Shown: in pieces, positions 1 through 64,000 of the stretch | Position numbering within the stretch: position 1 is the first letter of the stretch | How the letters are laid out: every line of letters begins with the position of its first letter | Translations under genes and position numbers: made by a program | The notes under the pieces: generated by a model | The model's input: only the letters and a program-made list of their open reading frames with translations | Databases searched by the model: none | Told to the model about the DNA's origin: nothing | IMG/VR virus record: IMGVR_UViG_3300031857_000018 | Location: 32,001-96,000 of that record | Reading direction: 5' to 3' (one strand) | Source of the DNA: a virus | DNA length: 64,000 nt

Positions 1-309
1 CAAATCAATAGTTACGTTGTATCCTAATGACTCATACCAAGTTTTTGCTAGTTCGTGGGCTGCTGTTAAACCTTGAGACTGAGTTTGTGGATCAATGTCA
101 CCGTTAAGATTTTCGGTAGGTAAATCAGTTGGTACAGAGTTTCCTGCTATGAAGCTGGCGTGATCAGCGTAAGTGTAGAATGCAATTTCAATTGTTGTAC
201 CATTTGGTCTGCATCCAATTTCTAAACGGTTGTATACGCTTTCGAGTTCGATTTGTGTACCTTGCACATGAATCTTTTTTTCGGTGGTTGGTGTAATGAT
301 TAAAGCCAT
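1..309 (-). CDS. hypothetical protein, runs off window edge (possible fibre-associated protein)
   Basis: Not in ORF track. Manual translation from ATG at 309 gives MALIITPTTEKKIHVQGTQIELESVYNRLEIG...; frame open to position 1; ATATTTAT motif upstream at 336-345. Confidence 0.7.
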   Translation of the reverse strand, partial: MALIITPTTEKKIHVQGTQIELESVYNRLEIGCRPNGTTIEIAFYTYADHASFIAGNSVPTDLPTENLNGDIDPQTQSQGLTAAHELAKTWYESLGYNVTIDL

Positions 310-346
310 GATTTTATTTCTACAATAATTGTTTCTAATAAATATG

Positions 347-2872
347 TTAAGACAATGATCCAGATCTCCAGGCTCCACCTAACCAAACATATATTTTATA
401 ATTTCCGCCGGCTTGCCCAAATATGATTTGTCCATCTGTACCAGGACTTGTAGGTGCGCCTGACGCAGTAGGGGTCAAAATAAGTGAGCCAGAAATTGTA
501 ACACTTCCTGATGCTGCTACTAGTAGATTATGACGTGTTGAATCATCAACACCATCTCCTACAATGAATGCACTAGGTTGAGATATAGGTTGATTCCATT
601 GGCCAACTACGGATTGATAGTATCCTAATGCACGATTGTTATTACCAGCCGCATGCGAAAATTCGCCAAGTGCTTGCGTTTCTAAACCTTCTGCGTGAGA
701 ATAACCCCCAATTGACACGTTAGCTGCTGTTGGTGCTACTACTCCGTAAATTCCAATACGAGCTTTGTTGCTAGCAGTATTAACGCTAGTGTCAACTAAT
801 GTTATTTCTGTAGCAGGCGTACCATTGAATGCCGATGATGAAATTTCATAGATATATGTTGTTTTAACCCCAGGTACAATTTCTCCGTTGTAGTCATCAA
901 CTATTACAAACCCGCCAGCAACAAATTGTGCAGTTTGGTCTCCATATATTGCATCTAGTTCAATAACACCGGATGTGATTGGGATTGCCATGGCAAATCC
1001 TAACACACCAGCTATTCCTGAGCCTTCTGCGTGGGAGTAGTTACCATATGCATAGCCACCACCTTCTGCGTGAGAAGTACCACCAAACGCCTGTCCGTCG
1101 CCTTCTGCGTGGGAGTAGTTACCATATGCATAGCCACCACCTTCTGCGTGAGAGTAGTTACCATATGCATAGCCACTGCCTTCTGCATGAGCGCTGAATC
1201 CTATTGCGAAGGTGCCATTTCCTTCGGCATGAGCTGACCAGCCGCCCCAGTACTGGTCTCCCGTATTAGAACCAAAATTAGATATACTTCCAATAGATGC
1301 AGAAGTGGTTGATGTACCGGTCTCGACTAAGTTGATTGTGGTATTTGTTCCATTGAAAGAACTTGATAGTATTATTTGACTAGTAAATGTAAAAGAATTA
1401 TCATAAGCAGAATCATCTATACCTAACGTGGTACCTGCTGTAAAAAGACCGGTACCCGTTCCCGTTAAGTCTCCGTATGATGCATTTACCACAATCACTC
1501 CAGATGTTGGCATAGTTGCTAGATAACCATACTGACTACCTGCTGCTGTACTATTACCTTCAGCGTGAGAGGCCTGGCCGTTGGATGTTGTATTAGTGCC
1601 TTCTACGTGTGATGCATATCCATTAGCTGTTGTGTAATATCCCTCTGCATGAGAGAATTGTCCGGTTGCCGTTGTAGTATTACCTTCAGCATGTGAATTG
1701 GATCCGCTCGCCGTTGCATAAAATCCTTCAGCGTGAGAGGCCTGGCCGTTGGATGTTGTGCCCTCGCCTTCAGCGTGTGATGCATATCCAGCTGCTGTTG
1801 TATCCACGCCTTCAGCGTGAGAATAGATTCCGTTGGCTGTAGTAGTTCGTCCTTCAGCATGTGAAAAACTTCCGCTAGATATCGTTAAGTAGCCTTCCGC
1901 ATGTGATCCATCACCCTTTGCTTGAGTTTCACGTCCTTCGGCGTGTGAGTATTGTCCAAAGGTTTTTGCATTTCTACCTTCCGCGTGTGAATATGTACCG
2001 TTTGCTTGTGTACCGTCTCCTTCGGCGTGTGAATATCTTGCAAATGTTTGTGTTTGGGATCCTTCCGCATGCGACCAATCTGCTACTGCGGTTGTGTAGA
2101 ATCCTTCGGCATGACCCCCATCAGCCGATGATGGTTGATTGCCTCCCCAGCTGGTATATAGGTAATCTAAACTTCCAACAACAAAGTTACTGTCAGTGAT
2201 ACCAGTGTTAGTTAAGGTTATGGTTGTATTTACTCCTCCAAAAACTGAAGTATCAACTACAAATGTAGTATTGTCTGGATATGCAGCACTGTTATAGTAT
2301 AACCTATTACCTGGAGCAAAGACAGCCGTTACATCACCAGCTAATTGAAATACACCGGAAGTGATTGTGTTAGATTTTACCCCGTACAACGTAGATGTAC
2401 TAGTAAATGAGCCAGAACCTTCTGCATGTGATCCAAATCCTGATGCATTGGTACTAGATCCCTCTGCATGGGAGTATGCACCGTTTGCACTCACAGCTAA
2501 TCCTTGTGCATGAGAATATGAACCATTAGCTGCTCCTCCTGGTGATTGTTGTATTCTACCAATACCAGCACCAGATCCTGTAAATGTTAGGATACCATTG
2601 GTTAAAGTCAGTACTGTCGAATCAAATGTTAAATTAGTTTCAGCATATATATCTGTTCCTCCAGTAGCTGTCAGCACTCGGTTGTTGCTGTTGTTTGTTA
2701 CTGCGTTGGCAATCCCTAACGCTTGGAGTGCAGTTGTTGCGTATGATGCCGATTCGGCATATGCTGCTGTACCTTGCAAAGATCCGGTTATGCCCCCAGT
2801 TACGTTGAGTGATCCGGTGACTTCACTGTTACCTTGTGAACGGAAGCCGTTCTTGATTATAAATTCATTCAT
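347..2872 (-). CDS. tail fibre/adhesin with YadA-head-like SHAEG repeats
   Basis: About 30 (S/A)HAEG 13-14 aa repeats typical of trimeric beta-roll adhesin heads; N-terminal NEFIIKNG motif. Confidence 0.75.
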   Translation of the reverse strand: MNEFIIKNGFRSQGNSEVTGSLNVTGGITGSLQGTAAYAESASYATTALQALGIANAVTNNSNNRVLTATGGTDIYAETNLTFDSTVLTLTNGILTFTGSGAGIGRIQQSPGGAANGSYSHAQGLAVSANGAYSHAEGSSTNASGFGSHAEGSGSFTSTSTLYGVKSNTITSGVFQLAGDVTAVFAPGNRLYYNSAAYPDNTTFVVDTSVFGGVNTTITLTNTGITDSNFVVGSLDYLYTSWGGNQPSSADGGHAEGFYTTAVADWSHAEGSQTQTFARYSHAEGDGTQANGTYSHAEGRNAKTFGQYSHAEGRETQAKGDGSHAEGYLTISSGSFSHAEGRTTTANGIYSHAEGVDTTAAGYASHAEGEGTTSNGQASHAEGFYATASGSNSHAEGNTTTATGQFSHAEGYYTTANGYASHVEGTNTTSNGQASHAEGNSTAAGSQYGYLATMPTSGVIVVNASYGDLTGTGTGLFTAGTTLGIDDSAYDNSFTFTSQIILSSSFNGTNTTINLVETGTSTTSASIGSISNFGSNTGDQYWGGWSAHAEGNGTFAIGFSAHAEGSGYAYGNYSHAEGGGYAYGNYSHAEGDGQAFGGTSHAEGGGYAYGNYSHAEGSGIAGVLGFAMAIPITSGVIELDAIYGDQTAQFVAGGFVIVDDYNGEIVPGVKTTYIYEISSSAFNGTPATEITLVDTSVNTASNKARIGIYGVVAPTAANVSIGGYSHAEGLETQALGEFSHAAGNNNRALGYYQSVVGQWNQPISQPSAFIVGDGVDDSTRHNLLVAASGSVTISGSLILTPTASGAPTSPGTDGQIIFGQAGGNYKIYVWLGGAWRSGSLS
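1023..1190. repeat. 39-bp tandem repeat units in fibre gene
   Basis: ccttctgc starts recur at 1023, 1062, 1101, 1140 and 1179; units at 1023, 1101 and 1140 are near-identical (GYAYGNYSHAEG). Confidence 0.85.
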
Positions 2873-2878
2873 ATGTTA

Positions 2879-2900
2879 AATCTTTTCACTGTCCAAGATT
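2879..2900 (-). promoter_or_regulatory. 5'-leader hairpin AATCTT-GGACAGTGAA-AAGATT just upstream of fibre gene start
   Basis: Perfect 6-bp stem with 10-nt purine-rich loop, 6 nt before the ATG and downstream of the ATATTTATA motif. Confidence 0.4.
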
Positions 2901-2914
2901 AATACTAGCTTTAT

Positions 2915-2923
2915 TATAAATAT
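2915..2923 (-). promoter_or_regulatory. putative late promoter ATATTTATA
   Basis: Recurrent motif upstream of starts across the window. Confidence 0.6.
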
Positions 2924-2925
2924 GG

Positions 2926-3606
2926 TTAAAGACCGAAACGTGCTCTAGTTGCGTTGAAGTTTTGAAGTATTTCTTGGTCAGATAATGCTCTATTGTACAT
3001 ATGTGTAAATGAAATATTCCCTTTAAATACACTTGGCCCAACAGTGAATTCTCTACCTAGAGCAAGAGTAGATGTACTTAAAGCAGTTGCTGGCACAGTG
3101 CCTGATGTTGTGTTGATTATTCCGTCTCCAAAAACAGTATGTGTAGTTCCTAGTCTTCTAAATACTATATAATGCCATTGATTATCTGTTAAGGTAATAA
3201 ATCTTCCATATGGTGCTGTAGGTTCACAAATACCTCCACCCCAACTATTTGCCAATGTAGTATTTCTTCCTATCCAAAAACCGCTAGTATAGTTTTTATC
3301 TAATACTCGTTGGTATCCACTCACATTTGTAGATTTAAACCATACCCCAACAGTAAAATCAGTTAATGCAGTGTTATAATTTGTTGAAACATAATCATCA
3401 ACTCCATCAAATACAATTGTACCACCGTTTGCAGAATCATATGTTGGTCCATTTGTTAAAGTACCAATATGCCCATTTCCTGAGGTGTCTTTCCAAGTTG
3501 CACCAGCTGTTGGGGGATAAAATGAGTTAGGTGAACCAGCATCTAAATAAAATACTAATCCGTCTTTAACTATGTTAGGTCCTCTCCAATTTCCAACTGT
3601 ACTCAT
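2926..3606 (-). CDS. LamG/concanavalin A-like lectin domain virion protein
   Basis: DGLVFYLDAG...W.D.SG.G..GTL.NGP...FDGVDDY...YNRALS..EILQNFNA motif set. Confidence 0.8.
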   Translation of the reverse strand: MSTVGNWRGPNIVKDGLVFYLDAGSPNSFYPPTAGATWKDTSGNGHIGTLTNGPTYDSANGGTIVFDGVDDYVSTNYNTALTDFTVGVWFKSTNVSGYQRVLDKNYTSGFWIGRNTTLANSWGGGICEPTAPYGRFITLTDNQWHYIVFRRLGTTHTVFGDGIINTTSGTVPATALSTSTLALGREFTVGPSVFKGNISFTHMYNRALSDQEILQNFNATRARFGL

Positions 3607-3875
3607 GGCATCTCGTTACTTGTCCATTCCAGTGTAGATAGTATTTCTAGAATTTCTGTGTAAGTGTATGGACCTTGCTTTGTAGTTAAATCTGCAACAC
3701 ATTGTGGTGTTGTACCTTCCCATTTTACAAATGTAAGGGTACCATCAATAGAGCATCTAACAGTTTCTGCCGATGTTTCTAGTACTTGTGTGAAATCAAT
3801 GTTGTCTAATTCAGACACACTGAATATCATGAATTCTCTGTTTTCGTAGTCTTGTGTTTCCATGTTAATATCCAT
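3603..3875 (-). CDS. small acidic hypothetical protein within LamG cluster
   Basis: 90 aa, start/stop overlaps with both neighbours. Confidence 0.7.
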   Translation of the reverse strand: MDINMETQDYENREFMIFSVSELDNIDFTQVLETSAETVRCSIDGTLTFVKWEGTTPQCVADLTTKQGPYTYTEILEILSTLEWTSNEMP

Positions 3876-4573
3876 TACATTTCAAATCTGGTTTTGTATG
3901 CATTGTATGTTTGCAATATTTCATCACTACTTAGTTCTCTGTTGTAGATCAAATGAATGCCAATTGAAACTGCATTAAACCGGCCGGCGACACCAGAATC
4001 GCTAGCTAACCAGTTGCCTTGAGACGAGTTAGTGTCAGTTCTGGTTATGGCGGTAGTTGATGTGCCTATCAATGCTCCATTCAAGTATCTTTTGTGAGAA
4101 TTTGTACCGTTGGTGGTTAATGCATAAAAGTTGTAGTTCGTAATATTTGACGGAGTTACTGAGCCGATATCGGTATAGCCGCCTGTGCTGCCAATTACAT
4201 AAAAAGTTACAGATGTAACACTTGGGTAGTTGTTATGTATAATGTATCCGTTGTTTACACGAGCAGAACCTAGTCCTGCGTACTGGTTCCATGTTGCATT
4301 GGTAGATTTGGCTATTGTTATTACTGTTAACTTTTGCGTAAACCCACTACTAATTGAGTTCAAGCAGTAATCATCTACCCCATCGAACCGCAATATCCCT
4401 CCGTTGGTGTTATTAAACGTAGGCGAATTGAGCAATGTGCCATTATTCTGCTTGCCGCTTAAATCTCGCCATATAGTTCCGGTACCTGGGTATGAGTCTC
4501 GTTTGCCGGCATCTAGTCGCAAGACAGCACCATCTTGTACACTTTGACCGTAGTATGCCACTCTTCCTGCCAT
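3875..4573 (-). CDS. LamG/concanavalin A-like lectin domain virion protein
   Basis: Paralogue of 2926..3606 with the same motifs. Confidence 0.8.
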   Translation of the reverse strand: MAGRVAYYGQSVQDGAVLRLDAGKRDSYPGTGTIWRDLSGKQNNGTLLNSPTFNNTNGGILRFDGVDDYCLNSISSGFTQKLTVITIAKSTNATWNQYAGLGSARVNNGYIIHNNYPSVTSVTFYVIGSTGGYTDIGSVTPSNITNYNFYALTTNGTNSHKRYLNGALIGTSTTAITRTDTNSSQGNWLASDSGVAGRFNAVSIGIHLIYNRELSSDEILQTYNAYKTRFEM

Positions 4574-5259
4574 TATAGTCCAAATCTAGTTTTAGTTGCG
4601 TTGTAGTTTTGTAAGACTTCTGTTGCTGTAAGAGCGCGATTATAAATTAATGTTGTTGATATATTACCATTATGATATCCTCCAGCTGAAACTTGGCCTC
4701 CTAATCTTACGGGTTGAGATGTATTTGATGTATTCATAGTGCCTGTTTTTGAGGTTGAATTATGAAATACTCCATTAACATAAAAAATTTGGGAAATTCC
4801 ATCATATACGCCTGTAAAATTATACCAGGTATTTAATAATACTGGTGAAAATGGGACTGCAGAAGCGAAGGAATTTGTTAAAAGATACCACTGTATTGTA
4901 TTAGAATCAGTAATGTAAAAAATCCATCTATCAGTTGCACCATTTTGATGCCAATCAGATAATGCTCTTACGTTTGCAACCATGGCATTGAATCGGATCC
5001 AAGTCGAAACAGTAATTGATGTTGTTGGTTTTAAATTTAAACTTCCACCTAAATCAACGTAATCATTTGTTCCATCAAAAACAATTGACCCACCATGTGC
5101 ACTTGAAAATGTAGGACCATTTACCAATGTTCCGTTATTTCCACCACGTGATAAATCTACCCATGAAGTTGACCCAGACGTATATGAACGTGGATTTGCT
5201 GCATCTAAATACAGTATCAATCCATCTGTTACTATTTTCGGTGAATAATTAAACGCCAT
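4573..5259 (-). CDS. LamG/concanavalin A-like lectin domain virion protein
   Basis: DGLILYLDAAN...FDGTNDY...IYNRALTATEVLQNYNATKTRFGL. Confidence 0.8.
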   Translation of the reverse strand: MAFNYSPKIVTDGLILYLDAANPRSYTSGSTSWVDLSRGGNNGTLVNGPTFSSAHGGSIVFDGTNDYVDLGGSLNLKPTTSITVSTWIRFNAMVANVRALSDWHQNGATDRWIFYITDSNTIQWYLLTNSFASAVPFSPVLLNTWYNFTGVYDGISQIFYVNGVFHNSTSKTGTMNTSNTSQPVRLGGQVSAGGYHNGNISTTLIYNRALTATEVLQNYNATKTRFGL

Positions 5260-5263
5260 AACC

Positions 5264-8200
5264 TTAAATTCCTCTTACTATACATTTTGTTGTCCATGCT
5301 CCTGAAGTTGAAGATCCTGTTAATGCCATGTTTGATCCTGTAATAAATACTCCGAATGAAACTGCGGAAGTGTTACCAAAATCAGTTGTTGTAGTTTCTG
5401 TGAAGTTTACGGATGACCCACTCTGAATTGCCATGATTGTACCTGCTCGTGCATTTGAACCCGATCGTACAGAGTATTCAAAGAATGCAGTGTCATAAGA
5501 TGCTGTTGGTAAACTATACACCGTAAACGAACCTGAGTTTGTTTGCGTGATTTTAGCCGTTGTGATCAACATCGGATCTAGATAGTTACCAATCAGTGTG
5601 GTGTTATCAGAGAATACTTCTAAAATTGGCAAACCAGAAATATCATTAACTGAGAATAAAGAGCCACTTAAACTATCTGTTATGCTAAACAATTCACCTT
5701 GTGAACCTTGTACTGTGAATACTGGTAAGGCTGAACCTGATCCGTACACTGTTAGGGAAGAACCTGATGCTGTGTTTTGTGAACTTGATATAATTGTGCG
5801 AGATGCCGTTACGTTGAATAAGCGTGATTCATCTCCTAACCAAACCGTAGTACCGTTTCCTGTTCGGAAGTGTGGTCTTGTGTTGTTTGTTAGCGATCCG
5901 GTTGCTGCATACATTTGGAATGCACCGGATACCGTAGTTGCTGGTATTGAACCTGAGTGTATGGTTAGGGTGTTGGTTGCAGTAGTATCCCAATGCGTTC
6001 CAGAAGTTAATTGTGTGCTATTTCTAAATACGAGATTTGCTTTATTTGTCAAAAGCATGGTCTGACTATTTGCTCCAGAAGGATCAACACAAAAAGCTAA
6101 TGTTTGACCTAGTGCATTGGTATAAGATGATTGTCCTACTGCAATGATACCACTTAAAAGTGCAGATGCTCTTGCACCAAAACCAATGGCCAGTGATTGA
6201 TATCCAGAAGTACCATCTGCGATCGCAGTTGCACCAATTGCGGTGGAACTTATTCCGGCAATGGCGCTAGCGCCAATGGCCACACCTTGTATCCCAGTGA
6301 TTGATGTATTCGCTCCAATTGCAGTACCTCCATTATTTGATACAGCATTGTATCCAAATGCAACAGCATTTTCAGTTACCCCAGCTGATGCTATATCCTT
6401 TGCACCACCACCGATAACAACATTCTTAAACGCATCAGTCGTACCTAGTATTTGAGCATTCAATCCAATTGCGACTCTACCATCGCCGGTAATGGACATT
6501 AAGTTTTGAGTATCCGCACTATTTCTAACTCGGAACACAGTATCTGTGGATAATGCACCTTGGGCTTTTACGTCAAGTCTTGCGGCTGGTGTTAAAATTC
6601 CCACTCCAACGAACCTTGTTGTACCATTTAAGTTAATAATTGGATTTGTCGTATCAGTCGTTGGGCATATTCTTAATTGACCACTTTCATTTCTAAATTC
6701 CCAAAGATTTGTAACACTTGCGCCCGTAAAGCGGAATGTTCTTGAACCTGAATTGTTAATCAGGAAGCCATTTGAAACGACTTCCATTCCCGTTCCAGTT
6801 CCATAAAGACCATTTCCCGAATTTAAAGAAAATCCATCGGCATCAGTTCTTGGGTTTAGAGAGTATGTACTTACCCCATTTGCAAAAACAATAGAAGCGT
6901 TACCTCTTGCTTCAATTATATTAGCAGTACTAGCACTATTTCTAACGTTAAATATAGTGGAAGTTGTTGAAGTTGTAGCCAATAATGACATAGAACCTGT
7001 TACACCTAACGATCCAGTAATTAAAGCAGAACCGGTATATGGAAAAGTTGTGTCCGGAGCATATGATGCACTTACTGCTTGTAATACGTATGATGCAGTA
7101 CTAGCAAATGAACTGCTTAACACAGTCATTGATGCAGTATTCGAAGTTAGCACATATGGTAACAACATTGAACCGGTTGCACTAGTTAACACGTAGTTTG
7201 GAGCATGTGACGCAGTTACGGCATTACTTGCCCAACTAGAAGTACCAAACAAAGATCCGGTAAATGATGTAGCAGTTAATGAACCAGTTAAACCATATGA
7301 TCCAGTTAATTGGTTTGTGTTAATCCAAACACCGGTAGCATTACTCCCACTTCTAACTAGAAGTTGTCCTGGTGTAAGTGACCCGGTTGTTATTTTAACA
7401 TTGTGTAATTCATCTATTTCATATCCATTATCTACTTTAACAAATATCGTACCATTGTTTGAATGGGCGTATACTACATACCCTATAATTACAGTGTGTT
7501 GTGGAGCTTGTGGTTTTGTTGTTGTTATACCTCCAGCCGTTGTTGGTGATAGGTACAATACATCACCATCCACCCAAGTTTCTCCCTGCAATGCTCCGGT
7601 AGTGTTTATGCCTCTGACTAATCCACTATTAGTAATGAAACCTTCTTGGTTTACGTCGATATTCTCAGTTACTAGGCCTAATGTGTCCACTGAGTTAGCA
7701 TCATTGTCAGCTTGAGCCAGTACAATGGCTAATCGTTGGCCTTGAGATCCACCTTCGTCTACTCTTCGTATACGAGCAGCTTTATATTCAGATTCTAATA
7801 GATTAGTTCCGGTTTTGTTTACTGCCCTAACAACTTGCTCTTGACCTACTTGCAGAGTTACATTGCCACCTTTTAATCCTAAATTTAAGGTACCATCTGT
7901 ATCGTTCCACACCAATCGACTTGCTGCGGATGATCCTGAAAAATATACGGATGCTACTTCTGGTGTTGCTAAGTATAATGAGCCGGTTAGTTGTACGTTT
8001 TGATTGAGTGGATTAACATAAGATGCAGTCGCTGCATTCGTAGCCCAACTCGCAGTACCAAATAAACTTCCAGTAATGCTTCCTTGCACACGCAGTGACC
8101 CGGTTATCTCAACATCGCCTTGACGTGATATAGGATTCGATCCAGTCCATTTTGATGAAACAATGCCTGTTAATTGAGATCCATCACCTTTAAACGACCC

Positions 8201-8398
8201 AGTAAACGACCCGGTGGTATATGATGCAGTGAATGCATTAAATGAGCTTGTGGTTACAAATGAACCGGTGTTTATAGTAGTGCCACTTCCGCCACCACCA
8301 TTCAATGCAAATGATGCCGTTAACGCATAGCTTGACGAAATATTATATAAAGAACCGGTTTGTAATTGTCCTGGTTTGAACTGTCTCATTATGCCCAC
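5264..8398 (-). CDS. long tail fibre-like protein
   Basis: TGS/TAS-rich beta repeats, AIG YadA-like stretch, distinct C-terminal FFEYSV...RAGTIMA domain. Confidence 0.7.
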   Translation of the reverse strand: MGIMRQFKPGQLQTGSLYNISSSYALTASFALNGGGGSGTTINTGSFVTTSSFNAFTASYTTGSFTGSFKGDGSQLTGIVSSKWTGSNPISRQGDVEITGSLRVQGSITGSLFGTASWATNAATASYVNPLNQNVQLTGSLYLATPEVASVYFSGSSAASRLVWNDTDGTLNLGLKGGNVTLQVGQEQVVRAVNKTGTNLLESEYKAARIRRVDEGGSQGQRLAIVLAQADNDANSVDTLGLVTENIDVNQEGFITNSGLVRGINTTGALQGETWVDGDVLYLSPTTAGGITTTKPQAPQHTVIIGYVVYAHSNNGTIFVKVDNGYEIDELHNVKITTGSLTPGQLLVRSGSNATGVWINTNQLTGSYGLTGSLTATSFTGSLFGTSSWASNAVTASHAPNYVLTSATGSMLLPYVLTSNTASMTVLSSSFASTASYVLQAVSASYAPDTTFPYTGSALITGSLGVTGSMSLLATTSTTSTIFNVRNSASTANIIEARGNASIVFANGVSTYSLNPRTDADGFSLNSGNGLYGTGTGMEVVSNGFLINNSGSRTFRFTGASVTNLWEFRNESGQLRICPTTDTTNPIINLNGTTRFVGVGILTPAARLDVKAQGALSTDTVFRVRNSADTQNLMSITGDGRVAIGLNAQILGTTDAFKNVVIGGGAKDIASAGVTENAVAFGYNAVSNNGGTAIGANTSITGIQGVAIGASAIAGISSTAIGATAIADGTSGYQSLAIGFGARASALLSGIIAVGQSSYTNALGQTLAFCVDPSGANSQTMLLTNKANLVFRNSTQLTSGTHWDTTATNTLTIHSGSIPATTVSGAFQMYAATGSLTNNTRPHFRTGNGTTVWLGDESRLFNVTASRTIISSSQNTASGSSLTVYGSGSALPVFTVQGSQGELFSITDSLSGSLFSVNDISGLPILEVFSDNTTLIGNYLDPMLITTAKITQTNSGSFTVYSLPTASYDTAFFEYSVRSGSNARAGTIMAIQSGSSVNFTETTTTDFGNTSAVSFGVFITGSNMALTGSSTSGAWTTKCIVRGI

Positions 8399-9615
8399 CT
8401 TCCATTAATAATTATCGTATCTGTGGAATCTATGGTGTATCCTAAAGTCGCAGTATCGAATATAATGGTCTGGTTTGCAATGTCTGATGGTGTCCAAGTA
8501 TATGCCACTTTATCTATGTATTGGCCGTTGATGTATACATTGAATTCGTTCTTGGTTGCCGTTAAATTAGTTACTGGATTGATTGCAGCAAATGCATTAA
8601 CTGTCACAGTTGTGCTAGATGAATATGTTGCTTGTCGATCTGAAACCGCGATTATATAAGATAGAGTTGCAGCATCAATCGTCGTGCTAGTTCCACCGCC
8701 GGTTACAGTTATATTACCTCCCCCTAATATTACACTCTGCACTTGTAATAGTTGTATTGGCACATTTACTGTAGCAAACATATCAGTTGTGCCTATATCA
8801 ACTACGGTATCATATGACACTCGTTTAACTGAGTACATTTTTTTAATAGTTGATATCCTGGTTTCTTGTTCTGATAACAGGGTACCTTGTACTGTTAATG
8901 GAATTGTCGCTCGCACTAATCGATCTTCTCCAACCGTATTCACAATTTCAAATGAAGTTTGACCAATGGCTGTTTCAAATCGGTTTGCTTCATTGCCCCA
9001 TAAAAATCTACCATATGGAAGTATTTGGTCAATTAAATCATTGAGTTGCGTGGTGAAATCACACCAAAGCATCATATCGTATTCAACAGTAACGTATTTT
9101 GGAATATCCACAACATAAAACTGTTCACTTGGTTGTGGCTCTGAATTTGGTATTGGAAATAATACATCTTCATACCGATTTCGAGCATTGTATTTACTTT
9201 TATATACTATCTGATTTCCAGCTGGCATACGATTAACATCCAATGTTCTCAATGAGTCTCGTTCTACCACACTGTTTCGTTTCAACATGATTAATGGAGA
9301 TTGAAGCATTCCTTTTTCATCTCGCAAATAACCTAATCTACGAACATTGTCCCATTTTTCACCGTTAGCAAAAATTACCGGGACTGGAATTAATTCAGTG
9401 TTATGATTAATCTGAGGTTGTATTTCATTATCAACATACCACTTAATTGCATAATCAATATCATACAATGTGCGTTGCACTGTTCGTACTACATCATCAT
9501 CTCGTCTTATTTGATTAGCTCGATTCAACAGTTGATCGTTTGTTAAGCCTTCTGTTCTGTATGGCTCTGGCTTATTAGTTTTACGATCAATATTTTTTCT
9601 ATTTAATCTAGGCAT
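8389..9615 (-). CDS. tail completion/sheath stabiliser (T4 gp15-like) with C-terminal extension
   Basis: IPVPVIFA..EKW and P..V.V.Y.M..W......N.LI.QILP motifs; adjacent to neck genes. Confidence 0.6.
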   Translation of the reverse strand: MPRLNRKNIDRKTNKPEPYRTEGLTNDQLLNRANQIRRDDDVVRTVQRTLYDIDYAIKWYVDNEIQPQINHNTELIPVPVIFANGEKWDNVRRLGYLRDEKGMLQSPLIMLKRNSVVERDSLRTLDVNRMPAGNQIVYKSKYNARNRYEDVLFPIPNSEPQPSEQFYVVDIPKYVTVEYDMMLWCDFTTQLNDLIDQILPYGRFLWGNEANRFETAIGQTSFEIVNTVGEDRLVRATIPLTVQGTLLSEQETRISTIKKMYSVKRVSYDTVVDIGTTDMFATVNVPIQLLQVQSVILGGGNITVTGGGTSTTIDAATLSYIIAVSDRQATYSSSTTVTVNAFAAINPVTNLTATKNEFNVYINGQYIDKVAYTWTPSDIANQTIIFDTATLGYTIDSTDTIIINGRWA

Positions 9616-10136
9616 TATTTATTACCTTTGTATGCAAAATTATTGTTTCCGCCTCGACGAAGATCTTTGATACCATGTGGTGTTTGTCTTGTTGCATGTG
9701 CATCACATAATACAGATATACTGTATCCATGCTGTGAACCGTTTGGCCATGTTTCAGGATTTTTACCAGCAAAGTATTGATTTGCATCTACATTGTCTAG
9801 TTCATAGTATTCATTATCCCAAAACACAATATCGCCTACTTCTGGGAAGAAATCAGCTCGTTCTAAAATATCTCTTGATATTCCAAATTGGGCTGTTCGT
9901 GTATATGAATGACCATAATCATCCATAGTCGCAGTTTTTGATTCTTTAGTTATTAAACACGGAAGCAATATAGAATCATAATATGATTTAGATGGAGATT
10001 CTCCATACATGTTAGAATCTGATGATTCGATAATTAATTTGAAAAATTCTATTTCTGTATCGACAATTGCATTTAATAATTCTGCGTTAACAGAAGCTAA
10101 GAATTTAGCGTCTCTAATTCCTCCAAACAGTGCCAT
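9615..10136 (-). CDS. neck/head-closure protein (gp14-like)
   Basis: N.YGE...K and PEVGDIV.W....YE motifs; synteny. Confidence 0.6.
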   Translation of the reverse strand: MALFGGIRDAKFLASVNAELLNAIVDTEIEFFKLIIESSDSNMYGESPSKSYYDSILLPCLITKESKTATMDDYGHSYTRTAQFGISRDILERADFFPEVGDIVFWDNEYYELDNVDANQYFAGKNPETWPNGSQHGYSISVLCDAHATRQTPHGIKDLRRGGNNNFAYKGNK

Positions 10137-10145
10137 ATCTTACTC

Positions 10146-11390
10146 CTATCCAACATATATTTTTAATGGAATTTTACCTAGTATTTCAGTCATTTGGGTA
10201 GCTTCGGTATTTTGGCGGGTCAACATTTTTTCTTTTGTTAATTCTGCTAAAAATTCACGAAGTTGTGTTACTAGAGCTTCTTTTTCTGATTGGCCCTGTG
10301 TTACTAGTTCCGACCCATTTAATGTTACTTCTGAATTTGGAATTGGTATCGATGAATATTTACCTCGTACATATCCCAACATTTCTTTCACAGTTGCAAC
10401 ACCGTATTTAAATATCCAAGAACGGCCCATATCATTAATTGTCCTGTACTGATGATTCGTATATGGTATATTTGCTGCGTCACTTACGACCCCAGTTAAA
10501 AGTGCTGTATTCCCAAACAAAATAGCTTGTTTGCTTTTTTCTTCTTCAAGCAAATATTCAATCCATACATTATTATAAAATAAAGAAGATGCAGATGATC
10601 CCGTACCAGATGATGGTATAGGCCAAAACTTAATGTCATCTCCGTGTATTTCAAATGAGTAATGTGACTTACGTACTTGGTCATTGAATTCAATTGCCTG
10701 CAATCTTAATAAATCTGCGTGTATTGGCATCATCATAAAACTAATTGAAGGTGAAAATCCTCCAAAGTTAAATGAATCTAATAATTGTTGCGAACCTAGA
10801 CCTGTTCCAACAAATGGATCAAAATATCTTGTAATTGCCGGCGGTGGATTATGCAATACTCTGCGAATTTCAATTGAACTAGTATTGGATAAACTAGAAC
10901 TGTTTGCTGATAATGATGCAGATACTGCTTCGCGAATACTATATGTTTGTTGTCCAGGAATAATGTTAACAACAGCTTTACGCCATTTTACATCACCCCC
11001 CGAGTCAGCTTCAGTACCATATGCTCTAGATAGTTTAGTTATGTATCCTAAAGATTGCCCAATATTAACACCAGTCATGGATCCACCATTGCCTGTTAAA
11101 TAATCAGAACCGGTTTGAACTCCTAACGTGTTAATCAGGTTATTAACAATGTTAACTTGATTAATCTGGTTTGAATATTCTAGTACTGCGGCTTCAAATG
11201 CAGTATAAAAATTTATATCTAAAAGTTCAACATCCATAATTGGATATCCAACATGTTGTGCTGCAAACTTTGCAAATCGATCTGCATGGTTCTGGAACAT
11301 CGGATCAGTATCAAAGAATCCAAATGGTGTAGATCCAGTTGTAAATGAAGAGGAACCTGGCCAAATTGGTTTATTTTCTGAGTAATCCAT
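10146..11390 (-). CDS. neck/head-tail adaptor (gp13-like)
   Basis: GYP..DVEL; WI.KY..A..KE.LG.VRGKY..IP.P...VTLNG. Confidence 0.7.
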   Translation of the reverse strand: MDYSENKPIWPGSSSFTTGSTPFGFFDTDPMFQNHADRFAKFAAQHVGYPIMDVELLDINFYTAFEAAVLEYSNQINQVNIVNNLINTLGVQTGSDYLTGNGGSMTGVNIGQSLGYITKLSRAYGTEADSGGDVKWRKAVVNIIPGQQTYSIREAVSASLSANSSSLSNTSSIEIRRVLHNPPPAITRYFDPFVGTGLGSQQLLDSFNFGGFSPSISFMMMPIHADLLRLQAIEFNDQVRKSHYSFEIHGDDIKFWPIPSSGTGSSASSLFYNNVWIEYLLEEEKSKQAILFGNTALLTGVVSDAANIPYTNHQYRTINDMGRSWIFKYGVATVKEMLGYVRGKYSSIPIPNSEVTLNGSELVTQGQSEKEALVTQLREFLAELTKEKMLTRQNTEATQMTEILGKIPLKIYVG

Positions 11391-11420
11391 TTGTTTTACC
11401 TTTTATATATAAATATGTTA

Positions 11421-12080
11421 TTAATCATTTAATCTGGTTAAAATATCATCTAATGCTTCATGGCGGTGATTATCCAATAAAATGATTTCATTCACCCATT
11501 TTGAGTCTCGAAGTTTAGGAACTTCATGTGTAGCAGAATCATTTTTAAATTTTAAATCTACCTGATATTTGTCACCACATAGTATCATGATGCTATCTTT
11601 ACCTAATCGAGACAACACCATTTTAAGTTGCTCTTTAGTTAAGTTTTGAAACTCATCCACAATACAAACTGCATGGTCAAATGTACGTCCTCGAAAGTGT
11701 GCTAATGATACTAATTCAATATTTTCTTCTTTTTCCATTTTTTCTAGAAGCTCTGGCTTGTTATACACTTTACGCATATTGCTTCGAATTGGAACTAACC
11801 ATGGTTCCATTTTTTCTGTGAGCGACCCGGGTAAGAATCCGTTGTCTTCATTTGAAACAGTAGGACGAGTAATGATAATTTTGTTTGTTTGTCGTTTAAA
11901 AAACATGTCCAATGCAATTTGAACTGCTAACAATGTTTTACCCGATCCAGCTTTACCTAATATAAAGTTAAATGGCGTTTCTATAATCTTTGCTTTTGCT
12001 TCTTTTTGTTCGTCTGATAATGTAATTGAAAATTTAATATCGTTCTTTGGTGGAGTTTTCTCCTTATTAGTTGTAGCCAT
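11421..12080 (-). CDS. phoH: PhoH-like ATPase
   Basis: GKAGSGKT, ITRP, GFLPG, RGRTF, DEFQN, SRLG, GD..Q.D motifs. Confidence 0.95.
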   Translation of the reverse strand: MATTNKEKTPPKNDIKFSITLSDEQKEAKAKIIETPFNFILGKAGSGKTLLAVQIALDMFFKRQTNKIIITRPTVSNEDNGFLPGSLTEKMEPWLVPIRSNMRKVYNKPELLEKMEKEENIELVSLAHFRGRTFDHAVCIVDEFQNLTKEQLKMVLSRLGKDSIMILCGDKYQVDLKFKNDSATHEVPKLRDSKWVNEIILLDNHRHEALDDILTRLND

Positions 12081-12104
12081 TGATAACCTTTTGTTGTAAC
12101 GTGA

Positions 12105-12380
12105 TTAAAATAATTTTGTAAGTGTTGTTTCTTTGAGTTGCATATCTTTTAGTGTTTCTATTTTACCTAAACACATTTGACGAACTGCTTGAAATGTTTT
12201 ACGAGCTGGATATGGTGTCATTATCTTGAGTGTGATTAATTCTTTGTCTGGTCCTAAATCTTGTTCGATATGAACCATTAATACTAAACGAATTGCCCGA
12301 ATTCGATCCAATACATCTACTAGACGACCATCATATCGGATAACCGCTTGCATTGAGTATTTACTTCTAGGTACTGCCAT
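12105..12380 (-). CDS. hypothetical protein
   Basis: 91-aa ORF with own ATATTTATA motif at 12394-12402. Confidence 0.7.
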   Translation of the reverse strand: MAVPRSKYSMQAVIRYDGRLVDVLDRIRAIRLVLMVHIEQDLGPDKELITLKIMTPYPARKTFQAVRQMCLGKIETLKDMQLKETTLTKLF

Positions 12381-12410
12381 ATTATTCTTTTAATATAAAT
12401 ATAGCACAGT

Positions 12411-12438
12411 AAAAAAGGGATGACCGAAGCCATCCCCT
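12411..12438 (-). terminator. rho-independent terminator after major capsid gene
   Basis: Sense GGGATGGC-TTCG-GTCATCCC followed by a T-run. Confidence 0.85.
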
Positions 12439-12484
12439 TTAATTCATTCTTTAATTTGTTAAGTCAATTAAATTCAATTAACTA

Positions 12485-14149
12485 TTAAAGAGTGTTTAAT
12501 CCGTGAACGTATACTTTTCCGTAGAATTCAGAACGAACTACTTTCTTCGCGTAACGTGTCATGACACCTTTACGTGGAGTGAAGTTAACTGGATCGTATA
12601 CAAGTGGAGTCATAATCAATGGAATGTATGGGCTAAATACAGCACCTGTTTCCAAGAATTGTGAACCTCTAAAGCCCATTAAGATTACATTTTCTAACAT
12701 GTATGGGTTTTTATAAACTGTGTAACGGTTATTGATTGCACCAATTTTTTGTACACCTGCTGCAAATTCCATTTTAGTACCATCTGTGTCAGCGGCAAAT
12801 CCTGGGATAGACTCAAGAACAGTTGCTACTGCAGGAGAACATACTAGGAAGTTAGCACCACCACGCAATGTTTTTTGGTGAATCTTATTAGATACTTTTT
12901 GAAGTTTAGTACCTAAAGTTTGGAACCATCCACCTTGAGTGTTATAGAAACCATCACCTAAACCAGTTGCTGATACAGCACCAGCTGCTACTTGTTCAAA
13001 TGCAGTACCATTCCAAAGTGTATTGTTACGAGCTGACCAATACTCAGTTGTTGGAGCTGCTGCGATCAACATATCAAGGATTTCAAGATCGATTTCCATT
13101 GATACATACTCAGACAACATTGAAGTCAATTCAGCTTCAGCATCAATTGAGTGGTAAGCATTTAAATCTTGAGCAAACTCAGGAGTCCAAACTGCTTTCA
13201 ACTTACGAGTCTTAGCAACAATTGGCTCAGATTGCATTTCAAGGTTAATTTCTGGGATATCAATATCCGTACCTTGGTTAATACCAGATGTACCATAAGC
13301 AGTACCTTTGAATGGATTTGCATCTTCAAAATCACCACGAGTGATATCTGTAGGTTGTTTGCTATAGTTTAATCTCAATGTACCTGCTGAAATCGATGCA
13401 CTAACTGCAGTTAATTGTGCGTTTGTTACAACGAATGATGCGGTGTAATTGCTTGTGATAGTAGAGAATGCTTGTACCGGTACAATTTCTGTAGATCCAG
13501 ACAAGAATGTGAATGAACGTACTGCATAAAGATCTGCATTTGTAGGAACGTTAACTGTTACCACTTTAAATGCAGAAGATCCAGAGTATGCAGAATCACC
13601 ATTAACTTGCGTAGCTGTTGGAGTAGAACCAGTAGTTGCTGTTACAATTGAAGCTGTTTCGTTGATTGAATATCCGAAACGACCTGCACCGTAAAGACCT
13701 CCTGATGCATCATTAGCAGTAGTAGTAACACCGAACATTGAATCGTCTGCGTTTGGAGAACCAAATGGATCACCTGTGCGGTTCAAGTTATCATTGTCAA
13801 ATCCAGGCTGAGCTGTACCATACTTAAAATCTAGATAGAAAATAAGTCCTGATGGTAAGTTCATTGGCTGAACTGAAACGAATTCTTTTGCTGCAAACTC
13901 AGCAAAGATACGACGTACCAATGGAAGTGCAACACCTGCCCACTCTTCAGATCCTGCTGTTGTACCAGTTGAAGTAGCTTCTTTTACTAATTGACGTGCT
14001 TGGTTTTCAAGCAACTGAGCCATACCTGCTTTTTCGGTTTCGCCCTTAAGACCTTCTAATAGACCGGTCTTTTCCCATTTGCTAGCTAACGCTTTTGCTT
14101 GATTTCTTTGTACAAAATCGTTAGTTTGCAATAAATTTGAAATACTCAT
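12485..14149 (-). CDS. gp23: major capsid protein (T4 gp23-like)
   Basis: LLENQ, PLVRR, VQPM..PSGLIFYL, AKTRKLKA.WT.E.AQDL.A.H..DAEAEL, PYIPL, F.P..G.MTRY. Confidence 0.95.
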   Translation of the reverse strand: MSISNLLQTNDFVQRNQAKALASKWEKTGLLEGLKGETEKAGMAQLLENQARQLVKEATSTGTTAGSEEWAGVALPLVRRIFAEFAAKEFVSVQPMNLPSGLIFYLDFKYGTAQPGFDNDNLNRTGDPFGSPNADDSMFGVTTTANDASGGLYGAGRFGYSINETASIVTATTGSTPTATQVNGDSAYSGSSAFKVVTVNVPTNADLYAVRSFTFLSGSTEIVPVQAFSTITSNYTASFVVTNAQLTAVSASISAGTLRLNYSKQPTDITRGDFEDANPFKGTAYGTSGINQGTDIDIPEINLEMQSEPIVAKTRKLKAVWTPEFAQDLNAYHSIDAEAELTSMLSEYVSMEIDLEILDMLIAAAPTTEYWSARNNTLWNGTAFEQVAAGAVSATGLGDGFYNTQGGWFQTLGTKLQKVSNKIHQKTLRGGANFLVCSPAVATVLESIPGFAADTDGTKMEFAAGVQKIGAINNRYTVYKNPYMLENVILMGFRGSQFLETGAVFSPYIPLIMTPLVYDPVNFTPRKGVMTRYAKKVVRSEFYGKVYVHGLNTL

Positions 14150-14177
14150 TTTTGTGTTTCCTTTTCTTTTTGTTTTG

Positions 14178-15179
14178 TTATAGCAATCCTGCTAATTTTT
14201 TCCAACGTTCTGCTTGCTCAAATCCTTCATTAAGAATTGGTGCTTTTTTAGGAGCCGTAGTTGCAGTCGCTTTAGACGCATACGATTCTTTAACAACACG
14301 TTTCTTAGTTACTGGTCTTGAGAAAGATTCAGCTAATGTTGTAAATACTAATTTTACTTCTCTTGTATTAACTGAACGATCGAAGTTTTCAATCACTTTC
14401 ATTTTCTGTGCTTCAGTTAATTCAAAATTGCGGAACAATTTGTTTGTGTAAAGAAGTTTTGCATTAAGAAGATTAACCTCATTGATGATGCTAGTAAGTT
14501 TTTTAACCGTACGATAAGCTTCTGCTAATTCTTCGTCTTTTTTAGCAACTTCATCATCTTTAACTTCTGGCTCGTCTTCCATATCATCTTCTTCACGAAG
14601 AATTGATTCAATGATTTCATCGATATCCATATCACCAGCTTCTGGCTCATATCCATCCGATACCATATCGTCTTCTGGCATTTCCATTTCGTCTTCTGAC
14701 ATTTCCATGTCCATATCGCCTTCTAACTCACGAATGATTCCTTCAAGATCTAGATCGTCATGATCATAGCCTTCGTTGTACTCTGCATCCATCTCATCAT
14801 CAGACATTGGCATTTCTTCTGCTGGAAGTTCTTCACCACCTAATTCTTCTTCTTCTCCACCGGCCATGCCAACTTCGAAATCGTAAGTGCTTCCACCTAC
14901 TTCTGCAGATAGATCATTGTCTACCCAATTAAAATCATCGCCACCTTCAGCATCCATGTCCATTTCCATATCAGCTTCTGGTGCAGCATCTAATGCTTCT
15001 TCACCGGTTGCATCAATTTCTTCTTCGCCGTCGATTTCATTTGTTAGTTTAGTTGCTAACATTCTTTCTAGACGAGGAGCAAATGCTTCTTGTAAGGCGA
15101 TCTTTGCGTTTGCTAATGCAGTTTCTTTAACAGCGTTAGCATCAGCGATTGCTTGTTTTAGCAAATCTGATTTTGCCAT
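14178..15179 (-). CDS. prohead core/scaffold protein
   Basis: Very acidic linker and coiled coils; directly upstream of MCP; ends W.KLAGL. Confidence 0.75.
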   Translation of the reverse strand: MAKSDLLKQAIADANAVKETALANAKIALQEAFAPRLERMLATKLTNEIDGEEEIDATGEEALDAAPEADMEMDMDAEGGDDFNWVDNDLSAEVGGSTYDFEVGMAGGEEEELGGEELPAEEMPMSDDEMDAEYNEGYDHDDLDLEGIIRELEGDMDMEMSEDEMEMPEDDMVSDGYEPEAGDMDIDEIIESILREEDDMEDEPEVKDDEVAKKDEELAEAYRTVKKLTSIINEVNLLNAKLLYTNKLFRNFELTEAQKMKVIENFDRSVNTREVKLVFTTLAESFSRPVTKKRVVKESYASKATATTAPKKAPILNEGFEQAERWKKLAGLL

Positions 15180-15300
15180 AGTTTTTCCCCTAAATTTTGT
15201 TTTTGGAAGTAAGATTATTTGAAATCTTAATAGAATTTTAAAATTATATAAACGCTATATAATAAGAACGGAATAGCGTATTCTTTAATATATATCAGCC
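15180..15300 (-). promoter_or_regulatory. structured 5' leader of scaffold-MCP unit
   Basis: Two stems (ACGCTAT..ATAGCGT and TAAGATT..AATCTTA), a variant promoter-like ATATATATTAAA, and AGGGG before the ATG. Confidence 0.4.
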
Positions 15301-15316
15301 AGTTTGAAAAAACAGT

Positions 15317-15348
15317 AAAAAAGTCCCAACTTTTTCAAGCTAGGACTT
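15317..15348 (-). terminator. terminator after bS21 gene
   Basis: AAGTCCTAGCTT-GAAA-AAGTTGGGACTT stem (with G-U pairs) plus T-run. Confidence 0.75.
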
Positions 15349-15374
15349 AATTTAATACTTTTGTGGTAAAGATA

Positions 15375-15620
15375 TTATTTTGAATGCATTGTGCGAATAT
15401 GTTGCATATATGCTGCGTTTGCGTGTTGTTGTCGTTTTAGCACACTTGGCTTAATGAATTCTTTTCGATCTTTAGTTGCCTCTAACACTCCAGACATTTT
15501 TACTTTGCGTTTCCATGTTTTAAGTGCGGCTGCTAAATCTTCTCTAGTGCTCCCCGGTACATGCACTGCCATTGATTGACCGGGAACAATCATTTGATGT
15601 TGTTTTTGTTTTTTACTCAT
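15375..15620 (-). CDS. rpsU: phage-encoded ribosomal protein bS21
   Basis: EDL..ALK.WKRKV...G.L...K.R.EF.KPS..KR, the bS21 signature; located among head genes. Confidence 0.85.
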   Translation of the reverse strand: MSKKQKQHQMIVPGQSMAVHVPGSTREDLAAALKTWKRKVKMSGVLEATKDRKEFIKPSVLKRQQHANAAYMQHIRTMHSK

Positions 15621-15629
15621 ATAACTGGT

Positions 15630-16145
15630 TTAAATATTTGCTTGTGGTTGTTGAGGTGTTGGCTCAGGCGTAGGTTCAGGAGCTGGCTTTTCACCTCTTA
15701 CGTTAAAACGGAAATGTTTAATTTCTGGCTTTTGTGCAATATACCCTTGAATACGTTGTGATTCGCGTCCTGGATCTTGTCCTAATCGAAAATAGAAATA
15801 TCCAACTTTACCAGATGGTGACGCAACATGTTTAACTATAGTAAATCCTTTTTTGGTAGCCCATTCGCGGATTTCATTTGCAACAGCTTCTGCCTCTGCT
15901 GGGTTACGAAGCACATATTCAACTCCACCTCGATAATCAACAATATTATTAATTAATTGTGCTTCGTCAACCATATCTTCAGTTTCGATAAGGCCGGCAT
16001 TTTTCATTGCATCGCCATATTTTTCTACAGCTTTTATACTTTTTTCAATTTCACCAGCTGGTAAGATTTTTGGAATATTTGACGTTGGAGTTGCTGCCTC
16101 AGTTAATCCAAAGAAATCGCGATACAATTTTTTTAATTTGTTCAT
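15630..16145 (-). CDS. hypothetical protein (probable head-associated)
   Basis: 171 aa; L-x-E motif near N-terminus; PEPT-rich tail. Confidence 0.7.
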   Translation of the reverse strand: MNKLKKLYRDFFGLTEAATPTSNIPKILPAGEIEKSIKAVEKYGDAMKNAGLIETEDMVDEAQLINNIVDYRGGVEYVLRNPAEAEAVANEIREWATKKGFTIVKHVASPSGKVGYFYFRLGQDPGRESQRIQGYIAQKPEIKHFRFNVRGEKPAPEPTPEPTPQQPQANI

Positions 16146-16158
16146 CTTTATACCTTAT

Positions 16159-16188
16159 AATATAAGTAATTAGTTATCAATATCCAAA
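16159..16188 (-). promoter_or_regulatory. class-2 promoter TTTGG-N17-CTTATATT
   Basis: Same bipartite motif and 17-nt spacing at five other sites. Confidence 0.55.
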
Positions 16189-16566
16189 TTATTGCACATC
16201 AAAATATTTACTTAAACCTTGTGCAATATCTTCATATGCTGCACTTAATCTTTGTTGCAACATGTTCATTTCCTTTGCAGTCGATTCAAACACTTTGTAT
16301 GAGTCGTTCAAATTTTTCATGTGACGTTTTACAGTAACACCATCAAACCAATCTCCTGATTCTGATGCAATCTGATCTGCTTTATTTATGATATCTCGAA
16401 CTCTGGTTGTTAGTTGTTCTAAATCGCCTTTACCGTAAACAGAATCACCTAATTCACTAAATCTTTTTACTTGATCGATGAATTCTTGTTTTTCTTGTTT
16501 AGATAACGGTGTTGGTTGATCCTCTAACAAAGTTTCTAAAATATATTTTAAATTTGGTGTTTTCAT
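16189..16566 (-). CDS. hypothetical head-module protein
   Basis: Start reassigned to ATG 16566 (MKTPNL...), 1 nt after the protease stop. Confidence 0.7.
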   Translation of the reverse strand: MKTPNLKYILETLLEDQPTPLSKQEKQEFIDQVKRFSELGDSVYGKGDLEQLTTRVRDIINKADQIASESGDWFDGVTVKRHMKNLNDSYKVFESTAKEMNMLQQRLSAAYEDIAQGLSKYFDVQ

Positions 16567-16567
16567 G

Positions 16568-17194
16568 TTATATCCTACATTTTCCATCTTCACATAGTAT
16601 AGATGTAATTGCATCATGTACTCGTGCGTATTTATTTGTTATTGTTTTATTTACTGATTCATTCATCGATGTTGGACGCATAAATGCACCATGGGTTGAT
16701 GGGTTTGATACAAAGTCCCAACAAATCAATTCAAAATCTTCTTGCACTTCAACTGTGCCTTCTGATCTAAGTTCTTTAACAGATCCTAATCCACGTGATG
16801 AAATTCCTAATGTGATTCCAGCCTTGAAAAGTTCTTTAAGAATCTTACCTGACGGCGTATCTAAGATTTGCACTGCTCCTAATAAATCATCACCTTTCCA
16901 CCATATCTTCAACACGTTATGTGACACGTTGTTCAAGTTAACAACCGATGACTCTGGATGATCTAATTCGCCTAATGCACGATGTTGATTGATGTATTCT
17001 TGTTGGTATCGTTGACATTCACGTTCCAAGATGCTTCTAGGATATACTCGGCCGTTTTGATTTTTTGCGCCTGCTCTTTGCAAAACTCCTTGCACTACAA
17101 AACCACCTGGTATTCCATATGCAGCACCGCTTGATTCAGTAAGTGAACCAACTGGCTTAAATGGCATATATTCTACTATAAGTTGTTTTGACAT
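16568..17194 (-). CDS. gp21: prohead protease (T4 gp21-like)
   Basis: KNQNGRVYP, ALGELDHP, LDTPSG, GISSRGLGS, D.VS.PS. Confidence 0.95.
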   Translation of the reverse strand: MSKQLIVEYMPFKPVGSLTESSGAAYGIPGGFVVQGVLQRAGAKNQNGRVYPRSILERECQRYQQEYINQHRALGELDHPESSVVNLNNVSHNVLKIWWKGDDLLGAVQILDTPSGKILKELFKAGITLGISSRGLGSVKELRSEGTVEVQEDFELICWDFVSNPSTHGAFMRPTSMNESVNKTITNKYARVHDAITSILCEDGKCRI

Positions 17195-17195
17195 A

Positions 17196-17888
17196 TTATT
17201 CCCCTAATGCTCTTACTCGTTCTGATATTTTTACTAATCGTTCTGATATTTTTTGTAACGCTTTTTTTGTGCTATTACCATATGCAGATGATGTTACTCC
17301 AGATTCTGTTTTTAATCTGGAATTATAATTCACCATTGTTTCAATTTCTTGAAGTTTACGTGCAACTTCTTTAATTGTGTTTTTTACTTTTTGTTCCGGT
17401 GTTGTTTTAGAATCAGCCGTAGCAAAAGAACGATATCCTTCAATTAGTTGCTCGTATTTTCGTTCTAACACATCTTCAACTTTAAGTTTAGTTCCGGAAT
17501 CTCGATCTTTTTTATGTGATGTTCCTGGTGAATTAGTTATATCTTTTGATGGGTATTCTAATTCTTTATTCCACCATTTTGTATCGTCAATTGAAAATGA
17601 AAATTTGTCGTTCTGTACCTCTTCGTCAAATTCAACTGTTTGATAATGACCAGGTTTATATGTTTTAGAAACTGGCTTTGTGTTTTCTTCTAGTCCAGAT
17701 GCATATCCTACATGTTTAACAGTTTTACGGAAAGCTGCAGGAGTATTATATCCAGCTACCCCGCCTGTTGCTGATACTTCATCAAGTTCTTCACAAACAC
17801 ATTCGTCAGAAGGTTTATTACACGCTTCACACTGATTTTCTAATTCAACAAATTTTTCTTCCATTTCTCGTAAAAATGACTTCATCAT
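17196..17888 (-). CDS. hypothetical head-module protein
   Basis: GGVAGYNTP.AF motif and C-terminal helical domain. Confidence 0.7.
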   Translation of the reverse strand: MMKSFLREMEEKFVELENQCEACNKPSDECVCEELDEVSATGGVAGYNTPAAFRKTVKHVGYASGLEENTKPVSKTYKPGHYQTVEFDEEVQNDKFSFSIDDTKWWNKELEYPSKDITNSPGTSHKKDRDSGTKLKVEDVLERKYEQLIEGYRSFATADSKTTPEQKVKNTIKEVARKLQEIETMVNYNSRLKTESGVTSSAYGNSTKKALQKISERLVKISERVRALGE

Positions 17889-18733
17889 TTAACCTCTTTT
17901 AATTCGCGAATCAAATCATAATAACGTAACAACGAAAGAATATGTGATTCTTTTATTGTTTTTAAATTTTCTACATTGCATAACATTTCTGAAAGCTTTT
18001 GCACTTTAATTTTAATAACTTTATCATCAACTGGGTTTGCTAAATCAGCAAGTTGCTTTTTGATATTAGGAATTATCGTATGTACATATTCTCGCAGTGT
18101 AGCTGTATCATTAACGTGTGTAATGTATTTATTTAATAAATGTTTTTGTGATTCATCTAACCCAGAATATTTTTCATTGAATTTGTCAATTAAAAGTTTG
18201 TACGTTAATAAACGCATTTCCTTTGGTTGTGATTCAAAGTTTTCTAATACTGGATCTTTTGTTGGTTTTACTCGTTCTTGAATAATTCCATTATCAATAA
18301 TAGCACTTTTACATTCCATTAATTGTTTTGGATTATCCGTTTCTGCATATTCAAAAATCATGTTAATTGATGCTAACACTTTGTAATTGTTGATGTGCAT
18401 TTTTGACATGTTATCAAATACAAACCGATCTGAAATTTCTTTTACAAGATTATATCTTTGGCGCTTAAGCACTGTTTGATTTAGTTTTTCATGAGCAGCT
18501 TTAACTGTACGTATATAATCTAGAGCTTGTGCTTCACTACGAAATTGTTCTTTTAATAGTGCATTATATAATTGCAGTTCCTTTGATAATTCAGTATTTC
18601 TACCAAAATATTTTTTTATGATGTCAATTGTAACTGATTTATTAGATGACAATGTTTCTGAAGTTAATTTCCTAACTAACATTTCAAATAAAATACCCGT
18701 ATTCTTATATTTTGAATGTTTTAGTTTCTTCAT
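17885..18733 (-). CDS. conserved-type hypothetical protein between portal and protease
   Basis: KHSKYKNTGILFE.L.R N-terminus; helical. Confidence 0.75.
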   Translation of the reverse strand: MKKLKHSKYKNTGILFEMLVRKLTSETLSSNKSVTIDIIKKYFGRNTELSKELQLYNALLKEQFRSEAQALDYIRTVKAAHEKLNQTVLKRQRYNLVKEISDRFVFDNMSKMHINNYKVLASINMIFEYAETDNPKQLMECKSAIIDNGIIQERVKPTKDPVLENFESQPKEMRLLTYKLLIDKFNEKYSGLDESQKHLLNKYITHVNDTATLREYVHTIIPNIKKQLADLANPVDDKVIKIKVQKLSEMLCNVENLKTIKESHILSLLRYYDLIRELKEVK

Positions 18734-18776
18734 TTGGTATACGATGCCTTATGGTTTTATATAAATATGTTTATAA

Positions 18777-20606
18777 TTATAAAATGTTATTTTCATCTAA
18801 CATAGTTCCAGCGTCAGCGTCGTGGTCGGATGATTTTTTAAACGTTTCAGTGATGATATTAACACCTGGTTTTGTTTTCATTCCTTTAACAATATTCTCA
18901 GTTCGAGTCATAGAAAGTTTAGATCTAAAATTTGGATCTGGTTGGAATGCTGTTTTTTGATTTTCCGGATTAAATTGTTGTTTCAATTCTTTTTTACCTG
19001 TCGGATCCCATCCAAATGCATTACGGTGTTGTCCTGATTTAATTCCTTCTTTTGGTCGACCTCCCAGATCTTTATCTTCTACGTCATTGCTTGACATATG
19101 CACGGTTGCTAGGTCATGTGGTGTACCAAAAGACACTCCCGTAACAGCTGGGTCATTTCCTTCTTGTTCAATCTGATTTTGACGGAAACGAAGTTTAAGA
19201 TCCTCAATAACATCGTTACGTTCTTGCAACCACTGATCCTCAGACATATTAAAGATATACTCATAAATGTATCGATCTGATACTAATTTTGAATCTTTCA
19301 TTGTGTTTGCTAATGTAATTTTTTCATTCATTAACGCCACTTTTTGCTGATCGTATATAATTGATGGTGCTGTTAATTCTAGTTCAAATCCAACTAAATC
19401 TTCACCCTCAAATCCTTGTGAATATAAATGCACGATTGCAATTTTAGATAATTCAGAAACTACAATTTTCTGTATGCGTTCAATTGTACGAGCAAAACGA
19501 ATATCAATTGATGCTAAGTTAACTTTGCCTTCTTGCGACTCACCATACCCTAAAAACGGTTTAGGAATCTTAAGAGCAGCCATCATTTTATCTTTGATGT
19601 ATTCGATATCATCCATACCAGTAAATGTCATACCTGGCAATGTATCAATCTGAGTTGATGATTGACCTCCTCGCACTGGCAAGTAATAATCTTCCAACAT
19701 GTTGTTAAGATTAAACTTTAAATTGTAATTTCCGGTTTGTGGATCAATGTGTGGAATTTTTTTCATTTTATTGATAATTGTTTCCATGAATGTATCAACT
19801 TCATTTGGTGGAATGTTACCAATATCAATTTTGAAAATACGTTTTTCTGGTGCACGCATAATACGATGTATAAGCATCGCATCTTCCATCATCATTAATT
19901 TTTGGAATTCTTTACGGGCTCCTTCGAGCATGGATCTACCATATGGCAAGAAGTTTGAGTCTGATAACATGCGGAAGTGTGCAACTTCGTATGTGTCATA
20001 TGTCATTTGTTCTGACGCAATATTTTTGAATTTAATATCATATTCGCCAGTTGCATTGTCATATTCTTCCCAACGTTCCATTTCATAACTAGAAAATGGA
20101 CGCACATTGATAATACCTAATTCATCAGCAATATCTAGTTTTAAAAAGAAATCCCCATACTTGGTCATGTTACGAATCCATGTCCATAAATTGAATTCTA
20201 CGTTTAAGATATCGTAAAATAAATTGTATAGAATTTTTTGGAGTTGGGTATTATTTGTTTTAATTGTTAAGATTTCACCGAACTGATCTGCTAATGTAGA
20301 TTCATCTGAATATATGTCTAATGCTGCAGAAATAATTGGGTCTTTATCCATCATTTCGTAATCAGCATAAAGTTGCATACGATTCTGATGCATGTAGTAA
20401 TTAGAATCATAGCCACCCATTCCACCTACACGATGCTTATTTGCACCATGCAAACGTGTATATCGGTCTGCTACTTTGCTTTGTGCTAAATTACCTACAG
20501 ATTGTAAACGGTTTGTATCAACTACACGCAGTTTATCTTTACCATATGTTCTAACAATAACATTGGTACTAAACAGGTTTTGTAATCGTTTTCTTAATGA
20601 CGCCAT
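18777..20606 (-). CDS. gp20: portal protein (T4 gp20-like)
   Basis: MEDAMLIHRI.RAPEKRIFKIDIGN, MLEDYYLP.R, I.TLPG, AL.IP. Confidence 0.95.
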   Translation of the reverse strand: MASLRKRLQNLFSTNVIVRTYGKDKLRVVDTNRLQSVGNLAQSKVADRYTRLHGANKHRVGGMGGYDSNYYMHQNRMQLYADYEMMDKDPIISAALDIYSDESTLADQFGEILTIKTNNTQLQKILYNLFYDILNVEFNLWTWIRNMTKYGDFFLKLDIADELGIINVRPFSSYEMERWEEYDNATGEYDIKFKNIASEQMTYDTYEVAHFRMLSDSNFLPYGRSMLEGARKEFQKLMMMEDAMLIHRIMRAPEKRIFKIDIGNIPPNEVDTFMETIINKMKKIPHIDPQTGNYNLKFNLNNMLEDYYLPVRGGQSSTQIDTLPGMTFTGMDDIEYIKDKMMAALKIPKPFLGYGESQEGKVNLASIDIRFARTIERIQKIVVSELSKIAIVHLYSQGFEGEDLVGFELELTAPSIIYDQQKVALMNEKITLANTMKDSKLVSDRYIYEYIFNMSEDQWLQERNDVIEDLKLRFRQNQIEQEGNDPAVTGVSFGTPHDLATVHMSSNDVEDKDLGGRPKEGIKSGQHRNAFGWDPTGKKELKQQFNPENQKTAFQPDPNFRSKLSMTRTENIVKGMKTKPGVNIITETFKKSSDHDADAGTMLDENNIL

Positions 20607-20654
20607 ATTTTCTTTTAATATAAATATAACTAGTTACAGAACCGGTGGTGTTTT

Positions 20655-22235
20655 TTATCTGATCAACCAAGTTAGGTCTTGATCTCCATCACCTGGGTTC
20701 CAGTTCCATCCGGTGTTGTCCATATTTGGCTTTCCGGTGTAAATAACTGGGTTAGTTTTTTGAAATGATGATAGTGCTCGTTTATTTAGGTCAATACCCT
20801 GTTGTCGTAGTTTTAATGCTGTATCTCGTAACCACAATGTAATTGCATACGCCATCACAAGGTCATCATTATATCCTTGCTGTGCTTGTGCTTTACCATT
20901 AAGCCATACAAATACTAATAGTTCTTGTATTAGCCTCTTACTGCGTATAACCGGGGTTCTTTCACGCATATACATTTCTAATGCAGATATCATTAATGGT
21001 CGTGTACGTGATGTAGTTGATACTCCAGGAACCATTTGGCTCTTATCTTTCATATCATAACCTTTACGAAGTTGCACGGATGCATCAGTGTATCCATCGT
21101 CTTTGTATGTGTAATGTAGGTTCTGATATCCTCGGTCAAGTGCCGGTTGAATTGCGGCCCATCCGATGTTTGCATTTTCAATTGCTAGCAAAGCATTGTT
21201 CCATTCGGTTGCAACTGTGACGAGCATGTTACCAAAATCATTCGGCGCAATCTTGCCTTTATACTCAGCAACTTGTCGTACGTCCTGAACATCAAATATT
21301 TGAAATGTTGAAAAGTCACCACCATCGCCTCGGGCAACGTCAGCCACAACCGTGTAATCTTTTGCATAGTCTGGATATTCCCATACCCAATAATTTCCAT
21401 CAAAACCTCTACGTTCAAGTGGTTCTTCTGTTAAATTATCATACTCTAGGAGCAATGGACCATCCACGACAGTATGACCTGAACTAACAAAGTCACAGTC
21501 ACATTCTTGTGCTGCACCTCGTTCACCTAACAGCTGTGTTTGTTCATCACGCCATTGTTGATCTCGTTCTGGATGCACCGTCCAATGCAGTTTAATTGTG
21601 TGGAATCCATTAATGGCTGCTTCGGCATCTGCCCATGTTTGATGAAACCAGTTACCAACTCCATTCGGAGTAGAAAGAACAATTGCACCTCCACCTGTTG
21701 ATAGTGTTGCTTGCGATGCTATCCATATTTCTTCAATGTTTCTGATGAACGCGGCCTCATCTACTATTAGCAATGATAATGCTTCTGAACGTGCTCCTGT
21801 GGTTGCTGATGATACTGCTTTGATTTGTGAGCCGTTCTTAAATTTCAATGATAATTTGTTATCGGCTTCAACTGTACCCTTCAACCAACTTGGCAAGTTG
21901 TCATGCATCACTCGCACTTTGGTTACTAGGTTTTTTGCTACTTCTTGTGTAGTTGCGATAACTAACACGTTGAAGTCTTCTGCAAACAACATGCTCCATA
22001 ATGCAAATCCGGCAGATAGAGTTGAGATACCTAGCTGACGAGACTTAAGAATAACATTGTATCGATTATCTCGTAATTCAGTTAATGAATCTTCCTGAAA
22101 CGGGAATAAATTAAATTTGATCTTGCCTCGTTTAGGATGTTGAATATAACAATAGTTACGCATAAAAAACACAGGATCTTTAGCACATTGCATGTACTGC
22201 TGTTGAATGATCTGTTTTATGCTTGGTTGTGCCAT
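20655..22235 (-). CDS. terL: terminase large subunit
   Basis: KSRQLGIST Walker A, IVDEAAF Walker B, STPNG, DVARG..D.S nuclease motif, DDLVMA. Confidence 0.95.
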   Translation of the reverse strand: MAQPSIKQIIQQQYMQCAKDPVFFMRNYCYIQHPKRGKIKFNLFPFQEDSLTELRDNRYNVILKSRQLGISTLSAGFALWSMLFAEDFNVLVIATTQEVAKNLVTKVRVMHDNLPSWLKGTVEADNKLSLKFKNGSQIKAVSSATTGARSEALSLLIVDEAAFIRNIEEIWIASQATLSTGGGAIVLSTPNGVGNWFHQTWADAEAAINGFHTIKLHWTVHPERDQQWRDEQTQLLGERGAAQECDCDFVSSGHTVVDGPLLLEYDNLTEEPLERRGFDGNYWVWEYPDYAKDYTVVADVARGDGGDFSTFQIFDVQDVRQVAEYKGKIAPNDFGNMLVTVATEWNNALLAIENANIGWAAIQPALDRGYQNLHYTYKDDGYTDASVQLRKGYDMKDKSQMVPGVSTTSRTRPLMISALEMYMRERTPVIRSKRLIQELLVFVWLNGKAQAQQGYNDDLVMAYAITLWLRDTALKLRQQGIDLNKRALSSFQKTNPVIYTGKPNMDNTGWNWNPGDGDQDLTWLIR

Positions 22236-22236
22236 A

Positions 22237-22608
22237 TTACTTTGCTACTTGAAATATTAATATAGTAGATAGAATTCCGCCAGTAAACCAAATTGCTTTA
22301 TTATCATACCAACGTGGTTGTAATCTCTTTTCACGTTCTACATACAAATCAATGTTAGTTTTAAGCAATTTAGATTGTGTAGTTAAATAATTAATTTGCA
22401 ATGAATCTAAATTTATTAAATGCTTTTGATCTGATATTAATGCTCGTTGTTCGTCAATAATTTTATCATTGATATCACAAACTGCATACAATGAATCAAG
22501 CGTAAATGAAATATCTAGTATTTGTTCTTCAGTAAAACATGTATCTGTTTTTTCTTGTCCGTAACTAAATAACGGCAAAAAACATAATATGATTAATAGT
22601 TTTTTCAT
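22237..22608 (-). CDS. exported coiled-coil protein with C-terminal hydrophobic helix (putative spanin component)
   Basis: Signal peptide MKKLLIILCFLPLFSYG|Q; coiled coil; IWFTGGILSTILIF tail. Confidence 0.45.
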   Translation of the reverse strand: MKKLLIILCFLPLFSYGQEKTDTCFTEEQILDISFTLDSLYAVCDINDKIIDEQRALISDQKHLINLDSLQINYLTTQSKLLKTNIDLYVEREKRLQPRWYDNKAIWFTGGILSTILIFQVAK

Positions 22609-22952
22609 TTGTTTTTTGATTTTCTTCCACGACGGCTTGTTTTGTTCAGAATGTTTTCTTTAGCAACATTAACATCGGTTGGTTCTTGGATTACGATATT
22701 TTCTTTTTTCTCTTCCAATTCCTCAATTAATTCTTCATGCTGTGTAATTTCTTCTTTAACCTCAGCTCGTTGTTCTTCTACTACTTCGATTTTGCCTTGT
22801 AGTTCATCAATTTGTTGTTTGTTATCATCAATCTTTTGTTTAATCTTGTCAGATTTTTTTTCATTTTGTTTTTTTGAAATGATAACAAATAATCCGAATA
22901 CTGCAGCCAATGCAGCAACGATTATTGCCCAATACTTTTTAATTGTTTTCAT
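22605..22952 (-). CDS. i-spanin-like membrane coiled-coil protein
   Basis: N-terminal TM helix followed by long heptad coiled coil; 4-nt overlap with partner gene. Confidence 0.45.
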   Translation of the reverse strand: MKTIKKYWAIIVAALAAVFGLFVIISKKQNEKKSDKIKQKIDDNKQQIDELQGKIEVVEEQRAEVKEEITQHEELIEELEEKKENIVIQEPTDVNVAKENILNKTSRRGRKSKNK

Positions 22953-23589
22953 GTTGTGATTCTTTATCTAAGTTTGCTAAAAATTTTTCTTTGAATGTAT
23001 TAAATTGTGCTTGCACTGTTTCTTCAAATTCTTCTGGTGTCATTCGAGCGGTCCAATTTTCTTTTTCGCCTTCTGAATTTGTTACGAATTGTGAAGCTTG
23101 TGTATACGTTTCTTTTAATAATGCAACATCTCGTTCTGCCTCTGCTAACCAAGCTAATGCATTTTCTCGAATTTTGTTTCGTTCATATTCTTCATAACGA
23201 CCTTCTTTTTTCAATTCATGTTCCATTTCAATCACACAATCAAAACACATTCCGTGTAGCTTACGCATCTTTTCATTGAGTGGATGTTTTTCTAAACAAG
23301 TGCAAGTCTCTTTGCGACAGTTTGGATATGAACGAAGTTCTTCACGTACCGATTGTAACACATCTGATGCTTTTGTTTTTTTAATACGAAAACCATCTCG
23401 TTGTTCAATTATGTATGTAGTACCACTTACTGGATCTGTTTCTTCCCAAACATCACCAACGTCATGGCGTTCATTTTTCTTAGCAGCAGAATCTGCATCA
23501 GAAAAACCCACAGTTTTTTTAGTTTGAAACTTGTGGTTACCATCCAACATTTGTTGAATGGCTTTGACATTTTGTAACTTTTTAGACAT
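22939..23589 (-). CDS. hypothetical protein with Cys cluster
   Basis: C..C.C and CFDC motifs; GD.WEE. Confidence 0.7.
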   Translation of the reverse strand: MSKKLQNVKAIQQMLDGNHKFQTKKTVGFSDADSAAKKNERHDVGDVWEETDPVSGTTYIIEQRDGFRIKKTKASDVLQSVREELRSYPNCRKETCTCLEKHPLNEKMRKLHGMCFDCVIEMEHELKKEGRYEEYERNKIRENALAWLAEAERDVALLKETYTQASQFVTNSEGEKENWTARMTPEEFEETVQAQFNTFKEKFLANLDKESQHENN

Positions 23590-23595
23590 ATAACT

Positions 23596-24462
23596 TTATT
23601 TTTTATTGTTTACTTCAGCATTTAATGATGCTAATTTTTTAACCATTGCAATTCGAATCATTTTATAAAAATTTGCTTGATCTGCTGGCTCTGCATCTTT
23701 AAGTGCTAAATTAATTGCTTTCAACGTAATTTTAGCTCGAGCAATATTTCCTTCTTGTGTTTTTAAATAATTAACAAAACGATCTAGATCCATCACCGCA
23801 GTTGTCTCTGCAGATGCTTCGGGGGCAGCTGCTGGTGCTTCTGCTGATGTGTCCGGTGCCGGAGTTTCGGCAGGAGTTTCTGCTGGTACGTCAGTTGGTA
23901 CTTCTGCAGACATATCAGGTGCTGGTGGAGCAGCCATATCAGGTGCAGGAGGTGTAGTTGTGTCAGTAGCGGCTGCATCGGCAGGTGGTGTTTCAGCTGC
24001 AGGCTCTTCTACTGGTGGCTCTTCTACTGGTGCTTCTTCTTCAGGCGCTGTTACAGGTTGCTCAATTAACATTGAAGCAATTTTTCTACGTACATATTCT
24101 CTAACTAAACGTTCTTTTTGTTCGCGAGTTAAGTTTTCAATTTTATCTTTAAGAACGTCTGCAGTTTCTTTTTCTTCCGCATCTTGACGCTTTTTAAGTT
24201 TTTTAGCAGCATCCTTTGGTTCGTATTCTGCTTTTTCTAAATCTTTGTATAAACGATCTTCAGCGTTATATTTAACATTTAAATCGCCAGTATCAACCAT
24301 TTCTTTGTCTGTTTTACGTAATACGTTAAGATGTTTTTCACCCGTAGATTTTGGATTCATTCCTCCATCTTTGTCATCCATTGTGTAATCTTTAAGATCT
24401 TTTCTGGATTTGTATTTTGTGTTTTCTGGTTTTTTATACTTGCTTTTATGTTTTTCAGCCAT
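23596..24462 (-). CDS. hypothetical protein with Pro/Ala/Glu-rich linker (probable internal head protein)
   Basis: LVREYVRRKI..ML.EQ followed by low-complexity linker; late motif upstream. Confidence 0.65.
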   Translation of the reverse strand: MAEKHKSKYKKPENTKYKSRKDLKDYTMDDKDGGMNPKSTGEKHLNVLRKTDKEMVDTGDLNVKYNAEDRLYKDLEKAEYEPKDAAKKLKKRQDAEEKETADVLKDKIENLTREQKERLVREYVRRKIASMLIEQPVTAPEEEAPVEEPPVEEPAAETPPADAAATDTTTPPAPDMAAPPAPDMSAEVPTDVPAETPAETPAPDTSAEAPAAAPEASAETTAVMDLDRFVNYLKTQEGNIARAKITLKAINLALKDAEPADQANFYKMIRIAMVKKLASLNAEVNNKK

Positions 24463-24492
24463 CAGTTTATTCCTTATTATTTAATATAAATA

Positions 24493-26988
24493 TCAGCGTG
24501 CGTATTTTAACACCCCTAAAATTTGGTTCACTGGTGCAAATGCGCCTGTCATTTTATATGTATTGCCTTGATATGTGAATACAACCCCTTCAGACGGTAC
24601 TATAGCATCAAATCCGCCAAGTTTTTGAATTCGTCCTAATTCATGTTTAAGTTTTGTTAGAGTTGCCTCATCACCTTTGGTTTGCAAATCTTTGATGAGT
24701 TGTGCTAATTCTGTTTTAATATCCTGCACCGTTTTTGTTGGATTTGCTGCGAGATAATTTGTTGCATTTTGTAATACCAATACACCTAATCGCAAAAAGA
24801 TAGATTCGAATGGTTCCAAGTTTTGTTTGCGATACTGTTTGAAATCTTTTTTATCAAATGCATCAACCCAGGTAACAAATTCTGGATTATCTATTTGTTT
24901 TTTAAGTACTGAGATGTTTGTAGATTTATCATCAAATGCCCAACGATATATTAATGCAGTTAATATAGTATCAGGAATTTCATATCCTACCTCTTTTGCT
25001 TTTGTTTGAATAACATCTCTCCACCATGCTTTATGATAATCACTCAATAGGTCTGTATCTTTTAATCCGTAGCGATCACGAAGTTGATCAATTTCATTGT
25101 AGAATGCAGATTGCTGATCTTCAAAATCATACACTCGGCCTAATTTAATACGTTGTGGCGGAATGAATGAAAATGTGTTTTGCATGTGTGCATTTGCATC
25201 TTGAATAATTTTTTGCATCATAGCACCACCTGTTAAATCGGTTTCGACTACATTGCCTTTTTCATCGTATTCAACTAGGTTATGAAATTGTAAATGTGCT
25301 TTGTCATATGCAATTACATTTTTAGTTGCTGGATAAATAATTTCCATGTTTGCAAATACTCGGCCGCCTTTGAATATTTGTTCTAGTTTGTCTGCCGGTA
25401 AAGCTGACATTGCCCCGGTAATATCTTGTGCCATTTCTCGAAATGCATCAACAACTAGTTTGTATCCTTCTGCAGCTGCTGCACCGGATTTTGTAATAGT
25501 TTCTTGATATTTACGTTCAAAATCAGCAACTAGTTGATCTGGCGTCATTGGATTAATTATCGTGCCTTTGTTACGAGCAAATCCAGGTTGTCCATTTTTC
25601 CATGTAAATTGTATGTTTTGACCATCTGTCTTTTCAGTGACAGCTTCTTCAATATCTAGACGACCTGACAAAGCACGAGACACAATTTCACGGACATCAT
25701 TAAATGTTAATCCGTGATCGTCCCATGGGTGTGCCATATGTCCTGCTGCACCGCCCTCAGTTAAAATACCTCCGGTTTTCATTCGTGACTCGATAGTATA
25801 AATAATATCATTCGGGTCATTTGCTTTCCAACGAGATCTTTGTTTTTTAACTGTTTTAGGTCGCAGTTCAATCATTTTTTTACTAGAATTCCATACTAAC
25901 ATGAATGGCATATGTATTGGAATATCAAACTGATAATCAGATCCTACACCGCTAGGTCGATTTTGTTTTAATTGACTAGCAATTCGATCTCCATACTCAT
26001 TGGCTAAATCTTCAAAGAAATCTCGAAGTTCATCCATATAAATAGGAGCTTCATTACGAGGATCGTTTAATCGTTCTATAAAATGAGTAAACTGTCCTTG
26101 AAAATTCACATCAATACCATATTCACGGAAGAATCCATCTACGGCATTTTCAATTGATGCTAATTCTTGTCTGGTAATATAGTTTTCTGCAATAATACCT
26201 TCTACAAGTTTTGCACCAACCACTGTTTTAGCAAAATCATCAAAATCATATACAAATGATTTGCTTGTATGTTGGTCTAGGAAGTTTCTTAGTTTATTAA
26301 TTTTTTCTGCATGCCGTTTCTTTTCACGTGGAAACATCATTGATTCAACTACATCATCAACATCTTCTTGCAATGCAGATTTCCACCAATCTTTTGTGAA
26401 CACCGCTTCTTGCATACCAGTAACAACTTGCCATGCATTTTTAACAGCTGCTTCATCAAATTGAGGATATGATGCCCGGAATTGTGCAAAATTATTGTTT
26501 GCAATTGCATCTCGTACCATGGTCGCAGATACCGGTTCTCCATTGCCATATGCTAATGGATCTACATTAATACTCAATTCAGTAGCATCAATACCACCAG
26601 GAATAGTACGTCCTTTTTTGTCGCCTATAGTAGCATATTTATCTACATTTGGCACAAAATCTTTAGCCCGAACATAATCATCTCCTTTTGCAGAAGCCGC
26701 CATTGCAAATCTACCTGTTGCATCTTGTGGCAATGCAAACAAGTATTCATATGCCGCCATGATAGGAGAATTAAAATCAGTTGGTTGTATTTCAATGTTT
26801 GGATTATCGTTTAAGATGTTAAACAATTCCATGGTTTTTTCACGTGTAATTCCATCGCGCTCTTTAGGGCCAATCAACATGATTACGCGTTCTACTTGTG
26901 GATCTGTAGCATATCGATTTGCTAAATCTAGATGAGCACCAGTTAATGGTTTAAAACCTCCTGGGAATAGTACTGTTATTTTGTTCAT
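24493..26988 (-). CDS. multi-domain protein: cytidyltransferase-like (HUP) domain + middle domain + ligase-like nucleotidyltransferase domain
   Basis: FPGGFKPLTGAH and SAT.VR (HUP fold); HFIERLNDPRN middle domain; EGGAAGHMAHP, EKTDG, SEGVVF...YK.TG (ligase-type motifs I, IV, V). Confidence 0.65.
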   Translation of the reverse strand: MNKITVLFPGGFKPLTGAHLDLANRYATDPQVERVIMLIGPKERDGITREKTMELFNILNDNPNIEIQPTDFNSPIMAAYEYLFALPQDATGRFAMAASAKGDDYVRAKDFVPNVDKYATIGDKKGRTIPGGIDATELSINVDPLAYGNGEPVSATMVRDAIANNNFAQFRASYPQFDEAAVKNAWQVVTGMQEAVFTKDWWKSALQEDVDDVVESMMFPREKKRHAEKINKLRNFLDQHTSKSFVYDFDDFAKTVVGAKLVEGIIAENYITRQELASIENAVDGFFREYGIDVNFQGQFTHFIERLNDPRNEAPIYMDELRDFFEDLANEYGDRIASQLKQNRPSGVGSDYQFDIPIHMPFMLVWNSSKKMIELRPKTVKKQRSRWKANDPNDIIYTIESRMKTGGILTEGGAAGHMAHPWDDHGLTFNDVREIVSRALSGRLDIEEAVTEKTDGQNIQFTWKNGQPGFARNKGTIINPMTPDQLVADFERKYQETITKSGAAAAEGYKLVVDAFREMAQDITGAMSALPADKLEQIFKGGRVFANMEIIYPATKNVIAYDKAHLQFHNLVEYDEKGNVVETDLTGGAMMQKIIQDANAHMQNTFSFIPPQRIKLGRVYDFEDQQSAFYNEIDQLRDRYGLKDTDLLSDYHKAWWRDVIQTKAKEVGYEIPDTILTALIYRWAFDDKSTNISVLKKQIDNPEFVTWVDAFDKKDFKQYRKQNLEPFESIFLRLGVLVLQNATNYLAANPTKTVQDIKTELAQLIKDLQTKGDEATLTKLKHELGRIQKLGGFDAIVPSEGVVFTYQGNTYKMTGAFAPVNQILGVLKYAR

Positions 26989-27015
26989 TTCATGTTTCTT
27001 TTATATATAAATATA

Positions 27016-30000
27016 TTATGACCAAGTACCGGTTTCATTTATAGAAATCCATCCAGCAATAGAGCTACTACCAGGTGCTAATAATTGTATCGATGCATAT
27101 TGTGTTGATGTTGTCCTCGAAGTATCTGCGGCTGCAGAACCAGCAATATATATACCACCGGTTATAGTAACAGTGCCTGTTTGTCTGTTAATAATTCTTA
27201 TAATACGGCCGGCGTCTGCATCAGTTGGTGTTCCTAAATCAATAGTCATTGTTCCTGATGAATGATTGCAAATAATAATACTATCCGAAGTTTCCAATGT
27301 AATATCTGGTGATCCGCCGGTTGCTGTTACCACGCGTTGCCCGTAATGTGTAGCTCCGTTAATTAATATTCTACGATCTTGTCCATTAGCTGAACCAGAT
27401 ACTGCAATGTAAGGTCTAATAGCAACGCTGTTATTGGTTATCGTGTACGATTGCCCCCAATTTCCTAAAGTTCGATTGCCGATTATCGTAGCTGTTGTAC
27501 TACTTACATTAGCTGGGTTTATATTCAATTGACCATAAGAATTATTTTTTAATTGTATTCTAGGTTGATTTACACCAGAGCCGCCGGCAACTCCGGAGCT
27601 GGATATAGTTAAGATACCTCCATTGGTGTCACCATCACCTATTTTCAAATTACGTTTAAACGAAAAATCTAAAGGGTTTTCGGTGCCAGCAGTAATGAAA
27701 TATGAATCGCCTGTGTTTCCAGCAGTTACCAATGTTATTACAGCTGCTTCATCTAATGTTATTTGATCATATGTCGTTGGCGGTGCTGTACGATTAAAGA
27801 ATGTGTCTAAAATTTTATTTTGAAAAACCGTTTCCAGAATAAAATCTATTCGTTCTGTCGCGCCAATACTAGGTAAAAGAAAATCTCCTATAGGTCTTGA
27901 TAATGCTATATTTACTCGTACTCTGCGTACAATTTCGCCACCTAACGATCCATCCATTACTATTCGAACTGCCGGGGTGTTGGTAAAATCGTTTTCGATA
28001 TAATTTTGCAAATATGAACCAGAATTTGCATTTGTAATTATTACAGTTTTATCACGTATTACATTTGCTAAAGCAACACCAGTAAATAATGCGTTGCTAG
28101 CAGTAACGTTTCCTTCTGCTGACAAATGAAAATTGCTAGCTGAAATTTCAATATTTCCATTAGCCCCGCTTATAAATGGCGCAGGATATTGTCCAAAGAA
28201 GAATTTATCCGTACGTACATCAATTTCACTGTCTGTGGTACTATATCTAAAATAACTTGAAGTATTTGCATATAATTCTAAACCAACGCCGCTATACGGC
28301 ACTCCCCCTTTAGTTCCCAGAGAACCAGATAAAGCAGATCCACTCCACAATAAGAAGCCAGGAAATCCTGCAGTAAAGCCTTCATATCCTAATGAACGAA
28401 TAAATCCAGTATTCTTATATCCGGATATAGCAACTCCAGTTTCTAATGAATCTGCTACATATAAAGAACCGGTGAGCATTGAATAATCACCATCGATATA
28501 TCGGTTACCTCCTGCCCAATCTTTGTTATACACATAACTAATTTGTTTGCTTTTTTCTCCATTAACATTGTAATACTCTGCTTTGAATGTTAATTGGTTT
28601 TTAGATTTATGTGCGGTTGGAACTAGGGTTCGTAGTCTGGTGTAATTAGGAGAATATCCAGCATCATTGTCAGTTGTAGTTCGAATATCAGCAACCTGCC
28701 ATAATCCTTCTTCTGCTACAAGTAGTAATACACCATCACCATCATGATCTGCAGTAAAATTAAATACGGTATCATCCCAACGCTGTGATGTTTCTGCAAT
28801 TTGCAATTCACCGACACGTTTTCCAAATTTAACTGGAAATTCCTGATTAAAATAATCTGTAGGATTATAATCAAATGCACTGCCTGATAAATACAAAGAT
28901 AATTTTGCAGTGGATGACCCAGATACTGTACCTATAGCATCCAATGTAATTTTATACTCAGAATTCGCAATAAATATCCCATTGTATGCAGAATTAATTT
29001 TTGCAACTGTAACTGAATTCAGAGCAGATATATTTGCAGTATTTTGTATTAACATGGAATTGTTAAGTGATTGGGTTGTCCATGTTAATATTGGAGCTGA
29101 TGATACTGCACTGTTTACATATGTGATGCCTTGCCAATATGTATTAATAGTACTTTGAGTAACAAACATACCAATACTGGTATCCGGATATAATGATGCA
29201 GTGCTAGCAATAAACATTTCTGTTTCATCTAATTCAACATCATTTAATAGTTCCCATGTACCAACCGTGCCTGTGTTGTTCATAAACACTTTAACTCTAG
29301 AAACATCTCCGGTTGCTGGATCTAATCCTTTAATTTGCATTAACGCAAATGATTCAGAATTCTGAGTAGCTACATATTCCGGTGTTGCTTCATATGCAAT
29401 ACTATAAGAACTTGCTGCAAATTCTGTATATGTATGTTGTGATATGCTTTGGCTACTATACGCCGTATACTCTGTGTCTAATAAGGCTACGGTTCCGGTT
29501 AATATCTTTTTAATCGTACTGGTGTACGTAGTTGTAGATATAGGGAAATTGGGCGTAGGCGTTGGATTAACAGGCGATGGTACAGTTAATGTGCCTGTAC
29601 TCATATCATTTGTAAATGTTCCACCGATTAACTCAATAGCCGGCTGATTGTTATATAAAAAATAACGAACCGTACCAGATGAATATGTAGGAAATTGTCC
29701 TGCCGGAGAATATACTCGATCTAAATGAACTCCGACATTTTCACTGATTACTAGTTCCGGAATTTGTTCAAAAATAATTTCAGATATATTTGATACATTC
29801 GGATTAACCGGGACTGTGCGTGTCCATTTTATATTTGATTTACCTTGCCAATCTGCGGGAACATTGATAGCTTCGCCAGTAACAGTAATAGTACAATCAC
29901 CAGGCGATGTTTCTTCATAAATAAAGATTGCAATTACACGGCTTTTATCTTCATCAATAAAATTGACAATTTCAGAATAAATTGGATCGCCATTGTAATC

Positions 30001-30195
30001 TAATACTTCAATGTTTAAATATGATCCAGGGCGTAGATTTGTTGGATGTCCTCGAAGTTTGAACAAGTTCTTACCAGCAGTTAAGCGTGTAGGAAACTCG
30101 GTAATTTGGAAGTAATCAGGTGATGTTAATGATGTATCTTCAAACCAAACCGGAACAAATTGTAAACCCTTATATACTGCTTCTTTACGTTTCAT
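27016..30195 (-). CDS. large virion structural protein (tail/baseplate-associated)
   Basis: YF.I.EFP..L.AGKN.F N-terminus, SGS-rich beta structure, fibre-like C-terminus. Confidence 0.55.
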   Translation of the reverse strand: MKRKEAVYKGLQFVPVWFEDTSLTSPDYFQITEFPTRLTAGKNLFKLRGHPTNLRPGSYLNIEVLDYNGDPIYSEIVNFIDEDKSRVIAIFIYEETSPGDCTITVTGEAINVPADWQGKSNIKWTRTVPVNPNVSNISEIIFEQIPELVISENVGVHLDRVYSPAGQFPTYSSGTVRYFLYNNQPAIELIGGTFTNDMSTGTLTVPSPVNPTPTPNFPISTTTYTSTIKKILTGTVALLDTEYTAYSSQSISQHTYTEFAASSYSIAYEATPEYVATQNSESFALMQIKGLDPATGDVSRVKVFMNNTGTVGTWELLNDVELDETEMFIASTASLYPDTSIGMFVTQSTINTYWQGITYVNSAVSSAPILTWTTQSLNNSMLIQNTANISALNSVTVAKINSAYNGIFIANSEYKITLDAIGTVSGSSTAKLSLYLSGSAFDYNPTDYFNQEFPVKFGKRVGELQIAETSQRWDDTVFNFTADHDGDGVLLLVAEEGLWQVADIRTTTDNDAGYSPNYTRLRTLVPTAHKSKNQLTFKAEYYNVNGEKSKQISYVYNKDWAGGNRYIDGDYSMLTGSLYVADSLETGVAISGYKNTGFIRSLGYEGFTAGFPGFLLWSGSALSGSLGTKGGVPYSGVGLELYANTSSYFRYSTTDSEIDVRTDKFFFGQYPAPFISGANGNIEISASNFHLSAEGNVTASNALFTGVALANVIRDKTVIITNANSGSYLQNYIENDFTNTPAVRIVMDGSLGGEIVRRVRVNIALSRPIGDFLLPSIGATERIDFILETVFQNKILDTFFNRTAPPTTYDQITLDEAAVITLVTAGNTGDSYFITAGTENPLDFSFKRNLKIGDGDTNGGILTISSSGVAGGSGVNQPRIQLKNNSYGQLNINPANVSSTTATIIGNRTLGNWGQSYTITNNSVAIRPYIAVSGSANGQDRRILINGATHYGQRVVTATGGSPDITLETSDSIIICNHSSGTMTIDLGTPTDADAGRIIRIINRQTGTVTITGGIYIAGSAAADTSRTTSTQYASIQLLAPGSSSIAGWISINETGTWS

Positions 30196-30222
30196 TCACT
30201 GATATTCTTTTAAATATAAATA

Positions 30223-33200
30223 TCAGTTGTGTGAAATCTGGCTGAATCCGTTTAGTTTGTTTACTTCGATTAAGTTGTCGACCATATCTCGCATTGAATC
30301 GACGTGTGAAATGATTATGGAGAAATCAAATTTAATTCTGAAATAATCAAATAGATTAACTACTGCAGAAATATGTTCTGTGTCTAAACTTCCCCAACCT
30401 TCATCAATTGCAATAAAATTAGGACGTGGTAGTGCTGATACATTGATAAGTGCTATGCGAATTGCAAGTGATGAAATAAATCGTTCCATACCGCTTGTTA
30501 ATTCCAATGGCCAGAAATTATCTTCATCATAAATAATATACCCGTTGATATTCTTACCGTCGCTCTGAAGCACCATGTTAAAATCAACTACCTGATTCAG
30601 CACATTGTTAATTTCTGCTTCAATCTTTGGCATTGCTTTTGCAATTAACTCGTATGGAACCCCATCACGTTTAACTGATTCTAGATAATATTCGTATGCT
30701 TTGTATTCAGTCTCTAGTTGTTTGTATGTGTCTAATGACTCAATTGCTGTTTTCTTTGTGGTCTTAGCAACTTCAATTTTACCATGTTTACTACGAATTG
30801 TGTCTGTAATTGTTTTTATTTTAATCGTAGCTGAATCAATTGATGTTTTTAACTTGTTAATTTTTTCATCAATTAGTTCATTATGTGTTATTGCAGTGGC
30901 ATTAGCTTTAAATGATTCTTGACGTTCTAAACATGTTTCTAATTCTGATTCTCGAGTTTGTAATTCGCCTTCAATGATTTGAATTTGCAATTCTTGTTTT
31001 TCAATTGCTAAACGCTTTGTTTCATGTTTTTGTTTTAATATTGCTAATGCATTGGCATCTGTTCTAACATCTGAATATGTTGAAATTGTTGTTTTTAATT
31101 GTAATTGGGTCGCAGATAATTCAGTTAATATGTCTCTATCTGCAATAATCGTATTTTGTGCTTCAATTGCATTTTGTACGAAAACGTTAGATACACAGTA
31201 TTTACAGTTCGGATCATATTCATGGTCGGAAAGGTGATTAATTTTTTCTTGTTTTGCATTGATAATTCCTTGTTGTTTTTTAATACTCGAATCTATCTGT
31301 GCTAATTCCTTTTCGAGTTTTTCTAATTGTTGAAGTTTATCTGATAAGTCCGTTTCATTGTACTTGCGCTTATCTTTTTTAATGATTAAGTATTCACTTG
31401 TTAGTGTTTCTAAAGTCGTTTCTTCGGTTTCAATATCAGCTTGTAATTGTGATATTTTTTTAGTTAACTCAGTTTCAATTTTAGTTAATTCATTAATATT
31501 AGGCCCTGTATATGTTGTTGGCTGTTTTGTTTGAATTAAGTCTACAATCTCATTTTGATAATCATTGCGCTTTTCTTGCAATTCATCTTCTTGAGTTTCT
31601 AATGAAGTTATATCTTGTTGATTGTTTGAAATAATAGTATCTGCATCATTGATAATAACATCAAAATCTGTTTTCTTATATGATTTTAACTTACCAGCAG
31701 TCTCTTTAATTTCATCGGATGCTAACTGATAAAGCTGTTCGAATACCGTAATATCTAAAAACTGTGAAAGAAGATCTTTGCGTTCTCTTTGTGACTTTTC
31801 AATGAAGTTATTGTTGTCTGCCTGCAGTGAAAATGCAGTTAAAATGAAATCATCATAAGTTCCTAAATAACGGCGGATCGATTTGTTTGTGTCACTACGT
31901 TCTTCACCATTTAGGTTTTCTGTGTCAGTATAAAAATCTACTAGCACTTTAACGTGACCATTCTTCTGCTTGATTCCATTGCGTTCAATAGTGTAAGTAA
32001 CGCCGTTCATTTCAAATGTAAACTTTCCGCGGAATGAAGCCTTTTTATTGTTCAACACTTCATGTGCTTTGCCTGTTTTGCTGCACTTATCAAATATAGT
32101 GTATGTAATTGCATCAAGCAATGATGACTTACCAGATGTGTTTGCAGCAAACAACCCGCACACATCTTTCATGTTTTCAAAGTTAATAACATTGCCTTCT
32201 CCGTAAGAAAACATGTTATCAAATTCAAATTGAATTGGGTGCCAGGTCATGTGTCGTACTGACTCTACTGCAGGAAGTTTTGAGTTTATTGTGCGATTGA
32301 TATGACGAATTGCATCAGTTTCGTCTGCAGTAGCTTGTGGATAGTTCACGGAAATAAAATCTGTGATCAATGTATTTTGATATTCAACATCTCGTACATT
32401 TCCTATAGTAAACGATGATGTGGCGTTAGTGTTTGATATAGCTGCACTTCGTTGGATTGTGATATCTTGCACATCATATTTCTTGCGAATAGTAGCAATA
32501 AGTTTTTTCATGTCCGCTGCTGAGGTATCATTAAACTTGATACGAACTCTAGGTTTATTTGGCATACGATGTGGTGCTTTCACAATAGTAACACCTTCAA
32601 CTTCCAAAGTTACATATCCATAATCATTTTGTATTTCCACAAACTTTGCTTCACGACACGGCAAGTCCCACACCAAGATACCATGGTCTAATGCTTCACC
32701 GTGATTTTGTTGAATCAGTGATCCTGGGTATGCAATTGTCTTTGCGTCATTTAAGAACTGGGCTGGTTTATGAATATCGCCCAACAATGTAATATCATGT
32801 CCATCAAACAAATCAACACCTACATGCTCATTTGATATTTGATATCCAATATCTGTTTTTGCAGTGTTCACAGCACCATGGTGCATTGCAATTTTATATG
32901 CAGCATCGAATTGATTAGCACGAATATATTCGGTTGGTGCAACATCGACAGCCATATGATTAAACACAACTCCACCAATTTCAAACAAGCCGTTTTCTTT
33001 GATGAATATGATGTTTGGATTCTTAATAACATTGATAACCGGACTAATTGCGTCTGTGCGGTGCATGTTGTTCAGATTCATATCATGGTTACCAAGTATT
33101 ACTACGGTTGGAATCATGAAGCCATCAAAAAATTCAACCAGCATATCAACTAACTCCGGAGACATATCTAGTTTGCTATGCACGATGTCACCTGTTACTA

Positions 33201-33363
33201 CAGCAATACTTTCGCCGGTGCAATGTTGTGCGATATAATCAAACATGTTGCGAAACACTTCACGATATTCTCGGTGTCGTTTCAATGTACGAATATGCAC
33301 ATCTGAAATGTGAAATATTTTGTTGATTACAGTTTGTCCTGTGTCAATATGTTTTATGTCCAT
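30223..33363 (-). CDS. fused SbcD-SbcC (Mre11-Rad50; gp47-gp46) recombination nuclease
   Basis: SDVH, GDIVH, GNHD, GDIH, YPGS phosphoesterase motifs, then ANTSGKSS Walker A, CKYC hook, SGME signature, IDEG, ISH. Confidence 0.9.
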   Translation of the reverse strand: MDIKHIDTGQTVINKIFHISDVHIRTLKRHREYREVFRNMFDYIAQHCTGESIAVVTGDIVHSKLDMSPELVDMLVEFFDGFMIPTVVILGNHDMNLNNMHRTDAISPVINVIKNPNIIFIKENGLFEIGGVVFNHMAVDVAPTEYIRANQFDAAYKIAMHHGAVNTAKTDIGYQISNEHVGVDLFDGHDITLLGDIHKPAQFLNDAKTIAYPGSLIQQNHGEALDHGILVWDLPCREAKFVEIQNDYGYVTLEVEGVTIVKAPHRMPNKPRVRIKFNDTSAADMKKLIATIRKKYDVQDITIQRSAAISNTNATSSFTIGNVRDVEYQNTLITDFISVNYPQATADETDAIRHINRTINSKLPAVESVRHMTWHPIQFEFDNMFSYGEGNVINFENMKDVCGLFAANTSGKSSLLDAITYTIFDKCSKTGKAHEVLNNKKASFRGKFTFEMNGVTYTIERNGIKQKNGHVKVLVDFYTDTENLNGEERSDTNKSIRRYLGTYDDFILTAFSLQADNNNFIEKSQRERKDLLSQFLDITVFEQLYQLASDEIKETAGKLKSYKKTDFDVIINDADTIISNNQQDITSLETQEDELQEKRNDYQNEIVDLIQTKQPTTYTGPNINELTKIETELTKKISQLQADIETEETTLETLTSEYLIIKKDKRKYNETDLSDKLQQLEKLEKELAQIDSSIKKQQGIINAKQEKINHLSDHEYDPNCKYCVSNVFVQNAIEAQNTIIADRDILTELSATQLQLKTTISTYSDVRTDANALAILKQKHETKRLAIEKQELQIQIIEGELQTRESELETCLERQESFKANATAITHNELIDEKINKLKTSIDSATIKIKTITDTIRSKHGKIEVAKTTKKTAIESLDTYKQLETEYKAYEYYLESVKRDGVPYELIAKAMPKIEAEINNVLNQVVDFNMVLQSDGKNINGYIIYDEDNFWPLELTSGMERFISSLAIRIALINVSALPRPNFIAIDEGWGSLDTEHISAVVNLFDYFRIKFDFSIIISHVDSMRDMVDNLIEVNKLNGFSQISHN

Positions 33364-34298
33364 ATCATTCCCATTTTAAGTTGCATTAACCGTTCAAAAG
33401 TTAATACATCGGTATCTTGTATAATTTCGTTGATTCGTTGAAAGCCTAGTTCTGCGGCATCTTTATCTCGCAGTTCTATAAAGTACACATTTAAGCCTTC
33501 TGACATAAATCGCTCTGCAATTTGAATTGCATTTTTCAATGCATCAGCATCCAAACAAATATAAATGTCTCGTACTCGTTCTTGTATGATTTTCTTTTGT
33601 AGTGCAGGTTGAATGATTTTTCCGAACAACGGAATTGCATTGCGTTTAATTGCGATTGCATCAAAACTTCCTTCACAAAGTATGATTGGTTGTGACCAAT
33701 TTATAAAAAGGTCAAACCCAATAATGTCTTTTGAAATTTTTGGATTCTTGTGTTTTTGTGTGTCTGATTTATAATATGCTCTAGACACAAAATAATTCAA
33801 TTGACCCATGGCATCATAGCTAGGAATAATTATTTTGCCGGAATACTCTCCAGACTCGCAAAATCCAATTCGATACTTGATGATATCAAATATAGTTACT
33901 CCGCGCTTTTTTAAATAATGCACGGCATTACGATAATCCGGAGATGTTTTAGGAATCCAAAGTGGTTTGTACTCAGCCGGCAATTGTATTGTTTCTACTT
34001 TTGTTGGAGCATCATTGTTTACACGATATCGAGATGATTCGATAATACGTGATAATTGTTCAAAACGTTCTTTAGGTAGATTGAGTTGTTTGAACAAAGT
34101 AACAATGCTACGACCTTTTTTATCAGATATCCAACAATGCCAAGCATTCTCACCGTTTGAATTAGTGTGAATATCAATTTCTAATTTTGGCTTGTAGTGA
34201 GAAACAAAAGGAGAGAAGAATGCAATGTTATTACCAGACGTAGGTTTACCTTTACCTAGTACTGATTCTAATAACTGTAATAACTTAATATTCTTCAT
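33354..34298 (-). CDS. DNA primase (DnaG/TOPRIM type)
   Basis: YL..RG, IIIP, CEG.FDA, LD.DA, KDA; degenerate N-terminal Zn-binding region. Confidence 0.85.
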   Translation of the reverse strand: MKNIKLLQLLESVLGKGKPTSGNNIAFFSPFVSHYKPKLEIDIHTNSNGENAWHCWISDKKGRSIVTLFKQLNLPKERFEQLSRIIESSRYRVNNDAPTKVETIQLPAEYKPLWIPKTSPDYRNAVHYLKKRGVTIFDIIKYRIGFCESGEYSGKIIIPSYDAMGQLNYFVSRAYYKSDTQKHKNPKISKDIIGFDLFINWSQPIILCEGSFDAIAIKRNAIPLFGKIIQPALQKKIIQERVRDIYICLDADALKNAIQIAERFMSEGLNVYFIELRDKDAAELGFQRINEIIQDTDVLTFERLMQLKMGMIWT

Positions 34299-34304
34299 TA
34301 ATAT

Positions 34305-34334
34305 AATATAAGTAATATACTGTACTAATCCAAT
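34305..34334 (-). promoter_or_regulatory. class-2 promoter ATTGG-N17-CTTATATT upstream of primase
   Basis: Bipartite motif with 17-nt spacer. Confidence 0.55.
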
Positions 34335-34486
34335 AAATTATATTAATATAATAATAAATAATATTAGTTAGACACATACATTACATTTCTGGCCTAACGA
34401 TCGATTCAATACTGAATCAATCTATTAATTAATATGAATCATTAATTATCATAGAATGTATTAAAAATTTTTCACAAAACAAACCT

Positions 34487-34969
34487 TTATCCAAAAAAAG
34501 TTTTAATTGTCTTTGGTTCTTCGCCAGTCTTCAAACATTCCGTGAGCCAATCTGCGGGAATATCTTTCTTTGCAACATGTTTAATACCCAGCTTTAATGC
34601 ATAAGCTTCATATGTAGTTTTGCTACCTTTTGATATTTTTTGTTGGGGTGATTGGAATACCATACGAATATCTACACCGGGATTCGATGCTAGCACATGT
34701 TTCATTTTAAGACGATCGGCACTAGTCCATCGGCCTTTAGTTTCAATGTACATTAATTCACCATTCTTTTTAGTAAACACAAAATCTGGAGTGTATTTTG
34801 CTTTACGTTCTGGTACTATATAATTTAGTATTTCAGTTTCATAATTCAAAGGATATTCAGTAGTTTTTATTTGATCTGCTACTGTGTGTTCTAATCCTGA
34901 TTTATAACCGTATTTTAGCGCTGCAGCTCTTTTTGAGTTGCCAGAGCTATGATAATGATTTTTTGCCAT
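34487..34969 (-). CDS. T7 endonuclease I-like Holliday junction resolvase
   Basis: YKSGLE, YTPDF, IETKG.W...DR.K, DIR.VF. Confidence 0.9.
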   Translation of the reverse strand: MAKNHYHSSGNSKRAAALKYGYKSGLEHTVADQIKTTEYPLNYETEILNYIVPERKAKYTPDFVFTKKNGELMYIETKGRWTSADRLKMKHVLASNPGVDIRMVFQSPQQKISKGSKTTYEAYALKLGIKHVAKKDIPADWLTECLKTGEEPKTIKTFFG

Positions 34970-34982
34970 AACCTATTTCTTT

Positions 34983-35519
34983 TTACCAATCGACTAATAC
35001 CATGTTTCCGTCCCACATCATAACGTTGTCAGAACGAAAATCTAAATCTAAATCGAATTCTGGAATTTGAAGTTTATCTATATCTGTTTTTAATGTGTTT
35101 AAAAAATTATCAATTATCGGATTAATACTTCCAGCATCAGGTAAAAAATCAAATATTGAAACTTCGCCTCCTTCATCCCGAGCAAATGAAGCAAAGTCTT
35201 GCATAAATAAATCAATTTCTTTTTTTAACCGAGTTGGTAGTTCCGAAGCATTTGCCATTATGTACATGTTTTTACCATCAACATAATATACCGGTATAAA
35301 TGTAGTAAACTCATTGTATCTATCAACGATAATACTTGCTACTTCATATTCATCACGTTCTTTAGTAATCTTAAAAACTTTATCTTCTCTATCAATTTCA
35401 TAAACGCGACCGTTATCACCAGCACCAATTAAACGGAATTGTTTTTGTTGTATTTTGTCTAAACATTTCTGAATATCTGAATTTGATATTTCTTTTAAAA
35501 GTTGTTTTAATCGTATCAT
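34983..35519 (-). CDS. small protein-kinase-like protein
   Basis: IGAGDNGRVY Gly loop, VFKIT Lys, DFRSDNVM catalytic loop, LVDW. Confidence 0.65.
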   Translation of the reverse strand: MIRLKQLLKEISNSDIQKCLDKIQQKQFRLIGAGDNGRVYEIDREDKVFKITKERDEYEVASIIVDRYNEFTTFIPVYYVDGKNMYIMANASELPTRLKKEIDLFMQDFASFARDEGGEVSIFDFLPDAGSINPIIDNFLNTLKTDIDKLQIPEFDLDLDFRSDNVMMWDGNMVLVDW

Positions 35520-35521
35520 GA

Positions 35522-37087
35522 TTACCTAGGAATTACATTGTTATTTAAGTCCATACGAACTAAGAAATTTAAATCTACATTTGCTGGTTTTTTAATTGGT
35601 TGTGCTAATTTTCCAATTGCTAACAATTGCCCTGCATCATCATACAATCCTATAGTTGTTATATACGGAGTAAATGTACTACTAGTAACAAATGAATGGT
35701 ATGTAATATCATTATCCGCCGTAAGAGTTGGATTCAATGACATATTAAAATCACCAGCATCTAATTTAACAATAACACCTAATTCATAAATTGTAACCGT
35801 GCTTTTATACTGAAAGGAAATAAAATCATTAACGGTATTATGAAATCGATAATCTGGAGTTGATACTATCGCGATTCCTTGTTTTGCAAAAATATTTCCT
35901 ACGTGATTAGTTTGAAGTAGTGTACCAGTTGTTAGATCCGGTGTGGCTAAAGATCCAATTTCTGCAAGAGATAGTGACTTATTAAATATTCTAACTTCAT
36001 CAATAACAGCTGTAAGATTTGATCCAGTAGTAGTATAACCTCCAATATACAATTTATCTGTGTTATCAATACGTGCTGATGCCGATAATGGTGATTGCGT
36101 ATTAATTAGTAATGGACTAGTAGCAGATGATTCTAACGCTCCATTTACATACAATTCAACCGAGCTGCCAGATTTTTGACAAATAAAGTGATTCCAGTTA
36201 GTTGTATTAAAAACAGATGATGTAATTTGTGTTTTAAATGTAGTGCTACCCGCTACAGAAAATACAATCTGATTGCTACCGCTCAATTCAATTCGGAACG
36301 GATATTGTGGAGTTAAACTACTAGATGCTTTTGTTGCAATTAATTGTGTTGCATTAGATGATCCGGAGAACCAAAAAGCAATTGCATAATCATGATCACG
36401 ATCATAAAATCCGTTTAAATCAGATTCAATATAACCAGCACCATCAAATTTAGCAGCTAATCCAACCGGTAAACTTGATATGTCGGCATCAGGTACTCCT
36501 GGTACATATGTTACTCCTGAACATACATATGGTACTCTGCTAGTATCGAAATATTCATTAAATCCTTCATACCACATCACCCCTGTAGCAAATGATGAAG
36601 TATCAATATCCACATTGTATAAATTGCCATATCGATCAGACTGAATGCCGCTACCAACATTATGTTTTATTTCAAATGATTTTGGTTTAACCGATTCTCC
36701 GTATTTTAATTGTGGTATAGAAAATATCGAAGCTGTTTGATACAAGTATTTATGTGTACGATTTAAATCTGTTGGACCTAGTGTGTTATATGGTTGATCT
36801 TTATATTTGTAAAATAACTGATTAACTGAATAATATGTTACAGTTTGCAAACTATCATCAATATTTTTTGCATCATTATATGTTAATTCGGTATCTAGAG
36901 CTGGTAATACATCTGAATATACTCCTTGTAATGGCAAACAACTCGAAGTAGCACTACCGGAGCCTATCACCCATTGCTTATAACTTTGGAACGGTGTTAA
37001 ACTAACATCAGAACTATTTATCTTTTTGAAAACAGTTGGATACACCCCTTGATATGTGTCAGTATTTGAAATTTTTGTTTCTGCCAT
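35522..37087 (-). CDS. virion structural protein with LamG domain
   Basis: FDG..Y, WNH, LYVNG, IDEVRIFN.SLS; C-terminal YITTIGLY...LLAIGKLAQP. Confidence 0.7.
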   Translation of the reverse strand: MAETKISNTDTYQGVYPTVFKKINSSDVSLTPFQSYKQWVIGSGSATSSCLPLQGVYSDVLPALDTELTYNDAKNIDDSLQTVTYYSVNQLFYKYKDQPYNTLGPTDLNRTHKYLYQTASIFSIPQLKYGESVKPKSFEIKHNVGSGIQSDRYGNLYNVDIDTSSFATGVMWYEGFNEYFDTSRVPYVCSGVTYVPGVPDADISSLPVGLAAKFDGAGYIESDLNGFYDRDHDYAIAFWFSGSSNATQLIATKASSSLTPQYPFRIELSGSNQIVFSVAGSTTFKTQITSSVFNTTNWNHFICQKSGSSVELYVNGALESSATSPLLINTQSPLSASARIDNTDKLYIGGYTTTGSNLTAVIDEVRIFNKSLSLAEIGSLATPDLTTGTLLQTNHVGNIFAKQGIAIVSTPDYRFHNTVNDFISFQYKSTVTIYELGVIVKLDAGDFNMSLNPTLTADNDITYHSFVTSSTFTPYITTIGLYDDAGQLLAIGKLAQPIKKPANVDLNFLVRMDLNNNVIPR

Positions 37088-37093
37088 GCTAGT

Positions 37094-37131
37094 AAAAACC
37101 CTGCTATATTTAATAATAAATATAACAGGGC
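37094..37131 (-). terminator. terminator-like hairpin containing a late-promoter motif
   Basis: CCCTGTTATATTTA..TAAATATAGCAGGG plus TTTTT; ATATTTAT lies in the 5' arm. Confidence 0.6.
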
Positions 37132-37149
37132 TTAAATCAGAGTGTTATT

Positions 37150-38445
37150 TTAGAAATCTAGTTTAACACGTATAAGAGCTTCACGCTGGAATGATTTTAG
37201 CAATGGTTGACTTAATTTTGCAACCGCTAACAATTCTTGACTGTCATTGTATAATCCAACTGTGGTAACATATGTTTTAGGATCACCAACAAATGTAGAT
37301 TGTGCTAATTGACCAACACTACCAGTAACATAAGATGGATTGTTTGAGAAGTTGTATTCTGCATTTTTAATTCGTACAAAATAATGTGTGCTTGTTATTT
37401 TTTCAGAATTTCTTGCTAAAAATCCATATGGGTCAGATGTTTCAGGATCAGTAAATAATGCAGATCCAGAAATAGAACGGAACAATGTAAAGTGATTGTT
37501 ACCTTCAGAACTAGAAGATACATTCGTAGCAAATCCTAATTGTTGATCAAGCATTTTACCATCCAGTACTAATACTCCATGATCTGGATATGCTAATCCA
37601 TAATATACCGGCGATGCTGAATTATGTACTCCTGAATTTATAGAACCGGAGACTATGTTATAGATTTTTCCAGAATCACCAACGGTAGCCGATGCTAATG
37701 AAGAATCGTCAATTAATTTAATAACACGTGTACCGACAGTAACAGACCCAGTTGCATTCGATGTGCGAGTAGCAATTGATACTAATGGCAATTCAAAATT
37801 TCCAGCGTCTAAACGTTCTTTAAGTCGGTTTCTTTTAAAATTCACAATATAGATTGAATCTGTACTACCAGATCCAGCAGTTGTAAATCTTGAATCGTTA
37901 GGCTTTAATAAAAGCTGACGGTATTGTGAATATACTGCTTTTGATGGAGAGTCACTCAATGTACCTTGTGAATCAGAACCACTACCCAACGCATTACCAT
38001 ATGCTAATGAAAATTGCGTCGCAGCGCCTTCATTTGTAGAATCTTCTTGATACACATCAACATAATATCGGCGCTGAGATGTTGTTTGTGCAGATCCGGA
38101 TGCGTATGTAGTTAAACTAGCAATACCATCACTCCAAACACCTGCAGTAACTACTTCAGTTTGATTTGATATAACATCATTTAATTGGTCAAACTTTGTA
38201 AATACACGACCATTTCTTGCTAACACGGAAATTTGTTGCTGATTGGCAATTATTTCATTTGCTAATTGTTGAGCTAATTGTTGTACTTGCTCATTAATTG
38301 CGGTTGTATTAGTTTGGGCAGCACCATCTCTAACAGCTATATTATTTGCCGCTTGACTAACATTGATGGGAGATACATTTCCACGCCCCGTAGGAACCCC
38401 GCCGTGTTTGTCTTGTAGTTTTAAATATTTAATAAAATTGTTCAT
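37150..38445 (-). CDS. virion structural protein (tail/baseplate)
   Basis: C-terminal YVTTVGLYND..ELLAVAKLSQP shared with 35522..37087. Confidence 0.65.
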   Translation of the reverse strand: MNNFIKYLKLQDKHGGVPTGRGNVSPINVSQAANNIAVRDGAAQTNTTAINEQVQQLAQQLANEIIANQQQISVLARNGRVFTKFDQLNDVISNQTEVVTAGVWSDGIASLTTYASGSAQTTSQRRYYVDVYQEDSTNEGAATQFSLAYGNALGSGSDSQGTLSDSPSKAVYSQYRQLLLKPNDSRFTTAGSGSTDSIYIVNFKRNRLKERLDAGNFELPLVSIATRTSNATGSVTVGTRVIKLIDDSSLASATVGDSGKIYNIVSGSINSGVHNSASPVYYGLAYPDHGVLVLDGKMLDQQLGFATNVSSSSEGNNHFTLFRSISGSALFTDPETSDPYGFLARNSEKITSTHYFVRIKNAEYNFSNNPSYVTGSVGQLAQSTFVGDPKTYVTTVGLYNDSQELLAVAKLSQPLLKSFQREALIRVKLDF

Positions 38446-38460
38446 ATGTTATTTCTTTTA

Positions 38461-39129
38461 TTAGCTTGAAACTGCCGTTCCGGTTGTTACAGAAGTAACT
38501 TTTTTAACAGTTAAATTAATTGTTACACTACCACCTGTTTCATTACCAACAATAGTAATTGTCGCAGTTTTATCTTCCAAATATTGTGCTTTAGCAATAA
38601 CTCGGAATTCAAATCCTGCAACTGCTACACTTTGTGCATCTTCATTATCACCAATAAAACGAGGTATTGTAGGTAATACGGTATTTTGTAATGCTCTAGT
38701 TACCTGAATATCTGCTACGGTTGAATCAGACAAAATTGCAGTGTAACCTAAATTTGAGTTACCACCCTGCATGTTGCTAGTATTCGGTGTAATTGCTGCT
38801 CCATCTCCTGGTGCTAACAGTGTAATTGCAGTATTTCCAACAGTTACAACTGGTATATTAGTAGTTTGTTTTGGTAATGTAATTAATTTTGAACGCAATG
38901 CTTGTGTCTCATCAGGAATTGCTTCAGTGATTGGCATATTTTCAATAATTACACCGTAATAATTAGTTCCTAATGGATGATTTGGATTCCATAACGAATA
39001 ATCAATTTCATCATCACCTAATGCAAACTGAGTAATTTTAAATGCGTTTCCGCCTTTTGCTAATAATTCTCGGCCTTTAAGAGTTAAAATTGCATCAACT
39101 GTTACAGAACTATTATTTAAGTATCCCAT
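38461..39129 (-). CDS. virion structural protein
   Basis: MGYLNN...VDAILT.KGRELLA....F.IT.FALGDDEIDY, resembling fibre-attachment N-terminal domains. Confidence 0.6.
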   Translation of the reverse strand: MGYLNNSSVTVDAILTLKGRELLAKGGNAFKITQFALGDDEIDYSLWNPNHPLGTNYYGVIIENMPITEAIPDETQALRSKLITLPKQTTNIPVVTVGNTAITLLAPGDGAAITPNTSNMQGGNSNLGYTAILSDSTVADIQVTRALQNTVLPTIPRFIGDNEDAQSVAVAGFEFRVIAKAQYLEDKTATITIVGNETGGSVTINLTVKKVTSVTTGTAVSS

Positions 39130-39171
39130 ATGTTTTATTCCTATTTTATATAAATATGTTATGTTAAAAAA

Positions 39172-42100
39172 TTATACCAAAACAAAACTTCCTTGATCAC
39201 TATTAGTTTGATACACCAATTGATTTGGATTTGTTGCACGCCATTCTACTACTGGCTTACCGTCAACGGTTTCAGTTGAATTAACATTGAATGCCGGTGA
39301 TGTAAGTTTAGCTCCGGAATATTTTTGATTGTCTCGACCTGCAGGTAAAAAGTCTTGCACTTGGGCAAAACTTCCTGTTAAGTTTCTGAAATTTGATACA
39401 ACGCCATACGACCCTGAACCATACGAGCTAGTACCATAATATGAACCTGAAAATGATGATGACGCTGCAAAATATGAGCCAGATGCTAAACTTAACTCAG
39501 ATGTTACTGCATCAAGTATTACTGGTAGTATTGCTTCGCTTTGCCAATATGGGGAAGATGCAGTTATATACGTGCTTCCACTTTGAATTAAGTATGTGTA
39601 TGAATATGGAGTTCCATCATACTTATCAGCAGTTGAAGCTGTTAAATATGCTTGCCATTGATCATCGTCTTGTGCAGATATAGTTAAAATTTTACCGTCA
39701 ACAGAACCTAGATAATTTATATATTCACCACTCGCAGTTGGCTGTGAATTAGTAATTTCAGCATAATATGAATTATCATGAATACGTATCTCCGGAAGTA
39801 TAGATGTTTTATTTCTTTCTAATATATTAGGCTGTATTAATACGCCGAGTAATTCATCAACACGTGCTGGCAATAATTGTTCTAATTGTTTGAAGAATGA
39901 TAAGTCAAACAATGTAAACATTTTTATATACGAATTAATATCTGTAGCTTGTTGATACTTTTTCCAATATGATTCTGCAAACTGCGTTAAACTATCATAT
40001 GAATCAGAATTAATATCTCCCGGATCACCGATATAATTATCTAAATCAATAAAACCTAATTGTGCAATGATATCTTCATCGATCATTGTTTGTGGAGAAA
40101 AATATACTCCTAGTTTTTTACTATCAATTGGAGCAACATCATATTGACTACGTTCTGCTCTAGTTTTTATATCTAATGTACCTACTAATACATTGTTTTC
40201 AATACGTACTTTGTTATCATCATATGTGCCAGCACCAATTGATACCGCATCATAGTAGTACGTTTCTTCTATAGAATCATATGGTATATTATTCGTCCAT
40301 CCGCTAAATGATGATGATATTGTAGATGCCTTAGGTTGTATCCCGAATAAACTAGCAGTTGTAGCATGATTAATATTTTGATTCAACGGTAAACGATAAA
40401 CTAGTTCATTATACGCATCTAACGAATCATATGCTCCAGGAGCTTTAACGTGATTATCAAATGATGTATTAGAAATTGGATAATTCCATATTCTGAATTC
40501 TTGTAATTGTCCTACTAATCTCGACGCCCCAGTACTAGTATCACCAAATATAATTGATCCAGATCCAGGTAATGATGCTACTGTAGATGCTGAAGCTGCT
40601 GCAACAATTTTACCATATTTAGCTCGTTTTGCTAAAATTTCTAAATTGCTGCCATTTGTTTTTAACATTAAATTTAACCAGCCACCATCAAACAATTCAA
40701 TAGAATTTGACCCAGTACCATTAATTTGTATAGTTCCACGTGTCCCAGACGTATAATCTAATGTCACTGCATTATTACCAACCTTAAACAAATTCATTGT
40801 GCTTGGCATAGTTGGATTTGTAATAACATCATCAGTTCGGAAACGAAGTTCAATTGAATCAATTGATCCCGAATAATTAGTTGTGACAGTACCAGCTGTA
40901 TTTGTAATTAAATCTAATGCATAATCAAAATTTAATTTTTCATATACCGGTGCACGTTCAATTCTAGGACCGCCATATTCTTTAATTGTAATAAGTGATT
41001 GTGGAATACCATAACAAGACAACAATGCTTGTATGCTTCGTTTAGTACCTTTTGATTTTAATAGTAATGGCAAGTTATTAACAATGCGACGCCAAACTGC
41101 GTATGTCATATTCTGGCCAGATACTGACGGATCACCTACTGAATTTGACCCGGTAAGCGGTATTCCTGCTTCTGATGTACCTAATACATACTGCCATAAA
41201 TCTTGATATTGATTACCGTCGGTTAAGTTCCAACCAAATTGTTTTGCTACGGAATATAGCAATTCATTTGGCATACCTAATTTAGGATTTTCTTCTCGTT
41301 TGTTAATTTGAGACATATGATTGATATACGTGTAAAGTATATCATAATGATGCCCAAGCATATTAACAAATGTTTCCATTGCCACATTATTCTCATCATA
41401 TCTAATATATTCAGGTACTGTGCGGATCAATGAATTTAAATTAAATGTATCGTATGCGGTCGCGTATGAATACATTGAATCAAACCATGTAGTAAATTGA
41501 CTACTAGTTAATGGGTATAATGCAAATGGATATGTCGAATTTGATTTCGGTGCCGGCGTCAAATAACTGCCGGTGATTCTGGCTACATTTGGTGATTCAT
41601 GTGGCACAGGATAAGTAAAAATCATTGACGATGACTGATAGTATAAATACTTTTCAAAATCATCAAATCCACCAATTAAATTTGTTTTTTGCAATGTATA
41701 ATCTGCGGCATTAGTAGTTGCAACACTACCCGATATTAATGCGATTGCCGCAGATTGTGAATTATAGTATTCAACTAATGATAATTTGTATCTGAAATTT
41801 TCTAAACGTTCTGTTGCTGAACTATAGAATACAAAATTATTAAAATCTGAATAATCAATGTTTAATTTTACTCCGGATAAACTTCCAGAAAAATATGAAT
41901 CGACAATTTGCTGTGATGTATTAATCGATGACCCGAGTAAATCAGTCCAATTTTTTAATCCAGTAGTTGTTGAAGTATTGTATGAATAATTTGCATACCA
42001 GTTAGGACCAGCTAATACATTTTGTTCAATTTCAATTTCTTTTGCATTTATATAAACATTATCAACAAATGGCTCTTTTTGTTCTTGAGCAATCCAACAT

Positions 42101-42750
42101 TTAAAATTTTCTAAAATGTTTTTTGGTAATGGTTCATACAATTTAACATATATACTATCTTCAATTACAACTGTATTAACAATTAATGAAGTTTGATTTC
42201 TGCTAAAATTTAATATGTAAAAATCATAATATTGACCACCACGAGCACTAGTTTGTCTAGGACGATCTGCAAAGTCAATTAATTGATCTTGAAATTCTGC
42301 ATTGGTTGCTTGTGTAGGTTTTAACAATATCTCTGTACGATCTGCAGAAATTTCAACAATCTTTAAATATGGTTTTTCATAACTACCAATTAAATTCTTG
42401 AAGAAGTTTAAAACAACACGAAATTTACCAGATGTTAATCGTAGATTTTCAAATTCTTTATAAAGATTAATTCCAACCGGTACGCCGTTAAACTTTATTT
42501 CACGACCAGTAGTTCGATCATAATATCTAGGAATTTGATATACAGGTTGTACTGAGTGATTACCCGTTATCCAGGTTTGATCACCGTATATATGCATTTC
42601 AATAATATCTGACGCATCTGGTTTTATTATATCCGGATTTGGTTTTATTGATACATTGAATTGTGATGAGTGTTCTTCCAAGAAACGACTAGCAGCTAAC
42701 GATCCCGTTGCTGATTGAATATCACTGATATTTTTATATTGAGTTAACAT
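39172..42750 (-). CDS. baseplate wedge-like large protein
   Basis: LLKSKGTKRSI..L...YG motif; position in baseplate cluster. Confidence 0.6.
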   Translation of the reverse strand: MLTQYKNISDIQSATGSLAASRFLEEHSSQFNVSIKPNPDIIKPDASDIIEMHIYGDQTWITGNHSVQPVYQIPRYYDRTTGREIKFNGVPVGINLYKEFENLRLTSGKFRVVLNFFKNLIGSYEKPYLKIVEISADRTEILLKPTQATNAEFQDQLIDFADRPRQTSARGGQYYDFYILNFSRNQTSLIVNTVVIEDSIYVKLYEPLPKNILENFKCWIAQEQKEPFVDNVYINAKEIEIEQNVLAGPNWYANYSYNTSTTTGLKNWTDLLGSSINTSQQIVDSYFSGSLSGVKLNIDYSDFNNFVFYSSATERLENFRYKLSLVEYYNSQSAAIALISGSVATTNAADYTLQKTNLIGGFDDFEKYLYYQSSSMIFTYPVPHESPNVARITGSYLTPAPKSNSTYPFALYPLTSSQFTTWFDSMYSYATAYDTFNLNSLIRTVPEYIRYDENNVAMETFVNMLGHHYDILYTYINHMSQINKREENPKLGMPNELLYSVAKQFGWNLTDGNQYQDLWQYVLGTSEAGIPLTGSNSVGDPSVSGQNMTYAVWRRIVNNLPLLLKSKGTKRSIQALLSCYGIPQSLITIKEYGGPRIERAPVYEKLNFDYALDLITNTAGTVTTNYSGSIDSIELRFRTDDVITNPTMPSTMNLFKVGNNAVTLDYTSGTRGTIQINGTGSNSIELFDGGWLNLMLKTNGSNLEILAKRAKYGKIVAAASASTVASLPGSGSIIFGDTSTGASRLVGQLQEFRIWNYPISNTSFDNHVKAPGAYDSLDAYNELVYRLPLNQNINHATTASLFGIQPKASTISSSFSGWTNNIPYDSIEETYYYDAVSIGAGTYDDNKVRIENNVLVGTLDIKTRAERSQYDVAPIDSKKLGVYFSPQTMIDEDIIAQLGFIDLDNYIGDPGDINSDSYDSLTQFAESYWKKYQQATDINSYIKMFTLFDLSFFKQLEQLLPARVDELLGVLIQPNILERNKTSILPEIRIHDNSYYAEITNSQPTASGEYINYLGSVDGKILTISAQDDDQWQAYLTASTADKYDGTPYSYTYLIQSGSTYITASSPYWQSEAILPVILDAVTSELSLASGSYFAASSSFSGSYYGTSSYGSGSYGVVSNFRNLTGSFAQVQDFLPAGRDNQKYSGAKLTSPAFNVNSTETVDGKPVVEWRATNPNQLVYQTNSDQGSFVLV

Positions 42751-42752
42751 GC

Positions 42753-43625
42753 TTATTCAATCGGCTGATTCCATTCGTCCACATTCTTACTAGCATCAGT
42801 TACAACCATATATGTTTGTTCTGAAAATATTGTATGTCGATCCGGTTGTCCTGCAAAAGCACCGATACCAAAAGAATCTCCAATTTCAAATTCTGAATTT
42901 GAAATTATTTCATCTATAAATAAATTTTGAGTTTCACCTGGTGCAATTGCACCAAACACATAGTCGCCGCTTGGCACCGTTCTACCATTTGCATATGTTT
43001 CAGCACCACCACTATCGGTTTGTATAGGTCTATAATATCGATTAAGTGGTTTTTCTGGGCCACCCCGCATTATAGTAAAATATGCTGTTCCATATACATC
43101 ACCTAACCCGGTAGATAAAAAGTAATGTGCAACTTTAACTCGTATTCGAAGATCCGCACCCGAATTTTTAATTTCTTTCGTAATATAATACGTATTTGTA
43201 ACAGTTTGAATAGCCCCTTCTACGACAGCATCCATTAGTATTCCAGACGGTATTCCTCCGGCATTAATAACTCTGTTTTCGCTAGGTTTATATCGTGCGT
43301 ATATCGGATCTTGCTCCAATTCAATATTAATATTTACATCTGCAGCAGATGGTCTAATAGTAGCAGGAAAACTAAAATATTCAAAATTTGTATCAACTGC
43401 ATCTAAAAAGGATCTTTTTTGTATTTGTTTACGAACAGTTTCTATAATTAGAAGTTGATTATCTTCTTTAGCTTCTTGCAATATGATATTTCCGCGGTCG
43501 TCCCGACTAACAATGTTTGGATTGTTTGACATAACAGTTAACCCGTTCAACCGATAGGGTGATTCGGTTCTGAAGTTAATCGGGTCGACTAATAGTTGTG
43601 TCGTTTTAATATCTGTAATATTCAT
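42753..43625 (-). CDS. hypothetical structural protein
   Basis: Coupled ORF in baseplate operon. Confidence 0.6.
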   Translation of the reverse strand: MNITDIKTTQLLVDPINFRTESPYRLNGLTVMSNNPNIVSRDDRGNIILQEAKEDNQLLIIETVRKQIQKRSFLDAVDTNFEYFSFPATIRPSAADVNINIELEQDPIYARYKPSENRVINAGGIPSGILMDAVVEGAIQTVTNTYYITKEIKNSGADLRIRVKVAHYFLSTGLGDVYGTAYFTIMRGGPEKPLNRYYRPIQTDSGGAETYANGRTVPSGDYVFGAIAPGETQNLFIDEIISNSEFEIGDSFGIGAFAGQPDRHTIFSEQTYMVVTDASKNVDEWNQPIE

Positions 43626-44743
43626 TATCTAACTACTTTAAAATATATCTGATCGGTGATATATTGTTCTTCAATGCCACTTACAATTTTTAATTCTAAA
43701 CGATAATATCGTTCTGGCATAAAACCGTTCAAATCTAAATAAATAAAATTGCTGGTTGAATCGCAACTCACTTTAGTATAAATATTGTCGTACGGAATTA
43801 TGACCTCATCTGTAGCGGCATCTAAAACTGAGTAGTATGTAGTAGATGGTAAATACTTAACCGTTTCTATAGGAAACAGATTAGTCGGTGATTTTCTAGG
43901 AAATTTATCTCGACCAAATATTCTAATTTTAGCAATTTCTGTATCTTTATACGTAGGTTTAACGCGTGTATAAGTTGTATATGACTCAGTGTCTAATGCT
44001 GTTAATGAACCCGTTGTAAAAGTGCTGTTATCCCAGTACATAGTTAATCTAGGAACATATATAGTATGGGTTTCACGACTAAAATATCGTATATACCCAG
44101 CTAATGAACCTGAGGCTTCATATGCATCTGAAAATTGCAATAAAAATCCATGATTAGGAATAGTAGCACCACCGGAACCACTCAGCCAAATTTTTACCGC
44201 ATCTGTAACATCCATATTAATATCAGTAGTACGATATGAAAATGATTCTGATGTTATTAGGCCCGATGTAGAACCAGCAGATGCTGATTGGAACATCCAA
44301 GATCCGCCACCCCCGCTTCCAGAAGTGTATAGTGTGCTTGTGCCAATTTGTATGTTTTGACTACTCGATATCCATGTACTACCCGACATTGGTCCTGTCC
44401 ATGATGCACCGTCGATGTTTACACCACTTGATGCACCAGTACCATTAATCCAATTTTGAGCAACTAGTTTTGCACAAATATCATATTCTGATGATAAATT
44501 TTTTGCATGGGATGTATATAACTGTAACATGAATTTACAATCATTAACAGTTTTTCCATATTTTGACAATGATGCTGAAACTTCAGTCATATCAAACTTA
44601 AGCACGGATCTAGATTTTAGATATGTAGAACCTTCATCATCTAGATGTTTACCAATTTCTAAAAGTTCATCTAGACCATAGTTATAAGCCGGAGTTTGCT
44701 CATACAACGTAGTGTCTTTTTCAGCATAAAATATTTTAAACAT
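43625..44743 (-). CDS. structural protein (DNRLRE/CBM-like beta domain)
   Basis: KDTTLYE, RS.L.FD, D..DVT..V..W, NHGFLL, FSRET...PRL. Confidence 0.55.
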   Translation of the reverse strand: MFKIFYAEKDTTLYEQTPAYNYGLDELLEIGKHLDDEGSTYLKSRSVLKFDMTEVSASLSKYGKTVNDCKFMLQLYTSHAKNLSSEYDICAKLVAQNWINGTGASSGVNIDGASWTGPMSGSTWISSSQNIQIGTSTLYTSGSGGGGSWMFQSASAGSTSGLITSESFSYRTTDINMDVTDAVKIWLSGSGGATIPNHGFLLQFSDAYEASGSLAGYIRYFSRETHTIYVPRLTMYWDNSTFTTGSLTALDTESYTTYTRVKPTYKDTEIAKIRIFGRDKFPRKSPTNLFPIETVKYLPSTTYYSVLDAATDEVIIPYDNIYTKVSCDSTSNFIYLDLNGFMPERYYRLELKIVSGIEEQYITDQIYFKVVR

Positions 44744-44752
44744 GAATTATCC

Positions 44753-46633
44753 TTAATAATTTACTACACGACCGCGTATATCCTGATTAGGAAATTTAAC
44801 TTCGAATATACTAGGATCCAATGATGGATAAATAACACCATTTCTAGTAGCAGTTGTTAAATCATATACGTTGCCGGAATAGTTTTGTAATGTGTCGTAT
44901 AAGTTTTTAAATTGAACACCGATTACAGATTGTACTCCTTTTACATTGGCTAATGTAGTAGAAATATCTGATTTTACAACTGGCTGATTTATTTGCCATT
45001 TATCAATATCAAAATATGATTTTAATTCAGCAATACAACGCAACAAAACATCGTTGCTATTATAATTTGGAAGCACTGAAATTTCAAAGTCTACACCGAT
45101 ATTAATAATAAATGCATCTTTAATATTTAACGCATCCGTGAGTATCCGGTAAAAATTCAGATACGTTTTCAAGTTTTCTTTTATTGCTTGATTTAGTTGT
45201 ACCAATTGTTTTGATTGATTGTATCCTAAAACATACATGTTCAATGCAAATGGATTTGGTATTCTAGATGTCTCATATGATTGCTGAGTAATTTGATCAT
45301 CTGGTACAATATACGCTTTTGAAACACTGCCGTATTTTGCTGGCATCGAATAAGCTCGTATAATGTAATCTTCACGCGTTACTGATCTATTTTGTGCTGC
45401 AAAATTTGCTAATGCATTATTTTTAATATCTTGCAAAGTTTCTGCAGTTTTAGCACCTGACGCTGGATCTGGATTATTAACTGCAATTGAACTTTTAATA
45501 AAGTTAACCATTGAATTTGAAATGGTAGAATTTACATCATCATTGTATTCAATGAATTTAATAACTTTTAATTTGTTTGCAGCAACGTTATCCTCAATTC
45601 CATTTCCAACCACATATGTTACAGTTAATGTAGTATTAGCAGGAGCTTGACCATATGTTCTAGTATATAAAAAATTAGATGGGTCAATATCAATATCTAC
45701 ACCTTTTCTAACCGTAGATAATCCATTACCTACATTTGTTGGGTTTGGTATAATTTCTTCATCATTGTTATCAGAAATACCAGCTCCAAACTGTAATTCT
45801 AATTTATTGTCACTTCGTAATCTAGTTATAAAACGTTTTGCGGTGCGTTTCATTTTTAATAAACTAGGAGCAGATGACCTGTATGCATTTAAATCTGGAT
45901 CGTTTTCTAATAGATTTGGAACAGCTTCAAATATTGTATCTTGAGCCAAGTATGGAACTTCATACCAATTATCACCATCTGATTCTTCAACTGAAACAAT
46001 TTCAATGATATTTGTATCAGATAACACAATTTTATCATAAGCAATTGGAGAGTTGAATGTGAATTGTGATGTTTTTACTGTACCACTAACTGCTTTAACC
46101 GTTTTCTTTAAAAGATAATATACCGGTAAATTGGTTGCATCATCAGTTTCGTATACGGTTACTTCTGTTGGGTCTGACGATGATGAGTATGCAAAATCCA
46201 CCGAATCCAGAGTACGGAATTCTGCAGCACCATCTTCTTGTTTTACCTGAAACCCAGGTTTAATTGACAACGCATAGTTATAATCAGGGGCAATATTTGC
46301 ACCGGAACCAATTGCTGGCAATAATTGAAACACATCCATAGTTGCATATGCAGGAACAGCATTTTTAGGAGTATATCCTAAAGACTTAGCTAAATCAAAT
46401 ATGTTAGCTCGTTCAGATGCTTGTTCAAGCAACGACTCCTTTAAATTAGAATCTGCATAGTATGATAAAACATCCCCTATATAGGATGCCATCTCAATAA
46501 AAATCATGCCAGGCGATGATTCATTGAAATCAGTGTATGTATCTGGAAAGTACTGTTTGGTAAAGTCAATTAAGTTTTTTCTAAATTGACCAAAATCTTT
46601 TCCTAGATATGATATTTCTTTTTTTGTATTCAT
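44753..46633 (-). CDS. gp6: baseplate wedge subunit (T4 gp6-like)
   Basis: KDF..FR..L, DF.E.S.G, SY.GDVLSYY.D, LGY.P, FG.G, QNR.VT.EDY. Confidence 0.85.
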   Translation of the reverse strand: MNTKKEISYLGKDFGQFRKNLIDFTKQYFPDTYTDFNESSPGMIFIEMASYIGDVLSYYADSNLKESLLEQASERANIFDLAKSLGYTPKNAVPAYATMDVFQLLPAIGSGANIAPDYNYALSIKPGFQVKQEDGAAEFRTLDSVDFAYSSSSDPTEVTVYETDDATNLPVYYLLKKTVKAVSGTVKTSQFTFNSPIAYDKIVLSDTNIIEIVSVEESDGDNWYEVPYLAQDTIFEAVPNLLENDPDLNAYRSSAPSLLKMKRTAKRFITRLRSDNKLELQFGAGISDNNDEEIIPNPTNVGNGLSTVRKGVDIDIDPSNFLYTRTYGQAPANTTLTVTYVVGNGIEDNVAANKLKVIKFIEYNDDVNSTISNSMVNFIKSSIAVNNPDPASGAKTAETLQDIKNNALANFAAQNRSVTREDYIIRAYSMPAKYGSVSKAYIVPDDQITQQSYETSRIPNPFALNMYVLGYNQSKQLVQLNQAIKENLKTYLNFYRILTDALNIKDAFIINIGVDFEISVLPNYNSNDVLLRCIAELKSYFDIDKWQINQPVVKSDISTTLANVKGVQSVIGVQFKNLYDTLQNYSGNVYDLTTATRNGVIYPSLDPSIFEVKFPNQDIRGRVVNY

Positions 46634-46635
46634 GT

Positions 46636-47076
46636 TTATTCAATCCGAATTACGCCATTTTCATTTGCAAAAATAACAATTGTATTTGTTTCGATTTCAC
46701 TGATAGAATATGTTATTGAAACTTTAACTGTGTAATTTAAAATAGCATCGCTTTGATTAAATTCTACATCTACATTGTCTAAGGTTATGTAAGGTAACCA
46801 ATATGAAACCGCATCACGTATAGTAGTAACAATTCGTTGTTCTGTTATATCAGTCATTGGTTCAAACAATGCGTTCAATAAATCCGTACCAAATCTAGGT
46901 TGCTCATATCGTTCACCTTTTCTGGTTAATAACAGATTTTTAAAATTCGCAGTTGCCTGAGAATTATTATCGTAATTTATAGAAAAAACTCCAGTACCAT
47001 TGAACGGCAATTTAATTCCTAAACCAACTAAATTTGTTGTATCGTTTGCGGTTACCGTTTCAATTTTATATGACAT
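46636..47076 (-). CDS. gp25: baseplate gp25-like protein
   Basis: NLLLT.KGER...P.FGT.L...LFEP, W.PY. Confidence 0.85.
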   Translation of the reverse strand: MSYKIETVTANDTTNLVGLGIKLPFNGTGVFSINYDNNSQATANFKNLLLTRKGERYEQPRFGTDLLNALFEPMTDITEQRIVTTIRDAVSYWLPYITLDNVDVEFNQSDAILNYTVKVSITYSISEIETNTIVIFANENGVIRIE

Positions 47077-47582
47077 TACATACCTTTTTTCTTATCAATT
47101 GCTTTCATCATGGCAGAATAATCTCGAGTCATTGCAGCTGCTACTGTAGGATCAACTTCATACACTTTACCAGTTTCTGGATCTTCCATTACTTTTGGGG
47201 CAGTCGGTGCCATACCTAAAGATTCTTTCATGTTTTGACGCATTGCACCGAATCCAATAGCATCTGCTGATGTCATTCGAATTTCGTCAAAACTTTCATT
47301 CATCATATCTTTGAAACTATTCATTGCTAACGGTTGTTGTTCTGACAATGGATCTGTTTCATTTAATACCGATGCCCAACGATTATCTTCAAACATTGGT
47401 TTCTTCTTTGTCGGCGTGTTTTGCTGGCGTGATACATTATGTGGTTTTACAGGACGTTTCATTTCAGTAATCGTTTTCTGTAATCCTTCGCGAAGAATTT
47501 CGGTTAATTCTTCCTGAATAACCGAACGTACTTCTTCTCGTACCACCCGTTTTAGTGCTTGTATAAGTGTTTTACTATCCAT
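47076..47582 (-). CDS. hypothetical protein
   Basis: VVREEVR..I.EE; LNET; TRDYS.MMK. Confidence 0.7.
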   Translation of the reverse strand: MDSKTLIQALKRVVREEVRSVIQEELTEILREGLQKTITEMKRPVKPHNVSRQQNTPTKKKPMFEDNRWASVLNETDPLSEQQPLAMNSFKDMMNESFDEIRMTSADAIGFGAMRQNMKESLGMAPTAPKVMEDPETGKVYEVDPTVAAAMTRDYSAMMKAIDKKKGM

Positions 47583-47625
47583 ATGATATTATTTATTAAT
47601 AAATATAAACATGTATAAAATGTAA

Positions 47626-48453
47626 TTAAATCCAAGCGGTATATGATACCTTAGGACCGATTATAGCTTGTGTATCTAAATCAACATAATAATCGCCAGG
47701 TTTTCCTAAGTTCGGATCTGGTAAACCGTTGCCACGATATACCAAACTTGGAGCTTCTTGCAGTGATTGTAATAAATCTTGTTGCTGCTGTAATATTTGT
47801 TGAATTAAATCAGATCGATCTGATAAGTCTTTTGAATTTACGTTATCTTCAGTATAAAACTCGGTATCAACAAGATCGTTATAATCTTGAATATCTGAAT
47901 CTCCTAATAAATTTTCAGGAATAGAAACCTCCGGAGTATTCTCACCACAAGCTCCTTCTACTCGTTGCAATGCTGATAATATAGGAGGAATAACGGTTTG
48001 TATTTTTGCTGTTAATGCTGGTGGAACTTGCTCAAATTGTTTTAAAGATTCTAATGCATTAACAATTGTAGCATCTTGAATTAAAGTTAATTGCGTTGCA
48101 ATAAATACCGCAGCAGTTGCTGGATTTGATAATTGTGCTGCAGATATTGCAGCTTTGATAGCAACAGCCGTATTAACAATTTGTTTAACTGTGTTAATCG
48201 TAGTTTGTATTTTAGGTATAGTTTCTTGTATCTTTGTAATTTGTTCCTGAACTTGAGCTAACTGTTCTTTAATTTTTTTCATTCTAGGATCATCGCATTT
48301 AACATTCGTTGCTAGTTTTATAGAATCAGTAACCGTAGTAGTAACAGTTTGTAACAACACATCGGTTTGTTTGTTAACCTGTTTAATGGTTTCCGTTACT
48401 GCTATCGATGGCAGTTTAGGTATAAAATCTAATGGTGGAACTATTGCACTCAT
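47626..48453 (-). CDS. hypothetical helical protein in baseplate cluster
   Basis: Coiled coil; C-terminal G.PD..LG..GDYY.D....I.GPK motif. Confidence 0.65.
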   Translation of the reverse strand: MSAIVPPLDFIPKLPSIAVTETIKQVNKQTDVLLQTVTTTVTDSIKLATNVKCDDPRMKKIKEQLAQVQEQITKIQETIPKIQTTINTVKQIVNTAVAIKAAISAAQLSNPATAAVFIATQLTLIQDATIVNALESLKQFEQVPPALTAKIQTVIPPILSALQRVEGACGENTPEVSIPENLLGDSDIQDYNDLVDTEFYTEDNVNSKDLSDRSDLIQQILQQQQDLLQSLQEAPSLVYRGNGLPDPNLGKPGDYYVDLDTQAIIGPKVSYTAWI

Positions 48454-48454
48454 A

Positions 48455-49510
48455 TTATGATATTTTCTTTTGTATGAAATATTTAGAACTTAACAACTCT
48501 TGAAGTTGATTTTGTGCTGATGTTAGTGCACTTTTATCTAGAAACGTACCTGCCATCGAACCACATTGAATTGGCATATTTAATTGATTTAAAATTTGTT
48601 GAAGAACGTTTAATAAAACATTTCCATGTACCAATGATTGATCTGCGGTGTCAGAACCTATTTTAACTTCGCCGGTTGTGTTTAACACAATTCCTTTTGG
48701 TGAATCTATTACCGCAATATCAGTTTTTGCTTTTAACACAATACGATCAGCAGTACCAATAAATTGAGACTGCGCGTAATTAGATTCATTTGGATAAAAA
48801 TATGTTAATGAATTTTTCTTACGAGGTGCACCAAATTGTAAATCTGGAATTTTTTGTGTACTAGTTAAGTACAGAGATGCTCCATCAGTTTTAATGTTTT
48901 CAGTAACAAACTGTTTGCCTTTTTTATTTTCTCGATTATTTGAAAGAATAATAATTGGATCACCAACTGCATCTCCTAACCATGGTGATTGCAATGTATA
49001 CCGGTCAGAGTCAGGTACTGTGCTTCCTAATCGGATACTGTTACCCCAACGACCTTCAATCATTAAATCACCTTCAAATGGTTGTAATGGCGATATAATT
49101 TTAGATTGGAATGTTTTCCCTGGTATGATTTTTTTAACATCGCTTTCTGTAATTGTATCTCCATATGAGATTCCTGGTAAGAAATTTTCATTTACACCTG
49201 ATGAAATTGAGTATGGAGAAAAATAATACCAGTCTATTCCGGTATTATCCAGAGTGGTTTCTTGATTATACGCCCGGAATATTAATACATGTTCGCCTAC
49301 TAAAGGAATTTGCTTAATATTGTTATTGAATGGCCTACATGTTCGTATATCATGTTTATTGGTCATTCTATTAACACTTTGAACACGAACTGTGAATAAT
49401 CGATCATCTAACCGGTCGCCATTTACAGTCTCATATCGATAAGTTTCATCAAAAGTATCAATAACTTCTGCAACTTCAAATAAGATATAATCTGGATTAT
49501 CCATTGGCAT
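48455..49510 (-). CDS. baseplate hub/spike protein (gp5-like)
   Basis: PLVGE.V OB-fold motif, EGD..IEGRWGNSIRLG, beta-helical C-terminus. Confidence 0.55.
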   Translation of the reverse strand: MPMDNPDYILFEVAEVIDTFDETYRYETVNGDRLDDRLFTVRVQSVNRMTNKHDIRTCRPFNNNIKQIPLVGEHVLIFRAYNQETTLDNTGIDWYYFSPYSISSGVNENFLPGISYGDTITESDVKKIIPGKTFQSKIISPLQPFEGDLMIEGRWGNSIRLGSTVPDSDRYTLQSPWLGDAVGDPIIILSNNRENKKGKQFVTENIKTDGASLYLTSTQKIPDLQFGAPRKKNSLTYFYPNESNYAQSQFIGTADRIVLKAKTDIAVIDSPKGIVLNTTGEVKIGSDTADQSLVHGNVLLNVLQQILNQLNMPIQCGSMAGTFLDKSALTSAQNQLQELLSSKYFIQKKIS

Positions 49511-49934
49511 CGCTAGTTCCTATCTTTGTTTTAACATCATTAATTTTTTGTTGTAAAACAGTTTCTTCGTCGGAAATTCGCTCTAACTCATCTTCTAATT
49601 CGGAACTCAGAGTGGCTTCTGCAACCTTTAATAGTTGTTGTTTTTCTTCATCACTTAAAAGACCATCAGCACCTGCAATAGTCTGTTTGGTTGAAATGAA
49701 TCTTTGTACAATAGCAGTTAATTTAACCAAGTGGTCATCATTTTTAACTGCTACATCTAAATATTCTTTGATCAGTGGAACTATGATAGTTGCGTCTGAT
49801 GCATTTTTTATTAATGGCTGTAACTGGGCAATAAGTTGGTTGATTTGTCTATCTTTCTTTTTAGAATTGTGATAAACATCGGACATTAAATCTGCAAAAC
49901 TAGTTCCTTTGAATAGTTCATCATTCTTATCCAT
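49497..49934 (-). CDS. hypothetical helical protein
   Basis: 145 aa with own late motif and AAGGA. Confidence 0.7.
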   Translation of the reverse strand: MDKNDELFKGTSFADLMSDVYHNSKKKDRQINQLIAQLQPLIKNASDATIIVPLIKEYLDVAVKNDDHLVKLTAIVQRFISTKQTIAGADGLLSDEEKQQLLKVAEATLSSELEDELERISDEETVLQQKINDVKTKIGTSDANG

Positions 49935-49959
49935 AACGTAAATTCCTTTAATATAAATA

Positions 49960-50667
49960 TCAAAAAGGCAGATTTACGAAGTTTGTTTGTTCATACTCTT
50001 TAAAGTTGTCTTCATAGATTTGTTTTAATACTTTAACCACTCTGGTAACTGCATTAGTTTGTGATGCATCTAGTCCCGTTCGTTCGCGTATTAAAATATA
50101 TAAACGTTTTTTATTGAAATCTTCAATGTGTTCTCGATTCTCAAAAATGTGAAGTATGGAGTCAGCGACATGTATATCAGTGGAATTTGAAAACAAATAA
50201 TTTATGTTGTTATAACAATATTCTACATATGCATCCATGAAATACTCTAATACTTCCCGCATTTCATCATTATGCATTTCAATGATAACATTGCGTTGTT
50301 CATCGATATTTAATTCCAATGCATCTGCTTTTCGTTTTTTATACGCTCTTTCATTTTCACCTATTAGGTAGTTATATGATGTTCTGGTATAATATGAATA
50401 TGCCTTTCCTGCATTTGGATTAAATTTGTTTAATCGTTCAGTTAAAAATGTAACTAGATCGGTTTGCAAATCAACAAATGTGGAATCAATATAAGTTGGC
50501 TTTACAGTGTTAATTAAATTTTCAGCCATTTTCATAAATGCCGGATAAATAAATCTTCTGTAAATCTTTTCTCGGAGAACAGGATTATCTGTTTTATTAT
50601 ATCCTAGTATTGCTAACTCAGTAATACGTGTAAAGTATACATTACTTTTCTTCTTGCGCTTCGCCAT
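49960..50667 (-). CDS. RNA polymerase sigma-like factor (gp55-like late sigma)
   Basis: KMAENLI, L.KFNP..GKAYSYYT region-2-like motif. Confidence 0.65.
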   Translation of the reverse strand: MAKRKKKSNVYFTRITELAILGYNKTDNPVLREKIYRRFIYPAFMKMAENLINTVKPTYIDSTFVDLQTDLVTFLTERLNKFNPNAGKAYSYYTRTSYNYLIGENERAYKKRKADALELNIDEQRNVIIEMHNDEMREVLEYFMDAYVEYCYNNINYLFSNSTDIHVADSILHIFENREHIEDFNKKRLYILIRERTGLDASQTNAVTRVVKVLKQIYEDNFKEYEQTNFVNLPF

Positions 50668-50938
50668 CGAATGTTTCTTTAAGTTCGGTAATTACTTCAG
50701 TTAATAGTTGAAATGTAGTTCCTGCTTCATCATCTTTTTCAAAAGCACCTAAACGATCTATGCGTTGCATCACATCATAAGCTTCTGTAATTTTGCTATA
50801 CATGTAACGATTTGTAACTTCTAAATCTTCAATATATTCCTGTGCATCGGCAGTTGTTCCTGCTAGATACCAAATACGGTATCCCGCATATCCTATAATA
50901 CCAAACAGTATTACAACTAATATTATCATCCAAATCAT
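50642..50938 (-). CDS. membrane-anchored hypothetical protein
   Basis: N-terminal TM helix; D..G.F..DDE.G. Confidence 0.65.
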   Translation of the reverse strand: MIWMIILVVILFGIIGYAGYRIWYLAGTTADAQEYIEDLEVTNRYMYSKITEAYDVMQRIDRLGAFEKDDEAGTTFQLLTEVITELKETFDGEAQEEK

Positions 50939-50940
50939 AA

Positions 50941-51717
50941 TTAATCCTGATTAAATGCACTAAAAATATCCGTTAATGTTTTTTCAACATCTGGGTTATT
51001 TTCTGCTAAGTTTTTAAGTCCGTTACTTTTTGTAATTTTGCTTTTTTCTGCTACCGGTGCTGGTGCTGTGGCTTTTGCATTTCTCCAACGCTCAAATTCA
51101 ATTGTCGACGCCATATGATCTGCATGATGCAAAATAATTGGTAGATTTGTTTTCAATTTAGCTTGAGGCGATCTTGCAACAAAGTATGGTTTATTTGCAT
51201 CATCATACATTCCATCATGAATTTTAATTGCTTGATATTCTGTCCAAGACAGTTTAACACCATATTCTTGCAACAACCAAATTGAAAGATCTGGTACCAT
51301 TGCAAACGGAATTGATGCATTTGTTTTGTAAAGTTTTCCTTGATTTTTACGATGCCAATCTGAAGTCTCAATTTGATATACTTCATTGCCTTCACCCGGG
51401 AAACCTGCTTTACCTAAATCATGATGCATTGCTGCGAATAGTAATTCTTCTTCGGTATAGCCTGACATATCAGCACCCATCACAGTCCAGGTATTATGCA
51501 AAGTTAATGCACAATCCATTACTCGGAGTACATGATCTACATAACCTCCAGCAAACGCATTATGAAAGTGTTCCATGGAAGATGCTGGCATAAACACCAT
51601 ACGATCTTCTAATTCATCATACATTTTATTTAATGCATCTTTACGGGTAGGAAATAAATCGTTGACCAAGCTACGATATCTTTCCCAATTATCTTTAATT
51701 TTTTCTGCTTCTAACAT
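50941..51717 (-). CDS. HD-domain phosphohydrolase
   Basis: PAS...H....GG..DH, HHDLGK, HDG, HHAD. Confidence 0.85.
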   Translation of the reverse strand: MLEAEKIKDNWERYRSLVNDLFPTRKDALNKMYDELEDRMVFMPASSMEHFHNAFAGGYVDHVLRVMDCALTLHNTWTVMGADMSGYTEEELLFAAMHHDLGKAGFPGEGNEVYQIETSDWHRKNQGKLYKTNASIPFAMVPDLSIWLLQEYGVKLSWTEYQAIKIHDGMYDDANKPYFVARSPQAKLKTNLPIILHHADHMASTIEFERWRNAKATAPAPVAEKSKITKSNGLKNLAENNPDVEKTLTDIFSAFNQD

Positions 51718-51738
51718 AGTTTATTAAATAATAGTATA

Positions 51739-51903
51739 TTACTTGCGTATTTCCAAGACTTGACCATTAACTAATTTCGATGTGCATTGCCAACATGTAA
51801 TTGAGGTTGCATTGTCATCTACTCGGTCTGATACATTATCGCAATATTTGCACTGTAATCGCTTGAAACCTTTTGGAGGTTTACTGTTTTTTGATTTTGC
51901 CAT
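51739..51903 (-). CDS. 54-aa zinc-ribbon protein (not in ORF track)
   Basis: MAKSKNSKPPKGFKRLQCKYC...TCWQCTSKLVNGQVLEIRK; two CxxC. Confidence 0.65.
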   Translation of the reverse strand: MAKSKNSKPPKGFKRLQCKYCDNVSDRVDDNATSITCWQCTSKLVNGQVLEIRK

Positions 51904-51915
51904 ATGTGGATTTGA

Positions 51916-52095
51916 TTAATCTCGTTCGATATAATAACGAGCAGATTCTAACTTCTTAAGAGCTGCTGCTAAATTTGTAAGAGCTGATGGTTTATCAGTT
52001 TTACCTTCATTTAACGCTTTACCAACCATTTGAATGATGTTGATTGCATCCTCGATGTCATCTGTAATTTTGTTTTTGAATTTGTAATTTGCCAT
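51916..52095 (-). CDS. 59-aa hypothetical protein (not in ORF track)
   Basis: MANYKFKNKITDDIEDAINII...ARYYIERD; late motif at 52131-52139. Confidence 0.65.
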   Translation of the reverse strand: MANYKFKNKITDDIEDAINIIQMVGKALNEGKTDKPSALTNLAAALKKLESARYYIERD

Positions 52096-52138
52096 AACTT
52101 TGTTAGTTTTATAAATTTATACTTATATAATATAAATA

Positions 52139-53167
52139 TCAATCTACCAAAAACAGCTCCGGAGTTTTACAGCATTCGACACCTACCCGGATAAGCGCTT
52201 GCTCTTTAGCCTTTGCCTCAACCACAATATCTAAATCTATAACATTGTAAGTGTTAGGAGTAGCAAGAATAAAGTCAGCGTGTGCCTGTTCTTTGATCTT
52301 GGTAAACTCTTTGTATTGCTTGTGGAAAGTAGGCCAATTGGGCAAGTCAGCCATGTCGATACCATGATGATCAAACATACGCTCAATAAGTACCTGTGCT
52401 TCGCGACGTCGCGATTCTGAGTAATGAGTGCATTGAGTAACACCATGAAGTTGCCAAGTTTCACGCGCCATAAAGAATGCTTCTTCTTCGGACAAGTCAC
52501 CAGTATTGAAAGTATGATGCCAATAGTCAAACGTGATAGGAATAGCAATAGCTTGATGAACCGTCTCATACAAATCACGAACTGAGTACATAGAAGCCTT
52601 GTCGTCATTTTCTACAACAAGACGAGACTTGCAAGAGTCAGACAAACGATCCCAATTCTGTAACCATCTAGCAATAGTAGTGGGCTTGTCGCCATATGTA
52701 GCACCAATATGAATATTGATCTTGTTTTCGAAACTCGGAGCAAAGCCCATAAGGTCAAACATTTCAGAATGTCGTTCTAAACCGATAATAGAATTTTCTA
52801 CAACCACTGGATCGGGACTACCTAAGATATGGAATGGACCAGGATGCGTAGTAACACGATGGCCGTGCGCTCGAGCATAATCACCTGCAGCACGTAAGTG
52901 CATTGCAATCTCATCGATGCCTGGCAAATCTTCTAAACGATAATGATTCCAACGAGGAAATAATTCTGAACCGATACGAAATAGTCGAATACCATTGGCC
53001 TCGTTCCATTGCAGAATCTTGAGAAGATCTTTTGCGTTAGCAAGAGAAATATCAGAAGCAAGTTGTAACCCGCCTAGTCGAAATTTTCTGTCAATCATTG
53101 TGCGACCGGTACGGATACCTTGCTCGCCTAAGTGCATATTATTACATGCATAACCGTGTCTAATCAT
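52139..53167 (-). CDS. uvsE: UV damage endonuclease
   Basis: GYAC, N...GIRLFRI.S, HP, H.G, ENDD, D.HH, H.SE, HAD, EAK.KE. Confidence 0.92.
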   Translation of the reverse strand: MIRHGYACNNMHLGEQGIRTGRTMIDRKFRLGGLQLASDISLANAKDLLKILQWNEANGIRLFRIGSELFPRWNHYRLEDLPGIDEIAMHLRAAGDYARAHGHRVTTHPGPFHILGSPDPVVVENSIIGLERHSEMFDLMGFAPSFENKINIHIGATYGDKPTTIARWLQNWDRLSDSCKSRLVVENDDKASMYSVRDLYETVHQAIAIPITFDYWHHTFNTGDLSEEEAFFMARETWQLHGVTQCTHYSESRRREAQVLIERMFDHHGIDMADLPNWPTFHKQYKEFTKIKEQAHADFILATPNTYNVIDLDIVVEAKAKEQALIRVGVECCKTPELFLVD

Positions 53168-53180
53168 AGCATTTTTTTAT

Positions 53181-53210
53181 AATATAAGAAAAATAATTCA
53201 AATAACCTAA
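53181..53210 (-). promoter_or_regulatory. class-2 promoter TTAGG-N17-CTTATATT upstream of uvsE
   Basis: Bipartite motif. Confidence 0.55.
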
Positions 53211-53234
53211 TATACCTGGTTTTTCAATGTATGT

Positions 53235-53273
53235 ATATTTATATTAAAGAAACCTAAAAGGAACATAATGAAA
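53235..53273 (+). repeat. direct repeat A copy 1 (late motif + RBS + start)
   Basis: 38/39 identical to 54998-55036. Confidence 0.9.
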
Positions 53274-54272
53274 AACACATTAGCAGAAAATCTGCTTCGA
53301 TTTGGGGCAAAAAACTTAGATCAAACAACTATTGATAAACTAGCTAGTTTGTCAGAACAAGCCAAATCGCCTAGTGGTACAGTAACTATTCCATATAAGC
53401 AAACTTATAATTTAGCAGCTGGTAAATTTGATGCATCTAGCTATATCAACGAAATGCTTAAAGGCATAATGGGTGCTATTAATTCTAACCCAGAAGCTAA
53501 AAAAATGTTGGATAATAAATCAATCAAATTGATACGTGCTAGTTTTCAAGGTGGTGCAAGTAATTCATGGGGTGGAAAAGCTACTGGGTTTGACTTCGAA
53601 TTAAATAATACAAAAGCAACGCCAACAGAAACTGTATTATATCAAAAAAATAAAGATCTAGCAGCTCAACGCGCTGAAGCATGTAAAACTGCATTGCTAC
53701 CATTATTAGAAAAATCCGGAATAAAATTAGGAGCATCTCTACCAAATAACACGGTTATTTCTAGCGCAGTGTATAACACCGGTGGTAAACTAGATTTAGC
53801 TGGGCAAGTTATAACGGTTAGATTAACTTTTAGTTATTTATCAGTGACTGATATAATCACAATAACTGATATTAAACCTACATTTATTGCCCATGGGTCA
53901 TACTATACAAAAGATGGGAAATCATCAACAGGTAGAATAATTGACCCGACAAGTTTAAAAACTAGTACTAGTGCATTACCACCACAGTTAAAAGCAATGC
54001 CAAATCGGTTAGCAGCATTTGAAGTAAAATGGAATCCTGGAGTTTTAAAGGATCCACTAAAAATTCCATGGTATCGTTGGTTATTTGTATATGACGAACA
54101 AGGAAAGATTAAACAAATTATAGGCAAAGTTTATGATACAACATTAAATGCAAATTTACGTAGTATATTTAAAGATAATGATAATATCCCAACAAATGAT
54201 CCAACTTTAAAATATATGATGGATTTGGTATCTGCAAATTATTATAATACATACTTCAAACCATTTGTTTAA
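53268..54272 (+). CDS. leader-tagged protein with OmpA-like domain
   Basis: N-terminal LAENLLRFGAKNL; GGAS...N..LA..RA....L pattern. Confidence 0.55.
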   Translation: MKNTLAENLLRFGAKNLDQTTIDKLASLSEQAKSPSGTVTIPYKQTYNLAAGKFDASSYINEMLKGIMGAINSNPEAKKMLDNKSIKLIRASFQGGASNSWGGKATGFDFELNNTKATPTETVLYQKNKDLAAQRAEACKTALLPLLEKSGIKLGASLPNNTVISSAVYNTGGKLDLAGQVITVRLTFSYLSVTDIITITDIKPTFIAHGSYYTKDGKSSTGRIIDPTSLKTSTSALPPQLKAMPNRLAAFEVKWNPGVLKDPLKIPWYRWLFVYDEQGKIKQIIGKVYDTTLNANLRSIFKDNDNIPTNDPTLKYMMDLVSANYYNTYFKPFV

Positions 54273-54290
54273 AAATAATAGTAACAAGTT

Positions 54291-54317
54291 AAAAGACCCC
54301 TTCCGGGGTCTTTTTTT
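54291..54317. terminator. bidirectional terminator
   Basis: AAAAGACCCC-TTCC-GGGGTCTTTTTTT between convergent genes. Confidence 0.9.
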
Positions 54318-54334
54318 ATGTTTATATTTTATGA

Positions 54335-54922
54335 TTAATTTGAGATATATTCTAATAATACAAACCCAACAGCAAAATAAAATATGTCAGAGGTTGATTT
54401 TTTTACGCAACAACTAATCTGACCCGGATGCCCTGAAGCATGCTCGAATTTTGTTTCTATTATTTTTTTATGGCCTGGGGAATCTAACCAAGCTTGTACT
54501 ATAGATGTTGCTAAATCTTCGTATGTCGTAGAATATTCAGACGAAGCTATAGCAATAATTTCACCGGATTGTTTTATAAAGAGATTGAATGGCATTTCAT
54601 TGCCACATTCTCCGTTAGTAGATTTGTATAATTCATTATATAATTTTTCTGTCACTATATTATCATAATGATTAAATGTGGTATGAAATGATTTATCTTG
54701 TTTAGCATTAATACTTGCTGTTACAGAAGAATACGAATCTTTCAAAACTTTAGATGTATACAACTCTTTTAAGCCAATAGTAACGCGATAGTCATTAATT
54801 TCATCAATGATCATACGCTCTAATAACGAGTAATTAAATTTTGAATAATCAATTGGTGTTTCAGCTTGGCTGAATGCGAAACTACTAACAGCAACACTAA
54901 ATACTAGGAATAACTTTTTCAT
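54335..54922 (-). CDS. secreted CAP (SCP) domain protein
   Basis: Signal peptide; INDYR...GL..L, GEII, W..SPGH...I. Confidence 0.8.
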   Translation of the reverse strand: MKKLFLVFSVAVSSFAFSQAETPIDYSKFNYSLLERMIIDEINDYRVTIGLKELYTSKVLKDSYSSVTASINAKQDKSFHTTFNHYDNIVTEKLYNELYKSTNGECGNEMPFNLFIKQSGEIIAIASSEYSTTYEDLATSIVQAWLDSPGHKKIIETKFEHASGHPGQISCCVKKSTSDIFYFAVGFVLLEYISN

Positions 54923-54957
54923 GGGGCTCTCTTTTATATTATAAATATAAGAAGAAA
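54894..54957 (-). repeat. direct repeat B copy 1 (promoter part, RBS and start of CAP gene)
   Basis: 62/64 identical to 57442-57505. Confidence 0.9.
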
Positions 54958-54997
54958 TATTCGGATATCCTAATTTCTTGATATTTTTTTCTGTATA

Positions 54998-55036
54998 ATA
55001 TTTATATTAAAGAAACCTAACAGGAACATAATGAAA
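54998..55036 (+). repeat. direct repeat A copy 2
   Basis: 38/39 identical to 53235-53273. Confidence 0.9.
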
Positions 55037-55339
55037 CATAGTTTACAAGAAAATATGCGTCGTTTTGGCACTAAAAATCTAAAAGAATCAGTCGATACTG
55101 CAGAATTAGATGCTAAATTAGAAGCAATTAATGATGATGATTTAGAAGGGTTTATCGAAGTAATGACTGCAATTGAAAATGCAGGTCCTATCGATGAATG
55201 GCTTAAAAAAGTTGCTAAAGCAATTCGTCGTAAATGGTACCGGATGACAAAACGATACAAATATAAATTGGATCAGCGTCGTTTATTAAATGCATCTCGT
55301 AGATTGTGGGATACAATGAAACATGATATAGGATTATAA
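55031..55339 (+). CDS. small leader-tagged protein
   Basis: N-terminal LQENMRRFGTKNLKE; acidic middle and basic C-terminus. Confidence 0.75.
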   Translation: MKHSLQENMRRFGTKNLKESVDTAELDAKLEAINDDDLEGFIEVMTAIENAGPIDEWLKKVAKAIRRKWYRMTKRYKYKLDQRRLLNASRRLWDTMKHDIGL

Positions 55340-55352
55340 ATTTAGGAAGATA

Positions 55353-56873
55353 ATGAAATTAGAAAAATTATTAGCAGAAAATATGCTTAGGTTTGGTGTT
55401 AAAAATTTAAATAATACCGATGTGCATCAAATCTTAACCATAATGGAACAAGCTGCAGCTGCAGGTACTGAAAGCTCCGCGGTTACATCGATGCCAGCAT
55501 ATAAACCAGTACTAGACTGGTGGAATAAAAAATCAAAAAATAATAGTTCAGCAAAAAAATATCTAGAATATTGGTCTGGCGGTGTTGCTAAAGAATCTAA
55601 AGGTATTAATGTTAATGCAACTAATACATTATTAAAACATTTACAAACTTTAAGTAAAAATAATGTTTATAACTTAGATCAAAATAAATTACAAGAGTTT
55701 ACCGACTATTTACAGACAAGTATTTCTGCTAATATTTATTTTGAACCTAGAAGTTTTGATCAGCGACCAGAAACTCGTGCTATACGCATATTAGCTATGT
55801 TAAAACCAGAATCAGATCCTACTAAAACATCATTAGCTACTAATGAAAAATCTGCTATTAGTGCATTCAATAAGGCAGATTTAAATAAAATTAAAGCATC
55901 TCTAGAGAAAACACAATTTGTTTATACTACAATTACCGAACAAGATAAAATTGCATTACTAAAATATTTTGAAGAAAAAGCTACACAAAAAGCCACAGTT
56001 CATAATAAAGCTAATGCTGATAACCCGTTAGGAAAATTAGTACAATGGAATATGGAAAAGGCTATTAAAGAAGCTTCAAGCATACGAATTGGACCTGGCA
56101 AAGGATCTATCGAACGAGAAGAAGCAGCCGATCCGACGCCACCAGAAATATATACATATACATTTTCATATCCAGATATAACCGCTACTAATCCTAAATT
56201 ACAAAATTTTTTCTTAGGAGATGATAATGTTGCAGTGTCTGCTGAGAATGAAACTGCATTTAAAGAAACATTAGAAACTTTACTAAATTCAATACCTGCA
56301 GATCAAAAAATAATTGAGGTATATATAAAAGCTGGATCGTCAACAAGTAAAGTTCCAACATCATATAAATCTGCTGGAAAATATACAACTGCTGCAAATG
56401 TAACATTAGTTGATGATCGCTTGACAGCAATACAAACATCTTTGTCAAACGTTGTTGATACAACAATACCAAAAGGAGAGTGGAAATTAATTGTCGACAC
56501 ACCAGAACGTAAACCGAATAACGGCCCTGAATGGACTGACGCTGATCGAGCTGCATATCCATTAGCTAAACGACGTAAAACACTAGAAAATGGAACTGCT
56601 AATCCACAATATGATCAAAAAATAGTTGATGCATATGAAGCAAAATATGGTAATTACAAAGGAAGTTACGGTCAAATATCTATTAAAACAACATCGACTA
56701 TAACTATACCAACTACTACCGCGCCGGCTATTAAAGTATCTGGAGAATGGTATGGATCTATATCATGGCCTTCCCCAGGAAGAGGTAATGGTAAACCAAA
56801 AACTATACCTGGAAAAAATAAAGGTGAAAAAACATGGACCGGTCAGGGAACGTTAGATTGTCCAATTTGGTAA
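55353..56873 (+). CDS. leader-tagged protein with divergent OmpA-like domain
   Basis: LAENMLRFGVKNL; FF..D, I.AGSS, N..L...R...I...L. Confidence 0.5.
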   Translation: MKLEKLLAENMLRFGVKNLNNTDVHQILTIMEQAAAAGTESSAVTSMPAYKPVLDWWNKKSKNNSSAKKYLEYWSGGVAKESKGINVNATNTLLKHLQTLSKNNVYNLDQNKLQEFTDYLQTSISANIYFEPRSFDQRPETRAIRILAMLKPESDPTKTSLATNEKSAISAFNKADLNKIKASLEKTQFVYTTITEQDKIALLKYFEEKATQKATVHNKANADNPLGKLVQWNMEKAIKEASSIRIGPGKGSIEREEAADPTPPEIYTYTFSYPDITATNPKLQNFFLGDDNVAVSAENETAFKETLETLLNSIPADQKIIEVYIKAGSSTSKVPTSYKSAGKYTTAANVTLVDDRLTAIQTSLSNVVDTTIPKGEWKLIVDTPERKPNNGPEWTDADRAAYPLAKRRKTLENGTANPQYDQKIVDAYEAKYGNYKGSYGQISIKTTSTITIPTTTAPAIKVSGEWYGSISWPSPGRGNGKPKTIPGKNKGEKTWTGQGTLDCPIW

Positions 56874-56890
56874 ATTTAATATATTAAAAT

Positions 56891-56917
56891 AAAAAGGGGC
56901 TCATAGCCCCTTTTTTT
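56891..56917. terminator. bidirectional terminator
   Basis: AAAAAGGGGCT-CAT-AGCCCCTTTTTTT. Confidence 0.9.
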
Positions 56918-56921
56918 ATGT

Positions 56922-57470
56922 TTAATTACAAACGGTTAAACATGCATATAAATATTCTGAATTATTATTTCTAGAAATAGAAACCGCAATCTTTGTAATA
57001 TCATTGCGAAGAAGAATATTATTATGTGGTTTACTATTTTTCCATAATTCAAATATTGACTGATCGTGTGGAATATTTTTTATAAAATTTGAATATAAAG
57101 ATGAATTAGTAGAACATTCTGCTATAACTTTTACAGAACGATTCATGAAAAATTCAATACGCTGTGTAATACCACTCATTCCTAGAGTTTCATTATAATG
57201 TGTTACTTCATTAATATTAGACATATAAACAGATTGATAATCCGCAGCGAGATATAAAGCAGAATCAAAAACTAGAGCTGATAGTCCGTTTTGAATTCGA
57301 TATTCATTTATTCTCGCAATAACGCTAGATTCATACGCCTTACAATCAAATATAGATGTAGATTTTGTTTTTGCATCTACATGTTGTTGATATGTAATTT
57401 GCGTAACATTATTTTGCGAAAATAATACATTAAATGTAAATACACTAAATACTAGGAATAACTTTTTCAT
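56922..57470 (-). CDS. secreted CAP (SCP) domain protein
   Basis: Signal peptide; INEYR..NGL..L..D..L..AA..QS.YM....H, AEC, WKNS.PH..ILL. Confidence 0.85.
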   Translation of the reverse strand: MKKLFLVFSVFTFNVLFSQNNVTQITYQQHVDAKTKSTSIFDCKAYESSVIARINEYRIQNGLSALVFDSALYLAADYQSVYMSNINEVTHYNETLGMSGITQRIEFFMNRSVKVIAECSTNSSLYSNFIKNIPHDQSIFELWKNSKPHNNILLRNDITKIAVSISRNNNSEYLYACLTVCN

Positions 57471-57505
57471 AAGGCTCTCTTTTATATTATAAATATAAGA
57501 AGAAA
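57442..57505 (-). repeat. direct repeat B copy 2
   Basis: 62/64 identical to 54894-54957. Confidence 0.9.
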
Positions 57506-57517
57506 ACTCCGTAAGTC

Positions 57518-58081
57518 CTAATCTTTTTTAACAAATCCGCTCAAAAAGTTTCTTTGTTTTTCAATGGCATTGTCTAACTCTGTGTTAGTATTTTTTCGTT
57601 TTCTTGTATTACTTGCACCATTTCCTGTAGAGCTAGGTGCAACATCATCTGGTTTGCTAGATCTTGTTTTTCTCGTTGATTTAGTTTTTCCACTATTCTC
57701 GGAAGCATCTCGTCGGCTGCTTTTATCACCATCTCCGCTTTTAGTTTCTGGCCTTGCGGGCTGTGTATAAACTCTTGTATACGTTGTTGGTATAATTCGT
57801 TTGATGCACTCGTCGTTTCCGATGGATCTAGTATCATCATAGAAGATGTATCCTGTGTTATACTGTGTCTTTTGCCCCTGAATCTGGATGCCACACGGGT
57901 ACTTAACTCCTGAAGCCGATTCCACAGTATACTGAATACCCCACGATGTTTGTTTTGTTTTTTTAACATAGCCATATTGTTTGTTTCCAAGCCATACAAA
58001 ATAAACAGCATCTCCTAGTTTAAATTGTGGCTTGTTGAATTTATTCTGAATTGCTTCAGAAACTTGTTGTTTTTTTGCCAT
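57518..58081 (-). CDS. hypothetical protein (SH3/KOW-like N-terminus, basic disordered tail)
   Basis: F..GD.V.....G....G.V pattern. Confidence 0.6.
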   Translation of the reverse strand: MAKKQQVSEAIQNKFNKPQFKLGDAVYFVWLGNKQYGYVKKTKQTSWGIQYTVESASGVKYPCGIQIQGQKTQYNTGYIFYDDTRSIGNDECIKRIIPTTYTRVYTQPARPETKSGDGDKSSRRDASENSGKTKSTRKTRSSKPDDVAPSSTGNGASNTRKRKNTNTELDNAIEKQRNFLSGFVKKD

Positions 58082-58087
58082 ACCGGA

Positions 58088-58531
58088 TTAATTAATACAT
58101 ATACCAGATACTTGGTTTATTATGCGATATACTCGAAGGTACCTAGTAACTTTGTCTTTACGGAACATTTTTTCGGTTTCTTTATCTCGCTGAAGAATAT
58201 ACCCCGATTCCATGAACTTTGAGGATACGAATCGAAGTGCCTTAAGACTATTAGATTCAATCATGATGTTTTCATCATCGATCATTACATCCACACGATC
58301 AACATCAGCACCAAATTCTTCGGTTTGTGGTAGGAACTGTTCTTGTTGCTGACTAACCAATGTTTCTTTAACGGCTTCGAAGAACTTGGATAAATCGATA
58401 GAAGCCGTTCCTTTTAAGTGTTCTGCTTCATATATATCAAACAAATACTGTAACTTTTCGGATTCTTTTAACGTTAAGAAATATTGCCATTCGGCGTAAT
58501 TTACTGCAATATATGAGAATATTGTTTTCAT
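58088..58531 (-). CDS. hypothetical protein
   Basis: 147-aa ORF in tight operon. Confidence 0.65.
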   Translation of the reverse strand: MKTIFSYIAVNYAEWQYFLTLKESEKLQYLFDIYEAEHLKGTASIDLSKFFEAVKETLVSQQQEQFLPQTEEFGADVDRVDVMIDDENIMIESNSLKALRFVSSKFMESGYILQRDKETEKMFRKDKVTRYLRVYRIINQVSGICIN

Positions 58532-58692
58532 GATTTTACCCTTTCAACATTAAACAATTCCGTAATTTGATGAGCCTGCAGATTTTTAAGTACTGCAATC
58601 ATCTTAATAGCCTCATCCAGAGAAGTAGCTGATACGTTACCAACTACTTCCCTTAAGGAATCTGCTTTATAAGAAAATTTATACTTATGCAT
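58528..58692 (-). CDS. 54-aa hypothetical protein (not in ORF track)
   Basis: MHKYKFSYKADSLREVVG...; ATGA overlap with the next gene; fills the gap. Confidence 0.6.
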   Translation of the reverse strand: MHKYKFSYKADSLREVVGNVSATSLDEAIKMIAVLKNLQAHQITELFNVERVKS

Positions 58693-58701
58693 CTTTGTTT
58701 A

Positions 58702-59091
58702 TTATAAATATAAACCAAGTTCATATGCTCGGAGCGCAGCTGAGCTAGCATCCACTAAAGTTTCAGAAAGTTTTCGGAGTTCATGACGGCGCAATGTGAA
58801 TGTTTGTGATTTTACTCGAACATCAAACATATCAGTCTTTGTACCACCAACATAGGCTTCATTCATTAATATATTCATTGACTTTGAATAATTAATTAAA
58901 TCTTTGTATGTCATTTTAATACGTTGATTGTAAATGCAAAGTTCTCCAATCAGCGTGTTCATTGGATCCGTTTTAAATACTTCTTCGGAAATCTTTTCGG
59001 CAACTTCAAAATCTAAATTTGCCCATACTTCACCATAACGTTCGCGATATTTATCTGAAATACCACATGGGTTGTTAATACTGTGTGTCAT
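58702..59091 (-). CDS. hypothetical protein
   Basis: 129-aa ORF. Confidence 0.65.
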   Translation of the reverse strand: MTHSINNPCGISDKYRERYGEVWANLDFEVAEKISEEVFKTDPMNTLIGELCIYNQRIKMTYKDLINYSKSMNILMNEAYVGGTKTDMFDVRVKSQTFTLRRHELRKLSETLVDASSAALRAYELGLYL

Positions 59092-59093
59092 TG

Positions 59094-59762
59094 TTATTGA
59101 ATTTTATAAATTGTTACTGTGTATACGTCATTGGAATAATTATGCCGAACATTGACATAACGATACTTTTCTATCAGCATATCCATAACCAGGCCTGGGT
59201 GCACATAGAAGAACCCTTCGTGGATGGTATTGTTAATTGGTGATAATAAGTTAAATGAAACTGCTTGATTTGCTAATGAGTACATTTTATCAATATCAAC
59301 AAACATCTTTAAAAGATCCGCATCTTCAGTTTCACATTTGCGCTGAGTAAAAAATCCTCCTGCAACAACCCAATCATGGTTATTTAATTGAGCTGTTTCA
59401 AATGCACCTGTTTGTGTTTCTAAACCGTATTTTTGATTTGCTAAATCAGACATTATTGGATTATGGTCAATTCCGGTGTAGCCATATACCTGATCAGGAT
59501 ACAATTCACGGATAAAACCATATAAATCTCCACGACCGCAACCTATATCTAATATTGTATGACTGCTAGCATCTAATCCAACAATTAAATTCTGAAACAT
59601 GAATTGTTGTTCCGATGTAGTATTATAACCAACTACTTGTGGGCTATTTAACATATAATCTGGATCGGTGCCTGGTTTTAATGAATCTCGGCGTGTATGT
59701 TCCGGATCGTTGCCATAAATTAGGCTTTGAATCTTTGTTTGTAGCTGTTTAAACGTACTCAT
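59094..59762 (-). CDS. class I SAM-dependent methyltransferase
   Basis: ILDIGCGRG, YTGID, DWVVAGG. Confidence 0.85.
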   Translation of the reverse strand: MSTFKQLQTKIQSLIYGNDPEHTRRDSLKPGTDPDYMLNSPQVVGYNTTSEQQFMFQNLIVGLDASSHTILDIGCGRGDLYGFIRELYPDQVYGYTGIDHNPIMSDLANQKYGLETQTGAFETAQLNNHDWVVAGGFFTQRKCETEDADLLKMFVDIDKMYSLANQAVSFNLLSPINNTIHEGFFYVHPGLVMDMLIEKYRYVNVRHNYSNDVYTVTIYKIQ

Positions 59763-59826
59763 TTGATAGTTGAAATAAAGATATTATACATGATATTTAA
59801 CCGCATTACATGTTCGTATATAGCAC

Positions 59827-60102
59827 TTATGCTCGTACAATTGGTAATTGATTAGCTTCGAATAGCTCAGCATAGTTCATTGTGGGCACAACGGTACCGG
59901 TATCACAAAGCTTTTCGGTTAATTCTTTATTGATGTATGTTTGTTTGCTACGCGTTACATTAACCATTGTCATTGCTGAACGATTTTCAAACAAAATATC
60001 ATACATTGTTACTTTGTTAACTACGAATCGATCCAGAATAATAGCTACGCGATTTACGCCTTCCTGTGTTACAATTACAGGTTGTCCTACTTTATATGAC
60101 AT
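59827..60102 (-). CDS. hypothetical protein (SH3-like)
   Basis: YKVGQ.V; YDI.FE. Confidence 0.6.
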   Translation of the reverse strand: MSYKVGQPVIVTQEGVNRVAIILDRFVVNKVTMYDILFENRSAMTMVNVTRSKQTYINKELTEKLCDTGTVVPTMNYAELFEANQLPIVRA

Positions 60103-60311
60103 TAGTCTAGGATTTTGATGATTTTACTTGCATTTACCGCTTTAACTTCAAAGTCAAAATTATAACCCTGAAAATCTTTTACTACTTTAGCTTCTGCTTC
60201 AGTAACGGATAATGCTTCTACAAGATAAGTTTCAGTAACTTTCTTTTCTTTTGTACCTTTTGGAGTATCGAACTCCTGTGTAAGTTGCACTTTTGCTGTG
60301 TAATAACTCAT
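60102..60311 (-). CDS. DUF4494-like protein
   Basis: KKVTE.YLV.A.S.TEAEA motif, recalled as typical of Bacteroidota DUF4494. Confidence 0.7.
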   Translation of the reverse strand: MSYYTAKVQLTQEFDTPKGTKEKKVTETYLVEALSVTEAEAKVVKDFQGYNFDFEVKAVNASKIIKILD

Positions 60312-60372
60312 TTGTTTTAATTTTAATAAATGTATAACTTTATAATATAATATGAAAAAATATTCATAAAAC

Positions 60373-61164
60373 CTAAAGTTTTTCCATATACTTTTGTAAA
60401 CGTTTTTGTGACTTATGGTATTGAATAGATTGCTGAATTTGCTTTGGAGTTAAATTCATGTTTAATTGTAATACATCTAATATATCTGCAATTAAACGTT
60501 CTTTAGCATAAGTCGTTTTTGCTCGTTTATTTATTATTTTGATAACATTTTCTAGATGTTTAACAAATTCACGTGGTAGATTTTTTATAACACGTGTTTT
60601 GTCTGCCGGTAGTGTTACGTCGGTTTTTGGTTTTTTAGACTCTAGCATCAATTGTTTAGTAATTTTTGCAGATTCACGTAAAATATCACCATATTTAACA
60701 ACCCAAGCAACTTCTGGTGCAGGCGGAGGTGTTGATTCAGCTGCCCCAGCACCGCCACCGGCTGACCCTTTTTCAATTTTTTCTTTATCAGCATCGCCTA
60801 ATCCAGCAACATCCTCTAAGCCCAATTGCAATTCGATGGTATAATCATCATTTTTTCCAAACCCAGTGTATGGTACTAATTTGATGATTTTACTTTTTAA
60901 CAGGCTTAATAGGATTCCAGGCGTGATATTTAAATCTTTACCAGCTCGACCGATGAATTCGCGAATTCCAATGTCTGAAATTGAATAAATAATACCTAAA
61001 TGCGTTGTACCATATGCATCAAATTTTCCTAAAAACTTTTCTTCTGCTGGAGTAAATGGTGAATCCTTAGCATCTGACGGTGCATTGTCAGTTTCTTGCT
61101 CAGGTGCCTCCACGATCATGGATTTTAGTGTAGATTCGACTATATAGTTAAAGCGCTTTGTCAT
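60373..61164 (-). CDS. hypothetical protein (probable head-internal)
   Basis: Several I/L-x-E motifs; Gly/Pro linker. Confidence 0.65.
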   Translation of the reverse strand: MTKRFNYIVESTLKSMIVEAPEQETDNAPSDAKDSPFTPAEEKFLGKFDAYGTTHLGIIYSISDIGIREFIGRAGKDLNITPGILLSLLKSKIIKLVPYTGFGKNDDYTIELQLGLEDVAGLGDADKEKIEKGSAGGGAGAAESTPPPAPEVAWVVKYGDILRESAKITKQLMLESKKPKTDVTLPADKTRVIKNLPREFVKHLENVIKIINKRAKTTYAKERLIADILDVLQLNMNLTPKQIQQSIQYHKSQKRLQKYMEKL

Positions 61165-61166
61165 TA

Positions 61167-61352
61167 TTAAAGTTCTTTTGTTTCTGCTAATTGTGTAGAA
61201 CGATACTTCGTTGCTAATTTTTTCAATTCGTTGATCGATTTTCTTGCAATCGATGCAGCTTTTTTAATTTTTTTTGCTTGGAAACGGTCATGATTTTCTT
61301 TGAATGTTAACCAATGTGCTTCCATTTCGTCGTAGATTTCTTGTGATGTCAT
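61167..61352 (-). CDS. histone H1-like small basic protein
   Basis: K.A...ARK...EL.KL...YR pattern of Bacteroidota Hc1-like proteins. Confidence 0.55.
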   Translation of the reverse strand: MTSQEIYDEMEAHWLTFKENHDRFQAKKIKKAASIARKSINELKKLATKYRSTQLAETKEL

Positions 61353-61381
61353 ATTAACCTTTTTATTTATATATAAATATG

Positions 61382-61576
61382 TTATTGCACAAAACGGTCC
61401 ATAAAAATATGGATGTTTTCGCCATGTAACTGCAATGTAGTGTATTCTGTAAGTTCAATATAAATGATTTTGTTGTTTTCATATACACGAATAATATGTG
61501 CAGTATTTATAAACTGTAATTCATCATTTCCAGATGTAGTACGAACTTTTACAGGTATAAATACAGCCGGCTTCAT
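61382..61576 (-). CDS. small hypothetical protein
   Basis: FIN..HI..V.E pattern. Confidence 0.6.
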   Translation of the reverse strand: MKPAVFIPVKVRTTSGNDELQFINTAHIIRVYENNKIIYIELTEYTTLQLHGENIHIFMDRFVQ

Positions 61577-62139
61577 TAATCACCGGTATATTTAGCGCCC
61601 ATATACCCAGTCGATGGACGACCACCTGGCATATCATATGGATTATTCTTACTTGTGCCTGATGCAGGACGAACCGGTTGTGGAGATTTTGCAGCTCGCA
61701 ATTTATGAATCGCTAATAACAGCTTTGTAGATTGATCAACAGTTAAAGAAAGTAGATCTTTACGACCAACTGACTTAATAAATGCATCAACTAATTTAGT
61801 TACGTCTGGATCACTTTTCTTGAAAGAATCGATAGCCCGTAAATTAGATGTTCCAAAATTTATAGAATATTTAGCCAATTGATAATCAGACAAATTTATT
61901 CCATTTGTTATATCGTCAGGAATTTGATCCCATGACTGATCTGCATATTGATCTGCTAAATCTGGTCCATCATCATCTCTAGTTGCTAAGATTGCGTTAT
62001 AACGCTCATCTTCAGACATAGCATCCCAAATTTCCGTTTCAGAATACTTATATCCTTCTGCTAGTATTTTTTTTACTCGTTGTACTTCCTCGCGAAGGAT
62101 TTGTACGTGGCTTGGATTTTTAAAGTCAAATATTTTCAT
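61576..62139 (-). CDS. hypothetical protein
   Basis: ILREE...ILAEG leader-like N-terminus. Confidence 0.65.
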   Translation of the reverse strand: MKIFDFKNPSHVQILREEVQRVKKILAEGYKYSETEIWDAMSEDERYNAILATRDDDGPDLADQYADQSWDQIPDDITNGINLSDYQLAKYSINFGTSNLRAIDSFKKSDPDVTKLVDAFIKSVGRKDLLSLTVDQSTKLLLAIHKLRAAKSPQPVRPASGTSKNNPYDMPGGRPSTGYMGAKYTGD

Positions 62140-62141
62140 GA

Positions 62142-62516
62142 TTACTTAAGGTTTTCTAGTTTGTAGATTGTGGAATAGATTAGATCTTTGACGTTGTCTA
62201 ATTGATTTAGTATGAATGTATCTTTTGCATCAAGCTTGTCATACGAACGTTCTATATACATAGCCAATGCTTTAAAATATTTTAATACAGTATCTGAATC
62301 ATATGAATCAAATTTATCTGCAGGAACATATCCGCTAAGTATTCCATGTTTACCTTGATATGATTCTACCAAAGTGTCAACAAGATCTGGAATGGCATCA
62401 TAATATGCATTCAGTGCCAAATGCGCGGCAAATGACCCTTCACCAGTTGTTTGCCAATGAAATATATGAGCTTGATCTCTCGAAGCCATTAGCGTGGATA
62501 TTAATTTTTCAAACAT
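62142..62516 (-). CDS. ferritin/Dps-like protein (DUF5856-type)
   Basis: Q.H..HWQT...SFA.H.AL..YY......D..VE.YQG. Confidence 0.75.
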   Translation of the reverse strand: MFEKLISTLMASRDQAHIFHWQTTGEGSFAAHLALNAYYDAIPDLVDTLVESYQGKHGILSGYVPADKFDSYDSDTVLKYFKALAMYIERSYDKLDAKDTFILNQLDNVKDLIYSTIYKLENLK

Positions 62517-62544
62517 TTGTTCCTTTTTTTATATAAATATATTA

Positions 62545-63999
62545 TTATAATTTTTTAACGCCAACGTGTATATGGTTATCATGATCTCCTTCTGGAGTAC
62601 GCCAACCAAATTGATATCGATATCCGTCTTTATTAACATTAAACCATTTCCCACCTTTGTATTCCGGATGACCAAACCAATTCATGATGTGTGCTAGTAG
62701 TTCATCACCTTTAGCTAAATTTTCTGGGGTTGGTTTACCGGTAAACAAATCTACTGCGTATTTATTTAAACTACCAACCCAATGGTCTGATGTGGCACCA
62801 GAGCTAGTTTTAACTGTGGTTCGCTTTTGGGATGTAACAATGTTTTTACCAACAAATTTATTTGCAACATTTGCAACTTCTAAAGCTTTTTGCATTGAGC
62901 CGGCCCAATCACCGTCAATGCCACCTGGGGTAACTTTACCGGAATCAACAGCACCTTGTGGTAATCCAAATGTAGATGCAGCGACGGTAGCTAGCGTACC
63001 AGTGCCTAATATCCCAGACATCACATTGGTTAAATTGGTCCAATCAGTCTCAGCATCTTTTTCATCTTTTGCATCTGCTGGCGCTGTTGTATCAAAAAAT
63101 TCCCTTGCATATTTTTTACGCTTATCGTATGTTGCTTGATTTGCTTTTGGACGTTCAAATTTCTTACAAAACATATCCGCAGCTTCTTCTGGATCTTCTG
63201 TGGTTTTCAATGTTTTATACAAAGAGTTATATGTTGGTTTTGATAATTCCCACAACAAGAAATCTAATTGGCCTTCAATTGAATATGGATCTTTACCATT
63301 TTGCTTAGAATACTGAATTAATCCATTTTTACCGGTCCAACGATCATTATGCCATTGAGCTAATCCAATCGATGTTCCATGGTCACCTTTAATCGTAGTA
63401 CTAAACGTCCCAGCTGATTCAACATATAAATTTGCAGTAACGCCTGCTGCGCCTGCATCGGATAATCCTTTTGATTTCAGATAATCTATAATCGTTTTTG
63501 CAGTGCCTCTTTGTTCGGTACCAACTGTAACTTTTGTATTGTCGACAGCTACTATCGGGGCAACTACAGGTGCAACTTTTAGTGCTTCAATTTTATCATC
63601 AACTTTACCTGCTCGAATTTCATCTTTAGTAGCAACAATACCACGTTTATTTAGTTTTTGCTGTATGTCATCAATATCATATTTTTTACCAGCAACAGTT
63701 ACTGTCTCAGCAGCCGAGTCTTCCGAATCAGTGGATCTGCTAGGTATAGTATCAGATAGTACGGAAATCGCAGCTTTAAAGAGTTTGGAGTTTGCTTCCT
63801 GATTTAAATCGTTTCCAGATTTTGAAAAATATTCTCGTTTATCAGTTAAAAAATTAATATCAATAATATCATCCGCATCAGCATTAGTTGTTAACCAATT
63901 ATTAATCGTGTTAATCTTTTTTTCAAATTTTTCGTCTACCTGATCTTTTTTATTGTCAATATAATCAAAACTAGGTATAGTGCATAAAATACATTTAAC
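62545..63999 (-). CDS. partial: phage tail lysozyme domain + C-terminal M15/LAS-type peptidase domain
   Basis: Frame open to window end. Manual translation gives GAAGVTANLYVES...GDHGTSIGLAQWHNDR...QLDFLLWEL...FERP, then SDH...AVDL...HDNHIHVG. Confidence 0.8.
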   Translation of the reverse strand, partial: VKCILCTIPSFDYIDNKKDQVDEKFEKKINTINNWLTTNADADDIIDINFLTDKREYFSKSGNDLNQEANSKLFKAAISVLSDTIPSRSTDSEDSAAETVTVAGKKYDIDDIQQKLNKRGIVATKDEIRAGKVDDKIEALKVAPVVAPIVAVDNTKVTVGTEQRGTAKTIIDYLKSKGLSDAGAAGVTANLYVESAGTFSTTIKGDHGTSIGLAQWHNDRWTGKNGLIQYSKQNGKDPYSIEGQLDFLLWELSKPTYNSLYKTLKTTEDPEEAADMFCKKFERPKANQATYDKRKKYAREFFDTTAPADAKDEKDAETDWTNLTNVMSGILGTGTLATVAASTFGLPQGAVDSGKVTPGGIDGDWAGSMQKALEVANVANKFVGKNIVTSQKRTTVKTSSGATSDHWVGSLNKYAVDLFTGKPTPENLAKGDELLAHIMNWFGHPEYKGGKWFNVNKDGYRYQFGWRTPEGDHDNHIHVGVKKL

Positions 64000-64000
64000 G

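Follow-up and report, generated by a model that had tools for sequence, protein, structure and literature searches.

Internal proteins of bacteriophage T4 act in the cytoplasm of the infected cell, and the prohead protease gp21 has L/I-x-E specificity; to our knowledge, none of the internal proteins has an exported partner encoded by a facing gene. Leaders pack proteins into the T4 head and are removed by gp21 (PMC7411985, PMC3012670), and the internal proteins enter the cell together with the DNA (PMC7411985). Another T4 protein, Spackle (gp61.3), is an early periplasmic inhibitor of the virion lysozyme gp5 (PMC7677548). Among domains related to the bacterial envelope, AbOmpA binds diaminopimelate through Asp271 and Arg286 (PMC12108004), and CAP proteins have a tetrad of His and Glu residues lining a central cavity, while the biochemical role of the family is still open (PMC10189770). 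Here we describe a phage locus in which genes for leader-tagged proteins with a predicted OmpA-like fold (“cargos”) face genes for exported CAP proteins (“partners”). The literature searched, in which few subscription journals are covered, holds no description of this pairing or of such a role for CAP proteins.

The window, i.e., the whole stretch of 64,000 nucleotides that was analysed, corresponds to bases 32001-96000 of one 169,328-bp contig. According to profile matches, the contig encodes a Gp23 capsid protein, a T4-type portal protein (Portal_T4), a terminase and a Peptidase_S77 prohead protease, and therefore derives from a T4-like phage. Compared with GenBank phages, its baseplate wedge protein is most similar to that of Mel-JY01 (52.7%), followed by those of an uncultured phage (42.2%) and of Flavobacterium phage immuto (41.4%), and immuto is the sole GenBank phage matched by its HD gene. 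In the exported proteins, Gln is found directly after the signal peptide, a trait of Bacteroidota; because of this residue and of the relatives of the wedge protein and HD gene, the host is probably a Bacteroidota bacterium. The closest cultured relatives, immuto and Mel-JY01, are matched neither by the CAP profiles nor by those of the B family described below, and no cassette-bearing cultured phage was found among these relatives or the GenBank phages. The minus strand holds nearly all genes of the window. After removal of ORFs overlapping longer ORFs, A, S, and B are the only credible plus-strand genes, as the initial annotation had stated, and together with the convergent genes CAP1 and CAP2 they form two tandem cassettes (Table 1).

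Table 1. Features of the two cassettes (positions are those of the window).
Feature	Position	Strand	Description
Cassette 1 late-type promoter motif, ATATTTATA	53235..53243	+	Placed back to back with the uvdE class-2 promoter; motif as before structural genes
Cargo A, 334 aa	53268..54272	+	Leader ~1-30 ending in LSE; predicted OmpA-like domain ~33-190; C-terminal domain without known fold
Terminator hairpin between convergent A and CAP1	54291..54314	.	T-run; called on + only
CAP1, 195 aa	54335..54922	-	Signal peptide followed by Gln; CAP domain with invariant His80, Glu121, His151; discrete subfamily tied to cargo A
CAP1 class-2 (early/middle-type) promoter	54934..54973	-	TTAGGA, spacer, TTCTTATATTTATAATATA
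Cassette 2 late-type promoter motif	54998..55006	+	From the repeated end and lineage-wide motif comparison
Small leader-tagged protein S, 102 aa	55031..55339	+	Acidic then basic helical segment; optional passenger before B
Cargo B, 506 aa	55353..56873	+	Leader ending in IME; variable N-terminal region without assigned fold; predicted OmpA-like domain ~263-449; Gly/Lys-rich tail ending in CPIW
Bidirectional terminator	56891..56915	.	Hairpin with T-run, called on both strands
CAP2, 182 aa	56922..57470	-	Signal peptide followed by Gln; CAP domain with invariant His91, Glu118, His149; PF00188 E 9e-11
CAP2 class-2 promoter	57482..57521	-	From the repeated end and promoter motif

The description of a repeated unit with near-identical ends and diverged bodies is confirmed by alignment. 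One repeat, 93 nt spanning the late motif and the leader, is 80% identical between the two units, and the other, 86 nt spanning the CAP promoter and the signal peptide, is 88% identical. Between these ends, the BLASTP alignment of A with B is confined to the leader, and CAP1 and CAP2 share 30% identity (26% when the mature proteins are compared). Both terminators had been called bidirectional; the one in cassette 2 was called on both strands, the one in cassette 1 on the plus strand only. Hairpins resembling the latter are present in most homologous cassettes.

The late motif of the cassettes is also found before portal, sheath, tube and other structural genes, and ATATTTAT is located upstream of 35 of the 38 cargo genes in this lineage as well as upstream of structural genes. 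Partner promoters carry a longer motif ending in RTATA (31/33), with TWGGW upstream of it (33/33), and the RTATA ending is absent from all cargo promoters compared. Genome-wide, the two-element class-2 motif is located before 14 genes; uvdE and many small genes are among them, and no recognised head or tail gene is. Because the promoter classes separate in this manner, one with structural genes and the other with none, the cargo would be synthesised late and the partner early or in the middle of infection. The timing of the CAP promoters, first regarded as ambiguous, is less so on this comparison. A sigma-70 promoter scan gave nothing above chance.

A, S, and B all start with the leader ENxxRFGxKNL, which is found elsewhere in the genome only in two minus-strand genes, both without a facing partner. 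The leaders of A and B end at an L/I-x-E site of the prohead-protease type. The B family, with 115 representatives at 50% identity, uses several different leaders; LxEQ occurs near the N-terminus in 56 of 95 of its proteins, against 2.5 expected from internal windows, and none of the full-length representatives has a signal peptide. A has 19 homologues. S has one, in L058, also directly before a B gene; matches of S to CheZ-like proteins or holins were below cut-off or marginal and were rejected. Relatives of the B family were found neither in bacterial genomes (by a pattern scan) nor in GenBank phages.

The claim that the cargos are OmpA-like holds by predicted fold, although neither cargo is matched by Pfam OmpA (PF00691) at E ≤ 1. 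The AlphaFold model of A, with a pLDDT of 88, matches OmpA-like domains over residues 33-190, and the best 18 rows of a wide structure search are all OmpA-like (top Z 9.0, rmsd 3.6, 113 aligned residues); Foldseek matches this protein to OmpA-like domains with E values of 2e-4 to 1e-3, ZorB being the top row. The evidence for B is weaker: its C-terminal half is modelled with a pLDDT of 78, and the top matches, RmpM and AbOmpA, score Z 7.7 (rmsd 6.1, 137 aligned) and 7.6 (rmsd 3.6, 116 aligned), with unrelated folds reaching 6.9. The profiles of A and B align across a common motif (E 5e-5), N-x-x-L-x-x-x-R, which is invariant in both families. An OmpA-like fold is thus supported by the models for A and, with moderate confidence, for B. 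By motif reading, R135, invariant in 20 A sequences, and the Arg of N349, L352, and R356, invariant in 96 B-family sequences, correspond to Arg286 of AbOmpA, while the strand-end motif, GGAS in A and AGSS in B, apparently has Ser at the position of Asp271. RusA-like rows in a viral fold library were rejected, being weak and due to an alpha/beta arrangement that many folds share. Pfam, PHROGs and PDB sequence profiles assign no function to A, B, or S, and ESM Atlas feature searches with A or with the N-terminal region of B returned nothing usable. In neither of the two cargos, nor in ten related ones, was a domain with enzymatic or toxic function recognised; likewise, A, S, and B gave no match to MuF in Pfam or PHROGs, nor A and B to lysozyme profiles.

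The assignment of the two partners to the CAP superfamily comes from profile matches. CAP2 passes the Pfam cut-off for PF00188 (E 9e-11), and CAP1, which remains below it (E 0.018), is matched at 1.8e-11 by a profile built from the other partners, the CAP2 group. The subfamily that contains CAP1 numbers 30 proteins and is discrete, no match falling between E 1e-40 and 1e-10; members of it carry PF00188. Two His and one Glu are invariant in the CAP1 and CAP2 subfamilies, and would account for three of the four residues of the CAP cavity tetrad. Partners in the same slot that are not CAP proteins include DUF2927 proteins, which we take to be zincin-like, small proteins without known family and 70-aa membrane proteins.

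The linkage of cargo and partner extends well beyond this window. Across all loci, the facing gene is complete at 47 distinct leader-gene junctions, and at 46 of these it encodes a signal peptide, as counted by a simple signal-peptide rule that picks out 69 of 777 ORFs overall. All A and B homologues with downstream DNA face a gene for an exported protein except L025/L026, an A homologue without a facing partner, and a few homologues end at contig ends. A link of OmpA-like homologues to convergent CAP genes, the check that the initial annotation had proposed, was found: a CAP gene is faced by 29 of 31 OmpA-like cargos versus 3 of 23 other cargos, with the reservation that these points are non-independent and that the CAP profiles are partly built from them. 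OmpA-like cargos found without seeding (L008, L018, L025, and L029) also face Pfam CAP genes, three of these matches being weak or borderline. In the reverse direction, two homologues of CAP1 both face an A homologue, and in three near-complete genomes an OmpA-like leader gene faces five of six CAP genes. One orphan CAP gene (L071) exists, and the partner opposite two A-like cargos is of the DUF2927 type and not a CAP protein.

Within the linked pairs, cargo and partner vary together. Cargo similarity and partner similarity are correlated (Mantel r 0.81, reached in none of 5000 permutations), and the proposed tree congruence is largely observed: well-supported clades agree for the most part between the cargo and partner trees, whose deep nodes lack resolution and in which L054, on a long branch, is discordant. 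Congruent trees are also produced by physical linkage alone. Charge complementarity between cargo and partner was not seen across pairs (r 0.15). Where A homologues with another leader occur in other lineages, among them a phage of ~290 kb, their partners share 43-46% identity with mature CAP1; CAP2, located 2.5 kb from CAP1, shares only 26% with it. A given cargo family retains a CAP subfamily of its own, also in ~290-kb phages whose leader differs.

Furthermore, the slot between uvdE and the next conserved gene holds one to three units of differing content in 20 phages with conserved flanks. For example, in L045 the flanking HD gene is 98% identical while the cassettes are different. The 54 pairs fall into 23 cargo clusters and 20 partner clusters. 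Judged from their sequences, the pairs are inherited and exchanged as units. Because many units in the slot hold unrelated cargos and non-CAP partners, the OmpA-like/CAP pair is, on this gene content, one class in a general polymorphic cassette system; cargo and partner families travel together, as the initial annotation would predict, and the pairs are not restricted to OmpA-like and CAP proteins.

Cargo and partner would be made at opposite times and in opposite compartments, they pair one-to-one, and the pairs are exchanged as units; these features favour the reading that the unit is a cognate antagonistic envelope pair, i.e., a virion-delivered effector and a periplasmic neutraliser, to which we give a probability of about 0.55. 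The cargo would be synthesised late and packed into the head by means of its leader, which the T4-type prohead protease would trim off; set free in the next infection, the cargo may then act on the cell envelope via its OmpA-like domain. The partner, synthesised early and exported to the periplasm, would bind or inactivate the matching cargo, so that a cell expressing it would tolerate or exclude phages carrying that cassette. No such protection would extend to cells occupied by a phage with a different cassette or to cells that destroy the genome entering them, and competition between phages might then drive the diversity of cassettes. Several observations count against this scheme. One weak link is that no toxic or enzymatic domain is recognised in the cargos; others are the cytoplasmic destination usual for T4-type cargo and the orphans of both partners, L025 for the cargo and L071 for CAP. 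Peptidoglycan binding by them is putative, because of the Ser read at the position of Asp271. Because T4 internal proteins arrive together with the DNA and work in the cytoplasm, a cargo bound for the periplasm needs a different route. A strong toxin should not tolerate the orphan A homologue (L025/L026) unless a neighbouring CAP covers it, and invariant cavity residues are unusual for a purely steric immunity protein. The two A-like cargos that face DUF2927-type proteins also fit it poorly.

Some of these observations suit a different arrangement, in which cargo and exported partner act together or sequentially on one envelope target of the host, unopposed to each other; they might block an envelope defence or mask a receptor, and cassette diversity would then track hosts. 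A cargo without recognised toxic domain and a tolerated orphan fit such a cooperation, and T4 internal proteins are themselves a diverse counter-defence set with only the targeting sequence in common (PMC3012670). The cargo fold also resembles cell-wall anchors of host machines, including ZorB, but ZorB is just one of many OmpA-like rows. We consider cooperation unlikely, since cargo families and partner subfamilies pair one-to-one across lineages and are made at opposite times and in opposite compartments, as is usual for effector/immunity pairs.

The roles may also be reversed, with the exported partner as an enzyme or binder for superinfection exclusion and the virion cargo as an antidote that admits a phage with the matching cassette. 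The invariant His/Glu/His cavity residues in both CAP subfamilies and the presumably zincin-like DUF2927 partners are compatible with an active partner, the cargo has no recognised catalytic site, and the orphan cargo (L025) suits a spare key. Many unrelated partner families, among them the 70-aa membrane proteins, are however better suited to tailor-made neutralisers than to blocking enzymes, an orphan CAP (L071) exists as well, and known exclusion systems such as Spackle exclude kin instead of admitting them (PMC7677548); such a reversal appears distinctly improbable. Finally, that two independent moron genes are combined without functional coupling, the shared terminator and conserved ends being a convenient recombination unit, is highly improbable: the conserved DNA ends are real and would permit recombinational exchange, and linkage by itself yields congruent trees, but CAP genes are faced by OmpA-like families too distant to cluster (A, B, L008, L018, L029/L030, and L025), and the A-CAP1 pair survived transfer between lineages despite a replaced leader and junction.

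If the pairs are antagonistic effectors and neutralisers, as we prefer, their sequences provide a readable code of which phages exclude or outcompete which in several large aquatic phage lineages, and bacterial-type CAP proteins gain a first concrete function. A wider proposal, tentative and short of even odds, is that heads of large T4-like phages of Bacteroidota deliver a library of envelope effectors, each encoded opposite its early exported antidote, for competition of phage against phage or for punishing cells that destroy the genome, and that the CAP proteins are antidotes dedicated to OmpA-like effectors. Lytic phages are not known to pack effectors from a modular library into their heads, each effector matched by a partner in the periplasm.

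The components of the cassette can be compared with known domains. Like AbOmpA (3td3), RmpM (1r1m), TagL (5m38), MotB, and ZorB, the cargos have the predicted OmpA-like fold and the N-x-x-L-x-x-x-R helix motif, but they lack a Pfam match, carry large insertions, read Ser for Asp by motif, and have neither signal peptide nor membrane anchor. The partners resemble bacterial CAP/SCP proteins (PF00188, YkwD-like) in being exported single CAP domains with conserved His, Glu, and His, and differ in being phage-encoded and in forming subfamilies tied one-to-one to cargo families.

As a whole, the cassette resembles the T4 internal proteins IPI-III and Alt in having late proteins whose N-terminal leader is conserved and whose bodies vary, and in belonging to a phage that encodes Gp23, T4 portal and S77 protease (PMC3012670, PMC7411985), and by this analogy the cargo would be packaged into the head; its leader is, however, of another sequence, with 20-32 residues, and its bodies, of 300-500 aa, have a predicted fold of the envelope type. 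The polymorphic MuF toxins found in temperate phages are likewise variable effectors, proposed to be virion-delivered and placed in a polymorphic toxin/immunity framework (PMC5576092), whereas the cassettes have no MuF or recognised toxin domain, reside in a T4-like phage, and have an exported partner whose gene lies on the other strand behind a promoter of a different class. The nearest precedent is Spackle/gp5: the cassette would similarly match an early periplasmic protein to a virion protein acting on the wall, with the same exclusion logic, but its putative virion protein, of the head-cargo type, is predicted to be OmpA-like and contains no recognised lysozyme domain, its partner is a CAP protein, and the genes form one convergent mobile unit that is polymorphic and multi-copy. 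With polymorphic effector/immunity systems, it shares adjacent cognate gene pairs swapped as units at a hotspot; its leader is of a delivery type, and no toxin domain was found behind it. The cassette belongs to none of the MuF, Spackle/gp5, and classical internal-protein systems, and combines features of each.

The slot occupied by the two cassettes has a fixed left border among the relatives, formed by uvdE and its class-2 promoter (early/middle-type), and in the window these stand back to back with the late promoter of the cargo gene. The partner position, facing the cargo gene, is sometimes occupied by proteins other than CAP. DUF2927-type exported proteins lie opposite A-like OmpA cargo in two cases and opposite an unrelated cargo in one, and hydrophobic proteins of 67-77 aa face a single cargo family (160-180 aa) in two different phage lineages. 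One CAP gene (L071) has no cargo gene; it faces a probable membrane protein of 203 aa, with a probable cell-wall-binding protein nearby.

S, the small leader-tagged protein encoded directly ahead of cargo B, has a basic C-terminal segment that is probably amphipathic. It is strongly conserved at a related locus, L058 (phmmer E 2e-44), even though the B proteins behind it share only 29% identity. In 79 of 95 B-family proteins a Cys is found among the final 12 residues, often in CPxW/F after a Gly/Lys-rich tail, and may form a periplasmic disulfide.

The ENMRRFGTKNL leader is also carried by two genes without a facing partner, and a second leader type, MIRLKxLLxE, by several unrelated proteins of this genome and by B-family proteins of other phages. 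A conserved gene of 263 aa in the window has forms of 450-560 aa among relatives; the protein P0176 has a similar motif at its start and a B-type domain at its C-terminus.

Coordinates of the features, in the window or in the genome and related loci
Feature	Window	Genome or related locus
uvdE, class-2 promoter, to cargo late promoter	52139-53243	
DUF2927-type partners		L041:6983-7579; L043:3690-4283; L004:6848-7468
Hydrophobic 67-77-aa proteins		L004:8133-8366; L019:3139-3360; L035:8191-8394
CAP gene without cargo		L071:1435-2007
S	55031-55339	L058:4689-4997
End of B	56860-56873	
ENMRRFGTKNL genes, minus strand		genome 16011-17364 (outside window)
MIRLKxLLxE genes	34983-35519	genome 94545-98577, 122967-123470
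263-aa gene and relatives	60373-61164	P0176; L025:10607-12172; L049:10263-11852

The closest baseplate-wedge match, Mel-JY01 (L066, PP395634.1), is labeled as a Microcystis phage, a host assignment that may be questionable, whereas other evidence for this phage group points to a Bacteroidota host.
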